From: Nitrospirota bacterium
GTDB lineage: Bacteria > Nitrospirota > UBA9217
DNA length: 64,000 nt
Assembly: GCA_963751455.1 (NCBI GenBank)
Contig: CAVVUN010000015.1
Location: forward strand, 224,001 to 288,000
Direction: 5' to 3'
In this document: positions 1 to 64,000 of the stretch, piece by piece
How positions within the stretch are numbered: the stretch's first letter is position 1
How the letters are laid out: every line of letters starts with the position of its first letter
Position numbers and translations under genes: made by a program
The notes under the pieces: generated by a model
The model's input: the letters and a program-made list of their open reading frames with translations, nothing else
Databases searched by the model: none
Told to the model about the DNA's origin: nothing

Positions 1-243
1 CGATTGCAACGGGCCGCATAGCGATTTTTTATGCAACGTTAAGGTTAAGCTGCAAGACGTACCCTCAAGGCCCTTTTGTGCTCTCCCAACCCATCCCGAA
101 AATCTCTTGAAAATTTATTCATCATGTGCAATACTTTTTAGATTCAGGCAGAAAAAGTTGTAGAAAGTGGAGCATTACTTCTTACCCGGGAAAAGACGGC
201 GTAATGCAGGAAAAAGAAGACTACCTAGTCAGGATGGGGATCC

Positions 244-2826
244 ATGCTGCCACACTGGCCTGAGGCCCCTTTTATCAGCCCGCTTGAGATCCACACATCT
301 GCGGTAGCGCTGGTGATCGCTCTTCTCGGAATCATTGCACTGATCCGGGACCGGGGAAGCCGCGTGAGCGCGGCTTTTTTCGTGCTCGCACTATGCATGG
401 CCGAATGGCTCTTCGCCTTCTCGCGGATGTACGGCGCAATTGACGAGCGTCAGGCGATCCAGTGGGCGAAGATCGGATATATCGGCATCAGTTGCCTGCC
501 CGCAGCAGTCTACCACTTCTGCTCGCTGGTTCTCCAGGACCGTGAACGGCGGAGAAAGCCGGTACTGATCATCTGGGCGCTTTCGGCTCTCTTCATCATC
601 CTCTCCACGACCACTGATCTGGTTATTTCTTCCCTCTACTACTACCGGTGGGGTATTTACCCGCGGCTGGGTCCGGCCGGCATCCCATTTCTCCTTTACT
701 TCTTCGGCGTCATGGTTCTGGCGCTCCACAGGTACGTCGGGCGGCACCGCGCAATTGCTGAAGGCGCCCCGCGCAAGGACTCGGCTCAACTGCGGCGCTC
801 GCGCATATTGTTGATAGCGTTTGGCATCGGCTATTTAGCGGCCTTCGATTTTGTGGCGGGGTTCGGCATTCCGTGGTACCCTTTCGGCTACTGCCCGATC
901 TTTTTATTTGCGATGATAGGGGGCTACTCGATCTTGCGTTACCGGTTCACGCCGATTTCGCGCGCCTTTGCCGCCGGACAGATACTGGATACCATGAACG
1001 AGGCGCTTCTCGTACTCGACCAGGACAACATTGTGGTGCTGGTCAACCATGCGACCTGCAGTCTGTTCAACTGCCGTGAACGGGATTTAGTGGGGAAACG
1101 GCTGAGCAGCAGTATGGACGGTAACCGTTCATTTGCCGAAGTGCTCGAATCGGCGATCCGAAGCGGCCCTGTCCGGAACGTCGAGGTGGAATACCATGCC
1201 AGTGAAGACCGCACCTTCATGCTCAGCCTGTCCGTTTCGATCATGCGAAACCCCCTGGGTGAGCCGCTGGCTACCGTCTGCCTTCTGAACGACATTACCA
1301 GCTGCAAGCGTTCCGAGGAGTCTCTGCTGCTGTTCAGGAACCTGCTGAACGAGACGAATGACGCGATATTTGTGAACGATCCGGCCACAGGGCGTTTTCT
1401 TATGGTGAACAACAAGGCATGCAGCAATCTGGGATACACGGGCACGGAGCTGCTTTCCCTCAGAACAATCGACATTGAGACAAATTACCCGGACCAGCGC
1501 TCATGGAATGCCCACGTCGACGAAGTGAGAACCAGGGGATCCTTGACAGTTGACGGAGTGCACAAGCGCAATGACGGCACGCCGCTGCCCGTGGAAGTGA
1601 ATGTGACGTACATGACTTCCGGCGATAAGGATTACATGGTCGCTCTGGCCCGCGACATTACAGAGCGTAAATTGTCGGAGCGGGCGCTTCGAACGAGCGA
1701 GGAACGCCTGTCCAAAGCGCAGAGAATGGCCCACGTCGGGAACTGGGAATGGGACTTGGTCACGAATCAGCTCTGGTGGTCCGAGGAAGTGTACCGGATT
1801 TATGGGGTGGACCCGGCCCGCTTTGCTCCGACTTTTGAAGCGGTCGGGAACGCCATGCATCCTGACGATCTGCAGCCCTTTCTCGCGGCGGTGAACGCGG
1901 CCATCTACGAACGCAAACCCTTTGAGTTGGATTACCGGCTGATCCGTCCTGACAACTCTGTGCGGACGGTGCATACCATCGGGGAGGTAACCTATGACGC
2001 GTCCGGCAAACCGGTGAGCAAATCGGGCACGGTCCAGGATGTCTCCGAAGCCAAACGAGCCGAGGAGGAACGGGAGCAGCTCATTGCAAAGCTGCGCGAG
2101 GCGAACGAGAAACTGAAGTCGATCGATAACATGAAAACAAACTTTATCTCGATGGTTTCCCACGAGCTGCGCACGCCGCTTACGACCATAAAAGCGTTCG
2201 TGGAGCTGCTTATCATGAAGCAGCGCATGCCCGAAGAGCAGAAGTTCCAGCTGATGACCACCATCAATGTCGAGGCTGACCGCCTGTCGCGCCTCATAAC
2301 CGACCTGCTTAATCTGGCCAGGATTGAAGCAGGATCCATGAAATGGCAGATTGAGGAGATCTCCATTGAAGAACTGATCCAAAATGTGATCGCGAGTCTG
2401 GAGTTGCTGTTCGAAAACAAGCAACTGCACGTGACCACTGCATTCGGCTCACCGCTCCCTTGTCTCTCCGGCGACCGGGACCGCCTCGTTCAGGTCGTTA
2501 CCAATATCCTCTCAAACGCAGCCAAGTTCACGCCCGCAGGAGGCACGATCCATGTCGCGGTGCACCACGACCAGGGGCCGCCGGAGCAGATCGCTGTTGC
2601 GGTCTCGGATACGGGCATGGGCATACCCGCGCGCGAGCTTGAACTGATATTCGATAAATTCCGCAGGTCGGACGACAAAGCCGTTTCCGCCATCGAAGGC
2701 ACCGGCCTCGGTCTTGCCATAAGCCGCCAGATCGTGGAGCACCACTGCGGCATGATCTGGGCCGACAGTACGCATGGCAAAGGGAGCACTTTCACTTTCA
2801 CGCTGCCCGTTCGGGGCCCGGCGTAG
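244..2826 (+). CDS. Membrane sensor histidine kinase (N-terminal 7TM region, three PAS/PAC domains, HisKA, HATPase)
   Basis: Hydrophobic N-terminal ~230 aa; PAS signatures (VNHATCSLF, VNNKACSNLGY, WSEEVYRIYG..HPDD); H-box SHELRTPL; N-box NAAKFT; G boxes DTGMGI and GTGLGL. Confidence 0.93.
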   Translation: MLPHWPEAPFISPLEIHTSAVALVIALLGIIALIRDRGSRVSAAFFVLALCMAEWLFAFSRMYGAIDERQAIQWAKIGYIGISCLPAAVYHFCSLVLQDRERRRKPVLIIWALSALFIILSTTTDLVISSLYYYRWGIYPRLGPAGIPFLLYFFGVMVLALHRYVGRHRAIAEGAPRKDSAQLRRSRILLIAFGIGYLAAFDFVAGFGIPWYPFGYCPIFLFAMIGGYSILRYRFTPISRAFAAGQILDTMNEALLVLDQDNIVVLVNHATCSLFNCRERDLVGKRLSSSMDGNRSFAEVLESAIRSGPVRNVEVEYHASEDRTFMLSLSVSIMRNPLGEPLATVCLLNDITSCKRSEESLLLFRNLLNETNDAIFVNDPATGRFLMVNNKACSNLGYTGTELLSLRTIDIETNYPDQRSWNAHVDEVRTRGSLTVDGVHKRNDGTPLPVEVNVTYMTSGDKDYMVALARDITERKLSERALRTSEERLSKAQRMAHVGNWEWDLVTNQLWWSEEVYRIYGVDPARFAPTFEAVGNAMHPDDLQPFLAAVNAAIYERKPFELDYRLIRPDNSVRTVHTIGEVTYDASGKPVSKSGTVQDVSEAKRAEEEREQLIAKLREANEKLKSIDNMKTNFISMVSHELRTPLTTIKAFVELLIMKQRMPEEQKFQLMTTINVEADRLSRLITDLLNLARIEAGSMKWQIEEISIEELIQNVIASLELLFENKQLHVTTAFGSPLPCLSGDRDRLVQVVTNILSNAAKFTPAGGTIHVAVHHDQGPPEQIAVAVSDTGMGIPARELELIFDKFRRSDDKAVSAIEGTGLGLAISRQIVEHHCGMIWADSTHGKGSTFTFTLPVRGPA

Positions 2827-2890
2827 CTCTTTCAGGGATGACCCTTTGCCCCGCTCGAAGCAATTCGGGTTGTTCGGATGTTGCTATCTG

Positions 2891-3457
2891 CTACCGTCCC
2901 CCGGATCCGCCGCTCGATCCTCCCTGTGCAGTTCCAGCCGTGCCGGCTGTTCCAGCTCCGGATTGACCGGTTCCGCCAGCCGCGCTTCCTGCTGCGCCGA
3001 GCGATTCTGCAATGGCCAGCTCGATGCTGTTATGGGCATCATCCTCTATCCTGCTGACCGTTACAGCCACATCACTGACATTAATATTGTATCTATTCAC
3101 AAGGATGGCTGCTGCCTGGTCCCATTGAACCCCGCGTTCACGCAAGATTGTAACTTCATTGATGCTGTCGTTGCTCAATCCGCCCGGCAGGGTCTCGGCA
3201 AAGGCGAGGATCGCTGCTATATCTCCATATTTCATGTTCCTGACGATAAGAGACGTGATCGTGTCCGTCGTGATGTTAAAATCATCGAGCAGGCGGTTCG
3301 TGATGATCTTCTCAGCCTGGGGCAATTCCGATTCAATATTCAACATCGCAACATCTGCGCCGAGTTTATTGGCATCCGAGACCTGTGCAGCTGAAAGACC
3401 GGCCAGGAACAATACAAGGGCTGCAGTCATAAGTATCTGTAAAAAAGGCTTTTTCAT
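2891..3457 (-). CDS. Exported hypothetical protein with Gly/Ser/Thr-rich C-terminal tail
   Basis: Signal peptide MKKPFLQILMTAALVLFLAGLSAA; 188 aa ORF. Confidence 0.75.
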   Translation of the reverse strand: MKKPFLQILMTAALVLFLAGLSAAQVSDANKLGADVAMLNIESELPQAEKIITNRLLDDFNITTDTITSLIVRNMKYGDIAAILAFAETLPGGLSNDSINEVTILRERGVQWDQAAAILVNRYNINVSDVAVTVSRIEDDAHNSIELAIAESLGAAGSAAGGTGQSGAGTAGTAGTAQGGSSGGSGGR

Positions 3458-3623
3458 AACCGTTTTCCTCCGCGAAAGAATATCGTCGGCTTTCTCGCAA
3501 TTAGCACATCAAATTATAATTAATATATCTATTATTATATTTAATTTTACCATGGCGCACTTTCATGCTATAGTTATACTCCTCGAATCATAGTTCTGCA
3601 TTCTTTACATAAAAGGCGCAATC

Positions 3624-3923
3624 ATGAAAAAACTTAACTGCTGGGAACATAATAAATGCGGCCTGGGACTTGCCAGCATAAAAAACGGTCAAACCTGCCC
3701 TGTGGTGCTGGAAACTAAACTGAACAAAGTTCACGATGGCCATAACGCAGGAAGAGCTTGCTGGGTGGTAGCAGGAACCTATTGCCGCGGCGAGATCCAG
3801 GGGACCTTTGCGAAGAAATATGCGAACTGTGAAAAGTGCGATTTTTATCAAAAGGTAAGGCAGGAGGAAGGTCCGAAATTCAAGTTGTCTATCGTCCTCC
3901 TTAATCAACTTAAGACCCCGTGA
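3624..3923 (+). CDS. Small Cys-rich two-CW-domain protein
   Basis: NCWEHNKC ... CP ... GRACWVVAGTYC ... CEKCDFY pattern. Confidence 0.8.
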   Translation: MKKLNCWEHNKCGLGLASIKNGQTCPVVLETKLNKVHDGHNAGRACWVVAGTYCRGEIQGTFAKKYANCEKCDFYQKVRQEEGPKFKLSIVLLNQLKTP

Positions 3924-3979
3924 TCCTTGCCGGACTTCAGTAACGTAGATGCCCATTTACGCCCAAGCAGAGGCCCAAC

Positions 3980-4981
3980 ATGGAAAATGATCGTATTACA
4001 AAAATGCTCGCCGGCAGCACTCCCTTAAAGGCGATTATCAGCGGAATGGGCTATGCCATAAGCATTCAAGACGCCGACCTAAAAGTCGCTTATCAAAACG
4101 ATGCTCACAAGAATCTCTTCGGCAGCCATATCGGTGATTTTTGCTATAAGGGATTTCTCGGCAGGAACAGCATATGTGAAGAGTGCCCGGTCGTTACGTC
4201 TCTTCAGGACGGCGCAGTCCATTCCGCGATATATAAGCGTATTACCGAAAAGGGCGTACTGTATACGGAATTGACGGCATCTCCGGTAACAGATGCAGAC
4301 GGCAAAATAACAGGCGGCGTGGAAGTTGCGCGGGACATTACCTATCGCATCAGAGCAGATGAAGTGAGCCGGGAGACAATGCAGATGCTCGAGGACATAA
4401 CCCAGGGCATTACCGAAAGCATCCTGCTTCTTTCAACGGATTATACGGTCCTCTGGGCCAATAAAGCGGCACTGGAGCAGACCGGGCTGGCGAAGAATGA
4501 ACTGTTAGGTAATTACTGCTATGCCGCTACCCACGACCGCGACTGCCACTGTGAACCTCCGAATGAACCCTGTCCTGTTCGCGATTTGCTTGAAACAGGA
4601 AAGCCAAAAGCCGCAGAGCATGAGCATCATGATAAAAACGGCAAAAAAGTCTATGCCGAAGTAAGCGCGTATCCTATAAAAGACGATTTCGGAAAGATCG
4701 TCAGGTTCGTTCATATATCAAAAAACATAAGCGAGCGTAAAAATCTTGAACAGGAAAGGGAAAAACTTATCCTTGATCTTCAGGAAGCGCTGGCGGAAAT
4801 CAGGACATTAAAAGGCATAATTCCCATCTGCTCTTCCTGTAAAAAAATCAGGAACGACAGCGGGTACTGGGAACAGATGGAAGAATATATACGGAAGAAT
4901 TCAGACGCTGAATTCACGCATGGCATCTGTCCGAGCTGCGCCAGAAAACTGTATTCAGGCATATTAGAAGATCAAGTATAG
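3980..4981 (+). CDS. Tandem PAS protein with C-terminal Cys/His (putative Zn-binding) tail
   Basis: Two PAS domains with CY..CxxCP motifs; tail LKGIIPICSSCKKIR..HGICPSC; no kinase domain. Confidence 0.85.
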   Translation: MENDRITKMLAGSTPLKAIISGMGYAISIQDADLKVAYQNDAHKNLFGSHIGDFCYKGFLGRNSICEECPVVTSLQDGAVHSAIYKRITEKGVLYTELTASPVTDADGKITGGVEVARDITYRIRADEVSRETMQMLEDITQGITESILLLSTDYTVLWANKAALEQTGLAKNELLGNYCYAATHDRDCHCEPPNEPCPVRDLLETGKPKAAEHEHHDKNGKKVYAEVSAYPIKDDFGKIVRFVHISKNISERKNLEQEREKLILDLQEALAEIRTLKGIIPICSSCKKIRNDSGYWEQMEEYIRKNSDAEFTHGICPSCARKLYSGILEDQV

Positions 4982-5035
4982 CTGAAAGATAATCGGGGTG
5001 CGCTCGCGCATCTCCTGAAGGCCGCTGCCCGGTGC

Positions 5036-5494
5036 TCACCCTTGATCGGTATATCGTTCAAATTTTTTCCCGATCTTCGAAAGCTGGTCGGCCAGCCAGA
5101 TCATCTGCCTCGTATGCTCTACCGTGATCCTGTCGCGCTCTTCGCCCACAGACAGAGACGTGCCATTCAGAAGTTCGCTTGCGCTCATCAGCTTTACTCC
5201 CCGGGTGTAGATCTCATCTATGTAAGCGGCAATATGCGTGTCGAAAAGAAGCGACGCGTCCTGGGTGCGCGACCGAAAGTCCACGAGGTCTTCCTTTCTC
5301 ATTTCACCGGTATGACCCAGCATTGTGAGTATCTTCTTCACGTCGTTATAAACATCCTGCCTCCTCGAAGAAAGGGATTTTCTGGTTCCAGCCTTTGCGG
5401 GTCGGGAAGACCGGTAGACAAGATAACCGGTGCCCGTTGCTATCACCAGGAGCAGTCCGGTCTGGAGCATATTTAAAAGCAGCAGCCTGTCCAT
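5036..5494 (-). CDS. Hypothetical protein with N-terminal TM helix
   Basis: GGAGG RBS before ATG at 5494; hydrophobic first ~25 aa. Confidence 0.7.
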   Translation of the reverse strand: MDRLLLLNMLQTGLLLVIATGTGYLVYRSSRPAKAGTRKSLSSRRQDVYNDVKKILTMLGHTGEMRKEDLVDFRSRTQDASLLFDTHIAAYIDEIYTRGVKLMSASELLNGTSLSVGEERDRITVEHTRQMIWLADQLSKIGKKFERYTDQG

Positions 5495-5664
5495 ATTAAT
5501 TCCTCCTTTGAGTATCATACATAAATTTGAATGATTTTAGAAGGAGAATGGCAGAAGCGACAACTCAATCATGCATGGACAGAAAATATTCGTCGTGCGA
5601 TGCGGGGACGGGATGGCTATTGAAAAATGCGAAATGCAAATTTGTTTTCTTATTTCTTTTCAAA

Positions 5665-6008
5665 AGCCCCTCGTGCATCCCGGTCATGAACAAATTCTAA
5701 TATCGATAAAAATCGTAATCAGTTTAGTAATGATATTCGCGGCATGTCTGCGCGGCGCTGCCGATGTAGCCCCCCACCCGGTCCCTCTCCCTGGAAGGGA
5801 GAAGGGCTAGTGGATACCCATCACTCCCCGCTGCCGCAGTCGTAACCGACCGGGTGCAGGCAAAGATAATTCTATGGGCGGTGCAGAAAAAAGAAAAAAT
5901 CTTGCCTGCGGCCAGTGGTTATAAGTGCATAGCGTAGCCTGCTCTAACGAAAACGCGGCCATAAACGAATACAGGCTGAACTTCATGGCATGAAGTTCAG
6001 GCCTTTTT
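5665..6008 (-). repeat. Mosaic modular repeat, copy 1 (includes a CCCTCTCCC..GGGAGA palindrome)
   Basis: Reverse complement aligns with 25120-25485 and 21217-21390; palindrome GAACTTCATGGCATGAAGTTC near 5978-5998. Confidence 0.9.
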
Positions 6009-6012
6009 GCAT

Positions 6013-6510
6013 CTATTCCACTACCTCGAACGTTCCTTTCATGCCCTTTTCTTTATGGGTTTTACCGAGAGGCGCTTTCTTATCACAATAAAATTCATAC
6101 GTGCCGGTTTTTGTGGGTGTAAATTTGATCGATTTCGGCTCCTTCTTCAGGTCGACGCTGAAATCTATACCAGCTTCCGGCGCCTTGGCAGTAATGTTGT
6201 GAGGGATAATCCCTGACGACTTGTCCGTTTTCCTGACGAGGAGTTCCACGGGCTTATTCATGCGTATCACGATCATGTTCGGTTCAAAAAAATATTCACC
6301 GGCATTGATCTCGACACGCTGTACACCGTCAGGATCGACTCCAACAATGAGCTTTTTTCCCCCGGGACTCTCCTGTACCTGATTCGGCGTCGACGTGTTC
6401 TGCGAAAGGAATAACGGCTTGTTTTCCCCTTTGCGGTCCCCGGCATCGATAGAATAGCCCGAGGATAAAACAAGTACTGAAACCATAAATGCGATTGCGC
6501 GGTAATCCAT
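6013..6510 (-). CDS. Exported cupredoxin-domain protein
   Basis: GGAGG RBS; signal peptide; type-1-Cu-like ligands HNI ... YC ... H ... GM. Confidence 0.85.
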   Translation of the reverse strand: MDYRAIAFMVSVLVLSSGYSIDAGDRKGENKPLFLSQNTSTPNQVQESPGGKKLIVGVDPDGVQRVEINAGEYFFEPNMIVIRMNKPVELLVRKTDKSSGIIPHNITAKAPEAGIDFSVDLKKEPKSIKFTPTKTGTYEFYCDKKAPLGKTHKEKGMKGTFEVVE

Positions 6511-6608
6511 AGTGCACCTCCATGTGGCTGCTGCCTGATAAAAACAATGGCATAGGATGATGCTTCCGTTGTAAAGCCCTATCGCGAAATTCAATATCCA
6601 AGCATAAG

Positions 6609-6637
6609 AAAGCCCACTCGCCTAGGAGTGGGCTTTT
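6609..6637. terminator. Intrinsic terminator (bidirectional form)
   Basis: AAAGCCCACTC-loop-GAGTGGGCTTTT. Confidence 0.8.
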
Positions 6638-6666
6638 GTCCGGCAGGAAAATAAAAATCGATAGAG

Positions 6667-7209
6667 TTAGTATTTGCTGCCGCCTTGCTGATCACTCGTG
6701 CTCTTTTGCTGTTCATTGGCGCCGCTCTGCCGGTCCATGCTGCCCTGTCCTCCTGCGCCGCTTTGCTGATCACTCATGTCTCCCTGCTGTCCACCGGCAC
6801 CGCTCGGCTGATCCATGCTGCCTTCCTGACCGCCCGCGCCCGCAGCTGCCCCTGAAGGCGAAACGCCCAATGCGGTTATTACCTCTTGATTGAGCTGCCC
6901 AGTCGGCTCCATACCTTTAGCTTGCTGGAATTGCTTCAAGGCTTGCTGTGATTTAGCTCCCCACTTGCCGTCGGCTTTGCCTGCCTTGTACCCCTGGTCG
7001 TTCAATGCCTGTTGGACCTGACGCACTGTCTGCTTGTCCTGCATCAGCGAAGACGAAGTTTGGTCTTGCTGCTGCATTTGCTGACTGCTCTGGTCTGACT
7101 TCTGCATGCCTGGATCGCTCTGGCTTCCGCCCTGCTGCGCGTATGCAAAGGCAACGAAAAGACCGAATGCCGCGATCACGCTTATCACTCCCGTATTGAG
7201 TTTCATCAT
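6667..7209 (-). CDS. Exported peptidoglycan-binding (PG_binding_1) protein with Gln/Gly-rich linkers
   Basis: Signal peptide; VRQVQQALNDQGY..DGKWG..ALKQFQ..GMEPTGQL; repeated QxxAGGQ units. Confidence 0.88.
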   Translation of the reverse strand: MMKLNTGVISVIAAFGLFVAFAYAQQGGSQSDPGMQKSDQSSQQMQQQDQTSSSLMQDKQTVRQVQQALNDQGYKAGKADGKWGAKSQQALKQFQQAKGMEPTGQLNQEVITALGVSPSGAAAGAGGQEGSMDQPSGAGGQQGDMSDQQSGAGGQGSMDRQSGANEQQKSTSDQQGGSKY

Positions 7210-7438
7210 TGACCTCCTTAAAAGCTGTTTATCGTTCAAAACCTGTCACCTTTCCTGTTATTGAATGTAGCTCGTAAAGCAGGCAGGTCAAGAGAACGAA
7301 CGTATGAAGTGAATACTTTAGACAGCGATAATGCCCGATTGTTACCAATATTAGGAGCATTATGGTCCTTTTTATCTATACGATGCTTTATATTTGTTGT
7401 AATATAATGTAATATTATATTTAGGAGGAGATGATTTT

Positions 7439-7642
7439 ATGAAAGTTGAGTTGGACACAAAAGAAATACAATTGCTCATTGGCGAGCTTGAAACTGTTAT
7501 CCGGGAACTGCGCGGCCTGATCGCGTCCGGAATGCGGAAAGAAATGCGTGATGACATCAGGAAGGACAAGATGATGCTCATTGACATCCTGGAGAAAGTA
7601 AAAATGGCCGGGAGGGTCAAGGAACATCATGCCGCTGCGTGA
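7439..7642 (+). CDS. Small hypothetical protein
   Basis: AGGAGG RBS; 67 aa helical ORF followed by terminator. Confidence 0.7.
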   Translation: MKVELDTKEIQLLIGELETVIRELRGLIASGMRKEMRDDIRKDKMMLIDILEKVKMAGRVKEHHAAA

Positions 7643-7694
7643 TGGCGACGGCCGTCTAAGACTGTAAACCAGATAACGGAATCAAGAACAATAG

Positions 7695-7725
7695 AAAAGC
7701 CCACTCAGATATGAGTGGGCTTTTT
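7695..7725. terminator. Intrinsic terminator
   Basis: AAAAGCCCACTCA-loop-TGAGTGGGCTTTTT, same stem as 6609. Confidence 0.8.
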
Positions 7726-7790
7726 GCTGTGTATACTGACGATGAATCGGCATGCAAAGCAGATCATTGAGTTGCCCACATAAACCGCCC

Positions 7791-7940
7791 AAAAAACCAA
7801 GGATCCTGAACGTCATGCCGAGAAGTTCAGTCGGTATTCGTTTATGGCCGGGTTTTCGTTAGAGCAGGCTACGCTACGCACAAGGCTTAGACTCATTGTC
7901 GTACCATCTCGCTGAAAAGCGCGAGACGGGAATCAGGGGT
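7791..7940 (+). repeat. Mosaic modular repeat, copy 2 (partial; contains module Y at 7882-7940)
   Basis: Aligns with 25120-25269. Confidence 0.9.
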
Positions 7941-8162
7941 AACCTACGCACATGGCCATAGGTCACGGCGTTCACTTCAGAGCAGCCTTGGGCCTGCCAA
8001 GGAAGGACTGCATGTTTATCAAGGAGTGATAGACTATGAAAAAGGGGCTCAACACATTGAGAGACATTGAAATGAAAATTGTAAAGCACATTAATTGTCT
8101 TTATTTTTTATCCAGAAACCCATAGGTGTGCGTTCTGACCAATTCAACGGAGGAGGTATCCT

Positions 8163-8936
8163 ATGATACGAGAAAAACTGCTGAAGGACCGTCACATAGC
8201 CGTACTTGCAGCGGACGGCTTCGAAAGAATGGAACTTACAATGCCCGTTAAAGCGCTCCGGGCAGCGGGAGCCCAGGTAGAGATTGTCTCTCTGCGCCGC
8301 GGCCGCATTCGCGGGGTAAACCTGCATGAACCGGCAAGCAAGGTGCGCGTTTCCATAACAGTGGACGAAGCCCATCCGGCAGATTACGACGGTTTGTTCA
8401 TTCCGGGCGGACTTATCAGCCCGGATCTTCTGCGCCAGTCCGCTGCCGCACGAAGCTTCGTTAGTGCGTTCGATGAAATCCGAAAACCGATTGCAAGCAT
8501 CTGTCACGGCCCCTGGGTGCTCATATCCGCAGGGCTTACCAAAGGCAGGACCATGACGGCATGGCCCGGTATACGGGACGATGTCGTAAATGCCGGAGCA
8601 ACCTGGCTCGACGAGGAGGTGGTTCGTGACGGAAACTGGATCACCAGCCGAGGCCCTCAGGATATGGCAGCGTTCGTGCGCGCAATGACAGAACTGTTTA
8701 CTGAGTCGGCGCCCATCGAGTTGACAGCGCGGCAGCAAATTCGGTCCTCACCCCAGCGCGACATGCCTCCCCGGGCAATGATCGCGGCAATGAGGTGGAT
8801 GCCCAGGCCCTCATTCCGAACAGCAGCGGGCCTTGCACTGTTGGCAGGAGGATGGCTGCTTGCAAAGCAGCGCCGTTCAGCGCCGCGCACGCGTTTTGAA
8901 TCTTTTGCACGGCAACCTGTAGAAACGCCGATGTAA
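8163..8936 (+). CDS. PfpI/DJ-1 family (type 1 glutamine amidotransferase-like) protein
   Basis: AVLAADGFE..E, IPGG, nucleophile elbow SICHGPW, DGNWITSRGP; GGAGG RBS. Confidence 0.92.
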   Translation: MIREKLLKDRHIAVLAADGFERMELTMPVKALRAAGAQVEIVSLRRGRIRGVNLHEPASKVRVSITVDEAHPADYDGLFIPGGLISPDLLRQSAAARSFVSAFDEIRKPIASICHGPWVLISAGLTKGRTMTAWPGIRDDVVNAGATWLDEEVVRDGNWITSRGPQDMAAFVRAMTELFTESAPIELTARQQIRSSPQRDMPPRAMIAAMRWMPRPSFRTAAGLALLAGGWLLAKQRRSAPRTRFESFARQPVETPM

Positions 8937-9094
8937 GAGCCGACGGGGTGATGAGTGGCATGACAGAGAGGCGACTGGGAGACAAAGGCGACGGGCGTGG
9001 AATGCCGACATAGAAGGGGCAGGCGAGGCGCTATTGGGTAACGACAGGGCAATTCAAACCGTTACACGCAATCCTTTATGACGTCATACTTCCT

Positions 9095-9123
9095 TTGACA
9101 ATAAAGAAAGGGACTGCTATCCT
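9095..9123 (+). promoter_or_regulatory. Sigma70 promoter driving the riboswitch leader
   Basis: TTGACA (9095-9100), 17 bp spacer, extended -10 TGcTATCCT (9115-9123). Confidence 0.75.
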
Positions 9124-9135
9124 TTAAACAAGATA

Positions 9136-9228
9136 GATATAGTCCTGATAAAGCCGAACCCTTTGCAAGGAGGGGGCGGAAAGTAACGGGTCTCTCCAAA
9201 CGGAGACAGCCGAGCTGCCGGGAATATC
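9136..9228 (+). ncRNA. c-di-GMP-I (GEMM-I) riboswitch aptamer
   Basis: P1 GATAT..CCTG / CGGG..ATATC; P2 CCGAACCCTTT-GCAA-GGAGGGGGCGG with GNRA loop; AAAG junction; P3 GGGTCTC..GAGACAGCC..GCTGCCG; matches the Geobacter-type GEMM-I layout. Confidence 0.88.
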
Positions 9229-9360
9229 GCTGATTTGTTGCGGCGGCCCGGTTATTTTATTTGGAGAAGTGGAAATTTTGATACATTCGTAAAAAGCCAG
9301 TCTCATTCGGAAAAAATATTATTTATTCGGCTGTCAGTAACAGGCCGGAAGGAGGATCAA

Positions 9361-10245
9361 ATGGACAAAATAAAAGATATAATCCTGGTGACAGGAGCCA
9401 CCGGAAAACAGGGTGGTGCAGTGGCTCGTCATCTTCTCAAAACCGGCTATAAAGTAAAGGCAATGACGCGGCGTCCGGAAAGTGATAATGCAAGGCTTTT
9501 GAAAGACCTGGGCGCTGATATTGTCAGGGGCGACTATGATGACCCGCCTTCCCTGGAGCGGGCGTTGGACGGCGTCTGGGGCGTATTCGCTGTACAGAAC
9601 ACGTGGGAAGCCGGCGTCGAGCGTGAAGAGGAACAGGGAAAGCGCTTTGCCGAGCTTGCAAAGAAAAAGGGTATTTCCCATTACGTGTATTCGTCTGTGG
9701 GCTCCGCCCATCGCGGCACGGGTATTCCGCATTTCGAGAACAAATGGCGCATTGAGCAGACGGTCAGGGGTCTGAAGTTTCCCTCCTACACTATTTTGCG
9801 GCCTGTCTTCTTCATGGAAAACTTCCTGTCCCCGACGTCCCTTCCAGGATTATTGCAGGGAAAGCTCCAGTTCGGACTCAAGCCGGAAACCAGACTTCAG
9901 ATGGTCGCTGTTGACGACATCGGAAGATTCGGCCTCATGGTTTTCGAGCAGCACGAGAAGATGAACGGAGTGGAGATCGACTTTGCCGGCGACCAGCGGA
10001 CAATTCTGGAAACAGCTGACATCCTCGGAGCTGCGATGGGCAGGAAAATCGAATTCGTGGAAGCGGCCAAAGAGGACATCCGTAAGGCGAGCGAAGATTA
10101 CGCAATCATGCTGGAATGGTTCGAACGGGTGGGGTACAACGTGGATATCCCGTCGCTTAAAAGTAAATACGGGATCGATGTTGCCGGGCTCGAGAAATGG
10201 GCACGGAAGATAGATTGGGCAGTGAAGCTGAAACAGGCGGCATAA
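9361..10245 (+). CDS. NmrA/HSCARG family NAD(P)-binding protein
   Basis: ILVTGATGKQGGAVA, PHFENK, LRPVFFMENF; AGGAGG RBS before ATG 9361. Confidence 0.92.
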   Translation: MDKIKDIILVTGATGKQGGAVARHLLKTGYKVKAMTRRPESDNARLLKDLGADIVRGDYDDPPSLERALDGVWGVFAVQNTWEAGVEREEEQGKRFAELAKKKGISHYVYSSVGSAHRGTGIPHFENKWRIEQTVRGLKFPSYTILRPVFFMENFLSPTSLPGLLQGKLQFGLKPETRLQMVAVDDIGRFGLMVFEQHEKMNGVEIDFAGDQRTILETADILGAAMGRKIEFVEAAKEDIRKASEDYAIMLEWFERVGYNVDIPSLKSKYGIDVAGLEKWARKIDWAVKLKQAA

Positions 10246-10572
10246 GAATGCGGAGGATATTCTCCTGAACCAATCCTCTCTCTCATGCGTGAGAGGATTG
10301 GTAAGGGGCGAGTAAAGACGGGACGCAAGTGCAGTCCGCTCTCACTGCGTGCATGCGTGCCAGTTTTGCTTGAATTGCGTAGCAAATGGAACCACCTACC
10401 GGAGCACTCACGCTTCGCTGTAACTTCGCTTCGCTGTGCTGTTTGACTGATTGATTTGATTACCCTTTTTCAAGCATGGCAAAGCACGGTCAGTGCTCGC
10501 GGACCGCAGGGGCCCTGAGAACTGCAACTGCTTAACGTGTAGTTAGTTTGTCTTTATATTGTTTTTTCGGAA

Positions 10573-10935
10573 GCCCTGCATCCCGTGAACACGCCCTACT
10601 CTCGCGCTTGCGCACACCCCATACTCGCGGTTCCACTCGTAATCACCGGGTGCAGGCGCGAAGGCGTTGGATGTTTATGGCATGATCTTTTCCACTTTTC
10701 CAGAACTTTTATTCTGCTTTTCCAGACACCCCTGCATCCCGTGAACAGCGTCCGCGCTTTACATGACCGGGTCTCAAGTCGGCAAATCACAAATCATGCA
10801 TGCGCGTGCGAAGCTCAGCGCTATGGGCGGATCCACTAGCCTGTAAAACTGAAGATAATCTGGCATGTCTGCGCGGTGCTGTGAATGGTGGTGCAGAAAA
10901 AAAACAAGGATCTTGCACTTCCTGCCATGACGTCC
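10573..10935 (-). repeat. Mosaic modular repeat, copy 3 (nested Z-in-Z plus module W)
   Basis: Reverse complement aligns with 25480-25710 and 21340-21570. Confidence 0.9.
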
Positions 10936-11044
10936 GCGATTATCAGTTTGAATGATATTTTGCACTTTTCAGACACTTCCCTCACCTCTTCACTTCGTGT
11001 ATACTCCAACACACCCAGCCAACCACTTCTATGAAGGAGTTTCC

Positions 11045-11530
11045 ATGAAGCAGATCGATACGGCATTATTGCACTCACTTACCCAAAAGGCAAAGAAATC
11101 CCCGCGTAAGAGAATGAATCACAATCTCCATCCGCGGCCCGAGGACGCTGTCCAGCGCCTCTGCAACGCGATTGAGCCGGGAACATACATTAGGCCGCAC
11201 CGGCATGCCGATCCGGAAACATTCGAGGTCTTTATCATGCTGAAGGGTTCTGCTGTGCTTCTTTATTTTGACGACGCCGGAAAAGTGATTGAGCGGGCCG
11301 AGCTTTCGGCTGCAGGGCCGGTGGTTGCAGTTGAAATACCGCCGAAGATTTGGCACACCATGGCGTCGCTGGAAAGCGGCACCGTATTTTTCGAGGTCAA
11401 GCAGGGGCCGTACGTTCCGGCTTCAGGTCGGAATTTGGCGGAATGGGCGCCTATGGAAGGGGAGCGCGAAGCCTCCGATCTGGCTGCATGGTATATCCTC
11501 GCCGGGGTGGGAGATAAAGTTCCTCGATGA
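11045..11530 (+). CDS. WbuC family cupin-fold metalloprotein
   Basis: SPRKRMNHNLH, QRLCNAIEPGTYIRPHRH, WHT, FEVKQGPY. Confidence 0.9.
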   Translation: MKQIDTALLHSLTQKAKKSPRKRMNHNLHPRPEDAVQRLCNAIEPGTYIRPHRHADPETFEVFIMLKGSAVLLYFDDAGKVIERAELSAAGPVVAVEIPPKIWHTMASLESGTVFFEVKQGPYVPASGRNLAEWAPMEGEREASDLAAWYILAGVGDKVPR

Positions 11531-11562
11531 TTTTCGGGTTGATGCGGCTTATTTCGCTTTGA

Positions 11563-12333
11563 TCAGCCGACCGGCTTCTCCAGCTTCTGCAGAAATGTCC
11601 TGATCCGTTTTGCATTCGTCCCCACGTCGCCCTTGCCTACCCGCGAGACCGATCTTACATCGATCCTGCTTCCTTCCTTCGCGTGCGATACCCGCACGAC
11701 AACGTCATCCTTGAACCCGAACCAGAAGGTGGTCGCGACAGCTTCGATGCGACCGTCCCGCGCGCTGCTGCTTACGACATTCCAGCCCATTTCCCCGGCT
11801 GCTCTGAGCGCGCGGTCAAAAGCCTCTGCCGGTTTAACCGGCAGGACCAGCGGCTGGATATCGGGATAGGAAGCCCGCTGCTGTGCGGCCACAACGGGAC
11901 CGCCGTAGCCGGCCGGGTTTTCGGCATGCGCTCGCATCGGCATGATTGCGACGAATTGCGGAGGGTTTTCGGTGTCTGTCGAGATGTCGTGGATTTTCGG
12001 CAGATGCTGCCCGGCCCTCGACCAAGACCATGGTATCCCGGTTACGGTCAAGCCAATCACGATTCCGGCGGCAGCCATTCGATAGGCGGCGCGATTCCGT
12101 CCGGATAAAATGCCTCCGATCAGAGATATAATTGCAGCTACTGCACCGGCGATTGCTGCTGCGCCCAATATCCCAAGACCTGTCCTGTAATACCACAGGC
12201 CCAGGCGGGTGCCGACTCCGGAAAGAGCCTCTACCGCTGCTGCAAGCAGCGCCAGGATCAGGCCCGCGCCGGCAAGACGGCCTGTCAGCCGGACAAGAAG
12301 AGATGAACGGTCCGTTGCGTGCCTAGCTTTCAT
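11563..12333 (-). CDS. DUF1499 domain membrane protein
   Basis: Three TM helices then IHDISTD..PPQF, FGFKDDVVVRV, DVRSVSRVGKGDVGTNAKRI. Confidence 0.9.
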   Translation of the reverse strand: MKARHATDRSSLLVRLTGRLAGAGLILALLAAAVEALSGVGTRLGLWYYRTGLGILGAAAIAGAVAAIISLIGGILSGRNRAAYRMAAAGIVIGLTVTGIPWSWSRAGQHLPKIHDISTDTENPPQFVAIMPMRAHAENPAGYGGPVVAAQQRASYPDIQPLVLPVKPAEAFDRALRAAGEMGWNVVSSSARDGRIEAVATTFWFGFKDDVVVRVSHAKEGSRIDVRSVSRVGKGDVGTNAKRIRTFLQKLEKPVG

Positions 12334-12629
12334 AGGACCTCAGAGGCGCAGTATCGAATTTTTTGTCACAGAGCTCACAGTACACTGTGCAATAATACTT
12401 TTCAAATTCAAACAGTCAGGTTGCTGCTGTATGATTATATTCTAGCATTGCCGAGGCAGCCGCCTGGTTCGGCTGTTTTCGGACTGTTGGACAGTTCCTC
12501 TAACCGGTCGTGGCAACATCAATGTGTGGTTCGCGTATAAAGGATTATTCCGGGAGGGACAGGATTACTATTTTTAGCCTCTGATACAATTTATTAGGAG
12601 AAGATATCGCATCGGGAGACACATGCAGA

Positions 12630-15107
12630 ATGGATCGTCGAAGCGTTGATCAACCTTTGTCTGATAACAGGAATGTTCTGGGGGAGGTGCTCGCGGAGCA
12701 GGTGAGGCAGATCTATGCGCTTTCAATGTACGGAAGCATTGCGACGATCTTTAATTCTTTGATCGTTTTTTTCATCCTGCAGAACGTGATGCCGAAGTGG
12801 ATCTTGATCACCTGGCTTACAGTGATCTTAACGGTTACTGCGTACAGAATTGCCCTCGTCGTGTCCTACCGGCGGTTCCAGCCAGGGCCGGATACGGCAC
12901 GTACCTGGAAAATCAGGTTCCTTGTTGAATTATCCGTGATTGGCTTTATATGGGGGAGCCTCGCGTTTTTTCCTTTTTCAAGCCTCTCCATCACTCACGA
13001 GGTGTTTATCGCCTTCGTGCTGGGCGGCATGGCAGCAGGCGCGGCTGCCACGTTCTCGGTATTAAAAGAGGGGTATCTCGCCTACAGTATTCCGGCTGCG
13101 GCGCCGCTCGCTGTCAGGTTCTTTCTCGAGGGTGACGTTATCCATTACGCGATGGCAGCCATGCTCTCTTTTTACGGTCTCCTGCTCTGGAGAATATCCA
13201 AGCGCCATTACCTTGTCAACAGGACGTCGCTGCTGCTTCGGTTCGAGAACAGGGGCATGATAGAAAGCCTCAAGGGAGCCCGGGAGAAGCTTCTCGAAGA
13301 GATCAATGCGAAACTCAAGGCGGAGGCGGAGCTGAGGGCCCACCAGGAACGCCTTGAGAAGACCGTTGAGGACCGGACGAACGAGCTCCTCCAGGCGAAC
13401 GAGAAGCTCAAAGATGAGATCGAGGAGCGGAAGCAGGCTGAAGAGCGCCTGGCCCTGGCACAGAAAGCGGGCGGTGTGGGCGTTTTCGACGTGGACCTCA
13501 TCACCCGTAGGGGGGTCTGGACCGAGCAGATGGAAGAACTGTTCGGACTTCCCCCCGGCGGTTTCGAAGGAGGGTACGAGGACTGGGCAAAGAGGGTGCA
13601 TCCCGACGACCTCCCGGTCGTTGAAGACCAATTCCGGAAATGGCTGGGCGAGGGCCGCAAGCAGGTGGCGCTCGAGTACCGGTGCATTCGGGCCGACGGA
13701 GAGACGCGCTGGATGGCGGTTACAGCCCGGTTCAGTTACCTGGCTGCCGGGAGGCCCTCCCGAATGATCGGCACGGCCGTGGACATCACCGACCGGAAAA
13801 GACTGGAGGAGGGAATCCTGCATCTGGCCCAGCACGATATCCTTACCGGCCTGCCCAACAGGCGCCTTTTTACCGAAATCATCAATCATGAACTCGCTCA
13901 GGCGCGTCGGACCCGGCATAAAGTCGCTCTCCTTTTCCTGGACCTTGACCGCTTTAAGGAGATCAACGATACCTTCGGCCATGAGACCGGAGACGAACTG
14001 CTCAGGGAGGTTTCCAAAAGGATCAAGGCTGGAATCAGAGAAACGGATGCCGCGGCCCGTATGGGGGGCGATGAATTCAACATCGTCCTGGCGGATCTCG
14101 TCCGCACGGAAGACATCACGCCCATCGCCCGAAAAATCATGGACTCGTTCAAAAAAACATTTACTGTTGCGGGGTATCATCTCCAGGTAACGGCCAGCAT
14201 CGGGATCAGCGTCTTTCCCGACGACGCCGAAGATATCACCGTCCTGTTCAGGTACGCGGATATCGCGATGTACCATGCAAAAGAGCGCGGCAGAAACGCG
14301 TTCCAGTTCTATAATACCGACATCAATATCCGATCGATCGAGAGATTGCGTTTTGAAAACTATCTGCGCCAGGCGCTTGCCCGCGGCGAATTTCTCGTGC
14401 ACTATCAGCCCCAGGTCGTTGTGCGCACCGGGCGGATCGTAGCCGCCGAGGCGCTCGTACGGTGGAGACATCCGGATTACGGACTGCTGGATTCGAAGGA
14501 CTTTGTTCCCGCCGCAGAATCCATAGGATTCATAGCAGCGATTGACATATGGGTTCTTAAAACCGCCTGCACTCAATTCAAGGCATGGATGGACAAAGGA
14601 TATATTTCCCTTCTGGTTGCCGTAAACCTGTCCTCGAGGATATTCCAGGACCCGGACTTTGTAGAAACGGTTTTAGGAATACTGGATGAAACAGGCCTTC
14701 CGCCGGACCGCTTGGAGGTCGAGATCACGGAAAGCATTGCCATGGACGACATCGAACGCACCATCATGGTCCTGAACCAGCTGGCCGCAAGGAGAATAGG
14801 CGTCACTATCGACGATTTCGGCACCGGGTATTCGTCGCTGAACTATTTGAAGAGACTGCCTATTAAGAGAGTCAAGATCGACCAGTCTTTTGTGAAAGAT
14901 ATTGCGACTGACCCTGATGACAGGGCCATCATTCAGGCTGTGACGGCAATGGCGCACACTATGAAGCTTTCCGTTGTTGCGGAGGGAGTCGAAACCGAGG
15001 ACCAGCTCTCTTTCCTGCGCTCGGCCGGATGCGATGAGGCGCAGGGGTATTTATTCGGCAAATCGCTGCCTCCGGAAGAGTTCAGAGAATTAATGACGGC
15101 GGCATGA
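12630..15107 (+). CDS. Membrane PAS-GGDEF-EAL diguanylate cyclase/phosphodiesterase
   Basis: 5-6 TM helices; HDILTGLPNR; RxxD I-site and GGDEF; EAL and DDFGTGYSS intact. Confidence 0.95.
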   Translation: MDRRSVDQPLSDNRNVLGEVLAEQVRQIYALSMYGSIATIFNSLIVFFILQNVMPKWILITWLTVILTVTAYRIALVVSYRRFQPGPDTARTWKIRFLVELSVIGFIWGSLAFFPFSSLSITHEVFIAFVLGGMAAGAAATFSVLKEGYLAYSIPAAAPLAVRFFLEGDVIHYAMAAMLSFYGLLLWRISKRHYLVNRTSLLLRFENRGMIESLKGAREKLLEEINAKLKAEAELRAHQERLEKTVEDRTNELLQANEKLKDEIEERKQAEERLALAQKAGGVGVFDVDLITRRGVWTEQMEELFGLPPGGFEGGYEDWAKRVHPDDLPVVEDQFRKWLGEGRKQVALEYRCIRADGETRWMAVTARFSYLAAGRPSRMIGTAVDITDRKRLEEGILHLAQHDILTGLPNRRLFTEIINHELAQARRTRHKVALLFLDLDRFKEINDTFGHETGDELLREVSKRIKAGIRETDAAARMGGDEFNIVLADLVRTEDITPIARKIMDSFKKTFTVAGYHLQVTASIGISVFPDDAEDITVLFRYADIAMYHAKERGRNAFQFYNTDINIRSIERLRFENYLRQALARGEFLVHYQPQVVVRTGRIVAAEALVRWRHPDYGLLDSKDFVPAAESIGFIAAIDIWVLKTACTQFKAWMDKGYISLLVAVNLSSRIFQDPDFVETVLGILDETGLPPDRLEVEITESIAMDDIERTIMVLNQLAARRIGVTIDDFGTGYSSLNYLKRLPIKRVKIDQSFVKDIATDPDDRAIIQAVTAMAHTMKLSVVAEGVETEDQLSFLRSAGCDEAQGYLFGKSLPPEEFRELMTAA

Positions 15108-15166
15108 CGCTTAGAGCGGCATAGGAGGCATTGCAAATTGCCAAGTGCAAAGTGCAAATTTGTTAT

Positions 15167-15378
15167 TTTCATTCTGCTTTTCCAGACACCCCTGCATCCC
15201 GTGAACACGCCCTACTCTCGCGCATCGCACTCGTAGACGCTGGGTGCAGGCTGGACGGCTGTGTTGATAGGTAAAATTGAAGACACTATGGCATGTCTGC
15301 GCGGCGTGAATGGCGGCGCAGAAAAAAAACAAGGATCTCGAACTTCCTGATAACCTTTTGGTTCAAGATCCGTTTTTT
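15167..15378 (-). repeat. Mosaic modular repeat, copy 4 (single un-nested module Z at ~15210-15252)
   Basis: Shares ATTCTGCTTTTCCAGACACCCCTGCATCCCGTGAAC with 10711-10746; aligns in reverse with 21340-21470. Confidence 0.9.
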
Positions 15379-15390
15379 AGGTAGCTTAAA

Positions 15391-17589
15391 TCAGATCAAT
15401 AACAAGCCTTTTTCCCTCAAGGCTTTCCATTCCTTCGACCGCAGGAAAGTTTGAAAAGAAGTAGAAAAGCGGGTTTCGTAATGGTTCTTCAATTTCTCGA
15501 GCGACAGTAATTCCGCATTCGAAACGGAAAATCTAGGGAATAACGCATTCAACCATTCCCCTGTTTCGACAGGAGTCGTCAGCGTAAAAATATCCGTTTT
15601 GTTATTAAATATGAACCTGCTCCTTCCTGCCTGTTTTCCCTTCCCGGACAATTCGTCTTTTTCGTATTGAGGCAGGTTCTTGAGCCAGAGCAGTCTGGAT
15701 TTCATTTGTTGATTGTCAGGGGCCGGGCTGTCACTGGTTGCCTGTTCAACGTAGTTTCTTTTTGCAGAAACAGGAGGAACCTTAAAGTCGAACCAGTTCT
15801 TTACCGGAAAATCAGCACCGATGCCGTGCATGAAGTTATAAACCGCTTTGTTCAAGCCCGGGGCAAAAGCATGATGGTCGCAGCCCGAAAGGTCTTCATG
15901 CGCCAAATCATTTTTGGCAAATCCTCCGCTCGGAGAAGCGATAATCCTGATATGGTATTTTTGCGGATTTCGCCCCACGTCGCTGTGGACCGTTGCGGTG
16001 AAGAGATGCCAGAAAGCAGATTGTATGAGTCCTGCTTTGAAGAACTGGCGTACGATCTCGAGCGAATCGATCGTTTCCTCTGCGGTCTGGGTCGGGAACC
16101 CGTACATCAGGTACGCGTGAACCATGATGCCGGCTTGCCGGAAATTGCCACAGACCCTGGCAGCCTGACGAACAGTCACGCCTTTATTCATCAGTTTCAA
16201 CAGCCTGTCGGATGCCGTCTCAAGTCCTCCGGTGGCCGCAATGCAGCCCGATGCAGCCAGCAGGCGGCAAAGATCTTCGGTAAAAACGTTTTCGAACCGG
16301 ATATTCGCCCACCACGAAATGGAAATCCTTCTTCTCAACAATTCAAGAGCGAGCTCCTTCAGAACAGCCGGCGGCGCGGCCTCGTCAATAAAATGAAAGC
16401 CTGTCTGTCCTGTCTGGGCGATTACCTGATCGATCCTATCGACCAGCATTGGCGCGGGTACGCTATCGTACCGGCATATGTAATCGAGAAACGTATCGCA
16501 GAACGAACATTTATGCCAGTAGCAGCCGTGGGCAACTGCAAGCTTGTTCCATCTCCCGTCCGACCAGAGACGGTGCATGGGGTTCGCTATTTCGATGAGA
16601 GACAGATATTCGCCAGAGCTCAGGTCCGAATAATCAGGGCAACCGGTCTCCGCATGCGCAAAATCCTGTTCGACGGCATCATTTCGGTACTGCACTTTTC
16701 CTTCGGATCTTACGAATGTTCTCTTGAGATCAAATTCGTTCTTTTCACCTTCGAGAGATTTCAATATATTCAAAAAAGGGCGTTCCCCGTCGTCAAGTGT
16801 GATGAAGTCCAGGTAGTTAAAGACAGCAGGCTCTGAAAGCTCACGCAGCTCGGTATTTACAAATCCGCCGCCCGCGATTACTTTGATATGCTCATAATTA
16901 TTCTTGATGAAGCGGCCGCATTTCAAGGCGGAATAGAGATTCCCGGGAAAGGGAATTGTAATTCCCACAACATCGGGACGATTACCTTCGAGGTGCTTTT
17001 TCAGTAATTCGAGCAGCCACGCGTCGATGACATTGTCGGGCTGATCAAGAGCTTCATCGATCGGAGAAAAAGAATGCGCGGACATGCCGAGTTTTTCGGC
17101 ATACCTGCTGAAACCGAACCAGGGTGTGACTGCATCTTTAATGAGATCGCCGATGTCCTCGATATAGAGCGTTGCGAGAAACCGGGCCTTATCATTCAGG
17201 CCGATGCCTCCGAACGACCATTCCAGGTCCGGCAGTTGATCGAACCGGGACGCCTTCGGTAAAAAATTGTCGCTGCAGAGAAGCCCGGCAAGCGTATTGT
17301 CCCGGTATTGCAGAAAATTCATTATTGGCTCTATAGTTTGCAGATAATATTGCTCATTCTTTATGATCCGCAGTGAATTGGCGGAAATGGCAGCCTGGTC
17401 CTTTTTGACAAGTTCGAACAGCGTTTGAAACCCCGACCGGGAAAAAATCCTGTTGATCAGTTCGATGCCTAAATCAGCCTGGAATATGTCATAGCCATGC
17501 TGTTTCAAAAACCCCTTCAAATGCGGCGTTGCCGGATAGGGAGTATTGAGCTGTGTAAAGGGCGGAGTTATGAGCAGAATTTTAAGCAT
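15391..17589 (-). CDS. B12-binding radical SAM protein
   Basis: CYWHKCSFC (CxxxCxxC); N-terminal LITPPFTQLNTPYPA cobalamin-binding-type region; start placed at MLKILL. Confidence 0.9.
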   Translation of the reverse strand: MLKILLITPPFTQLNTPYPATPHLKGFLKQHGYDIFQADLGIELINRIFSRSGFQTLFELVKKDQAAISANSLRIIKNEQYYLQTIEPIMNFLQYRDNTLAGLLCSDNFLPKASRFDQLPDLEWSFGGIGLNDKARFLATLYIEDIGDLIKDAVTPWFGFSRYAEKLGMSAHSFSPIDEALDQPDNVIDAWLLELLKKHLEGNRPDVVGITIPFPGNLYSALKCGRFIKNNYEHIKVIAGGGFVNTELRELSEPAVFNYLDFITLDDGERPFLNILKSLEGEKNEFDLKRTFVRSEGKVQYRNDAVEQDFAHAETGCPDYSDLSSGEYLSLIEIANPMHRLWSDGRWNKLAVAHGCYWHKCSFCDTFLDYICRYDSVPAPMLVDRIDQVIAQTGQTGFHFIDEAAPPAVLKELALELLRRRISISWWANIRFENVFTEDLCRLLAASGCIAATGGLETASDRLLKLMNKGVTVRQAARVCGNFRQAGIMVHAYLMYGFPTQTAEETIDSLEIVRQFFKAGLIQSAFWHLFTATVHSDVGRNPQKYHIRIIASPSGGFAKNDLAHEDLSGCDHHAFAPGLNKAVYNFMHGIGADFPVKNWFDFKVPPVSAKRNYVEQATSDSPAPDNQQMKSRLLWLKNLPQYEKDELSGKGKQAGRSRFIFNNKTDIFTLTTPVETGEWLNALFPRFSVSNAELLSLEKLKNHYETRFSTSFQTFLRSKEWKALREKGLLLI

Positions 17590-17760
17590 TATTATTCGGC
17601 GGCCTTTGTTTTTCAGCAAGTAAAGGTACTCTGTACCTGCTCTGTGCAATCTTACTGGAGTCCGCACACTTTGGCAAGCTTCTTCCAGCGAAACGCCGAA
17701 CGGACTCTTTTTGAATTGTAAATTGTTTTTTGGCATGGCATAATCACAAACACATCATCG

Positions 17761-19641
<1,881 letters not shown>

Positions 19642-19652
19642 CCAGGCTTTTT

Positions 19653-19770
19653 ACAGAAAACGACAATTGGACAGTGATCACGTGAAGCTTGTTTTTATTA
19701 CTCAACGATTGATTGTTTGTCTTAATCCGCGTTTATCCGATTTTATCTGCGTCCAAGAGATCTTATCAGG
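19653..19770. mobile_element. Degenerate copy of the CCT..AGG MITE (a second eroded copy lies at ~19800-19900)
   Basis: GAAAACGACAATTGGACA ... TTTATCCGATTTTATCTGCGTCCAA..TCAGG resembles 41143-41318. Confidence 0.65.
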
Positions 19771-19942
19771 ATTTTGGATTCAAGGCGCAGGCACTTTAAC
19801 GTAAATACGGCATTTGGACCACTGATAAAAAGTTGAAAAGCAAAAATCAATGGCGATACAGAATGTTGTATCCGTGTTCATCCATGGTTAATTGCTTTTT
19901 ACAAATCTGCGAAATCTACGGACTCTTTCAAAGGAGTGCCAC

Positions 19943-21184
19943 ATGCATTTTCAGCCTTTTCTCGGCATTATCGTATTTCTCGGCATTGCCTGGATCATCA
20001 GCGAGAACCGGAGGGGAGTCAGGTACACGATCGCGTTGACCGGTGTTATTGTGCAGTTCTGCATTGCGGCGATCCTGCTCTATGTTCCGTTCTTTAAAAA
20101 ATTCTTTCTGTTTCTGAACAACGTCGTTCTCGCCCTCGAATCGGCGACTCGGGCGGGAACCTCTTTCGTATTCGGTTATGTCGGAGGAGGGACACCGCCT
20201 TTCCTGCTGGAAAACCCGGGAGCCAGCTTCATTCTTGCCTTCCAGGCCTTGCCGCTCGTCCTCGTCATCGGCGCCCTGTCGGCGCTCTTGTTCTACTGGA
20301 GGATCCTTCCTTATATCGTGAAGGGCTTTTCTTTTGTGCTGCAGAAGACGATGAACATCGGAGGCGCACTCGGCGTGGGCGCATCTACAACGATCTTCCT
20401 CGGCATGGTGGAGGCCCCGCTCGTGGTCAAACCGTATCTTAAAACCATGACCAGAAGTGAGCTCTTCTCGCTCATGACGGTCGGCATGGCGTGCATCGCC
20501 GGTACTGTCATGATCCTGTATGCCACTTTCCTGAACGGCGTGATCCCGGACCCGCTCGGCCATATCCTGATCGCATCTTTTATCCATGTAGCTGCCGCGA
20601 TCACGATTGCCCGGATCATGGTGCCGGAAACAGGAGAAGAGACATCAGGAAGCTTCATACCGCAAAGAACCGCGACAAGTTCCATGGACGCTGTTGTCAA
20701 GGGGACCATGGACGGCCTGCATCTCCTGCTGAACATCATCGCGATGCTTGTCGTGATGGTCGCCCTTGTGCACCTCGCCAACCTGCTGATCGGCCTGATG
20801 CCTGACGTCGGAGGCAGGTCACTCACCCTCCAGCGCATTCTCGGGTTCATCATGGCCCCGGTTGTATGGCTCTTCGGTATTCCCTGGGCCGAGGCGCAGA
20901 CAGCGGGCTACCTCATGGGAACCAAGACTATTCTGAACGAACTGCTGGCGTTCCTTGAGCTTGCGAAACTTCCGCCCGGTTCTCTCGATCCCCGGAGCAG
21001 GCTGATCATGACGTATGCGCTCTCTAGCTTCGCAAATTTCGGGAGTCTCGGAATCCTCATCGGCGGCCTCGGCAGCCTGGCGCCGGAACGGCGAGACGAA
21101 GTTGTGTCGCTGGGCATGAAGGCCCTGGTCAGCGGCACCCTCGCCACTTGCATGACGGGCGCCGTGATCGGAATATTTACATAA
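19943..21184 (+). CDS. nupC: NupC/CNT family Na+/nucleoside symporter
   Basis: GTSFVFG, FLGMVEAP, MTRSELFSLMTVGMA, SFANFGSLGI; AGGAG RBS. Confidence 0.9.
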   Translation: MHFQPFLGIIVFLGIAWIISENRRGVRYTIALTGVIVQFCIAAILLYVPFFKKFFLFLNNVVLALESATRAGTSFVFGYVGGGTPPFLLENPGASFILAFQALPLVLVIGALSALLFYWRILPYIVKGFSFVLQKTMNIGGALGVGASTTIFLGMVEAPLVVKPYLKTMTRSELFSLMTVGMACIAGTVMILYATFLNGVIPDPLGHILIASFIHVAAAITIARIMVPETGEETSGSFIPQRTATSSMDAVVKGTMDGLHLLLNIIAMLVVMVALVHLANLLIGLMPDVGGRSLTLQRILGFIMAPVVWLFGIPWAEAQTAGYLMGTKTILNELLAFLELAKLPPGSLDPRSRLIMTYALSSFANFGSLGILIGGLGSLAPERRDEVVSLGMKALVSGTLATCMTGAVIGIFT

Positions 21185-21216
21185 CCATGGATTGTTTTTT
21201 TGTATTATATAGCCAC

Positions 21217-21570
21217 AAAAACAAGGATCTGAACATCATGCCATGAAGTTCAGCCTGTATTCGCGCTATGCACTCATAACCACGCCCTGTACTCGCGCTG
21301 TGCGCTCGTGGCACTGGGTGCAGGCTGGCCGCAGGCAAGATCCTTGTTTTTTTCTGCACCGCCATTCGCACTGCCGCGCAGACATGCCAGAATGTCTTTA
21401 ATTTTACCTTTCAATACAGCCGTCCAGCCTGCGCCCAGCGTTTACGAGTGCGATGCGCGAGTGCAGGGTGAGCGCTGAGCTTCGCACGCGCATGCATGAT
21501 TTGTGATTTGCCGACTCGAGTTCGGTCATGTAAAGCGCGGTCGGTGCTCATGGGATGCAGGGGTGTCTGC
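21217..21570 (+). repeat. Mosaic modular repeat, copy 5 (TIR AAAAACAAGGATCT / AGATCCTTGTTTTT enclosing nested Z modules, then further Z and W modules)
   Basis: 14 bp inverted repeat at 21217-21230 and 21338-21351; aligns with 25120-25710. Confidence 0.92.
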
Positions 21571-21776
21571 GAAAAAGAAAAAGGCCCTAAGCGACGAGCT
21601 GCCTAAATGCGGAATCCTAAACGTCCTGCCAGGATGTTCGAGATTTTTTATTTTTTAGCACCGTCGTAGATATCGCCGCTAAAGCCCCTGTTGAGCACAT
21701 CGCCTTACACCAGCACCACCGAAGACGGCTGCTGTAAACCGTATTCTTTCCCGAATCAATCTGATATAATGTCAGC

Positions 21777-23399
21777 ATGCGGTTTTTTCATTACAGGTTT
21801 TTTCAAGGGGTTGCAGTGTTCCTGCGGGTGCTTCTGAGCTACAAGCTGCTGGGAATCCGGAACGCTTTTGCCCCGCCCCCGCTCCGGCAGGAACGCCTGA
21901 AAAGACTCCATGCTGCGAACGCGCGCATGCTGCGCGAACGCATGGTGGAGATGCGAGGTGTCCTTATCAAGATAGGGCAGTTCATGTCCTCCCGCGTCGA
22001 CGTTCTTCCCGAAGAATATACCGATGAACTCTCGAAGCTGCAGGACCAGGTCCCGCCGGCCCCCTTTTCCGACATTGTACGACGCGTGACCGACGAGCTC
22101 GGTCCCATCGACCAGGTCTTTTCATCCTTCGATGAGAAGCCTATTGCTTCGGCGTCCCTCGGACAGGTACACTATGCCTGCCTCAAAGACGGGGACTGCA
22201 TCGTCGTCAAGGTGCAGTATCCCGGGATCGAGGACGTGATCGCGGCGGACATGAAGACGCTCAAGTTCGTGATCCGCATCCTTCGCGTCCTGTACCCGCA
22301 GATAAACCTCGATGTTATCTATTCCGAGTTTTCCCGGATCGTGCAGGAGGAGCTGGACTATATTCATGAAGCGAAGAACGCGGAGACCTTCGCCCGGAAT
22401 TTCTCCAAGAACGAGCGGATCAAGATACCGATCGTCTACTGGCCGTTCACGACGTCAAAGGTGCTTACGCTCGAGTATCTCGAAGGAATCAAGATCACGG
22501 ACTTCGACGAGATCGACAGACAGGGGATCGATCGCAAAGAGATCGCCCGCATCCTGGCCGAGGCGTATGCACAGATGTTTTTTCTCGATGGCCTCTTCCA
22601 CGGCGATCCGCACCCCGGAAATCTTTTTGTGCGGCCCGGACCGGAAGTCATACTGGTGGACTTCGGCATGGTCGACCGCATCTCGTCGCTGCGGCGGGAA
22701 GCGCTGCGCCGGGGCTTTACGGCTGTCGTGGATCGCGACAGCCTCGGGCTCGTCCGGTCTCTCGTGGATATGGGTTTTATCCCGCTGACCAAGGACATCC
22801 AGCCTATCGTCCAGTTCGTGGAGCGCATCATCGAGAAATACCGGGACATGTCGCCGAGCGAGTTCAAGAGCATGGACATCAACGATATCGGCCGCGATAT
22901 ACAGGAGGCCCTGCAGCTCAATCCGGCAATCCAGATTCCGAACGATTTCATCCTTTTCGGAAGGGTGATCGGCATGCTGAACGGCCTGGGATTGCAGCTG
23001 GACTCAGAGACCAACATCATCGAGATCGCTGCGCCGTTTGCACGCCGGTTCATTCGGGCCGAAGAGTTCTCGGCCGGCCGCCTGCTGCAAAATGCCGGCA
23101 CATCGGCCCGTGCCGCCCTGAAATTGCCGCGGCAATTGAGCGATTTTCTGGTAACCACGAGCAGGGGCGAGACCCGCGTCGAGATTACGTCGCAGCATAT
23201 CGCAGACGAGTTGAGAAACATCTCCCGCATCGGAAAGGGCTTTATCTTCGCCGTTTTGAGCGCCGCGTTCGCTCTTGGATCGATCTTTCTGCATATCAAT
23301 CATTTTGATGCGGAAAGTTGGTGGGCAGCTGCTGCTGCAGCCGTATTTTTTCTCTGGGTGGTTCATGTTCTGAGGAAAACGCCCGGCCGTTCCGGCTAG
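21777..23399 (+). CDS. ABC1/UbiB (AarF) family atypical kinase
   Basis: IKIGQ, LQDQVPP, ASASLGQVH, VKVQYPG, FHGDPHPGN, VDFGMV. Confidence 0.93.
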   Translation: MRFFHYRFFQGVAVFLRVLLSYKLLGIRNAFAPPPLRQERLKRLHAANARMLRERMVEMRGVLIKIGQFMSSRVDVLPEEYTDELSKLQDQVPPAPFSDIVRRVTDELGPIDQVFSSFDEKPIASASLGQVHYACLKDGDCIVVKVQYPGIEDVIAADMKTLKFVIRILRVLYPQINLDVIYSEFSRIVQEELDYIHEAKNAETFARNFSKNERIKIPIVYWPFTTSKVLTLEYLEGIKITDFDEIDRQGIDRKEIARILAEAYAQMFFLDGLFHGDPHPGNLFVRPGPEVILVDFGMVDRISSLRREALRRGFTAVVDRDSLGLVRSLVDMGFIPLTKDIQPIVQFVERIIEKYRDMSPSEFKSMDINDIGRDIQEALQLNPAIQIPNDFILFGRVIGMLNGLGLQLDSETNIIEIAAPFARRFIRAEEFSAGRLLQNAGTSARAALKLPRQLSDFLVTTSRGETRVEITSQHIADELRNISRIGKGFIFAVLSAAFALGSIFLHINHFDAESWWAAAAAAVFFLWVVHVLRKTPGRSG

Positions 23400-23584
23400 A
23401 CCGCTCTTGCCGAAGCAGTTCTCCTTCTTTAATCCGATACAATTTTCCCCTCTTGCTGGTTATACCAGTTATCCTTTCATCACATTGACTCTGCCGCTCC
23501 TGCTGATAGACTTAAACAAGAAGCTTACAGTCCGCTCGGGCAGAGCAATCTCGGATAGATACACTGCTCTGATGGCGACCGCTC

Positions 23585-24676
23585 ATGACCGCTTTTATTC
23601 AAACGCTTTTCACCTGGCTGGAACTCGTATCGCTTGCTTTCTGCATAGCTGTCCTCGTATTCCGGATTCCCGGATTCATCCCGTTATCTCCGGTTCTTTC
23701 CGATCGTGATGATGTATTCACCCCGGGTTTGTGGCGTATATTCGGAACAGCAGTTGCCGCGATCATCGTGGTGAGCTGCAGCGAACTGCTGCTGCATGCA
23801 GGGGACATGAATGCGGGGCAGGGACGGTATTTTGTGACTCCGATTTCCCCTATCCTGCTTGGCACCGATTACCGCGCCGTATGGCTCATCCGGATCGCCG
23901 CTGCGCTCCTGTTGTTCATCGTCATAATTACGGACCGGAGGCAGAATGATTCCTCCGCCATGCGCTACTTTATGCTCGGTCTCAGCCTCGTCCTCGCCTG
24001 GACTCAAAGCTCTTCCGGCCATGATGCCGTTGAAGGGAATTTTACTTCGAAGAAAATCATAGACATGCTCCATCTCCTGGCCGCTTCTGTCTGGGGCGGA
24101 GGACTTCTCGTTCTGTCGGTTGTCGTCCTGCCGTCGCTCGTTAAAAGGGGCGACCTGGTAATGATGGCCCGGATCAGCCGAAGATTTTCGCGTGTATCGG
24201 GCCTCGCCATAATCCTCATTCTGGTGACGGCCGTCTTTCACCTCTGGCACTCGGTGGGAAGCCTTCAGGCTCTCTGGAAAACAAGCTATGGGCTGACAGT
24301 ATTTGCGAAAATCGGACTACTGTATTTTCTGATTCTTCTCTACGCATTCAACCGGTTCGTGAGCGTACCGGTCCTGGAACAATTGACAGGAGTGCAGGTG
24401 TACGGCCCCGGTGTGATCGGCCAATATGTTTCAACGGCATTCGACCGTTTTCGCGACTATCTGTCCGTGCACATCGCGTACGTGTTCGTCAAGGTTGTGC
24501 TTGCCGAGGCGGTGCTTATGATCGCGGTTTTTCTTTGCTCGGCACTGCTCCGGCATGAAACTCCCGCTGTTAAACTCGAGCGTCTGGAGCACCTTCAGAA
24601 TACTATCACCGCCGGTTACACTATTATGCTTGGGGACATCGCGGTGTCAAACGGGGACAAGCCGGAAAAGCTTTAA
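23585..24676 (+). CDS. CopD family copper-resistance membrane protein
   Basis: SSGH, DMLHLLAASVWGGGL, RRFSRV, TSYG..K motifs; multiple TM helices. Confidence 0.8.
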   Translation: MTAFIQTLFTWLELVSLAFCIAVLVFRIPGFIPLSPVLSDRDDVFTPGLWRIFGTAVAAIIVVSCSELLLHAGDMNAGQGRYFVTPISPILLGTDYRAVWLIRIAAALLLFIVIITDRRQNDSSAMRYFMLGLSLVLAWTQSSSGHDAVEGNFTSKKIIDMLHLLAASVWGGGLLVLSVVVLPSLVKRGDLVMMARISRRFSRVSGLAIILILVTAVFHLWHSVGSLQALWKTSYGLTVFAKIGLLYFLILLYAFNRFVSVPVLEQLTGVQVYGPGVIGQYVSTAFDRFRDYLSVHIAYVFVKVVLAEAVLMIAVFLCSALLRHETPAVKLERLEHLQNTITAGYTIMLGDIAVSNGDKPEKL

Positions 24677-24713
24677 CCACAGATTGATCAACTTCAGCGA
24701 CAGGAGGGATGAT

Positions 24714-25118
24714 ATGAAAGGATACGTGGTTGATATTGAAAAGGCGACAAAGCAAAACAATTACTTCCGGAAGGTGCTTTATACCGGGAAAAACAGCCAG
24801 CTCGTGCTGATGTCCCTGAAGCCCGGAGAAGACATCGGCGAGGAAGTACATCATCTCGACCAGTTTATCCGCATTGAAGAAGGAACAGGAAAGGCCGTTC
24901 TGGACGGGGTGGAGCATGCCATTGAAGATGATTACGCAGTAGTCATCCCGGCAGGCACAAAACACAATATCGTGAACAGTTCGAAGGATACGGAAATGAA
25001 GCTCTATTCCGTTTATTCACCGCCCGAACACAGGGACGGCGTGGTGCATAAAACGAAACCCGAAGCGATGGCCGACGATGAGGAGTTTGACGGCAACACT
25101 ACCGAAAAGGCGGCTTAA
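24714..25118 (+). CDS. Cupin-domain protein
   Basis: FRKVLYT, QLVLMSL, IGEEVH..DQF, IPAGTKHN, LYSVYSPPEH; AGGAGG RBS. Confidence 0.9.
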   Translation: MKGYVVDIEKATKQNNYFRKVLYTGKNSQLVLMSLKPGEDIGEEVHHLDQFIRIEEGTGKAVLDGVEHAIEDDYAVVIPAGTKHNIVNSSKDTEMKLYSVYSPPEHRDGVVHKTKPEAMADDEEFDGNTTEKAA

Positions 25119-25119
25119 C

Positions 25120-25805
25120 AAAAACAAAGGATCATGGACTTCATGCCAGGAAGTTCAGCCTGTATTCGTTTATGGCCGCGCTTTCGCTAGAGCAGGCTAC
25201 GTTGCGCACAATGCTTAGACTCGTTGTCGTACCATCTCGCTGAGAACCGCGAGACGGGAATCAAGGGCCTCATAACCACGCCCTGTACTCGCGCTGTGCA
25301 CTCGTGGCACTGGGTGCAGGCTGGCCGCAGGCACGATCTTTTTCTGCACCGCCCATAGAATTATCTTTGCCTGCACCCGGTCGGTTACGACTGCGGCAGC
25401 GGGGAGTGACGGGTGTCCACTAGCCCCTCTCCTTCCGGGAGAGGGACCGGGTGAGGGGCTACATCTGCAGCACCGCGCAGACATGACAGGATGTTTTCAG
25501 TTTTACCTGTCAGCCGCCCATTGCGCTGAGTATCGCTGCGCTTCGCACGCGCATGCACGATTTCTGATTTACCGACTCTGCTACCGGTCCTGTAAAGCGC
25601 GGACGACTTGCACCCAACGATTTCGAGCCTGCACCCGGTTATTACGAGTGGTACCGCGAGTATGGGGTGTGCGCAAGCGCGAGAGTAGGGGTGCTCGCGG
25701 GATGCAGGGTGGCATGGGAAAGCATGACAGAGGCGGCCAAGCGATGAGCTGCCCAAAAAAACAAAAGACCATGAACGGCCTGGCATGAAGTTTAAATCTT
25801 TTTAC
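25120..25805 (+). repeat. Mosaic modular repeat, copy 6 (longest; X, Y, several Z, W and the CCCTCTCC palindrome)
   Basis: Contains the modules found in the other copies. Confidence 0.92.
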
Positions 25806-25823
25806 GGTCTGCATTAGACAAAT

Positions 25824-25856
25824 AAAAAAGGGCTGCGGGAACTCCCGCAGCCCTTT
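25824..25856. terminator. Intrinsic terminator after the 25881-27668 gene
   Basis: AAAAAAGGGCTGCGGG-aact-CCCGCAGCCCTTT. Confidence 0.85.
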
Positions 25857-25880
25857 CTGGTTCAGGTTTTCGAAATAATA

Positions 25881-27668
25881 TCACTCCGCTCTTACCAGGT
25901 CCTCGAACCTGATGTCAACCCCGAATACGCCTATTATCTCCTCGCCTCCCGAAACGATGGGCGCAGAGACGGTTATGCAGAGAGCACCGGTAATTTTCGA
26001 AGTATAAAAATCGGACACGAAGCTCTTTCCCGTTTTCATCGGATTGATGAACCAGGGCCGGTCCGAGAAGTTGTCGCCGAGGCCAGAATGCTCGTACTTG
26101 GCTTTGTTTTCTATGTCTGTGACGTTCTTCGTGATCTTTCTCCCTTCGGGATTGACCACGTACGCGAACTGGATGTAGGGGTCCTCCCGCTGGAGTTTTT
26201 CCATGACCGTTTCCTGGACTGCTGAATCCATCGAGCGCATTTCGGCTTTCGCGACGAAGTCTTCCACGATGTGGCGGGCAAGTTCGGACGCCTTTTTTTT
26301 CAGCCGGTCGAGGTCTGACATGAAGTATTCAGGCAGATACTTTTTTGCCCGCTCGAGCAGCTCGTCGTGCGACATGCTGGTCGTTCGACCCTGCTCGTAC
26401 AGTTCCATGACCCATTTATTTATTTTCGCAAGCCCGGGGTGCCGTTTGTCGATCTTTCTATCGGAGTCGAGATGCAGGTGACTGTTTACCCAGTGCGCGA
26501 TACCCGCTACACCGGACTTGTCGGTGATGATTACGCCCATCGGCCGCTTCAGGATCTTCGAGGTATCGAAGATATTGTAGATCTCCTCATTCTTCATCAT
26601 GCCGTCGGCGTGGATGCCCGCGCTCGTTGAGTTGAACTCCGAGCCCACAAAGGGGTAGTTCGAGGGGATCGGAAACATCATTTCCTTCCGGAAATACTCC
26701 GCCATCTCGGTGATGGCAGTTGTATCGATCCCTGCGTCGTCTCCCATCAGACTGATATAATCGATCAGCATTGCCTCGACCGGGGTGTTTCCAGTCCGCT
26801 CCCCGAAGCCGAGCAGGGCGCCGTTTACGGCCGAGCAGCCGTACAGCCAGGCAGCCACACCGTTGATGAGACCCTTGTGGAAGTCATTATGACCATGCCA
26901 CTCCAACTGCTCGGACGGCACGCCGCCGTCGTGAATGAGCGAGTAAAAAATTTCGGGAACCCCGCGCGGCAGCGCTGTGCCGGGGAAGGGGAACCCGTAC
27001 CCCATTGTGTCGCAGGCCCTGATCTTGACCGGAATTTTCGCGGCCTCAGAGAGCTTCATCAATTCCTGGGCAAACGGTACCACAAAGCCGTAGAAATCTG
27101 CGCGGGTAATGTCCTCCAGGTGGCAGCGGGGAATGATGCCTTGATCAAGCGAAGTCCGGACGATGTCCAGGTACGCCTTCAACGCGTCTTTCCGGCTCAT
27201 GTTGAGCTTCAGGAATATATGATAATCGGAGCACGAGGTGAGGATGCCGGTTTCCTTGAGGCCGATTTCTTTCACGAGTTTGAAGTCGTTCTTGTTGGCC
27301 CGGATCCAGCCCGTAATTTCGGGATATTGATAGCCGCGCTCGATGCAGAGCCGGACTGCCTCGCGGTCCTTCTCCGAATACAGAAAGAACTCGGTCTGGC
27401 GGATTACGCCATTCGGTCCGCTCATGCGATGAAGGAAGTCGAAGATGTCGGAAATTTGTTTCGGAGTGTACGGCGGCCGTGACTGCTGTCCGTCCCGAAA
27501 CGTGGTGTCCGTAATCCAGATGTCCTGCGGGATGTTCGTCTGGATAAGCCGCTCTTCAAGCACCACGCGGGGAATACTTGAGTAGGGGAAGCTGTCGCGG
27601 TACAGGACAGGCTCTTTTACGTCCTTGAGTTCGAAGGGTGTTTTTGTTGTCTTTTTTCGGATGGGCAC
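25881..27668 (-). CDS. DRE-TIM metallolyase, Re-citrate synthase-like, with C-terminal Cache/PDC domain
   Basis: ITDTTFRDGQQ, WHGHND, GERTGN, AGIHADG; C-terminal DRPWF..SDFYTSKITGALCITVSAPI..GVFGVD. Confidence 0.85.
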   Translation of the reverse strand: MPIRKKTTKTPFELKDVKEPVLYRDSFPYSSIPRVVLEERLIQTNIPQDIWITDTTFRDGQQSRPPYTPKQISDIFDFLHRMSGPNGVIRQTEFFLYSEKDREAVRLCIERGYQYPEITGWIRANKNDFKLVKEIGLKETGILTSCSDYHIFLKLNMSRKDALKAYLDIVRTSLDQGIIPRCHLEDITRADFYGFVVPFAQELMKLSEAAKIPVKIRACDTMGYGFPFPGTALPRGVPEIFYSLIHDGGVPSEQLEWHGHNDFHKGLINGVAAWLYGCSAVNGALLGFGERTGNTPVEAMLIDYISLMGDDAGIDTTAITEMAEYFRKEMMFPIPSNYPFVGSEFNSTSAGIHADGMMKNEEIYNIFDTSKILKRPMGVIITDKSGVAGIAHWVNSHLHLDSDRKIDKRHPGLAKINKWVMELYEQGRTTSMSHDELLERAKKYLPEYFMSDLDRLKKKASELARHIVEDFVAKAEMRSMDSAVQETVMEKLQREDPYIQFAYVVNPEGRKITKNVTDIENKAKYEHSGLGDNFSDRPWFINPMKTGKSFVSDFYTSKITGALCITVSAPIVSGGEEIIGVFGVDIRFEDLVRAE

Positions 27669-27779
27669 AACAACCTCCAGAGACGAAATAATTTATTGTA
27701 AATTGTAAAGTTCAAATTTTAAATTGCAAAAATGACGGCTCAAGATCAAATGATATTCACTTTGCATCTTACAATGCCA

Positions 27780-28436
27780 TTACGCTCCTCTGATTGCCCG
27801 GATCGCCCCTGCATAATCTTTTTGACCGAAGATCGCAGAACCGGCTACCAGTACATCGGCGCCCGCGCGAATTATCTTTGCAGCATTTTCCGGCTTTACT
27901 CCACCGTCAACCTCAATCTCGGTTTTGAGGGCCAAATCATTAATCCGCTTCCGAAGCGCTGTGATCTTGTCCAGGGCCGAATGGATAAACGCCTGGCCCC
28001 CGAAGCCCGGGTTCACAGACATGATCAGCACTATGTCCACGTCCTGAAGGACATAATCGAGGCTTGAGAGCGGCGTTGCCGGGTTGAGTGAAACGCCTGC
28101 TTTCACTTTCTGCTCTTTGATGGACTGAACCAGCCGGTTCAAGTGAAATCCTGTTTCCACGTGGACTGTGATCGAGTCAGCCCCGGCTTTTGCAAAATCG
28201 GCCACGTAAAGCTCCGGGTTCGTGATCATCAGATGGACGTCGAGCGGCAGCTTCGTTGACCGGCGGGCAGCTTCCACGATAAGGGGGCCGATGGTTATGT
28301 TCGGAACAAAATGACCGTCCATGACGTCAATGTGAATTATGTCGGCGCCCGCCGCCTCTACCGACCTGATTTCCTCGCCCAGACGGGAGAAGTCGGCCGA
28401 GAGAATGGAAGGAGCTATCTTGATTTTTATCGTCAT
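27780..28436 (-). CDS. rpe: Ribulose-phosphate 3-epimerase
   Basis: [36 protein letters not shown]. Confidence 0.97.
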
Positions 28437-28463
28437 AGTTTCCTCGGGGAAGAATGCACTTTT

Positions 28464-28531
28464 GTCATTCCGAGCGGAGCGAGGAATCTCGCTTTCGCAT
28501 GTAATAGACCCTTCGCTTCGCTCAGGGTGAC
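28464..28531. repeat. REP-like palindromic element
   Basis: GTCATTCCGAGCGGAGCGAGGAATCT ... AGACCCTTCGCTTCGCTCAGGGTGAC imperfect inverted repeat. Confidence 0.8.
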
Positions 28532-28580
28532 GGGTTCTAAGCCATGAACCCGTCAATTTGCATTTTACATTTGAAATAAA

Positions 28581-29294
28581 TTATTTATTTACGACGATCT
28601 CCACGCTGCTGTCCGTTGCCACGGGCGAACCGGTCGCCGGCTTCTGATTGATGACCGCCCGCTCCCGCTCCGGCTTGCCTCCGGGGCCGGCATAGGCCAG
28701 CCGGTGACGGAGGCCCATCCTTTCCAAGATCTTTACGGCCTGTTCCGGCTTTTTCCCGACCAGGTCAGGCATGACCATGAGTGCCGTTTTTCTGCCGGAG
28801 CTGACCAGCAGGCTTATCCTGCCTCCCCTGTCGAGCGGGGTGTCCGGCGGCGGAGATTGTGCGATCACAACGTCGCGGTCCACGCTGTCGGAGGATATTC
28901 TGGCGAACGCGGCAGGCAAAAATCCGGCCTGCCGGATCACGGCGTCCGCTTTGCGATACAGCTGTCCCGCAAGCTTCGGCGCCAGCAGATCGCTCGGCCC
29001 CTGGCTCAAGACGATGCGGACCTGGCGGCCTTTTTTTATGCCGGTTCCTGGAGGAGGCGACTGGGAGATAACAACGTCGCGGGGAAGCGCGGGGCTCGGT
29101 TCCCGCCGGTCAACCTTGAGTTGAAGGCCCTGCTGCCTCACGATTTCGATCACGGTGACTATGTCCTGCCCGATGAGATCGGGGGTGCGCACCTCTTCCT
29201 GCTGCAGCAGCAGCGCTACTACTGCGAAAGCGCTGATGATGCCGACGCCGCCCAGAGCGAAGAATATTCCCAAACCTCTTAAAAAACGTTTCAT
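28581..29294 (-). CDS. PASTA-domain membrane protein (three PASTA repeats)
   Basis: N-terminal TM; three PDLxG..VIxQxP units. Confidence 0.88.
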   Translation of the reverse strand: MKRFLRGLGIFFALGGVGIISAFAVVALLLQQEEVRTPDLIGQDIVTVIEIVRQQGLQLKVDRREPSPALPRDVVISQSPPPGTGIKKGRQVRIVLSQGPSDLLAPKLAGQLYRKADAVIRQAGFLPAAFARISSDSVDRDVVIAQSPPPDTPLDRGGRISLLVSSGRKTALMVMPDLVGKKPEQAVKILERMGLRHRLAYAGPGGKPERERAVINQKPATGSPVATDSSVEIVVNK

Positions 29295-29433
29295 GATACA
29301 GGGACCTATTGTACAGGCAATTTGTTGAAGAATCAAGAATAAGATAAGTGAGTGTAATTTCAGGATGCAGGATGCACGAGGCACGATAAATGAGTAATAA
29401 TATCCAGACTGAGCCTGCATCCTGGATCGTGGA

Positions 29434-30759
29434 TCATTTGTTTTTTATCAGCCTTACCGCAAAAAACCCGTCCATGACCGGTTCTTTCGGGAAGGTGCGA
29501 AAAAATCCCTGGCTATCGACGAGCGAAGCTGCTTCACGCGGAAGAAACGGCCTCGAATCATCGATCCGGAAGGCCTCCGGCCGGTCAAGGAAAGAGAATA
29601 TTACGTCTTCATTTTCTTCAGGTTCCGTGGTGCAAGTCGCGTAGACCAGGGCGCCACCCGGTTTCAGCAGCGAGGCGCAATTACCGAGTATTCTTGCCTG
29701 GAGCTGAGCGCGCTCCCTGATGACCTGCTCGGATTTGTTCCAGCGTCCGTCGGGATGTCTTCTCAGCACTCCCAGTCCTGAGCAGGGCGCATCGATCAGT
29801 ATTTTATCGAACAAGCCGCCTTCCCTGTATCGAGCAGCATCTCCCCTCACCGTCGTGATTATGGTAACGCCCAGTCTCGCGCTGTTTTCGTTGATTTTGG
29901 CGATGCGATCGGCTTCAATGTCGAGGGCCGTGACGCTGCCTTTATTCTCCATAAGCTCGGCCAGGTGGGTTGCTTTGCCGCCGGGCGCCGAGCACGCATC
30001 CAGGACCTTTTCGCCGGGGTGAGGATCGAGTATCAGGCTGACGAGTTGGGCGGCCTGGTCCTGCACCATGAACAGTCCATTCTGATATGATCCAAGCGAG
30101 CGCAAGCCGGATGAAGAAAGAATGTCGATGCCGGATTCGGACCATCGTGTCTCAACCGCTTCCGACCCTTCGGACCGCAGCTTGCTCAACAGATCCTGCC
30201 TTGTGGTCCTGAGCGTATTTGTCCTGACCGTGAGAGGCGCAGGTTCGTTATTCCCCCGAAGAATTATTTCCGCTGTTTTCAGGCCGAGCCGGGCGGTCCA
30301 GCGCCGTACCAGCCACGCGGGATGGGAATAGAGAATGGAAAGGTTCTCGACGGGGTCTTCTGAAATCGTCGAGGGCAGGGAAACGCGCTTCCGGTCAAGG
30401 TTCCTGAGCAGGCCGTTGACGAAGCCGCTTTTCTTCCCATGCTCCTTGGCCAACTCGGCTGCCGTGTTCACCGCTGCGCTGACGGGCACCTTGTCCAGGA
30501 AGAGCATCTGGTAGGCGGCGAGGCGCAGAACGTTTCTGGTCCACCCATCGGTCTGAGAAATAGGCTGGGCTGAAAAGCGATTGAGGGTCCAATCGAGACG
30601 GGCGCGGTTCCTGAGGACCCCGTAGACGATTTCCGTAACAAAGGCCCTGTCGCGAGGGTCAAATTTCTGCCTTGCCTCATCAAGCAGCATGTCCGCAAAG
30701 GCGCCTTCCTCTGCCCGTTTGAGAATCTGGAGCGCCTTTTCGCGTGGTTTATCTTTCAT
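29434..30759 (-). CDS. rsmB: 16S rRNA m5C967 methyltransferase
   Basis: NusB-like N-terminus; QD, LDACSAPGGK, DAPCSGLG, YATCT. Confidence 0.95.
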   Translation of the reverse strand: MKDKPREKALQILKRAEEGAFADMLLDEARQKFDPRDRAFVTEIVYGVLRNRARLDWTLNRFSAQPISQTDGWTRNVLRLAAYQMLFLDKVPVSAAVNTAAELAKEHGKKSGFVNGLLRNLDRKRVSLPSTISEDPVENLSILYSHPAWLVRRWTARLGLKTAEIILRGNNEPAPLTVRTNTLRTTRQDLLSKLRSEGSEAVETRWSESGIDILSSSGLRSLGSYQNGLFMVQDQAAQLVSLILDPHPGEKVLDACSAPGGKATHLAELMENKGSVTALDIEADRIAKINENSARLGVTIITTVRGDAARYREGGLFDKILIDAPCSGLGVLRRHPDGRWNKSEQVIRERAQLQARILGNCASLLKPGGALVYATCTTEPEENEDVIFSFLDRPEAFRIDDSRPFLPREAASLVDSQGFFRTFPKEPVMDGFFAVRLIKNK

Positions 30760-30820
30760 GGGTTCAGGAACGAAGAAATAAACTGCCGGTTGAGAGAAGC
30801 AATCGTGAACATCATTGCGG

Positions 30821-31594
30821 CTAATCGTCTTGGGAGCGAGGGTGACCGTTCGCGAGAAAGTCGAGCGCATCGGACACCTTCCCGATGTCCACGCTTGTAT
30901 TGAAGCACGGCCCATACGGCCGTTCGTTCAGAATGCCGATGACCGGCAGGGGGTAGGCGTCCTGGATGCCGCTCGTCAGGTCCCGTTCACAGGCTACCGC
31001 GATGATCGCCTGCGGTTTCGCCTCGGCAACTCGCCGGCGGGCGAGGGTCCCGCCGGTTGCGACCGAGAGATGCACATCGTGTTTTTTCGCCAGCATCACC
31101 AGATCCTTGATTTTGCATTTGCCGCACGCCTGGCATTTGTACGCGTCCGTCGTGATCTTTATAGCGCAGTCGTTGAGCTGGAGGCAATGCGGCATGAGAA
31201 GCAGCACGCGCTTCGGTTTTATGTCGCGGCATTTCGCCTTGACCAGGAGATTGTTCACCTCGACAAAGGACTGCTGTATTTTTTCCTTGGAAATGCCCAG
31301 GAGTTTGCCCACCCCGATCATAATCGGAAAGAGAACCTCGATGACGACGCCCCGCAGACGAGACGCAAGAAAAATTTCCCTGCCCCTGATGAGGGTCAGG
31401 ATCAGCAGTCCCACGCCCAGGATGAGAACGCCGAGGACCGCGCCCATGGTATAGCAGACAAGCCGGGGAGCAAGCGGGTGGATATTCTTCAGCCCGATGT
31501 AGGGTATGAGGTAGAGCCCTACGGTGATCGCCGTGATTAGAAACACGGTAAATACGATCAGGCCGATGAATATGCGTTTTTTGGGTTCAGACAT
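30821..31594 (-). CDS. DUF116 domain protein
   Basis: LLLMPHCLQ, CQACGKC, VATGGTLAR, AVACERDL, GPCFNT; lies between fmt and rsmB. Confidence 0.88.
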   Translation of the reverse strand: MSEPKKRIFIGLIVFTVFLITAITVGLYLIPYIGLKNIHPLAPRLVCYTMGAVLGVLILGVGLLILTLIRGREIFLASRLRGVVIEVLFPIMIGVGKLLGISKEKIQQSFVEVNNLLVKAKCRDIKPKRVLLLMPHCLQLNDCAIKITTDAYKCQACGKCKIKDLVMLAKKHDVHLSVATGGTLARRRVAEAKPQAIIAVACERDLTSGIQDAYPLPVIGILNERPYGPCFNTSVDIGKVSDALDFLANGHPRSQDD

Positions 31595-31632
31595 TTGATT
31601 AAAGGATTAGTGCAAACGTCAAATTGCAAATT

Positions 31633-32574
31633 TCAAATTGATTTTTGTGAATTTTCGAATTTCTTCCCTATTATTCCCCGGTGTCCCCGGAGAAATTCAG
31701 GTCCGGACATGACTTTTCCGCCGGCGGGCTGTACCTTGAGCAATCGCAGGCGGCCTCTGCCTGCGCCGACCTCGGGCGTCTCTCCGCTTCCACGGTAGAC
31801 AAGAGCCGGCTCGGCTTCTTCCGCAAGTACCTCTGCTTCCTGTATCTTCACGAGGCCTCCTTCGAGGAATGAATATGCGCCGGGCCACGGGAAAAGGCCC
31901 CTGATGCGGTACTCTATCTCGGCTGCCGGAACGGTCCAGTCGATAAGACCATTCTCTTTTTTCAAGGGCGGAGCCGATGTTGCCTTCGAACCGTCCTGGG
32001 CGTGCGGTTTGAGCGCTCCTGATTCAAGGAGCGGCAGCGCATCAACGATCATCCTGGCGCCGAGCTGGGAGAGCTTTTCCGACAATGTACCCGCCGTGTC
32101 CTTCGGTCCGATCGGGATGCTTTCCTGCGTCAGGATTGCCCCGGTATCCATGCCCTCGTCCATCCGCATGATGGTAATTCCGGTCTCCGCATCCCCCTGC
32201 AGAATCGACCAGTTGATAGGCGCCGCGCCGCGGTATTTCGGAAGCAGAGAGGCATGGATATTGATGCAGCCGAGTGGAGGAAGAGTCAGAATCTCCTTCG
32301 GCAGAATTTGACCAAAGGCAGCGACCACGATCACGTCGGGGGCGAGCGTTCTGACCGTTTCCAGAAACGCGGAGTCGCGCACTCTCTTGGGCTGGTACAC
32401 TGTGAGGCCATGCTCCTGTGCGAAGAGCTTGACCGGAGGCTGGGCAATGCCTCGGCCCCTTCCCGCCGGCTTGTCCATCCTTGTCACCACGCCGGCAATG
32501 CTGTGGCCGGCTTCAATCAAAGCCCGCAGGGGCGGTACCGCGAATTGTGGAGTACCCATATAGATGAGCTTCAT
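31633..32574 (-). CDS. fmt: Methionyl-tRNA formyltransferase
   Basis: YMGTPQFA, INIHASLLPKYRGAAPI, MDEGMDTG. Confidence 0.97.
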   Translation of the reverse strand: MKLIYMGTPQFAVPPLRALIEAGHSIAGVVTRMDKPAGRGRGIAQPPVKLFAQEHGLTVYQPKRVRDSAFLETVRTLAPDVIVVAAFGQILPKEILTLPPLGCINIHASLLPKYRGAAPINWSILQGDAETGITIMRMDEGMDTGAILTQESIPIGPKDTAGTLSEKLSQLGARMIVDALPLLESGALKPHAQDGSKATSAPPLKKENGLIDWTVPAAEIEYRIRGLFPWPGAYSFLEGGLVKIQEAEVLAEEAEPALVYRGSGETPEVGAGRGRLRLLKVQPAGGKVMSGPEFLRGHRGIIGKKFENSQKSI

Positions 32575-32576
32575 GG

Positions 32577-32708
32577 AAAATTCCAAATTTTAAGCACCAA
32601 ATCACAAATAAATCCCAATACGCAAATTTCAAATGCACTAAACGGAAAGCTGTCTTATCTGGCATTTGGAAATTTGGAATTATTCGGAATTTATAATTTG
32701 GAGTTTTT
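32577..32708. repeat. AT-rich inverted array of ~7-nt units (CAAAT/ATTTG)
   Basis: AAGCACCAAATCACAAATAAATCCCAATA ... ATTTGGAAATTTGGAAT; homologous to 39692-39810. Confidence 0.75.
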
Positions 32709-33227
32709 TTATGCTCCTTCAATAGCCATCTTCCTGCGCTTGCGCTTAAAAATGCTTTTTTTAAGCGTGCTCAGCCTGTCGACAAACAGCAGTCCGTTAA
32801 GATGGTCGATTTCATGCTGGAGGGCTTTTGCAAGGAGTCCTTCGCCTTCGAGTTCAAAAATCTTTCCTGTCCGGTCCTGCGCGCGTATTCTTACCCTGGC
32901 AGCGCGCTTCACTTTATCCGCATATTCCGGAATGCTGAGACATCCTTCTTCCTCGACGACGGAACCCTCCATGGCCAGGATTTCAGGATTGATGATAACG
33001 ATAAGCGGATGACGGCGCTCTTTTTCCTCCTGGCTGCTCAAATCGATGACGGCGAGCTGCAGGGGAACGCCTACCTGGTTGGCGGCAAGCCCGACACCCG
33101 GAGCGGCGTGCATGGTTTCCACCATGTCCTCGATAAGGCGTTCGATCCCGGCATCTATCTTTTCAACACGCCCTGTTTTCTGATGTAATATGGGATCCGG
33201 GTATTTTCGTATTTCTCGAAGAGCCAT
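32709..33227 (-). CDS. def: Peptide deformylase
   Basis: GVGLAANQ, EGCLS, QHEIDHLNG. Confidence 0.97.
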   Translation of the reverse strand: MALREIRKYPDPILHQKTGRVEKIDAGIERLIEDMVETMHAAPGVGLAANQVGVPLQLAVIDLSSQEEKERRHPLIVIINPEILAMEGSVVEEEGCLSIPEYADKVKRAARVRIRAQDRTGKIFELEGEGLLAKALQHEIDHLNGLLFVDRLSTLKKSIFKRKRRKMAIEGA

Positions 33228-33328
33228 ACTGCCTACTTTTTAACACGATTACCATGTAAAATCAAGGCATAAGATCGTCGACGGGGATTTGTTGACACCT
33301 CTCGGCGCTTTATGGTATTTTTATAGCC

Positions 33329-36300
33329 ATGGCCATTGATAAAAACGTTGTAATAAAGGAATCTCAGAAGTATATCGCAAAGGGCCAGTTCGATAAAGCC
33401 ATAGCGGAGTGGAAGAAGCTCCTTTCCGAATCGCCGAACGATGCAAATATTTTCAATACGATCGGCGATTTGTGCCTGAAAAAAGATTCCAAGGCTGAGG
33501 CCGTGGATGCCTACAAAAAGGCGGCGGACATCCTTGCCGCCGACGGGTTCAGTTCCAAAGCCATTGCCCTTTATAAAAAAGTCCTCAACATAGACCCCAA
33601 GAAAATGGAAGCCCACCTCGCCCTCGCCGATCTGAACGCGGAGAAGGGCCTTACCGGCAACGCGCTGGAAAGCTACAAGATCGTTGCAGACCACTATACT
33701 CAGAACAAGCAGCAGAACAAGGCGCTCGGCATATACCAGAAGATGGCCGACCTCAATCCTGCGAACATCTCCTTCAGGCTCAAACTTGCGGACATGTACG
33801 CCAAGGAAGGCATGAAGAAGGAGTCGGTCGCGGCCTATCTCGCGGCCGCGGATGTTCATGTGTCGAAAGGCGCTTATAAAGACGCCCGGCAGATTCTCGA
33901 AAAAGCGCTTGCCGTGGATCCGAACAGCAGGGAAGTTTACCACCAGGCAGGCATTGTTTATCTCAAGGACGGTAAATTCGTCGAAGCCTGCAAATCGTTG
34001 AAACCGGTCTATGAGGCGGACCCCTCGAATAAGGAACTTACCGAACTCTATCTCGAGGCGCTGACCAAAGCGGGCCGCGACGCAGAGGCGGAGGAGCTCT
34101 ACAAAAAGGTGCTTTCCGAAGAGCCGGGCAGGCTGGATCTCCGGGAAAAACTCTTCAACTTGTATATTTCAAGGAAGGAGCATGACAAGGCGCTCAACCA
34201 AGCGGCCATCATTGCAGAACAGCGCCTTAAGAGCAGGGCTGAGTCCGCTGATAAGGGTGTGAAGCTGCTGTCCGGCGAAGGGGATGCGGAGCTGGATGAA
34301 GCGGCAAACGCTGCACTCGAGCGGCTCAAGACCCTCGTAGACGAAAGCCCGGGTTTTGCTGATGCCAGGAGGACGTTGGGCGATTTCTACGCGAAGGTTG
34401 GACGCGGAGGCGATGCGGCCAGGGAACTCGTCGAGGCAGCGAAGATCCTGATCAGGGACGGTGAAAACGACGACGCGAAAGCCACGCTCGCAAGGGCGAT
34501 CGAGCTTGCGCCCGATTCTGCGGAAGCAAGACAGCTGCTTAAAAGCCTTGAGCCTCCGCCCCCCGAGCCGGAACCCGCCCCTCCCATTCCAGTCGAAGAA
34601 CCGATTATCCAGGCCGCTGCCGGGGCTTCTCCGGCTGTCATACCACAGATGGCGGAGGACGCGGCTGTAACAGCGGCAGTCTCGGAAGTCGATGTTCTCG
34701 TCAAGTACGGACTTGCATCAAAAGCGCTCGAGCAGCTCGAAGGTCTTGCGGGGACTTTCCCTGAAAGCGCTCTGATCCGGATAAAATTGAGGGACCTGTA
34801 CGGGGACCAGGGAGCACTCGCCAAGGCTGCCGGCCACATGCTTGTTCTTGCCGATATTTATACGACGCAGGGACAGCACGACCGGGTAGAGCCGCTCTTA
34901 CGGCAAGCCCTGGAAATGGATCCTCAAAACAGGGAAATACAATCGAGACTCGGGATTGAGGAGCCTGCTTCTCCGCCTTCGGCTGCCGCAGAGCCCGTAT
35001 TCGAAACTCCGCCACCCGCGGCGCCTGCCGTTGAGGACGTTCCGTCTCTGGACGTTACCGATATAACGAGCGGGCTCGATTTGGCCCTGCCGGAACAGTT
35101 CGGAGCGGGCACTCAGATTCAGGAACAGCCAGTAACGCCTCCTCTTCCCCAACCCGCCGCGGGCGAGATAGCGTTCGATGAGCCGTTCACGATTCCGGAA
35201 GAACAGCCGCAGCCCGCAACGGAAGAAGCGCCGCAAGCGGAAGAGCCGCCGGAGTACATTCCTGAACAGCCGCCTGCTGTTGCCGGGGAACCGGCAGCAG
35301 TGGACCTGAACGAGATCTGGGCGGAGGCGGAGTTCTATTTTCAGCAGGGCCTTTTCGACGAGGCAAAGAAGCATTACGCGAAGATTATCCAGCATGATCC
35401 GGGCGATGAGCGTGCGATCAGGCGCCTGTCCGAGATCTCGCGGGAGGCCGAAGAAACCCATGAATTCTCGAAGCTTGCCGATGCCGTTGACGGGCTGGAA
35501 AAGAGTGCCGGGTCGCCTTCAGCCGGGGAAGAGATGCCCGCAAGCACCTCCGATGAAGAAGCAGTACGCCTGCTGATGCAGGAAATAGCGCAGCTTAAGG
35601 CCGAGCAAACTCACGATGTTCCGATAGCTGCTCCCCCCAGGGAGAAGGCTCCGGAAAGAAGCCCTGCAGCCGCTGTGAACAGCCAGGCAGAACGCTTAGA
35701 AGAGGATTTTTTTGATCTCGGCGAGGAGTTGAGGGATGGCGGAACCGCGCTTGCCTCAACCAAACCGGCGGAAAGCGCCGGTGATGATTTCTTTGATCTT
35801 GCATCCGAACTCCGGGATGAGTTAAGCACTGTAGGCGTTACGCCTTCGGTGTCCGCCTCGGTCGAGGATCAAAGCCTGGACGATATCTTCGAGGAGTTCA
35901 AAAAGGGGGTTGAACAGCAGGCGGTAAAAGAAGACGTTGATACGCATTATAATCTCGGCGTTGCGTACAAGGAGATGGGACTCCTTGACGATGCCATCGG
36001 GGAATTTATCCTGACGCCGGAACATGAGCCGAAATTCCTGCAAAGCCGCTATATGCTGGGCCTTTGCTACATGGAAAAGGGCGAATACCAGAACGCGATC
36101 GCCGAGATACAAAGCGCCCTCAGCAATTCGGAAAACGCCAACTCAGACGCACGGGAGCTGATAAATCTTCGCTACGACCTGGCGCTTGCGTACCAGGGCG
36201 CGGGGGACCGGAACAGCGCGTTGAGCGAATTCCAGAAAGTATACGAAGTGGACCCCGGCTACCGGGATGCAGAGGGCAAAATAAAGGAACTCCAACAAGG

Positions 36301-36427
36301 AGATTTTATCTCTCTTGAACAATTGAAGGATGACATCGAGAAGGAAATCTCTTCCAAATTCCTCGAGGAAGGCGAGAGGATAGAACGTGAAGAGAAAATC
36401 CGCAAGAGTGAAAAGGTGAGAAACTGA
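33329..36427 (+). CDS. Large TPR protein with Pro/Glu-rich linker
   Basis: Many TPR units; C-terminal DTHYNLGVAYKEMGLLDDAI and LRYDLALAY. Confidence 0.9.
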   Translation: MAIDKNVVIKESQKYIAKGQFDKAIAEWKKLLSESPNDANIFNTIGDLCLKKDSKAEAVDAYKKAADILAADGFSSKAIALYKKVLNIDPKKMEAHLALADLNAEKGLTGNALESYKIVADHYTQNKQQNKALGIYQKMADLNPANISFRLKLADMYAKEGMKKESVAAYLAAADVHVSKGAYKDARQILEKALAVDPNSREVYHQAGIVYLKDGKFVEACKSLKPVYEADPSNKELTELYLEALTKAGRDAEAEELYKKVLSEEPGRLDLREKLFNLYISRKEHDKALNQAAIIAEQRLKSRAESADKGVKLLSGEGDAELDEAANAALERLKTLVDESPGFADARRTLGDFYAKVGRGGDAARELVEAAKILIRDGENDDAKATLARAIELAPDSAEARQLLKSLEPPPPEPEPAPPIPVEEPIIQAAAGASPAVIPQMAEDAAVTAAVSEVDVLVKYGLASKALEQLEGLAGTFPESALIRIKLRDLYGDQGALAKAAGHMLVLADIYTTQGQHDRVEPLLRQALEMDPQNREIQSRLGIEEPASPPSAAAEPVFETPPPAAPAVEDVPSLDVTDITSGLDLALPEQFGAGTQIQEQPVTPPLPQPAAGEIAFDEPFTIPEEQPQPATEEAPQAEEPPEYIPEQPPAVAGEPAAVDLNEIWAEAEFYFQQGLFDEAKKHYAKIIQHDPGDERAIRRLSEISREAEETHEFSKLADAVDGLEKSAGSPSAGEEMPASTSDEEAVRLLMQEIAQLKAEQTHDVPIAAPPREKAPERSPAAAVNSQAERLEEDFFDLGEELRDGGTALASTKPAESAGDDFFDLASELRDELSTVGVTPSVSASVEDQSLDDIFEEFKKGVEQQAVKEDVDTHYNLGVAYKEMGLLDDAIGEFILTPEHEPKFLQSRYMLGLCYMEKGEYQNAIAEIQSALSNSENANSDARELINLRYDLALAYQGAGDRNSALSEFQKVYEVDPGYRDAEGKIKELQQGDFISLEQLKDDIEKEISSKFLEEGERIEREEKIRKSEKVRN

Positions 36428-36588
36428 AAAAGACCGTTCCGTATTCTCGTCAAGTTCGTCTCCTCAATGCTGCCTAAAATTTGATCTGCTGATTAATTAA
36501 AAGGCACCTTCTTTTTTCTTTATTCATTAATATGCAGTAATTTCAGAAGCTTTGTTTTAGCATTAAAATTGCTTCACCCATATACTAG

Positions 36589-36939
<351 letters not shown>

Positions 36940-36952
36940 ATCGACTGAAGAA

Positions 36953-37025
36953 AATGAGGGACGAGGGATGAGGGACGAAAAAATCGTCCATCGTCTGAGC
37001 GAAGCGATCGTCTATCGTCCATCGA
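36953..37025. repeat. Inverted array of 7-nt units (GAYGAGG / TCGTCCA)
   Basis: ATGAGGGACGAGGGATGAGGGACGA ... TCGTCCATCGTC..ATCGTCTATCGTCCATCG. Confidence 0.75.
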
Positions 37026-37046
37026 AATAAAAAACAGGAGGATTCA

Positions 37047-38459
37047 ATGAAACCGAGTGACGTACTGAAGCTGGCAAAAGAGAACAAGGCAATGATGGTG
37101 GACTTCAAGTTCATGGACTTTCCCGGTTTGTGGCAGCATTTTTCAGTGCCGGTCGACGAACTGACCGAAGGAATCTTTGAGGAAGGCCTCGGCTTCGACG
37201 GTTCGAGCATCCGGGGATGGCAGTCGATCCATACGAGCGACATGCTTGTTGTGCCCGATCCTGAGACTGCGGTGATGGATCCCTTTACCAAGTATCCGAC
37301 GCTCTCGCTCATCTGCAACATCGTTGACCCGATCACGAAGGAGCGCTACAGCCGCGACCCGCGCTACATCGCGCAGAAGGCCGAAGCATACCTCAAGTCC
37401 ACCGGGCTCGGCGACACCTGTTATATGGGCCCGGAACCGGAATTCTTCATCTTCGACGATATTCGTTTCGACCAGAACTCGCACGAAGGCTACTATCACA
37501 TTGACAGCGTCGAGGGCATCTGGAACAGCGGCCGCGCGGAGAACCCGAACTTGGGCTACAAGCCCCGCCACAAGGAAGGCTACTTCCCGGTACCGCCGAT
37601 CGACTCCCAGGAGGACCTCCGGACCGAGATGGTGGAGGAGATGCAGAAAGTGGGCATCTACGTCGAGCGCCAGCACCATGAAGTGGCGACCGCGGGCCAG
37701 GCCGAGATCGATATCCGGTTCAGCAATCTGGTCAAGTGCGCGGACCAGGTCATGTTCTTCAAATACATCATCAAGAACGTGGCAAAGCGCCACAACAAGA
37801 CCGTCACCTTCATGCCCAAGCCGCTCTTCGGCGACAACGGCTCAGGCATGCACACTCACCAGTCGATCTGGAAGGGCGGTAAGCCCCTGTTCTCAGGCGA
37901 CCAGTACGCGGGTATGTCCCAGATGGCGCTGTGGTACATCGGCGGCATACTGAAGCACGCGAAAGTGATCGCTGCCTTCACGAACCCCACGATGAATTCC
38001 TACAAGCGTCTTACCCCGGGCTTCGAAGCTCCGGTGAACCTGGCCTACTCGAGCCGTAACCGTTCGGCTTCGGTCCGCATCCCGATGTACAGTGCGAACC
38101 CCAAGACAAAGAGGATCGAGGTACGCTTCCCCGATCCGTCCTGTAACCCCTACATGGCCTTCGCTGCCATGCTGATGGCGGGCCTGGACGGCATTGAAAA
38201 CAAGATCGATCCGGGCCAGCCGCTCGACAAGGACATCTATGATATGGCTCCGGAAGAACTGGCGAACGTGCCTTCCATGCCGGGTTCGCTTGAAGAGGCG
38301 CTGAACAACCTTGAAGCGGACCACGCTTTCCTTATGAAGGGCGACGTGTTCACCAAGGACGCCATCGAAATGCATATCAACTACAAGAGGACCAAGGAAG
38401 TGGACGCGCTCCGTCTGCGGCCGCATCCGTATGAATTCTTCCTGTATTACGACATCTAA
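37047..38459 (+). CDS. glnA: Glutamine synthetase type I
   Basis: [50 protein letters not shown] adenylylation-site Tyr. Confidence 0.98.
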
Positions 38460-38520
38460 ACGTTTATCCATCCGATGTATCGAAAGCCGGAATCTCCGTA
38501 AAGGGGTTCCGGTTTTTTTT
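38436..38520 (+). repeat. Left boundary repeat: last 7 glnA codons, stop and terminator
   Basis: Near-identical to 48497-48581. Confidence 0.88.
38486..38520 (+). terminator. glnA terminator
   Basis: GCCGGAATCTCC-GTAA-AGGGGTTCCGGT followed by a T run. Confidence 0.9.
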
Positions 38521-38526
38521 GTTCCG

Positions 38527-39690
38527 ATGACAACACTATTCTCTCTCCGCAGCAGCGATCTGGTGCGTGAGCGGGACATGGAGAGGCTGAATGCGATCGC
38601 TGAACAGCACATCGGAAAGCTCTTTGACAGTAAGGTGGTCGTGCTCCTGCCGGATATGCACGGCAAGTTGCTGCCTCCTGCCGGGGATTTTCGGTGGAGC
38701 GAACAGGAGCGGGAAGCTGCACAATGGGTGTTTGATAACCGGCAACCGGCCGGATTGAACGCCCTGACAGGGCCCGATGCCGAAGCTTTGTATCTTCCGA
38801 TGGTCGCTTCCGCCGGCAACATAGGCGTTGTCGGATTACGTCCCCGAAACGCGGCGGAAAAGCCGGATCAGGGGCAGCTAAGGTATCTGGAGGCGTTCAT
38901 CAATCAGGCCGGAATCGCCATCGAGCGGGCTCTTCTTGCGGAGGAAAGTCACCGGTCACTGATGAAGGCAGAGACGGAAAGCCTCAGGAACACGCTTCTG
39001 AGCTCGATATCCCATGATCTCCGGACCCCGCTGACATCCGTTACCGGCGCCGTTACTATGCTTCTGGCAGCTGATGCCAACCTTGACATGAAGAGCCGCC
39101 GTGAACTGCTCGAGACGATCCAGGAAGAATCCGAGCGGCTGAACAGGATCATCAAGAACGTCCTCGCAATGACGCGCCTGGAATCCGGGGTCATAGATAT
39201 GCGGAAAGAGTGGCAGTCGCTGGAAGAGATTGTCGGCGTCGTGCTGAACCGGCTGGGCGAGCGCCTGAACGAACATCCGGTCACGCTCAATCTCCCGGCG
39301 AACCTGCCTCTCATTCCCTTTGACGGGCTGCTCCTGGAGCAGGTCTTCATGAACCTGTTCGAGAACGCGATCAAATATACTCCTGCGGGAACGCCGCTCG
39401 AACTCACGGCATCGGAAGAATTATACACAGTCACCGTGGAACTGGCGGACCGCGGGCCGGGCATACCACACGGGGAAGAAGAGCGTATTTTCGACAAATT
39501 CGTACGGGGCCGCAATGCAGGAGGAGGAGTGGGACTAGGTCTCGCGATCTGCCGGGCCATCATCACTGCCCACGGCGGCCGCATCTGGGTTGAGAACCGA
39601 GCTGGGGGCGGGGCCGTGTTCCGGTTCACCTTGTCCGCGGCCGGAGTGCCGCCATTGCCGAAACTTGAAGAAGAGAGTGAAGGGCGATGA
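38527..39690 (+). pseudogene. kdpD: 5'-truncated KdpD sensor kinase (GAF, HisKA and HATPase only)
   Basis: AAQWVF..PAG, LRNTLLSSISHDLRTPL, ENAIKY; lacks KdpD N-terminal, Usp and TM domains; begins immediately after the glnA terminator with no clear RBS. Confidence 0.8.
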
Positions 39691-39691
39691 G

Positions 39692-39810
39692 AAACAAGCA
39701 CCAAATATCAAATAAGCTCCAATAATCAAGTTCCAAATTCAAAATGTTTCGGTCATTGGAATTTTGAGATTAGAATTTATTTGGGATTTGTAATTTGTAA
39801 TTTGTAACTT
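39692..39810. repeat. AT-rich inverted array of ~7-nt units
   Basis: AAGCACCAAATATCAAATAAGCTCCAATA ... ATTTGTAATTTGTAATTTGTAA. Confidence 0.75.
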
Positions 39811-39826
39811 CGAACTTTTCTGGAAA

Positions 39827-40534
39827 ATGTCTGACGAGAAAGAACTCATATTATTGATCGAAGACGAGCAGCAGATGCGCCGTTTTCTCCGTATCACGCT
39901 TCAGAGCCAGGGATATCGTCTTATCGAAGCTTCTACGGCAAACGAAGGGTTGCTGCAGGCAGCGTCGCGCAATCCCGATGTGGTGCTGCTTGATCTCGGG
40001 CTCCCCGATATGGACGGCCTGGAGGTCACCAACCGGCTGCGGGAGTGGACTCAGACGCCGATCATCGTCATCTCGGCGCGGGAGCAGGAGCAGGACAAGG
40101 TTAAGGCGCTCGACGCCGGGGCTGACGATTACCTGACCAAACCGTTCAACGCAAATGAACTTCTGGCGAGGATCCGGGTAGCGCTGCGCCACTCGATTCG
40201 CGGCCGATCAGGCCGATCTGAGCCTGTCTTTACGCTCGATAACCTTCGTGTAGATCTTTCCCAGCGCCAGGTGTTCGTGGACGGCAAGGAAGTCCATCTT
40301 ACCCCCCTTGAATACAAGCTCTTGATGGTACTGATCCGTCATGCAGGAAAGGTGATCACTCATCGACAGCTCTTGCTGGAAGTCTGGGGGCCTGCTCATG
40401 CAAACGAGGTCCAGTACCTGCGGGTGTATATGACGCAGCTCAGGCACAAGCTCGAAGCAGATCCTGCTCGTCCCCGTTTTCTGATGAACGAGCCCGGAGT
40501 AGGATATCGCCTGAAATTTGATCCTGAAGAGTGA
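39827..40534 (+). CDS. kdpE: KDP operon response regulator
   Basis: LDLGLPDMDG, DDYLTKPF, VWGP..YLRVYMTQLRHKLE.DPARP. Confidence 0.93.
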   Translation: MSDEKELILLIEDEQQMRRFLRITLQSQGYRLIEASTANEGLLQAASRNPDVVLLDLGLPDMDGLEVTNRLREWTQTPIIVISAREQEQDKVKALDAGADDYLTKPFNANELLARIRVALRHSIRGRSGRSEPVFTLDNLRVDLSQRQVFVDGKEVHLTPLEYKLLMVLIRHAGKVITHRQLLLEVWGPAHANEVQYLRVYMTQLRHKLEADPARPRFLMNEPGVGYRLKFDPEE

Positions 40535-41142
40535 TATCAGTCCAGTGATAAAAATTTTTTCCAATGGAATCTGAACATAAGCCGTCCTTTGTGGAACGGC
40601 TGAAAACGCTGTTCATCGGCGGAAAGCGCAATGTTGAAGATACGACCGTCTTCCACAAACTTACCCTGATCGCTTTCTTTGCCTGGGTGGGGCTGGGGGC
40701 GGACGGACTCTCCTCGTCCTGTTACGGTCCGGAAGAAACCTTCCTTGCGCTCGGGGAGCATCTATCCCTCAGCATCTTTGTGGCCATCATGTCCGGGATC
40801 ACGGTGTTGACGATCGCTGCCAGCTACTCGCAGATCATCGAACTGTTTCCCACAGGCGGAGGCGGCTATCTGGTGGCGAGCAAGTTGCTCTCACCGACAA
40901 TCGGCATGGTCTCGGGTTCTGCGCTTCTTATCGACTATGTGCTTGACGATCACGATTTCAGTCGCGAGCGGAGCAGATGCGCTGTTCAGCTTCCCGCCTC
41001 CGCACTGGCTGTCCTACAAGCTTGCGTTCGCGATCGTCGGCGTTCTGTTGCTTATCGTTATGAATATGCGAGGGGTAAAGGAAGCGGTCCTCCCCCTGGT
41101 GCCTATTTTTGTCACCTTCGTTGTTACGCATGCGTTTATTAT

Positions 41143-41318
41143 CCTGAAAACGGCAGTTGGACGCAGATGAACGCAGATAACCGCAGATCAAACAAAAGGA
41201 TTTTTAGAGAAAAAAATTCACCCGCAGGGTGACTGCTTTTACGATACAAGAACGTTTTTTTTATCCGACCTTATCTGCGTTTATCCGATTTTTCTGCGTC
41301 CCAAATGCTTTTTTTAGG
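41143..41318. mobile_element. MITE, 176 bp, CCT..AGG ends, 5 bp TSD ATTAT
   Basis: ATTAT at 41138-41142 and 41319-41323; long imperfect terminal inverted repeats with 9-nt ACGCAGATR units. Confidence 0.92.
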
Positions 41319-41428
41319 ATTATCGGTTATGCCCTGATCATGAAAGCCGGGAACTTCAGCGACCTGGTCAGCACAACCAGGGCGGACGTTGCAGGGACCC
41401 ATGCCGAGCTTGGCACAGCAGGCATCAT

Positions 41429-41592
41429 CCTAAAAACGGCATTTGAACACGGATGAACACGGAAACAGCGGATCAAAACAATGTGATAGAGCAAAAAGCC
41501 ATCTCGCCTTTTGGGTGAATCCATTACTGTTCGTAACTTCCTATAAATCCGTGTTGATCAGATTTTATCCGTGTCCAACTGCTTTTTTCAGG
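41429..41592. mobile_element. MITE, 164 bp, CCT..AGG ends, 5 bp TSD ATCAT
   Basis: ATCAT at 41424-41428 and 41593-41597. Confidence 0.92.
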
Positions 41593-42943
41593 ATCATAGT
41601 TCTACTCCTCCGGGCTTACAGCATGGGAGCCGGAACTTATACGGGAATCGAGGCGGTGAGCAACGGGCTCCCTATTCTCCGGGAACCAAAGGTGCTGACC
41701 GGCAAACGGACCATGCGCTACATGGCGATCTCTCTCGCCTTTATGGTCACGGGGCGCATCATCGCTTATCTGCTGTACCGGGTCACGCCCCAAGAGGGGA
41801 AAACCCTGAACGCAGTATTGTTCGAGGCCATGACCCAGGGATGGGGCGGATCGGGAACGGCGTTCGTCTTCATTGCGCTTCTGTCGGAGGCGGCGCTCCT
41901 GCTCGTCGCGGCCCAGGCCGGGTTCCTGGACGGACCTCGCGTGCTCGCGAACATGGCTCTTGACCGCTGGTTTCCGACGAAGTTTGCGATGTTGAGCGAT
42001 CGCCTCGTTACGCAAAAAGGAATCCTGATGATGGGCGGCGCGGCCCTGGTGACGATGGTTCTGACGACGGGCTCGGTAAAGTATCTTGTGGTTCAGTACA
42101 GCATCAACGTCTTCATTACTTTTTTCCTTTCCCAACTCGGCATGGTCCACCACTGGTGGCAGGTGCGAAACAAGGATGCCAAGTGGGAAAAGAAGCTCTT
42201 CATAAATGGCGTGGGCATGATGCTCACATTATTAATTCTCATAACCGTGATCGTGCTGAAATTCGACGAAGGCGGCTGGATCACGCTTGTTTTGACCGGC
42301 GGCCTCATCGCTATTGCGATATTTACGCGCCGGCATTACCGGAATACTTATCAGTTGCTGAAAAGACTGGATGATCTGGTCAAGTGCGGCCGTGCCTGCA
42401 GCACCTCGGGCCGGGACAGCCCCAGCAGCTGACCGCGAGAAGACGGTGAAATACGACCCGACTGAAAAAACAGCGGTGCTGCTTGTGAACGGGTTCAATG
42501 GTCTGGGGCTGCATACGCTTTTCAGCATCATCCGCCTCTTCGGGGGGACCTTCAGAAATTTTGTGTTCGTCCAGGTCGGGATCGCAGATGCCGGAAGCTT
42601 CAAGGGCGCGGAGGAAGTATCGCACCTGAAGGCGGACGTGAAGATGTCTCTCGACAGGTATGTGAACTGCATGCGAAGCCATGGATATTATGCCGCAGGC
42701 TATACCTCGTTCGGCACGGATGTAGTCGATGAGATTGACAAGATTATGCCCGAGATCCTCGAGCGGTTTCCGAACGCAGTTCTTTTCGGCGGCCAACTGG
42801 TCTTCCCCAAAACCAGCTTCTTCTCGAACCTGTTTCACAATTATACGATTTTTGCCGTTCAGCGGCGGTTTTACAACAAGGGGATCCCCGTGGTGGTGCT
42901 TCCTATCCGCGTGTAACCCGGATTCCCGGATCGTCCCTTTCCC

Positions 42944-42974
42944 AGCCGGAACCTCTAAAAGGGTTCCGGCTTTT
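42944..42974 (+). terminator. Intrinsic terminator resembling the glnA terminator
   Basis: AGCCGGAACCT-ctaaaa-GGGTTCCGGCTTTT. Confidence 0.85.
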
Positions 42975-43033
42975 GTCGTTGTGAGGATCTTCTCATGCTC
43001 CGCACATTCCCGACTGACAAATGGGCCTTTCAT

Positions 43034-43208
43034 CCTAGAAACAGCAGTTGGACACGGATAACGGCGGAAAAGGCGGATAAAATATTAAAAATTCAAGCAT
43101 GAGCCATTCACCAAATGGATAAATCTTTTTCATAATGAGAAGTTGATTCTTCTTCCGCTTTTATCCGTTGTTACCGGTTTTCCCGTGTCCCGAACCGCCG
43201 TTTTCAGG
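43034..43208. mobile_element. MITE, 175 bp, CCT..AGG ends, 5 bp TSD TTCAT
   Basis: TTCAT at 43029-43033 and 43209-43213. Confidence 0.9.
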
Positions 43209-43282
43209 TTCATCTTGCTTTTTCCGCTCGATTATACTATCTTTTTATCGTGGACGTTCCGCAAGGATTTATCGAGGGATGT

Positions 43283-43690
43283 ATGAGCCAGGAGACTATA
43301 ATAAAAACAGTGCTTGCATTTTATCCGGATGCAGAGGCTATCTACCTTTTCGGGTCCTATCTGACGCCGCATGAACAAAAGGACAGTGATGTAGACCTTG
43401 CCGTTCTTCTTTCTCCCGCCAAGGCCAAGCTTCTCGGAAGTCCAGCAATGAGCGAATGCCGGAATGCGCTTGAAGACGCCTTAAGGAGGACCGTGGACCT
43501 TATCAACCTGCGGATGGTAAATACCGTTTTTCAGAATGAAATCATCCAGGAAAGCAGGCTTATTTACAAGCAGAACGAGTATGTCACCGATGTTTTCGAG
43601 ATGCAGGTCATGTCAGCCTATCAGAAGCTGAACGAAGAACGCGCGGGCATTCTGGAAGATATATTTGAAAGCGGGAGAATACTGCGATGA
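43283..43690 (+). CDS. mntA: Type VII TA antitoxin, MntA adenylyltransferase
   Basis: GS-x10-DxD motif (GSYLTPHEQKDSDVD); overlaps the HepT start. Confidence 0.9.
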   Translation: MSQETIIKTVLAFYPDAEAIYLFGSYLTPHEQKDSDVDLAVLLSPAKAKLLGSPAMSECRNALEDALRRTVDLINLRMVNTVFQNEIIQESRLIYKQNEYVTDVFEMQVMSAYQKLNEERAGILEDIFESGRILR

Positions 43691-44109
43691 TGGACGTTAT
43701 CCTTAACAAGAAAGAGAGTGTCGAACGGTGCATCAGGCAAATTCGCGCCTATTATGACATGCATTCGGCCCTTCCGTTTGAAAAGGATTATTTAAAGCAG
43801 GACGCAATCGCGGCAAATCTTCAGCGCGCTGCCGAACAGGTCATCGACCTGGCGAATCATGTCATTCGAAAGAAAAAGCTCGGATTGCCGAAGGAAAGCA
43901 AGGAAAGTTTTGAGATACTTGCCGCCGCTGACATTATTCCGCAGGACCTTGCAGACAAATTAAAAGGCATGGTCGGGTTTCGCAATATCATGGTCCATCA
44001 ATACCAAGAAATGGACATTAAGATCATGATCGATGTGATCGAACACCATCTCGACGACCTGATTGTCTATACCAATCATCTCATTAAGTTCGGCCGCAGC
44101 TCATCCTGA
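43687..44109 (+). CDS. hepT: Type VII TA toxin, HepT (DUF86 HEPN RNase)
   Basis: R-x4-H-x-Y motif (RNIMVHQY). Confidence 0.9.
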   Translation: MMDVILNKKESVERCIRQIRAYYDMHSALPFEKDYLKQDAIAANLQRAAEQVIDLANHVIRKKKLGLPKESKESFEILAAADIIPQDLADKLKGMVGFRNIMVHQYQEMDIKIMIDVIEHHLDDLIVYTNHLIKFGRSSS

Positions 44110-44201
44110 CTTCCCCGGTTTCAAAGCCGCATTGTGAAATAAAATCAGGGCTCTTACTGATAATGACAGATTTGTAAAAAAGATTTGTCACAGAGTACAC
44201 A

Positions 44202-44403
44202 CCTTGCACCGCATGCATTCGCGCTGGAGCACTCATCCGCGCTTGGGGCAGGCTCGCGGTACCGTAATGCTTATACTCGTTGTCGTACCCTTTCGCTGAG
44301 TAAGGCTTAGACCCTTTGTCGACCACCGCACTGAGAAACGTGCGGCGGGAATCAATGACCGCAGAAACGGGAATCAAGGACCTCATAAGCGCTGGGTGCA
44401 GGC
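44202..44403. repeat. Mosaic modular repeat, copy 7 (Z containing a Z and a Y-in-Y)
   Basis: Inner Z 44210-44253; outer Y 44266-44382; inner Y 44302-44360. Confidence 0.85.
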
Positions 44404-44471
44404 AGAGAGCACCGGAGTTAAACTTTAAGAAGGCAAGCCTTCTCAATAACCCCCCAAATTTCCTCCTTCCG

Positions 44472-47315
44472 TCACAAAGTCGGCTCATTTCCGGATGTAT
44501 CCTGACTCGAAAGCATAGACTGGACCATTACCCGAAACCTCTCCGGGGCGATATCCAAGATCAAGTCAATGTTGGCATGACGGTAGATATTCACCCATTC
44601 TTCCTTGCGGCGAAGATCAAGTTTGGGATTGATGATATACCAGCCCGTTCTCACCCGTTTGAAAAGCTTTTTGCCGTACAGGTTCGTGCTGATTGTTTCA
44701 TTCTTTGACAGCAGAGAGGATATGTAGGCCCGCTTCTTCCGGTACGCGGGAATGACGCTGTCGGGCAGCCCGGCGATCATGTCCGCAAGCTCGACGGCCT
44801 TGACCGGCACGAGGTCCGCGTACCTGTTGTTGAGCCGGGTATGCATGATGGCAAAAAATATATTAAACAATAGAAACTCGCCCTGACTTGCGTCGATCTT
44901 GATCAGCCGGTCGTCTGCCTTGAGGCTCACGCTGCCCTGCGTGAGCAGCTCGTGCACGGCAGGGAATAAATCAGTGGCAAATTTCTTGTCCTGCATGGCC
45001 CTCTGCAGAGCGCCCTGCCACGCGGTGAGACCGTAATTGTCGGCAAGTTCGCCGTCCGCGCCTGAGGCCAGCAATTCCCTCACGAGCGCGGCATTTCCGG
45101 CTACCGCGGCAAGCATGAGCGGCGTCTTGTTGAAGATCGTGCGGTGGTCCACGCCGTAGGTATCACACTGCCTGATAATACCCTGGTAGAATTTCCCCGA
45201 GTACTCCTGAAAATATCGTGACGTGACGCCCAGCCTTTGCTGCGCATAGAGCTGCTCGTTCAGATACCGGGCGCCATGCTCAGTATAGAAAAGTTGTTTT
45301 GCCTTGTCAAAGCCGTGCTGACTAAGCATGTCGATCATTCGCGGTTCATTATAAAACAGGGCGTAATCAAAGAGCGTCTTTCCTGGTTTTTGTGAAACTT
45401 CTTTCGGATCGCGCGAACGAGCGAGCAGCTCTCTGACCCTTTTGGGCACGCATACTTCCCACGGCACGGGCTGCGTCTTCAGGATATCGCGCCTGATCTC
45501 GTCGGCCTGGTCCTGCCTGCCCTGAAGCTCGAGTTTGTGCGCCTCGGCCTGCCACTCCTCGATGCTCGACTGTTTGACGTCGATGGTTACGTTTTCCCGC
45601 GCGTTCCGCAGGCCCAGCATGCGGATGAGGGGATGGTTCGTATCGCTCTCGATCAGATACAGCCGCTGCACGGCGCGGGTAACCGCGACGTACAGGGAGT
45701 TGACAAAGAATTTGTAAACCTCGAGCGACTTGTCGGTCTTATCCCGTGCGCGCCGGTACTCAAGATCGCCGCTTAAGTCCTGCTCGCTCACCCCTTCGAT
45801 GAGCTCCCCGAAACTGGCCCGCTCATTCGATATGAAGTTGACCAGGATAACGTTTTCGTATTCAAGCCCCTTCGCCTCCTGGATGCTGAACAAGAGCGGC
45901 GTATCGAAGAATGCGCGCACTGCTGCCTTATCCTCGTCCCGCATGACGAGAACGGCGAATTTCGCGGAGCGCCTTGTCGTCTTGCTCAGGTCCCGCTTCG
46001 CCCTGTCCGTGTCCTTCAGGAATACCAGCTCTCCGTTCGCGTCCGACACGCTATTCATTAGGTAATTGCTTTCCCGGTCGATGGACCCGAAGCGTTTTTG
46101 CTTTATCCGCAGCAGCGTGTTGGCTAATTCCGTCACTGAAACGGAATTTCGGAAATTGGACTGAAGTATTCTCGTCACCTTGCCCGATTCCAAAGACTCG
46201 GCGCTGTAGAGCATGGTCTTGAGGCCGCTCCAGGAAAAGAAGTTAGGGTGGACGATCTGGTTGGAGTCTCCGCAGAGAATGAAATCCTCCTGCTTCTTAA
46301 GGCTCTTCAGAATCAGTGTGAGCTCGATATTCGTGATATCCTGCACTTCGTCTACGACGATGAAGTCGTAATCCTGCCTTGCGTGTGCAAGGTAGCCGTG
46401 CGCCAGGATATTGGGATCGTACCAACCGTTCTCCCTGAGAAAAATAAGGTACTTGTCGAACAGCGTGTACACCAGCGCTCGCTCTTCAGCGAGATAGATG
46501 GACTGCCGGACCCCGAGGCCGAGATATTCCTCCCGGGAGAGAAACGGCTTGTCCACGATGGAGCCGGTGATCACGCCGCGGAACTCCTCATAGAGGCGAT
46601 GGACGTCGGAGACGCGCTGCTGCCGGGGAATGCGCATGAGCCATTTGACGAACGCGCTGTACGTGATTTCTCTGCCTTCCGGCACCCGCATCGTCTCCAT
46701 GAACTCCCGGAATGACAGAAATGAAACTTCCTGGTCGTCGTTTTCATAATGATGAGAGTAGTAAACGTTCCTCGAATTGTCCGCAAGATACCGCGACAGC
46801 GTGACATACAGGACCCGGCCGTAAGCGCGCTTCATCCTTTCCAAGGTAAGGGCCGTCTTTCCGCTGCCTGCCGGACCGATTATGATGAGCGGCGAGGGAT
46901 GATGATAGGCGTCCTGCTGCTCCGGGTCAAAGGAGATGATCTTGTCCAGAAAGTGAAACCGGGTTGCCGATGGGTTCAGGTACCTTAGGGTGGGGACGCT
47001 ATCGTCTTTAAAGGACGATTGCTCAACGGCCAAGATCTTCGATTCGTCCACTTTGACTCCGCGAAGGAACTTCGATTTGTTATAAGCATGATTCAGCACG
47101 AGCTCGAGAATGAGGGCATAACGCTCTCCCTCGAAGGTCATGATCTTGAAGAGCAGGCGGTTGCTGTCGTCGAGCTTGGCCCGATAGAGGTCCTGCTCCG
47201 CCAGCTTTTTGACCTCTGCGGAATAGAAATCCTCCTTTTCGAGAAAGCCCAGGAGCTTTTGGTACTGACGTTTTACCTTCGACGTGTCGAGATCCGCGTA
47301 TTCAAGAATTTTCAC
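44472..47315 (-). CDS. SF1 (UvrD-like) helicase with RelE-like N-terminus and ankyrin repeat
   Basis: GPAGSGKT, VVDEVQD, GDSNQ, NFRN, QEAKGLEY, YVAVTRA; ankyrin TPLMLAAVAGNAALVRELLASGAD. Confidence 0.88.
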   Translation of the reverse strand: MKILEYADLDTSKVKRQYQKLLGFLEKEDFYSAEVKKLAEQDLYRAKLDDSNRLLFKIMTFEGERYALILELVLNHAYNKSKFLRGVKVDESKILAVEQSSFKDDSVPTLRYLNPSATRFHFLDKIISFDPEQQDAYHHPSPLIIIGPAGSGKTALTLERMKRAYGRVLYVTLSRYLADNSRNVYYSHHYENDDQEVSFLSFREFMETMRVPEGREITYSAFVKWLMRIPRQQRVSDVHRLYEEFRGVITGSIVDKPFLSREEYLGLGVRQSIYLAEERALVYTLFDKYLIFLRENGWYDPNILAHGYLAHARQDYDFIVVDEVQDITNIELTLILKSLKKQEDFILCGDSNQIVHPNFFSWSGLKTMLYSAESLESGKVTRILQSNFRNSVSVTELANTLLRIKQKRFGSIDRESNYLMNSVSDANGELVFLKDTDRAKRDLSKTTRRSAKFAVLVMRDEDKAAVRAFFDTPLLFSIQEAKGLEYENVILVNFISNERASFGELIEGVSEQDLSGDLEYRRARDKTDKSLEVYKFFVNSLYVAVTRAVQRLYLIESDTNHPLIRMLGLRNARENVTIDVKQSSIEEWQAEAHKLELQGRQDQADEIRRDILKTQPVPWEVCVPKRVRELLARSRDPKEVSQKPGKTLFDYALFYNEPRMIDMLSQHGFDKAKQLFYTEHGARYLNEQLYAQQRLGVTSRYFQEYSGKFYQGIIRQCDTYGVDHRTIFNKTPLMLAAVAGNAALVRELLASGADGELADNYGLTAWQGALQRAMQDKKFATDLFPAVHELLTQGSVSLKADDRLIKIDASQGEFLLFNIFFAIMHTRLNNRYADLVPVKAVELADMIAGLPDSVIPAYRKKRAYISSLLSKNETISTNLYGKKLFKRVRTGWYIINPKLDLRRKEEWVNIYRHANIDLILDIAPERFRVMVQSMLSSQDTSGNEPTL

Positions 47316-47558
47316 GATTCAATAGCCTTTTATAATAGGTTCATTGCGAATGCAGACATAGAATATACCAAATAAAGCAGCCGCTGCAACTCTAAAAATA
47401 ATCGCGCAAGTTAAAAAATGAACAAAGGAGAAGCGGCAAGAGCTCCAATTGCTAAGTTCTGTTTTTATGGAATCCAAAGCAGTGGCAGATTCTGCAATAA
47501 ACGCTTGAAGGCGCAAAAGGGTTATGATAGACTCTGTTACAGATAAGGATTTGTTATC

Positions 47559-47846
47559 ATGGCGACAGCGCTGAACGAAGAAAAGAGAAAAATCGTCACT
47601 CAGGCACTCTGGGATCTCAATATGACTCCGGACGATTTTGTCGGAATCATCAAGGGGACCGTACAGCGAAACTGGCCTTCGAGGGGTTTTTGCGTGGCGC
47701 GGCTCCTTGAAAGTGTAAACTGGTTTGACATCGTCAAGATATTTCCCCCCGCTGAGATCTGTGCTGTCTGGGAGGAAACTGAAAAATACCTTCGGAGCGA
47801 ATCGATCCGGAAAGGGATGGAATTTGCCTGCCGAACACTACGCTAA
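47559..47846 (+). CDS. Small putative antitoxin partner of AbiEii
   Basis: 95 aa, LWD..ARLLE motif, overlaps the downstream nucleotidyltransferase. Confidence 0.7.
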   Translation: MATALNEEKRKIVTQALWDLNMTPDDFVGIIKGTVQRNWPSRGFCVARLLESVNWFDIVKIFPPAEICAVWEETEKYLRSESIRKGMEFACRTLR

Positions 47847-48474
47847 CGTTCTGTATCCCCTGCAGGACAAAGTCGTTGCGCTTTTCAAGAATACGCCATT
47901 CTATCTTACTGGCGGCACCGCCCTATCCAGAGGCTATTTTCAACACCGCTATTCGGATGACCTCGACTACTTCGTAAACGACCACCCCGACTTTAGTCGC
48001 ATAGCAGAACGGCAGATCGCAAAGCTCGGTTCTCTTTTTAACGAAGTAGATATAGCGCTTCGAGCAGACAACTTCACCCGATTGTTCGTTTCCGCCGAGC
48101 GGTTGAAGATCGAGCTGATCAACGATGTGCCGGCCCATATCGGAAGGCGTGTCGAGCATCCGACGCTCGGCATTATCGATTCGAAGGAAAACATCCTCGC
48201 TAATAAGATAACGGCACTTGTAGACCGCAGCATGCCCAAAGATGTCGCCGACATCTATTTCCTGCTTAAAGATGGGTTGAGTATCAAGCAGGCGCTCGTC
48301 AACGCCGACAGCAAGGCCGCCGGGATATCGCCGCTGCTCGTGGCAAAAATTCTCGCGGAGTTCGATTATGCGCTCCTTGATACCGAGATCAAATGGAGTA
48401 GCCCCATTCCCGCAGATGTCATTCGACATTATCTAACGGACATCTCGAGAAAAATCATCATGGGCAATGTATAG
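47824..48474 (+). CDS. AbiEii/AbiGii family nucleotidyltransferase toxin
   Basis: FYLTGGTAL..HRYSDDLDYF, ANKITA..R..KDVADI; probable TTG start. Confidence 0.88.
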   Translation: MPAEHYANVLYPLQDKVVALFKNTPFYLTGGTALSRGYFQHRYSDDLDYFVNDHPDFSRIAERQIAKLGSLFNEVDIALRADNFTRLFVSAERLKIELINDVPAHIGRRVEHPTLGIIDSKENILANKITALVDRSMPKDVADIYFLLKDGLSIKQALVNADSKAAGISPLLVAKILAEFDYALLDTEIKWSSPIPADVIRHYLTDISRKIIMGNV

Positions 48475-48496
48475 AGTTTGCTCGGGGAACTTCAAT

Positions 48497-48581
48497 TTTT
48501 TCCTGTACTACGACATATAAAACTCTTTGTCCATCCGATGCGTCGAAAGCCGGAATCTCTATAAAGGGATTCCGGTTTTTT
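48497..48581 (+). repeat. Right boundary repeat: orphan copy of the glnA 3' end (FFLYYDI*) and terminator
   Basis: TTT TTC CTG TAC TAC GAC ATA TAA followed by CCATCCGATG..GAAAGCCGGAATCTC..TTCCGGTTTTTT. Confidence 0.88.
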
Positions 48582-48687
48582 CATTCATGCCCCGGCTGAT
48601 TCTGCGAGATTGGGTTAGTATTCAGAATGACCGTATTAGTGGTAGAATTTATTCATGGATGTATCGGTTCAGCAAAGGAGGTATATC

Positions 48688-49407
48688 ATGATCAAGGTCC
48701 GTGATCCAGACAGTATTTATCAAATCGATGGCGAAATTACGAACGGGACTTTCCACGGCAGGTGGCATTTCGCTTTCGGCGATTATTATGATTCCCGATT
48801 CGAGGATTTCGGCACGCTTCGTGTTTTTAATGACGATACGCTATCACCCGGCGCAGTCTGGCCGCTTCATCCGCACCGCGATAATGAGGTGGTCACGTAC
48901 GTTGCGGGCGGTGAATTCAGGCATGAGGATGAGCGCGGCAAAGGCGGCATTCTGAAGAAAGGATGGGTGCAGCACACGACAGTTGGCCGCGGGATGTGGC
49001 ACTCGGAGATCAACAACCGCCCTGATCAGCCGCTGCGGTTCATTCAGATGTGGTTCTACCCGGCAAGGCGCGGTCTGGAACCGTCGGTAGAACAGAAGGC
49101 GGTCGAGCAGAAGGACAGGACCGACCGTTTTCTGCCGCTTGTATCAAACCGGAAAGAAGGCACCCTCCCGATCGTTTCCGATGCCCGGATCTTTTCCAGT
49201 TTTCTTCATGCCGGAAAGACGCAGCGTTATGAGATGGAAACCGGACGCGGAATATACCTGTACGTGCTTGAAGGAGGACCGGTAAGCGTGAACAGCATCA
49301 TGGTCCCGGCACTAGGTTCTGCCATGATCACCGAAGAAAAAGAGATCGAGGTCGTTTCCGAACAGGATGCCGAGCTTCTCCTCGTGGATGTTAAAAATAG
49401 CCGGTAG
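48688..49407 (+). CDS. Pirin family protein
   Basis: FGTLRVFNDD, HPHRDNEVVTYV, HED, GMWHSE, FIQMW; AGGAGG RBS. Confidence 0.93.
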   Translation: MIKVRDPDSIYQIDGEITNGTFHGRWHFAFGDYYDSRFEDFGTLRVFNDDTLSPGAVWPLHPHRDNEVVTYVAGGEFRHEDERGKGGILKKGWVQHTTVGRGMWHSEINNRPDQPLRFIQMWFYPARRGLEPSVEQKAVEQKDRTDRFLPLVSNRKEGTLPIVSDARIFSSFLHAGKTQRYEMETGRGIYLYVLEGGPVSVNSIMVPALGSAMITEEKEIEVVSEQDAELLLVDVKNSR

Positions 49408-49859
49408 GTTGGGCAAATGAATGACCTTGCCCAACGTTTTATCATGCCTGGGCTATAACAGCCAACTCACCGATTTTAATTTTGAGTCACGTTTTTGGCA
49501 TCCAACAATAACAACAAACCTCTTAGCCCGATATTTTCCCGCGATCCTATGCCAGGTCTCGAGCATTTGCTTTTCCTTATTCGGGAAAGTGTGTCCTCGC
49601 CAATATTTCCATCTGAATAGACAACAATGTTTACCTTGACAGGCCTAAAAGCATAAAATATACTCGGCCTTAGTAGATTACCTAATGTTGCACAAATTTC
49701 GTCCTGCCAATTCCGTAATTCTGTATTTGGCAGGGCGGTATCTTCGGGCAGCAAGAAGTGCACATTACTTATCAAAAATGTGCAATTTTCACCCCAGTAT
49801 TACCGGATTTTCGGAAATGCCGGGACGGTTTCCGTCCCTTCAAACACTTGTTGGAATTT

Positions 49860-49902
49860 ACCAACCACACGCTCGACTCTACGTTCCGAGAGTCAGCGGG
49901 CC
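49860..49902 (+). other. Truncated integron attC site
   Basis: ACCAAC core, CGCT-C-GACTCT / AGAGTC-AGCG stem with one unpaired base; the GTT end is lost at the IS remnant. Confidence 0.55.
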
Positions 49903-49911
49903 ACAAAGTCA

Positions 49912-50119
49912 GGACAATATCTTCGTGGAACGGCTATGGCGGAGCGTAATGTGATCTATCGAACAGCGAACGGCGGTGGAGCAAGGATTGTGGATAAATT
50001 CAAAGAGCGAAAAGAACCTCAGGGAGAGGTAGAAACCGGGGCAGCGCCATGCAGCTGCGGCTTGGTCGGTTACCATCTTAATCTCACCCCTTTATTGTCT
50101 TGACAGAGGGGTCCACTTA
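49912..50119 (+). mobile_element. IS3-family transposase remnant with right end
   Basis: DNIFVERLWRSV catalytic-Glu motif, then YRTANGGGARIVDKF C-terminus and terminal TGTCTTGACAGAGGGGTCCACTTA. Confidence 0.8.
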
Positions 50120-50121
50120 AC

Positions 50122-50355
50122 AGATATAAAGAAGTCATTGCTGAAATAGAATCTAATCATGTTTTATCACGACAAGAAGCACGCGAAGACGAAAGCCTGT
50201 CTATTTCCCGCAAAGCTTTAACAATCTCAGAAGAAGCTAATTCAATTTCAGATAAAGCCCGTCGATATGCTCTGTGGGCCAATATTATGGCTGCTATTGC
50301 ACTCGCACTAACTATGCTCATGGCAATAATCGAATACAAATCTAAGACCCCATGA
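50122..50355 (+). pseudogene. 5'-truncated cassette gene with C-terminal TM helix
   Basis: Open frame RYKEVIAEIE...WANIMAAIALALTMLMAIIEYKSKTP*; its stop overlaps the attC; start removed by the IS3 remnant. Confidence 0.6.
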
Positions 50356-50413
50356 TCCAACAAACGGATCGACACGGTCGCTTTAAAACGCGCCGGTCAT
50401 CCTGGCGTTCTCC
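50355..50413 (+). other. Integron attC site
   Basis: ATCCAAC ... GGAT-C-GAC / GTC-ATCC ... GTT; 59 bp; directly after a stop codon. Confidence 0.75.
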
Positions 50414-50471
50414 CGGCGCTTCGCGCCGCGAGAATCCCGGGGCTGAGCCGGAGCCCCTAATAGAAATTAAA

Positions 50472-50702
50472 ATGATTAATATTACAAAATTCCGACACGT
50501 TGCAATTATAGTCAAAGATTTACAAAGAATGCTTGATTTTTATACTAAAATTATGGGTTTTAACATAAAACGTACCTTTAAAATCGAATCGGAAGATTTC
50601 AGAAAAGGGATAAATATTCCTAACGCTAGAGCAAAAGGTGCTCACCTTATTCACCCGAACTTGGACATCGAAATTGAACTCTTTCAATTTAGCTTGGTCT
50701 GA
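50472..50702 (+). pseudogene. VOC/glyoxalase family gene, N-terminal half
   Basis: FRHVAIIVKDLQRMLDFY..MGF ... IELFQF then stop. Confidence 0.75.
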
Positions 50703-50824
50703 CCCGGCAGACAGGCTCCTGTCAAGAAGCATGCTCCGACCTATTCCTCAGGCTCCATTTTGCCCATACAAATACCCATATATTTATATTGCTTTTGTAG
50801 CCTAATCCATGATAAGGTATATCA

Positions 50825-51103
50825 ATGAGGAAAACCACGTTTGAATGGGATGAGGAGAAAGATAAAGAAAACCGGAAAAAGCATGATGTATCTTTCTCGC
50901 TTGCTCAACATGCATTTCTTGATCCTCATCGTATCATAGTCGAAGATATCGAGCATAGCACAGAGGAAGATAGATATTACTGTATTGGCCGTGTTGGTGG
51001 AGGCATAATGACGGTACGGTTCACATATAGAGGAAATGTTATCCGCATTTACGGCGCCGGATATTGGAGGAAAGGAAAAAAGATATATGAAGAACAAAAT
51101 TAA
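50825..51103 (+). CDS. BrnT family toxin
   Basis: FEWDEEKDKENRKKHDVSF, E.R...IG, VRFTYRG..IRI. Confidence 0.9.
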   Translation: MRKTTFEWDEEKDKENRKKHDVSFSLAQHAFLDPHRIIVEDIEHSTEEDRYYCIGRVGGGIMTVRFTYRGNVIRIYGAGYWRKGKKIYEEQN

Positions 51104-51326
51104 ATATTCAGATGAACCAATGGGGAAATTGAAAGTTGTTGATGATTTTCTTCCGCCGCCGGAGCAGTTAGTTCTTAAAGAGGATAACGTTAAAGTAACG
51201 ATTGCCTTAAAGAAATCAAGTGTTGAATTCTTTAAGAAAGAGGCTAAGAAACATCACACCTCGTATCAAAAAATGATTCGTCAGCTTGTGGATTGGTATA
51301 CGTCGCACCATCAAAAGAGCGCTTAA
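51087..51326 (+). CDS. BrnA/CopG-like antitoxin
   Basis: DFLPPPEQL, KVTIAL..VEFFK, YQKMIR; overlaps the toxin gene. Confidence 0.88.
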   Translation: MKNKIKYSDEPMGKLKVVDDFLPPPEQLVLKEDNVKVTIALKKSSVEFFKKEAKKHHTSYQKMIRQLVDWYTSHHQKSA

Positions 51327-51385
51327 GGCGGTGATTTCTCACCGCCTTGTTTTTATCGATGCATCCAGCTTTTAATTCCGTGATC

Positions 51386-51694
51386 CTATGCTTTTTCCGA
51401 AGCAGCCTGCCGGATTGCTGTTGGCGCTGATACCACATACCCCATGAGCGTGCCGATCAGGCCGCCGATCACCAGGCTCACCGCTGCTGCAGCTGCGATG
51501 CCGACCATAATCCCGATGACCACCGCTGCCCGCACGAAAAGCGTCGGTTCCACCGCACCCATCAGCTTCTGCAGAAGAATCAAAGTCCCGAACGATCCGA
51601 AGTAGAACCCCGGCACGATCCCGAATACTGCGAACACCAGCCCGCCTGCTGTAGCCCCGATCCTCATTCCTGTTTTAATGGCCTCGTTCTTCAT
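51386..51694 (-). CDS. Small Gly-rich membrane protein A (copy 1)
   Basis: AGGAG RBS; hydrophobic GxxxG-rich helices; duplicated at 61793. Confidence 0.85.
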   Translation of the reverse strand: MKNEAIKTGMRIGATAGGLVFAVFGIVPGFYFGSFGTLILLQKLMGAVEPTLFVRAAVVIGIMVGIAAAAAVSLVIGGLIGTLMGYVVSAPTAIRQAASEKA

Positions 51695-51793
51695 GGCTAT
51701 CTCCTTTCTGCCGCAGCTAATGGATTTTGAACCCCGTTTGTTGCTCAATCTATATTAAGATAAGTCACGTGCCGAATTGCGCGGTTGACCGGT

Positions 51794-52105
51794 TCACTTT
51801 GAATGAGTCTCTGCAACAACGGGGTGAACCATCAGGCCCATTGCCTGACCGATTAACCAGCCGATTGACGATGAAGCCGTGGTGATCATGATGCCCGATA
51901 CCATCACACCGAGAAGCATGGAGCCCATGACGATCATGCGTGAAAGGAGTCCCGGCTCAAGAGGAAGACCGAACAGCATGCCCGCCGCGCTCACTCCCAT
52001 GGCGCCTCCGATGAGGCTTCCCGGCAGCAATCCGAAAAGTCCGAACAGAACCAGTCCTGCACCCGCTCCTGCGTAAGCACCCTGTTTTGATTTTGAGGTC
52101 TTCAT
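51794..52105 (-). CDS. Small Gly-rich membrane protein B (copy 1), paralogous to A
   Basis: AGGAGG RBS; GAGAGLVLFGLFGLLPGS versus GATAGGLVFAVFGIVPGF in A. Confidence 0.85.
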   Translation of the reverse strand: MKTSKSKQGAYAGAGAGLVLFGLFGLLPGSLIGGAMGVSAAGMLFGLPLEPGLLSRMIVMGSMLLGVMVSGIMITTASSSIGWLIGQAMGLMVHPVVAETHSK

Positions 52106-52144
52106 TTTCGTTTCCTCCTTTTCGCGTCGTCTTGCCTTTGTAAT

Positions 52145-52160
52145 TGCATCAGTCATGCCA
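52145..52160 (-). promoter_or_regulatory. Sigma54 -24/-12 promoter for genes B-A (copy 1)
   Basis: TGGCATGACTGATGCA (GG-N10-GC), ~40 bp upstream of the start. Confidence 0.7.
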
Positions 52161-52373
52161 AAGAGTAAGGTGCTGATTTTGCTGGGATCAGGGGAAGAAG
52201 GTCTTTTGCAGAAGTGAGAAGAATCGGCGGAGCTTTTTTAGAGATGCAAAACTGATCCGTAGTTTAGTGGTTGAGCGGTTGAGTAGTTGAGTGGAACGAA
52301 ATCGCCAAAAAGCCCCACCTGTTTAACTTGGCTGCATGAATTTGATCCGCGGTTTAGCGATATAATTAATACC

Positions 52374-52559
52374 ATGAAGCTCTCCGACCTGCTGGATGAC
52401 CGCTTCATCGGGGTGAACCTCAGGGCGCGTGATCAGAAAGGCTCCCTCGAGGAGATGGTCGGCATACTGAAGCGAGCGGGAAAGATTGACGATCCCAGGC
52501 AAATACTGAAGGCCCTTCTCGACCGGGAGGCTTCGGGCAGCAGGATCTTCAAAGAGTAA
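52374..52559 (+). pseudogene. Truncated duplicate of the 5' end of the EIIA/P-type ATPase gene
   Basis: MKLSDLLDD...REASGSRIF matches 62759 onward, then ends. Confidence 0.9.
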
Positions 52560-52763
52560 TGAGTAATGGGTCACTTCTTTGCCCTTTAAATGGGCGACCC
52601 CATTCGATTTTCCTAACCCTCCTTGGGCTTATAGTTCCGGTAACATGAATTATGAGTCAACGATAAATTCTAGAATTCAGTTGGGTAACATTTAATTTGA
52701 GTCAATTCGGCTTTCTGTTAGAAGTAGCAAAAAATAAGTTTTTACTGTAGAATATTATATGAC

Positions 52764-53006
52764 ATGAGCGATTATGCCTTTACTGACTATTTTGAAAAAG
52801 AGGTTTTGAGAAAGCGTCCGTATCTTAAGAAAGAATGGTGCATACGAGTAATTCAAAATCCATTAAAAGTCGAGCCCCAAGAGCATAATCGGTTCCGCTT
52901 ATGGGGCATGATTGATGAACTTGACGGTCGTATTTTACGAGTGGTGACATTGGCAGACAAAAGAACCATTCATAATGCCTTTCCAGATCGGGGGTATAAG
53001 CCATGA
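52764..53006 (+). CDS. Putative TA toxin (DUF4258/RelE-like)
   Basis: 80 aa, LRVVTLADKRTIHNAFPDR; coupled to a DUF2283 gene by ATGA overlap. Confidence 0.75.
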   Translation: MSDYAFTDYFEKEVLRKRPYLKKEWCIRVIQNPLKVEPQEHNRFRLWGMIDELDGRILRVVTLADKRTIHNAFPDRGYKP

Positions 53007-53221
53007 AACTGAATTACTACCCTGAGACCGATTCCCTTTATATCGATCTCTCGGAAAAAACAAGTGTAGAAAGTAAAGAGATTTCTGAAGGCGTCGTCCT
53101 TGACTATGACGAAGCCGGTAATTTGGTCGGAATAGATATTGATAATGCCAGCTTAAAAGTACAACTTAAAGAATTGATTCTCAATCGACTCCCCTCGGAC
53201 GTGCATACCGTTACAGCCTGA
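53003..53221 (+). CDS. DUF2283 protein, putative antitoxin
   Basis: YYPETDSLYIDL..EISEGVVLDYD..GNLVGIDI. Confidence 0.85.
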   Translation: MKLNYYPETDSLYIDLSEKTSVESKEISEGVVLDYDEAGNLVGIDIDNASLKVQLKELILNRLPSDVHTVTA

Positions 53222-53266
53222 AAGTATTTCAACATTTTCAGTTTCATGCAGTATCTCAACGAATGA

Positions 53267-53326
53267 TTCCAACCTGCGCGTACACAGCGACGCGCCAGAC
53301 GCCGGCGCGTGACGCACGCGATATGC
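53267..53326 (+). other. attC-like site (right core GAT instead of GTT)
   Basis: TTCCAAC ... GCGT-A-CAC / GTG-ACGC ... GATATGC; inner stem CGCGCC/GGCGCG. Confidence 0.65.
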
Positions 53327-53386
53327 CGCCGCTTCGCGGCGTCATATTGGGGCGGATGCGCCTGATCCTGATATGCCGCTCGCGCG

Positions 53387-53448
53387 GCATATCAAAGCGA
53401 ATCGAAGCCGTCGCCCCTGCGGGCTGCGGCTCATTCGGCCCATTCGCC
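53387..53448 (+). other. attC-like site (cores ATC / ATT)
   Basis: GCATATC ... CGAAT-C-GA / TC-ATTCG ... ATTCGCC; ATG follows ~20 bp after the right core. Confidence 0.6.
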
Positions 53449-53462
53449 GTCATGAGGTTTCA

Positions 53463-53885
53463 ATGAATAGATTACTTAATGGTACCATTATTGTCCTAGC
53501 GATATTTACATTGAGCGGCTGTTTTTATACTTTTAAACGAGATGTGTCTTTCGATGAGGTTAAGAAGGGAATGAGCACAATTAATTATTCAGATGGAATA
53601 AGTGATCTCGAAGCTAAATATATTTCTCAGCATTATCTACTGACTTCAAATGAAGAGCCGTGCAAGTCTTTAGCGAAAGTTTATGATATTGGAACGCAAT
53701 ATCGAAAACTAGTTAAGGATGTAAATGGGGCAGAACATTTTTATATGGGTTTTTTGAAATATGGTTGGTTTGTTGTTAAACCAAATGCGCCTTGGTTGCG
53801 CTTATTGGTCGATGCAAAAACAGGGAAAGTCACTTGCATTGGAGAAATACATCTGCAGGACGAACAGAACTATACAATCCGCTAA
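53463..53885 (+). CDS. Hypothetical lipoprotein, AT-rich cassette-like gene
   Basis: Lipobox LSGC; GAGG RBS; low GC. Confidence 0.75.
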   Translation: MNRLLNGTIIVLAIFTLSGCFYTFKRDVSFDEVKKGMSTINYSDGISDLEAKYISQHYLLTSNEEPCKSLAKVYDIGTQYRKLVKDVNGAEHFYMGFLKYGWFVVKPNAPWLRLLVDAKTGKVTCIGEIHLQDEQNYTIR

Positions 53886-53943
53886 TACGAACCATTCAGC
53901 TCGTTGCGCCAAGATAAATCCGAAACAATGGGAATAGGAGCGT

Positions 53944-54095
53944 TATAAAACATTAAAGAAAATGGTATTGAGTTTTTCTCTGAGCCAATAACAATGAAAG
54001 AACTAGCTAGTGTTGCTGGATTCCAATTTGTTTATTTTAAGGATCCGGAGGGAAATATAATCGAATTGAATGAATTACCGGAAAATGAAATATGA
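53944..54095 (+). pseudogene. VOC/glyoxalase family gene, C-terminal fragment
   Basis: KENGIEFFSEP...FVYFKDPEGNIIEL*; no start. Confidence 0.75.
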
Positions 54096-54107
54096 GCATA
54101 TTATCAA

Positions 54108-54194
54108 ACAGAAAAGACGGTGATTTCTCACCGCGTTGTTTTTATTGATGCCAGTTTTAATTCCGTGGTTCTATGCTTTTTCCGAAGCAGCCTG
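54108..54194 (-). repeat. Orphan third copy of the gene A 3' end (QAASEKA*) and terminator
   Basis: CGGTGATTTCTCACCG hairpin and CTATGCTTTTTCCGAAGCAGCCTG match 51325-51410 and 61748-61817. Confidence 0.88.
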
Positions 54195-54556
54195 TCTACA
54201 AACACTTGGACGCGGTATGGAGCCGAAGATTTTCTGTTCCGCCAGAAGGCGAAAGAATCAGCAGATAACGCTTCACGCATGATATTTAAGTCCGGAACGA
54301 AATTGATCCCGCCCGATTCAAGAAAGCTGCATCGAAATGATTGAAACTGCAACAAATAGCTGAAACGCTCTCACGATAAGCTTTTCGTTTCCGCAAATAG
54401 CCTTTTTCTGACGTTTCTCACTAATAAATCTGGACAAAAACAAATTCTTATTGTAAAATTTTATTTAAATACTAAAGTACTCAAATTTATTAATGAATAG
54501 GTTTTTTTACAAAATATCACTATATTTTTAGGCATTTATGCAAATAGGAAAATGAT

Positions 54557-55498
54557 ATGCATCTTAAAACCATTATGCCCGCGCTGCTCTTTGTGCTTTT
54601 CGGGCCGGTCCCATCTCATGCCGCTTTAGCGGCAAAGGTGGAGATGCAGTCTCTTCAGATAGTCCCCGTCGAAACCGCAGCCGGAAAACACCCTGAAATT
54701 GTAGGAACTATTAAAGCAAGCAGTGTAAAAGCAGCAGGTGAAACTACGGAAGTAAACGTCATTGCCTCCCTGGTCCGACCGGACCACTCCGTAAAATCCT
54801 GGACGTGGAAAAAAATATCGATCAAGGCCGGTGATTCCAAGAGTTTTTCCGTTCCGAAGGAATACGATGCAAAAATGGAAGGGGTCTATAAAGTCGATTT
54901 CGGAGTCTATTCGAAAGACATGCGGCCTCTGCACAGGCTATCAAAGAGTTTTACCGTGGTTGATCCATCACAGCCTCGTGCCAAGACGAAATCCCCCCAG
55001 ATCATGACACGAAGTACCGGCACCAGTTCCGCGAAAGCTCCCGGTCTACGCGCATATGACCACCGTATCGGTGTCGGCCTCTCTGCGAACCTTGTTAATA
55101 CCGCTGGAGGAGCTACGCTGCTTTTCCGGCCGTTCAAGCATGTGGGGCTGCAGACCAGTTACACAACGGGGAGGTTCAGTACCGCTGAAGGCCGGCTGCT
55201 GGCATGGTTTCCGCTTTCCGCAAGGTTCACTCCGTATCTGGGCATCGGGTATGCGAGTGTTACAACGGAGCGGACGGTGGACGTCATCGGTGTCAAGGCC
55301 GAGTTCACCGATAGCGGCGTGAGCGGCGTTATTGGCGCCGAAATTCCCCTGAGCAAGACCGTGTCGGGCTATGTCGAAGTAAGCGGCGCAGGCATTGATC
55401 TGAAAAAAGAGGTAACCAGTGGAGCACAGACAGGGATCGCCACTGTGGAGTATTCTCCTGTTACCGTGGGGTTTAGTATCGTCTATTTCTTATTTTGA
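54557..55498 (+). CDS. Exported protein: N-terminal Ig-like domain and C-terminal ~8-stranded outer-membrane beta-barrel
   Basis: Signal peptide; alternating beta strands, TPYLGIGY, GVIGAEIPL, terminal VYFLF. Confidence 0.75.
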   Translation: MHLKTIMPALLFVLFGPVPSHAALAAKVEMQSLQIVPVETAAGKHPEIVGTIKASSVKAAGETTEVNVIASLVRPDHSVKSWTWKKISIKAGDSKSFSVPKEYDAKMEGVYKVDFGVYSKDMRPLHRLSKSFTVVDPSQPRAKTKSPQIMTRSTGTSSAKAPGLRAYDHRIGVGLSANLVNTAGGATLLFRPFKHVGLQTSYTTGRFSTAEGRLLAWFPLSARFTPYLGIGYASVTTERTVDVIGVKAEFTDSGVSGVIGAEIPLSKTVSGYVEVSGAGIDLKKEVTSGAQTGIATVEYSPVTVGFSIVYFLF

Positions 55499-55552
55499 CC
55501 CGATGCATTTGCGTGATCTTCCGGACGGTAACGAATAAGCGGAGGTTGCCCC

Positions 55553-58500
55553 ATGAAAAATTGCAATATTCGATTGGTCGGCTTACTCTGTGGAGCACTG
55601 TTCCTGAGTCTTGCGTTCGGCTGTAAGGGTGGAGGCAACGCAAGCTTCACTCTGTTCGGAGGTTCGAGATATGTCGTCTCGATCGAGGTAACGCCGACCA
55701 ATCCCAGCATCGCCCCCGGCACAACCAGGCAGTTCACAGCCACCGCTGTCTATTCTGATAATACGACGCAGGACCTGACCGCATCCGCTGCCTGGAGCTC
55801 ATCGAATACGGCAGTTGCCACCGTCAGCAATACGGCCGGTTCCAATGGACTTGCCGCCTCGGTCGCTGCCGGTTCGACCACGATCACGGCGACGCTTGCC
55901 GGTGTATCAGGCGGTACGGACCTCACGGTGACCGCTGCAACGCTCGTCTCGATAGAAGTAACTCCGATCAATCCGAGCATCGCCCTTAACACGACCAGAC
56001 AGTTTACTGCCACAGGGATCTATTCCGACAATACGGCCCAGGACGTTACCGGGTCCGTTACCTGGAGTTCATCTAATACCGCAGTTGCCGCCATAAGCAG
56101 CACTGCCGGCACCGCCGCCTCGGTCGCTGCCGGTTCGACCACGATCACGGCGACGGCAGGTGCAATTTCGGGCAGCACCACGCTTACCGTGACCGCGGCA
56201 ACGCTTGTCTCGATCGAAGTATCGCCGACCAATCCGAGCATTGCCATCGGTATGAACAGACAGTTTACTGCCATGGGAATCTACTCGGACAGCACAAGCC
56301 TGGACCTGACCGCGTCCGTTACGTGGAGTTCATCGAATACCGCAGTTGCCGCGGTAAGCAATATCGCAGGCTCCAACGGACTCGCCACCCCGGTCGCTGC
56401 CGGCTCGACCACGGTCACGGCGACGACAGGTGCAATCTCCGGCAGCGCCACTCTGACCGTGACTGCGGCAACGCTCGTCTCGATCCAGGTCTCGCCGACC
56501 ACTCCGAGCATCGCCCTCAACACAACCAGACAGTTTACTGCAATGGGGATCTATTCCGACAGCACGAGTCAGGATCTGACCGGATCCGTTACCTGGAGTT
56601 CATCGACTACCGCAATTGCCGCAGTCAGCAACGCGCCGGGTTCCAACGGTCTGGCCACCTCTGTCGCTGCCGGCTCGACCACGATCACCGCGAGACTCGC
56701 CGGTGTATTAGGCGGCACGGACCTCACGGTGACCACGGCAACGCTCGTCTCGATCGAAGTAGCGCCGACCAATCCGGGCATTGCGCGTGCCACAAACAGA
56801 CAGTTCACTGCCACGGGGATCTATTCCGACAGCACGACCCAGGACCTGACCGCGTCCGTTACGTGGAGTTCATCGAATACGGCAATTGCCGCGGTCAGTA
56901 ACGCGCCCGGTTCCAATGGGCTGGCTGCTGCGGTCGGAGCCGGCTCGACCACGGTCACGGCGACGGCAGGCGCAATCTCGGAAAGCACCGCGCTGACAGT
57001 GACTGCGGCAACCCTGGTCTCGATCCAGGTTTCGCCGACTAATCCGAGCATCGCCCTCAATACGACCGGTCAGTTTACTGCAACAGGGATCTATTCCGAC
57101 AGCACGACCCAGGACCTGACCGCGTCCGTTACGTGGAGTTCATCGAATACGGCAATTGCCGCGGTCAGTAACGCGCCCGGTTCCAATGGGCTGGCTGCGG
57201 CGGTCGGAGCCGGCTCGACCACGGTCACGGCGACGACAGGTGCAATCTCCGGCAGCGCCACTCTGACCGTGACCGCGGCAACGCTCGTCTCGATCCAGGT
57301 AACGCCTACGAATCCGAGCATCGCCCCCGGCACGACCAGTCAGTTTACTGCCATGGGGATCTATTCCGACAGCACGAGCCAGGACCTGACCGCGTCCGTT
57401 ATCTGGAACTCATCGGCTGCCGGAGTTGCCGCAATAAGCAATACCGCAGGCTCCAACGGACTCGCCACCCCGGTCGCTGCCGGTTCAACCACGATCACGG
57501 CGACGTCAGGGTCGATCTCCAACAGCGCCACGCTGACCGTGACCGCGGCAACGCTCGTCTCGATCCAGGTAACGCCTACGAATCCGGGCATCGCCCCCGG
57601 CACGACCAGTCAGTTTATTGCCATGGGGATCTATTCCGACAGCACGAGCCAGGACTTGACCGGGTCCGTCACGTGGAGCTCATCGAATACAGCAGTTGCC
57701 ACGATAAGCCGAAGTGGCGGAACCGCAACCTCGGTAGCCGCCGGCTTGACCACGATCACGGCAACGTCAGGGTCGGTCTCCAACAGCGCCACGCTCGCAG
57801 TGACTGCGGCAACGCTCGTCTCGATTGAAGTAACTCCGACCAATCCGAGCATTGCTCTCAATACGACCAGGCAGTTTACCGCAACAGGGATCTATTCCGA
57901 CAGCACGAGCCAGGACCTGACTGCGTCCGTAACCTGGAGCTCATCCAATGCCGTAATTGCCGCGGTCAGTAACGTGCCGGGTTCCAACGGTCTCGCTACT
58001 GCGGCCGGAGCAGGTTCGAGCACAATCACGGCAACGTCAGGGTCGATATCCAACAGCACAACGCTGACAGTAACTGCAGCGACGCTCGTCTCGATCCAGG
58101 TAACACCTACGAATCCGAGCATTGCCCCGGGCACGACCAGGCAGTTTACTGCAACGGGGATCTATTCCGACAGCACGAGCCAGGACCTGACCGCGTCCGT
58201 TACGTGGAGCTCATCGAATACTGGGGTTGCCACGGTCAGCAATACTGCCGGCACCAACGGACTGGCCACCGCGGTCGCTGCCGGTTCGGCCATGATCACG
58301 GCAACGTCAGGGTCGAGCTCCAACAGCACCACGCTCACGGTGAGCGCAGCAACGCTCGTCTCGATTGAAGTAACTCCGACCAATCCGAGCATTGCTCCCG
58401 GCACGACCAGGCAGTTTACCGCAACAGGGATCTATTCCGACAGTACGAGCCAGGACCTGACCGCGTCCGTTACGTGGAGTTCTTCGAATACCGCGGTTGC

Positions 58501-61500
58501 CACGGTAAGCAATACTGCCGGTGCCAATGGACTGGCTACCTCGGGCGGAGCCGGTTCGACAACTATCACGGCGACGTCAGGGTCGATCTCCAACAGCACC
58601 ACGCTCACGGTGACCGCGGCAACGCTCGTCTCGATTGAAGTAACTCCGACCAATCCGAGCATTGCTCTCGGTACGACCAGGCAGTTTACCGCAACGGGGA
58701 TCTATTCCGACAGTACGAGCCAGGATCTGACCGCGTCCGTTACGTGGAACTCATCGAATACGGGGGTTGCCACGGTCAGCAACACTGCCGGCAGCAACGG
58801 ATTCGCCACCTCGGTCGCTGCCGGTTCGGCCATGATCACGGCAACGTCAGGGTCGATCTCCAACAGCACCACGCTCACGGTGAGTGCGGCAACGCTGGTT
58901 TCGATCCAGGTAACGCCTACCAATCCGAGCATTGCTCTCGGTACGACCCGGCAGTTTACTGCAATGGGGATCTATTCCGACAGTACGAGCCAGGACCTGA
59001 CCGCGTTCGTTACGTGGAGTTCTTCGAATACCGCAGTTGCCACGGTCAGCAATACTGCAGGTGCCAATGGGCTGGCCGCCTCGGTCGCAGCCGGTTCGAC
59101 AACTATCACGGCGACGTCAGGGTCGATCTCCAACAGCACCACTTTGACGGTGACGGCAGCGACGCTCCTTTCAATTGAAGTAACGCCTACCGATCCGAGC
59201 ATCGCCCTTGCCATGACCAGGCAGTTTACTGCAACAGGAATTTATTCCGACAGCACGAGCCAGGACCTGACCGCGTTCGTTACGTGGAGTTCTTCGAATA
59301 CCGCAGTTGCCACGGTCAGCAATACTGCCGGCTCCAATGGACTGGCCACCTCGGTCGGAGCCGGTTCCACAACGATCACGGCAACGTCAGGAATAATCTC
59401 GAACAGTACCACCCTAACAGTGACCTCGGTAACGCTGATCTCGATACAGGTCTCGCCGACCAATCCGAGCATCGCGACCGGAACAACCAGGCAGTTTACT
59501 GCAACAGGAATTTATTCCGACAGCACGAGCCGGGACCTGACCGCGTCCGTTGCCTGGAGCTCATCGAATCCCGCAGTTGCGACCGTAAGCAGCACCGGCG
59601 CAGCCACCTCGGTCGCTGCCGGTTCGGCCACGATCACGGCGACATCAGGAATAGTCTCGGACAGCACCACTCTTACAGTGACTGGGGCAACGCTTGTCTC
59701 GATCCAGGTCTCACCGACCAATCCCAGCATCGCGACCGGAACAACCAGACAGTTTACTGCAACGGGGATCTATTCCGACAGCACGAGCCAGGACCTGACC
59801 ACGTCCGTTGCCTGGAGCTCATCGAATACGGGAGTTGCCACCGTAAGCAGCACCGGCGCCGCCACACCGGTCGCTGCCGGATCGGCCACGATCACGGCGA
59901 CATCAGGAATAGTCTCGGACAGCACCACACTGACGGTGTCCGCGGCAACGCTCGTTTCGATCCAGGTAACGCCCACCAATTCGAGCATTGCCCTCGGCAC
60001 GACCAGGCAGTTTACTGCAACGGGGATCTATTCCGACAGCACGAGCCAGGACCTGACCGCGTCGGTTGTCTGGAGCTCTTCGAATACCGCAGTTGCCACC
60101 ATAAGCAGCACGGGCAGCGCCACCCCGGTTGCAGCCGGCTCGATCACGATTACGGCGGCATCGGGAATAGTCTGGGGCAGCACCACCCTGACGGTGACCG
60201 CCGGAACGCTCGACTCGATCGAGGTAACGCCGACCAGTCCCAGCATCGCGCTCGGCTCAACCAGTCAGTTCACCGCGACCGGCATCTATTCCGACAGCAC
60301 GACACAGGACCTGACTGCGTCGGTCGTCTGGAGCTCTTCGAATCCCGGAGTTGCTGCGGTAAGTAATACTGCCGGCTCCAATGGAATTGCCACCCCGGTC
60401 GCTGCCGGTTCGACCGTGATTGCGGCGACTTCGGGAACGGTTTCCAATAGCACCACGCTGACAGTGACCACGGCAACGCTGGTGTCGATCGAAGTCATAC
60501 CGACTGATCCTGCTGTCCCGATTGACATAGCCCTGCAGTTCTCGGCGAACGGCGTCTACTCGGACGGCTCTGTTCAGGATCTGACGCCGCTGCTCACCTG
60601 GACTTCATCGAACACGGGGGTTGCCACGATCAGCAATGCGGCGGGCTCCAACGGCTTCGCCATACCCGTTGCGCCGGGTACGACGACTATTACGGCATGG
60701 TTCGAAGGCGTGTCAGGATCATCAATGCTCACTGTGACTGCGGCGACACTGACATCAATCAGCATATCACCAGCTGCGGCCCAGATCGCTATTGGAACGA
60801 CTGAGCAGTTCACTGCGACCGGAACGTTCAGCGACGGCACGACCCAGGACATCACCGCGTCGGTTGTATGGACCTCATCGGATAGCGCAGTTGCGACTAT
60901 AAGCAATACTGCCGGGTCCAATGGACTTGCGAACTCGGTCACTACCGGCTCGGCCACGATCACTGCCGCACTGGGGGCGGTTACGAACACCACGACGCTC
61001 ACCGTGACGACTGCAACTCTCACGTCTATCACTATTACACCCGGCAATGCAACAATCGCAGCCGGTGCGCCTGTGCAGTACGCTGCAACAGGCAGTTTCT
61101 CCGACGGGTCCAGCCAGGACCTTACCACACAGGTGACCTGGAAATCCGCGAACAAGTCCATCGCGACCGTCAGCAATGCGTCCGGATCCAGGGGACTCGT
61201 AACGCCTGTAAACGGAGGCACGACCACGATCAGCGCCACGCATGCCGCGACCAGCGTAACAGGATCGACTACGGTTACCGTATCATCGGCTACGCTGACG
61301 AGCATCGTCGTAACGCCAGCGGATACGACCCTGAGGGCAGGGAGGACCCAGCAGTTCACCGCAACAGGGAACTATTCAGACGGATCGACCCAGGACCTGA
61401 CCAAGTCCACGAGCTTGACCTGGTCCTCATCGAACACGGCCTTTGCGACGATCATCAATAAGCCGCCAAAGAACAAGGGACTGGCCACAGGTGTGAGCGC

Positions 61501-61570
61501 GGGCATCGTCACCATTACGGCCCAGATGAAAGGTTCTCTCAGCGGCAGTACAACGCTCACGGTATATTGA
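55553..61570 (+). CDS. Giant lipoprotein with 22 tandem Big_2 (Lig-like) Ig domains, probable surface adhesin
   Basis: Lipobox AFGC; 22 units SIxVxP..QFTAxGxYSD..DLT..VTWSSS; DNA period 270/261/258 bp. Confidence 0.92.
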   Translation: MKNCNIRLVGLLCGALFLSLAFGCKGGGNASFTLFGGSRYVVSIEVTPTNPSIAPGTTRQFTATAVYSDNTTQDLTASAAWSSSNTAVATVSNTAGSNGLAASVAAGSTTITATLAGVSGGTDLTVTAATLVSIEVTPINPSIALNTTRQFTATGIYSDNTAQDVTGSVTWSSSNTAVAAISSTAGTAASVAAGSTTITATAGAISGSTTLTVTAATLVSIEVSPTNPSIAIGMNRQFTAMGIYSDSTSLDLTASVTWSSSNTAVAAVSNIAGSNGLATPVAAGSTTVTATTGAISGSATLTVTAATLVSIQVSPTTPSIALNTTRQFTAMGIYSDSTSQDLTGSVTWSSSTTAIAAVSNAPGSNGLATSVAAGSTTITARLAGVLGGTDLTVTTATLVSIEVAPTNPGIARATNRQFTATGIYSDSTTQDLTASVTWSSSNTAIAAVSNAPGSNGLAAAVGAGSTTVTATAGAISESTALTVTAATLVSIQVSPTNPSIALNTTGQFTATGIYSDSTTQDLTASVTWSSSNTAIAAVSNAPGSNGLAAAVGAGSTTVTATTGAISGSATLTVTAATLVSIQVTPTNPSIAPGTTSQFTAMGIYSDSTSQDLTASVIWNSSAAGVAAISNTAGSNGLATPVAAGSTTITATSGSISNSATLTVTAATLVSIQVTPTNPGIAPGTTSQFIAMGIYSDSTSQDLTGSVTWSSSNTAVATISRSGGTATSVAAGLTTITATSGSVSNSATLAVTAATLVSIEVTPTNPSIALNTTRQFTATGIYSDSTSQDLTASVTWSSSNAVIAAVSNVPGSNGLATAAGAGSSTITATSGSISNSTTLTVTAATLVSIQVTPTNPSIAPGTTRQFTATGIYSDSTSQDLTASVTWSSSNTGVATVSNTAGTNGLATAVAAGSAMITATSGSSSNSTTLTVSAATLVSIEVTPTNPSIAPGTTRQFTATGIYSDSTSQDLTASVTWSSSNTAVATVSNTAGANGLATSGGAGSTTITATSGSISNSTTLTVTAATLVSIEVTPTNPSIALGTTRQFTATGIYSDSTSQDLTASVTWNSSNTGVATVSNTAGSNGFATSVAAGSAMITATSGSISNSTTLTVSAATLVSIQVTPTNPSIALGTTRQFTAMGIYSDSTSQDLTAFVTWSSSNTAVATVSNTAGANGLAASVAAGSTTITATSGSISNSTTLTVTAATLLSIEVTPTDPSIALAMTRQFTATGIYSDSTSQDLTAFVTWSSSNTAVATVSNTAGSNGLATSVGAGSTTITATSGIISNSTTLTVTSVTLISIQVSPTNPSIATGTTRQFTATGIYSDSTSRDLTASVAWSSSNPAVATVSSTGAATSVAAGSATITATSGIVSDSTTLTVTGATLVSIQVSPTNPSIATGTTRQFTATGIYSDSTSQDLTTSVAWSSSNTGVATVSSTGAATPVAAGSATITATSGIVSDSTTLTVSAATLVSIQVTPTNSSIALGTTRQFTATGIYSDSTSQDLTASVVWSSSNTAVATISSTGSATPVAAGSITITAASGIVWGSTTLTVTAGTLDSIEVTPTSPSIALGSTSQFTATGIYSDSTTQDLTASVVWSSSNPGVAAVSNTAGSNGIATPVAAGSTVIAATSGTVSNSTTLTVTTATLVSIEVIPTDPAVPIDIALQFSANGVYSDGSVQDLTPLLTWTSSNTGVATISNAAGSNGFAIPVAPGTTTITAWFEGVSGSSMLTVTAATLTSISISPAAAQIAIGTTEQFTATGTFSDGTTQDITASVVWTSSDSAVATISNTAGSNGLANSVTTGSATITAALGAVTNTTTLTVTTATLTSITITPGNATIAAGAPVQYAATGSFSDGSSQDLTTQVTWKSANKSIATVSNASGSRGLVTPVNGGTTTISATHAATSVTGSTTVTVSSATLTSIVVTPADTTLRAGRTQQFTATGNYSDGSTQDLTKSTSLTWSSSNTAFATIINKPPKNKGLATGVSAGIVTITAQMKGSLSGSTTLTVY

Positions 61571-61792
61571 TGACGCGAATGCCGCTGTTCGTAGAGCTCG
61601 GATGAGGCAATCTTTTCTACCAGCATACAAAGCAGCTTTAGAGAAAAAAGACTTTGTCGTTCAAGTTTTGAGCTCAGGATCAGACCTATACTCTGGTTCG
61701 CTTACCTCTGTTGGTAAAAGCGTTGTCACATTTTTTAGCCAACAGAAAAGGCGGTGATTTCTCACCGCCTTGTACGAGCTTTAATTCCGATC

Positions 61793-62101
61793 CTACGCTT
61801 TTTCCGAAGCAGTCTGCCGGATTGCTGTTGGCGCTGATACCACATAACCCAGTACTGTTCCAACCAGCCCGCCGACCACCAGGCTCACCGCTGCTGCAGC
61901 TGCGATGCCGACCATAATCCCGATGACCACTGCTGCCCGCACGAAGAGCGTCGGTTCCACCGCGCCCATCAGCTTTTGCAGAAGGATCAAAGTCCCGAAC
62001 GATCCGAAGTAGAACCCCGGCACGATCCCGAATACTGCGAACACCAGCCCGCCTGCTGTAGCCCCGATCCTCATTCCTGTTTTAATGGTCTCGTTCTTCA
62101 T
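61793..62101 (-). CDS. Small Gly-rich membrane protein A (copy 2)
   Basis: Near-identical to 51386-51694. Confidence 0.85.
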   Translation of the reverse strand: MKNETIKTGMRIGATAGGLVFAVFGIVPGFYFGSFGTLILLQKLMGAVEPTLFVRAAVVIGIMVGIAAAAAVSLVVGGLVGTVLGYVVSAPTAIRQTASEKA

Positions 62102-62200
62102 GGCTATCTCCTTTCTGCCGCAGCTAATGGATTTTGAACCCCGTTTGTTGCTCAATCTATATTAAGATAAGTCACGTGCCGAATTGCGCGGTTGACCGGT

Positions 62201-62512
62201 TCACTTTGAATAAGTCTCTGCAACAACGGGGTGAACCATCAGGCCCATTCCCTGACCGATTAACCAGCCGATTGACGATGAAGCCGTGGTGATCATGATC
62301 CCCGATACCATCACACCCAGGAGCATGGAGACCAGGACGATCATGCGTGAAAGGATCCCCGGCTCAAGGGGAAGACCGAACAGCATGCCCGCCGCGCTCA
62401 CTCCCATGGCGCCTCCGATGAGGCTTCCCGGCAGCAATCCGAAGAGTCCGAAAAGAACCAGTCCTGCACCCGCTCCTGCGTAAGCACCCTGTTTTGATTT
62501 TGAGGTCTTCAT
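62201..62512 (-). CDS. Small Gly-rich membrane protein B (copy 2)
   Basis: Near-identical to 51794-52105. Confidence 0.85.
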   Translation of the reverse strand: MKTSKSKQGAYAGAGAGLVLFGLFGLLPGSLIGGAMGVSAAGMLFGLPLEPGILSRMIVLVSMLLGVMVSGIMITTASSSIGWLIGQGMGLMVHPVVAETYSK

Positions 62513-62551
62513 TTTCGTTTCCTCCTTTTCGCGTCGTCTTGCCTTTGTAAT

Positions 62552-62567
62552 TGCATCAGTCATGCCA
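62552..62567 (-). promoter_or_regulatory. Sigma54 -24/-12 promoter (copy 2)
   Basis: TGGCATGACTGATGCA, identical in both copies. Confidence 0.7.
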
Positions 62568-62758
62568 AAGAGTAACATGCTGATTTTGCTGGAATCAGGG
62601 GAAGAAGGTCTTTTGCAGAAGTGAGAAGAATCGGCGGAGCTTTTTTAGAGATGCAAAACTGATCAGTAGTTGAGTGGAACAAAATCGACAAAAAGCTACC
62701 ACCCGTTTAGCATGCTATGCCTGAATTTGCTCTGCGGATTAGCGATATAATTAATACC

Positions 62759-64000
62759 ATGAAGCTCTCCGACCTGCTGGATGACAGCGTCATCAGGGTG
62801 AACCTCAGGGCGCGTGATCAGAAAGGCTCCCTCGAGGAGATGGTGGGCATCCTGAAGCGAGCGGGAAAGATTAACGATCCCGGGAAAATACTGAAGGCCC
62901 TTCTCGACCGGGAGGCTTCAGGCAGCACGATCTTCGGCCGCGGGATAGCATTCCCCCATGCACGAGTGGACGGGTTGAGCGAACCCGTTGCGCTGCTCGC
63001 GCTCTCTCAAAAAGGCATTCGTTATGACGGACCCCAAGAGTATCCTGTCTATCTCCTTTTTCTATTCCTGACTCCCACCGAGACTACCGAGCTTCACCTC
63101 CAGATCCTCTCCAAGGCATCCGCAATCTTTTCAGACCCACGACTTTACCATGCGCTCCGGAAGGCGAAGTCCCGGCAGGCGCTCCTGCAGTTTCTGCTGA
63201 ACCATGAAAAAGGCGGCAAGGAAACGTTTTTTCCGCTGCCGATCGACGAGATATACAAGGAACTGGCCACCGGGCCGCAGGGACTTACTGAAGAAGAGGC
63301 AGCGAAGAGGCTTGAACGGTTCGGTTCGAATGTCCTCAGGGAGGCAAGAAGAAAACCGCTTCTTCTGCGCTTTGCAGAAAATCTTACGAACCTGCTTGCT
63401 GTCCTGCTCTGGATCGGGGGCTTTCTCGCCTTTGTTGCTCAGATGCCGGAGCTCGGCTGGGCTATATTTGCCGTGATCATCATTAATGCGCTCTTCAGTT
63501 TCTGGCAGGAGTACAAGGCGGAGCGGGCTGTGGAGGCGCTCAAGAAACTTCTTCCGAAAAAGACCCGGGTTGTCCGCAAAGGGAAGGAACAGGAGGTTCC
63601 GGCGAATACGCTCGTCCCCGGCGACATCATCCTTCTTGAAGAAGGCGACGCGGTATCCGCTGATGCGCGTCTGATTGAGGCCTCCGCGATGAGAGTGGAC
63701 AACTCCGCATTGACCGGGGAATCGAGGCCGATACACAAGGCCGCTGAAGCAGTGGTTGACGGTAAGGAGTTCCTCTGGACGGAAATTCCGAACCTTGTCT
63801 TTGCGGGCACTTCGGTATCATCCGGAAGCGGCAAGGCCGCGGTTATTGCAACGGGAATGCACAGCGAGATCGGCAGGATCGCCTCGCTCACCCAGGAACT
63901 GACGGATGAGAAGAGTCCCCTCCAGCGTGAGATCGAAAAAGTGACGAAGTTCGTTACGGTGATTGCCGTGACCATGGGCGTTCTCTTTTTCTTTCTCGGG
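62759..64000 (+). CDS. PTS EIIA domain fused to a type II P-type cation ATPase (runs off the window)
   Basis: Manual translation: GIAFPHAR (EIIA His), GLTEEEAAKRLERFGSN, LVPGDII..GDAVSADARL, VDNSALTGES; absent from the ORF track because it has no stop in the window. Confidence 0.92.
   Translation, partial: MKLSDLLDDSVIRVNLRARDQKGSLEEMVGILKRAGKINDPGKILKALLDREASGSTIFGRGIAFPHARVDGLSEPVALLALSQKGIRYDGPQEYPVYLLFLFLTPTETTELHLQILSKASAIFSDPRLYHALRKAKSRQALLQFLLNHEKGGKETFFPLPIDEIYKELATGPQGLTEEEAAKRLERFGSNVLREARRKPLLLRFAENLTNLLAVLLWIGGFLAFVAQMPELGWAIFAVIIINALFSFWQEYKAERAVEALKKLLPKKTRVVRKGKEQEVPANTLVPGDIILLEEGDAVSADARLIEASAMRVDNSALTGESRPIHKAAEAVVDGKEFLWTEIPNLVFAGTSVSSGSGKAAVIATGMHSEIGRIASLTQELTDEKSPLQREIEKVTKFVTVIAVTMGVLFFFLG

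Follow-up and report, generated by a model that had tools for sequence, protein, structure and literature searches.

Background

The small dispersed repeats (SDR) of Nostoc, attributed to Elhai and co-workers in 2008, are reportedly structured modules of 21-27 nt that have family-specific targets and insert into other repeats, and we know of no enzyme for them. They are likely the closest precedent for the element described here, a hairpin repeat that we call Y, which is about twice as long as an SDR and is likened to it by description only.

Another likeness is to the REP, BIME and REPIN elements with their RAYT (TnpA-REP). In the parts of that literature drawn on here (PMC8266576, PMC3333891, PMC6006769, PMC3116915), these are extragenic imperfect hairpins of high copy number with a conserved irregular zone in the stem, and they recall Y further in that a leader with TAG stands at the foot, the ends vary, copies are amplified in tandem and insertion occurs into existing repeats. 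As far as the same excerpts go, E. coli REPs require a conserved bulge in the stem and group 3 REPs require loop bases (PMC8266576, PMC3333891), conserved bulges and loop bases thus being found also in REPs that are handled as single-stranded DNA (PMC8266576), and low-specificity cutting leads to variable ends and tandem copies (PMC8266576, PMC3333891). For the IS200/IS605 family, orientation with replication is given in the excerpted source as the signature of single-strand transposition (PMC5371812); Y is similar in that its orientation follows replication, with the element strand on the lagging template, and in that there is no real target duplication (PMC5371812, PMC6006769, in excerpt). 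Finally, the Ssn nucleases with their SRM/NTS hairpin repeats are, in the portion of the source used, a case of dispersed hairpin repeats handled as single-stranded DNA (PMC11893778).

The locus and its layers

Re-reading of the window (the whole stretch of 64,000 nucleotides that was analysed) gave four copies of Y, at 7882, 25210, 44266 (split) and 44302, exactly where the original prediction had put them. It had described an inner loop TCGTA/GAAT (TCGA/GAAT in the 44302 copy), apical stems reading TCTCGC/GCGAGA in some copies versus CCGCAC/GTGCGG in others, and an apical loop of the form C-TGARA-NNN-G, which all intact loops in the window match; these readings are correct. The claimed nesting is also real, as the copy at 44301-44359 breaks the 44266 copy after TGAG. 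The features of the locus and of the other copies, in window coordinates, are as follows.

7882..7942, + strand: intact Y copy, within a larger composite repeat
25210..25270, + strand: intact Y copy, in the same host repeat as at 7882..7942
43250-43690: nucleotidyltransferase paired with the HepT-like ribonuclease, toxin-antitoxin-like
43687..44109, + strand: HepT-like ribonuclease, upstream neighbour of the 44266 composite
44200..44265, + strand: left arm of the host module Z (by-eye reading against other Z copies)
about 44209-44252: degenerate inner Z breaking the left arm of the host Z (by-eye reading)
44266..44300, + strand: left half of the outer Y copy, with leader, lower stem, upper stem and the first four loop bases, TGAG
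44283-44287, + strand: TCGTA strand of the inner loop, in the left half of the outer Y
44301..44359, + strand: inner copy, Y' (covariance-model match C15:268302-268361 in contig coordinates; edges uncertain by 1 nt)
44319-44322 (TCGA) and 44349-44352 (GAAT), + strand: 4x4 inner loop of Y'
44332-44339, + strand: apical loop of Y'
44360..44381, + strand: right half of the outer Y copy, with GAAT at 44371-44374
44382..44402, + strand: right arm of the host module Z
44472..47315, - strand: superfamily-1 helicase with ankyrin repeat, convergent neighbour of the composite

The composite at 44266 consists of Y' in Y in Z, and Z itself holds a nested Z; these Z layers had escaped the original prediction, as had the spread of Y through the genome and the recurrence of the nested form at other loci. 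The right half of the outer Y carries one additional stem A that the other composites have too. The host repeat of the 7882 copy also exists in a Y-free version, at about 5860-6010 on the minus strand. The 44266 composite is placed between the convergent HepT and helicase genes. No link to Y was found for either the HepT-like ribonuclease or the helicase, and neither a terminator nor a promoter was found at 44000-44600.

Several other features of the window may be recorded. An AbiEii-type nucleotidyltransferase lies at 47725-48474, near the composite, and a 2005-residue open reading frame at 55553-61570 contains about 21 repeats of 258-270 nt. A segment at 51382-52550 is duplicated at 61789-62935, about 10.4 kb away, with 94% identity. 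The sole Rfam match in the window is a c-di-GMP-I-GGC riboswitch at 9144-9223, upstream of an NmrA-like gene.

A dispersed hairpin family

Y is a dispersed, non-coding and non-autonomous mobile hairpin of 59-60 nt that forms a genome-wide family. A covariance model gave 103 matches in this genome, a profile built from three of the window copies gave 114 matches at E<0.01, falling into 75 loci, and the exact pattern was found 62 times versus 0 times for a reversed control. Together with its absence from 61 of the 64 genomes of the family that were searched, these counts show that Y does not arise by chance. The three carriers in the family have 85, 26 and 1 matches under stricter filters, and a pattern search of 301 genomes of the phylum found true copies in the same three, with five more single matches that look like chance. 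Another 76 loci were found in metagenomes. A scan of species-level genomes returned 32 loci, of which 15 are true Y, all in Nitrospirota, and 17 are chance matches, mostly to one coding motif. No true Y was found in viral contigs, and there was no match in the plasmids and phages searched. The Rfam search that the original prediction had proposed turned up no family that explains Y, in the window at gathering score or at 10 Y loci at E up to 5, where the four matches obtained are at chance level.

With genes called by a purpose-built hexamer model, only three of the 75 loci fall within called genes (two of them look like overlong start calls), in a genome that is 74% coding. Two Y arrays lie within housekeeping operons: judged by eye from the translations, the array at C15:1002561-1002725 lies between genes resembling those of ribosomal proteins L14 and L24, and the one at C2:484009-484064 between genes resembling ruvA and ruvB.

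Fold and conserved positions

Y folds as one unbranched hairpin. In the upper stem, seven of nine pairs show two-sided changes and the covariation score was reached by none of 500 shuffles, so that the covariation of the apical stem claimed from the window copies is borne out across the family; the lower stem is 72% paired and has no two-sided changes. The TAG at the foot is nearly invariant, the base ahead of it being mostly T, with G in a minority. Of 158 copies, 125 have the lower folding energy on the opposite strand when folded as RNA and 108 when folded as DNA, and wobble counts (about 36 changes making A.C and 27 making G.T, summed by hand) do not decide which strand folds.

The inner loop was compared with the definition of the sarcin-ricin/G-bulge motif (loop E). 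It is the most conserved part of Y, and its pattern matches what would be expected of such a loop: Y has a 5x4 loop with GUA/GAA and a pyrimidine mismatch at its base, a resemblance in sequence only. When the parser was free to set both loops, the 131 distinct cores had GAAT conserved to 96-99% and, on the facing side of the loop, T to 92% and A to 96%. On a rough parsimony tree of 134 copies (24 of 158, with other loop lengths, being left out), six of the nine inner-loop positions changed 0-3 times. The bulged G changed seven times, always at tips and never on an internal branch; the base preceding it alternated between C, T and A, with 12 changes. The sequence T[ACT]GTA/GAAT is found in 96 of 110 loops of 5x4 type, and 4x4 variants mostly keep a core of A.G plus T.A or G.A.

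The case is different for the apical loop, which the original prediction had read as a T-loop. The T-loop consensus is given as YGNRA/UUCRA in the part of the source consulted (bioRxiv 10.1101/2022.12.26.521914). The loop of Y starts in a YGNRA/UUNRA-like manner and 93 of 131 loops match Y[GU]NRA, but the claim is weak, as positions 2-5 changed 20, 15, 16 and 14 times on the same tree, about as often as free positions (16-22); position 5 is 83% A. Moreover, three bases and not two follow the pentaloop, no receptor is evident, 19 of 131 cores are closed by a C.A pair, and position 8 (C) changed only twice, which a T-loop does not explain. T-loop-compatible changes number 41 of 72, where a rough null gives 47% (p=0.06), and position 2 has an excess of G>T changes (13:6 versus 27:50 at other G columns, p=0.01, the copies not being independent). 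The condition under which the original prediction was to be given up, loops no more conserved than stems, consequently divides the two loops: the inner one is more constrained than most stem columns, and apical positions 2-5 are not. We also considered whether the apical loop guides Y to its 3' flank, since 37 of 157 copies are complementary there versus 28.7 in shuffles; this was rejected because only 2 of 93 are complementary when TGAG loops are excluded, so that the complementarity reflects subfamily structure.

Insertions, junctions and composites

That Y is mobile as well as structured, as the original prediction held, follows from insertion into a gene and from Y-free and filled hosts, in addition to the upper-stem covariation. 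Specifically, an in-frame copy in an ABC permease gene (C1:717408-717467) adds 18 residues at a spot where six of six orthologs lack them, and for several host repeats the Y-free and the filled form are ~60 nt, about one unit, apart in length. The patchy distribution, with Y found in 3 of 64 family genomes, and the scarcity of loci within called genes also fit mobility. At most 1 nt is duplicated upon insertion, and some junctions have lost 1-4 host bases. The right end is sharp, four bases past GAATCAA, and the left end lies ~7 bases ahead of TAGAC, usually at C or T. The left flanks are heterogeneous, without a canonical GTAG and without a fixed target tetranucleotide, which counts against movement as single-stranded DNA. 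Tandem arrays (head-to-tail, with a period of 58-59) and half-copy duplications are common. A REP-type rule for guide and cut site, tried by eye, misfits some of the junction classes. The overlapping GAAT/TCAA of Y resembles the right end of IS608, but this reading was rejected because the geometry differs.

The Y::Y' composite recurs at seven loci in this genome with an identical left junction, as well as in the relative G173 (L075, L088, L094) and in metagenomes, and it is therefore an old composite and not a fresh local event at 44266. In four Y' copies the apical loop holds a Z (Y'::Z), and a few left arms of Y continue into a third hairpin repeat. The apical loop is broken in all of these seven Y::Y' and four Y'::Z composites; that copies with an interrupted loop have spread weighs against the T-loop.

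The host module Z is about 43 nt long, with 154 parsed copies in this genome (in the window at 21254-21324, 21428-21467, 25282-25320 and 44200-44402), and was found in 21 of 44 genomes of the family but in no genome among 156 from the rest of the phylum. Its hosts are many different repeats as well as other Z copies, and the insertion site nearly always lies between C bases (C precedes 133 of the 154 copies and follows 124). Y lies in Z at 43 of the 75 loci and outside it at 32, and the insertion point within Z is identical for Y and Z. There are many other high-copy intergenic repeat families, with up to 93 intergenic regions per 14-mer, several of which host Z and Y.

Orientation with respect to replication and transcription

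In this genome, the orientation of Y tracks the replication fork rather than transcription. Y runs along the leading-strand sequence, i.e. the lagging template, at 50 of 73 loci (p=0.002, two ambiguous loci dropped), where the leading strand is taken from GC skew in an unclosed assembly and the loci are not fully independent; contig-level skew gives 52 of 75, and the copies outside Z give 24 of 32 (p=0.007). At 14 loci both flanking genes lie on the lagging strand, and in 11 of these Y follows the fork and is antisense to the genes. The ratio of sense to antisense copies is 29:25, or 32:24 with short genes counted, 24 of the 56 co-directional loci being antisense. A comparison repeat has no strand bias (50 of 106), and that of Z is weaker (91 of 148). 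In G173, about 14 of 18 loci have the same fork orientation, as determined by hand from rough 20-kb skews. However, an excess of sense copies in G173 (11:3) speaks against a reading by the fork only, and the metagenome loci have one as well (25:7, or 13:2 for copies outside Z). The metagenome ratios lie somewhat above what replication alone would be expected to give (p 0.03-0.04), which for 25:7 is 59% (p=0.03). The fork bias itself could stem from loss of the opposite strand, which folds better (lower energy in the 125 copies mentioned above).

Search for a partner gene

None of the 33 Y1 genes of this genome lies within 0.8 kb of a Y locus, the nearest being at 0.86 kb, and none of the seven in G173 has Y alongside. 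Clustering of the neighbours of Y in the genome and at the 76 metagenome loci revealed neither a repeated neighbour gene nor a common neighbour function, and no partner gene came from families of short paralogs that have Y or Z in their flanks. None was found among GIY-YIG and DUF559 genes either; Y was not found in the flanks of five of the six GIY-YIG matches in this genome, the sixth being a 628-residue protein. For Z, the search likewise returned no partner gene. Reverse transcriptases number six in this genome and two in G173.

Two observations concern the enzymes themselves. A set of 21 similar Y1 transposase genes have short terminal inverted repeats (TIRYT/subclass 2.1-like), several of them nested or broken (e.g. 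C1:546104, C15:1291667, C1:184811), and this is the main Y1 type in G173 too. In addition, the Z copy at C2:443058-443100 lies upstream of a reverse transcriptase gene, in sequence that presumably represents group II intron RNA.

Comparison with known systems

As a multi-copy extragenic imperfect palindrome with 103 matches, 72 of 75 loci outside called genes and covariation, Y has one trait of REPs. Its leader, however, is mostly TTAG or ATAG in place of the GT[AG]G of REPs, no cognate RAYT flanked by Y was found among the genes searched, and multi-copy loci are direct and in one orientation (head-to-tail or nested), whereas REPINs and BIMEs are inverted doublets. Y differs as well in its irregular zone, a 5x4 loop with the sequence of an RNA motif, and in an apical loop of constant length, about 8 nt. 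Y is REP-like in behaviour but not a member of the REPs, which the GTAG tag and a cognate RAYT define. Nor is it a REPIN, an IS200/IS605 derivative or an SRM. Where IS200/IS605 elements have two distinct ends, Y has one hairpin; it also lacks a gene and a fixed target tetranucleotide, its bias is partial at about 70%, and it did not match the ends of this genome's IS200/IS605 copies among those listed; unlike SRMs, it is absent from the flanks of the short GIY-YIG genes that were read and misfits the SRM pattern by eye. No published description of Y came up in searches of open-access text; REP family tables in supplements could contain a relative. Y is a real, undescribed family with a known kind of behaviour, the unusual feature being the G-bulge-like loop.

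How Y may spread

On balance, we think it probable that Y is moved as folded single-stranded DNA at the fork, as a REP-like non-autonomous element, by a protein acting in trans. The protein would be encoded elsewhere and is most likely a transposase of HUH/Y1 type. The written strand would fold on the exposed lagging-strand template. The protein would recognise the foot, TAGAC, together with the irregular inner loop, hence the near-invariance of both; of the upper stem only pairing would be required, and the apical loop is mostly tolerant. Y would then be cut and re-joined as a folded single strand, the freed unit being pasted at loosely specified sites, mostly before C or T, with at most 1 nt duplicated and with a preference for other hairpin repeats. 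Composites (Y in Z, Y' in Y and Z in Y') would subsequently spread as units, and tandem arrays would arise locally. Each chemical step in this account is one that we infer, and no enzyme emerged from the searches made. The account draws on the fork-linked orientation, the loose ends, the lack of real target duplication and the nesting among unrelated DNA hairpins, and on a constraint that falls on the foot and the irregular zone and not on the tip, as in REPs and IS200/IS605 elements according to the excerpts cited (PMC5371812, PMC3333891, PMC8266576, PMC6006769). The close fit of the inner loop to an RNA motif counts against it.

The original prediction had inferred that Y functions as RNA. 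Y may alternatively spread via an RNA intermediate, in which a G-bulge and a T-loop on the written strand would be bound by, e.g., the reverse transcriptase of a group II intron acting in trans and the RNA copied into single-stranded DNA at the fork in a SINE-like manner. We regard this as unlikely, and as rather unlikely in its full form, i.e. a bacterial SINE-like 59-nt RNA with a real sarcin-ricin-type loop and a T-loop that borrows a reverse transcriptase to have itself copied into the lagging-strand template and DNA hairpins, those of Y among them. Both RNA motifs lie on one strand, the 5x4 loops fit, the bulged G changes only at tips and the 4x4 core is mostly kept; most apical loops fit Y[GU]NRA, with the G>T excess at position 2, sense copies prevail outside this genome, and both main carriers have reverse transcriptases. 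A fork bias is also reported for some group II introns in the excerpt available (PMC8643678), so that fork targeting is compatible with an RNA route. Yet position 5 of the T-loop is as changeable as noted, T-loop-compatible changes stand at p=0.06 against their null, the C.A closing pair and the loop-interrupted copies recur, and the part of the upper stem that lies under the top pair and the A.C position shows no preference for G.U over A.C (10 vs 8). This genome lacks a sense bias, Y has no tail, and target duplications do not exceed 1 nt; moreover, we know of no way for a 59-nt RNA to gain defined ends without an intron core. Hairpin slippage and recombination without any enzyme of its own, with Y hitchhiking in Z and other repeats and the strand bias caused by biased deletion, appears distinctly unlikely: the many loci in family-wide Z, the common arrays and half-copy duplications and the lack of a partner gene agree with it, but 32 loci are outside Z, one of them within a gene, and the compensatory changes, together with the unpaired bases that are invariant, imply that the fold of Y is itself under selection. 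It is improbable that Y spreads as DNA and is partly kept as a protein-binding or stabilising RNA element in sense transcripts. The sense excess in G173 and metagenomes, a copy at the same place in the cheY-cheA spacer of this genome and of L139/L141, and three places where the 3' end is at most 14 nt from a start codon would suit such domestication, against which stand the antisense share of co-directional loci, neighbours without a common function, no terminator-like site at 44266 and the 61 family genomes in which Y was not found. A new small self-cleaving ribozyme, an option raised by the original prediction, is highly improbable; unpaired bases that are conserved and the head-to-tail arrays, with their period of 58-59, might recall one, but Y is a single unbranched hairpin whose ends vary, Rfam gave no similarity even when E was relaxed to 5, and antisense copies make up half of those in this genome.

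Implications

Nesting alone is not the surprise in this locus. Y is a testable case of how very small hairpin repeats spread without an adjoining transposase, having (i) defined invariant bases, (ii) a replication-strand signal, (iii) Y-free and filled sites and (iv) an in-frame insertion in a gene. Should the inner loop be recognised in DNA form, the pattern of a textbook RNA motif would be used or mimicked in the recognition of single-stranded DNA; recognition in RNA form would instead suggest that bacteria have a mini-element of retro type.
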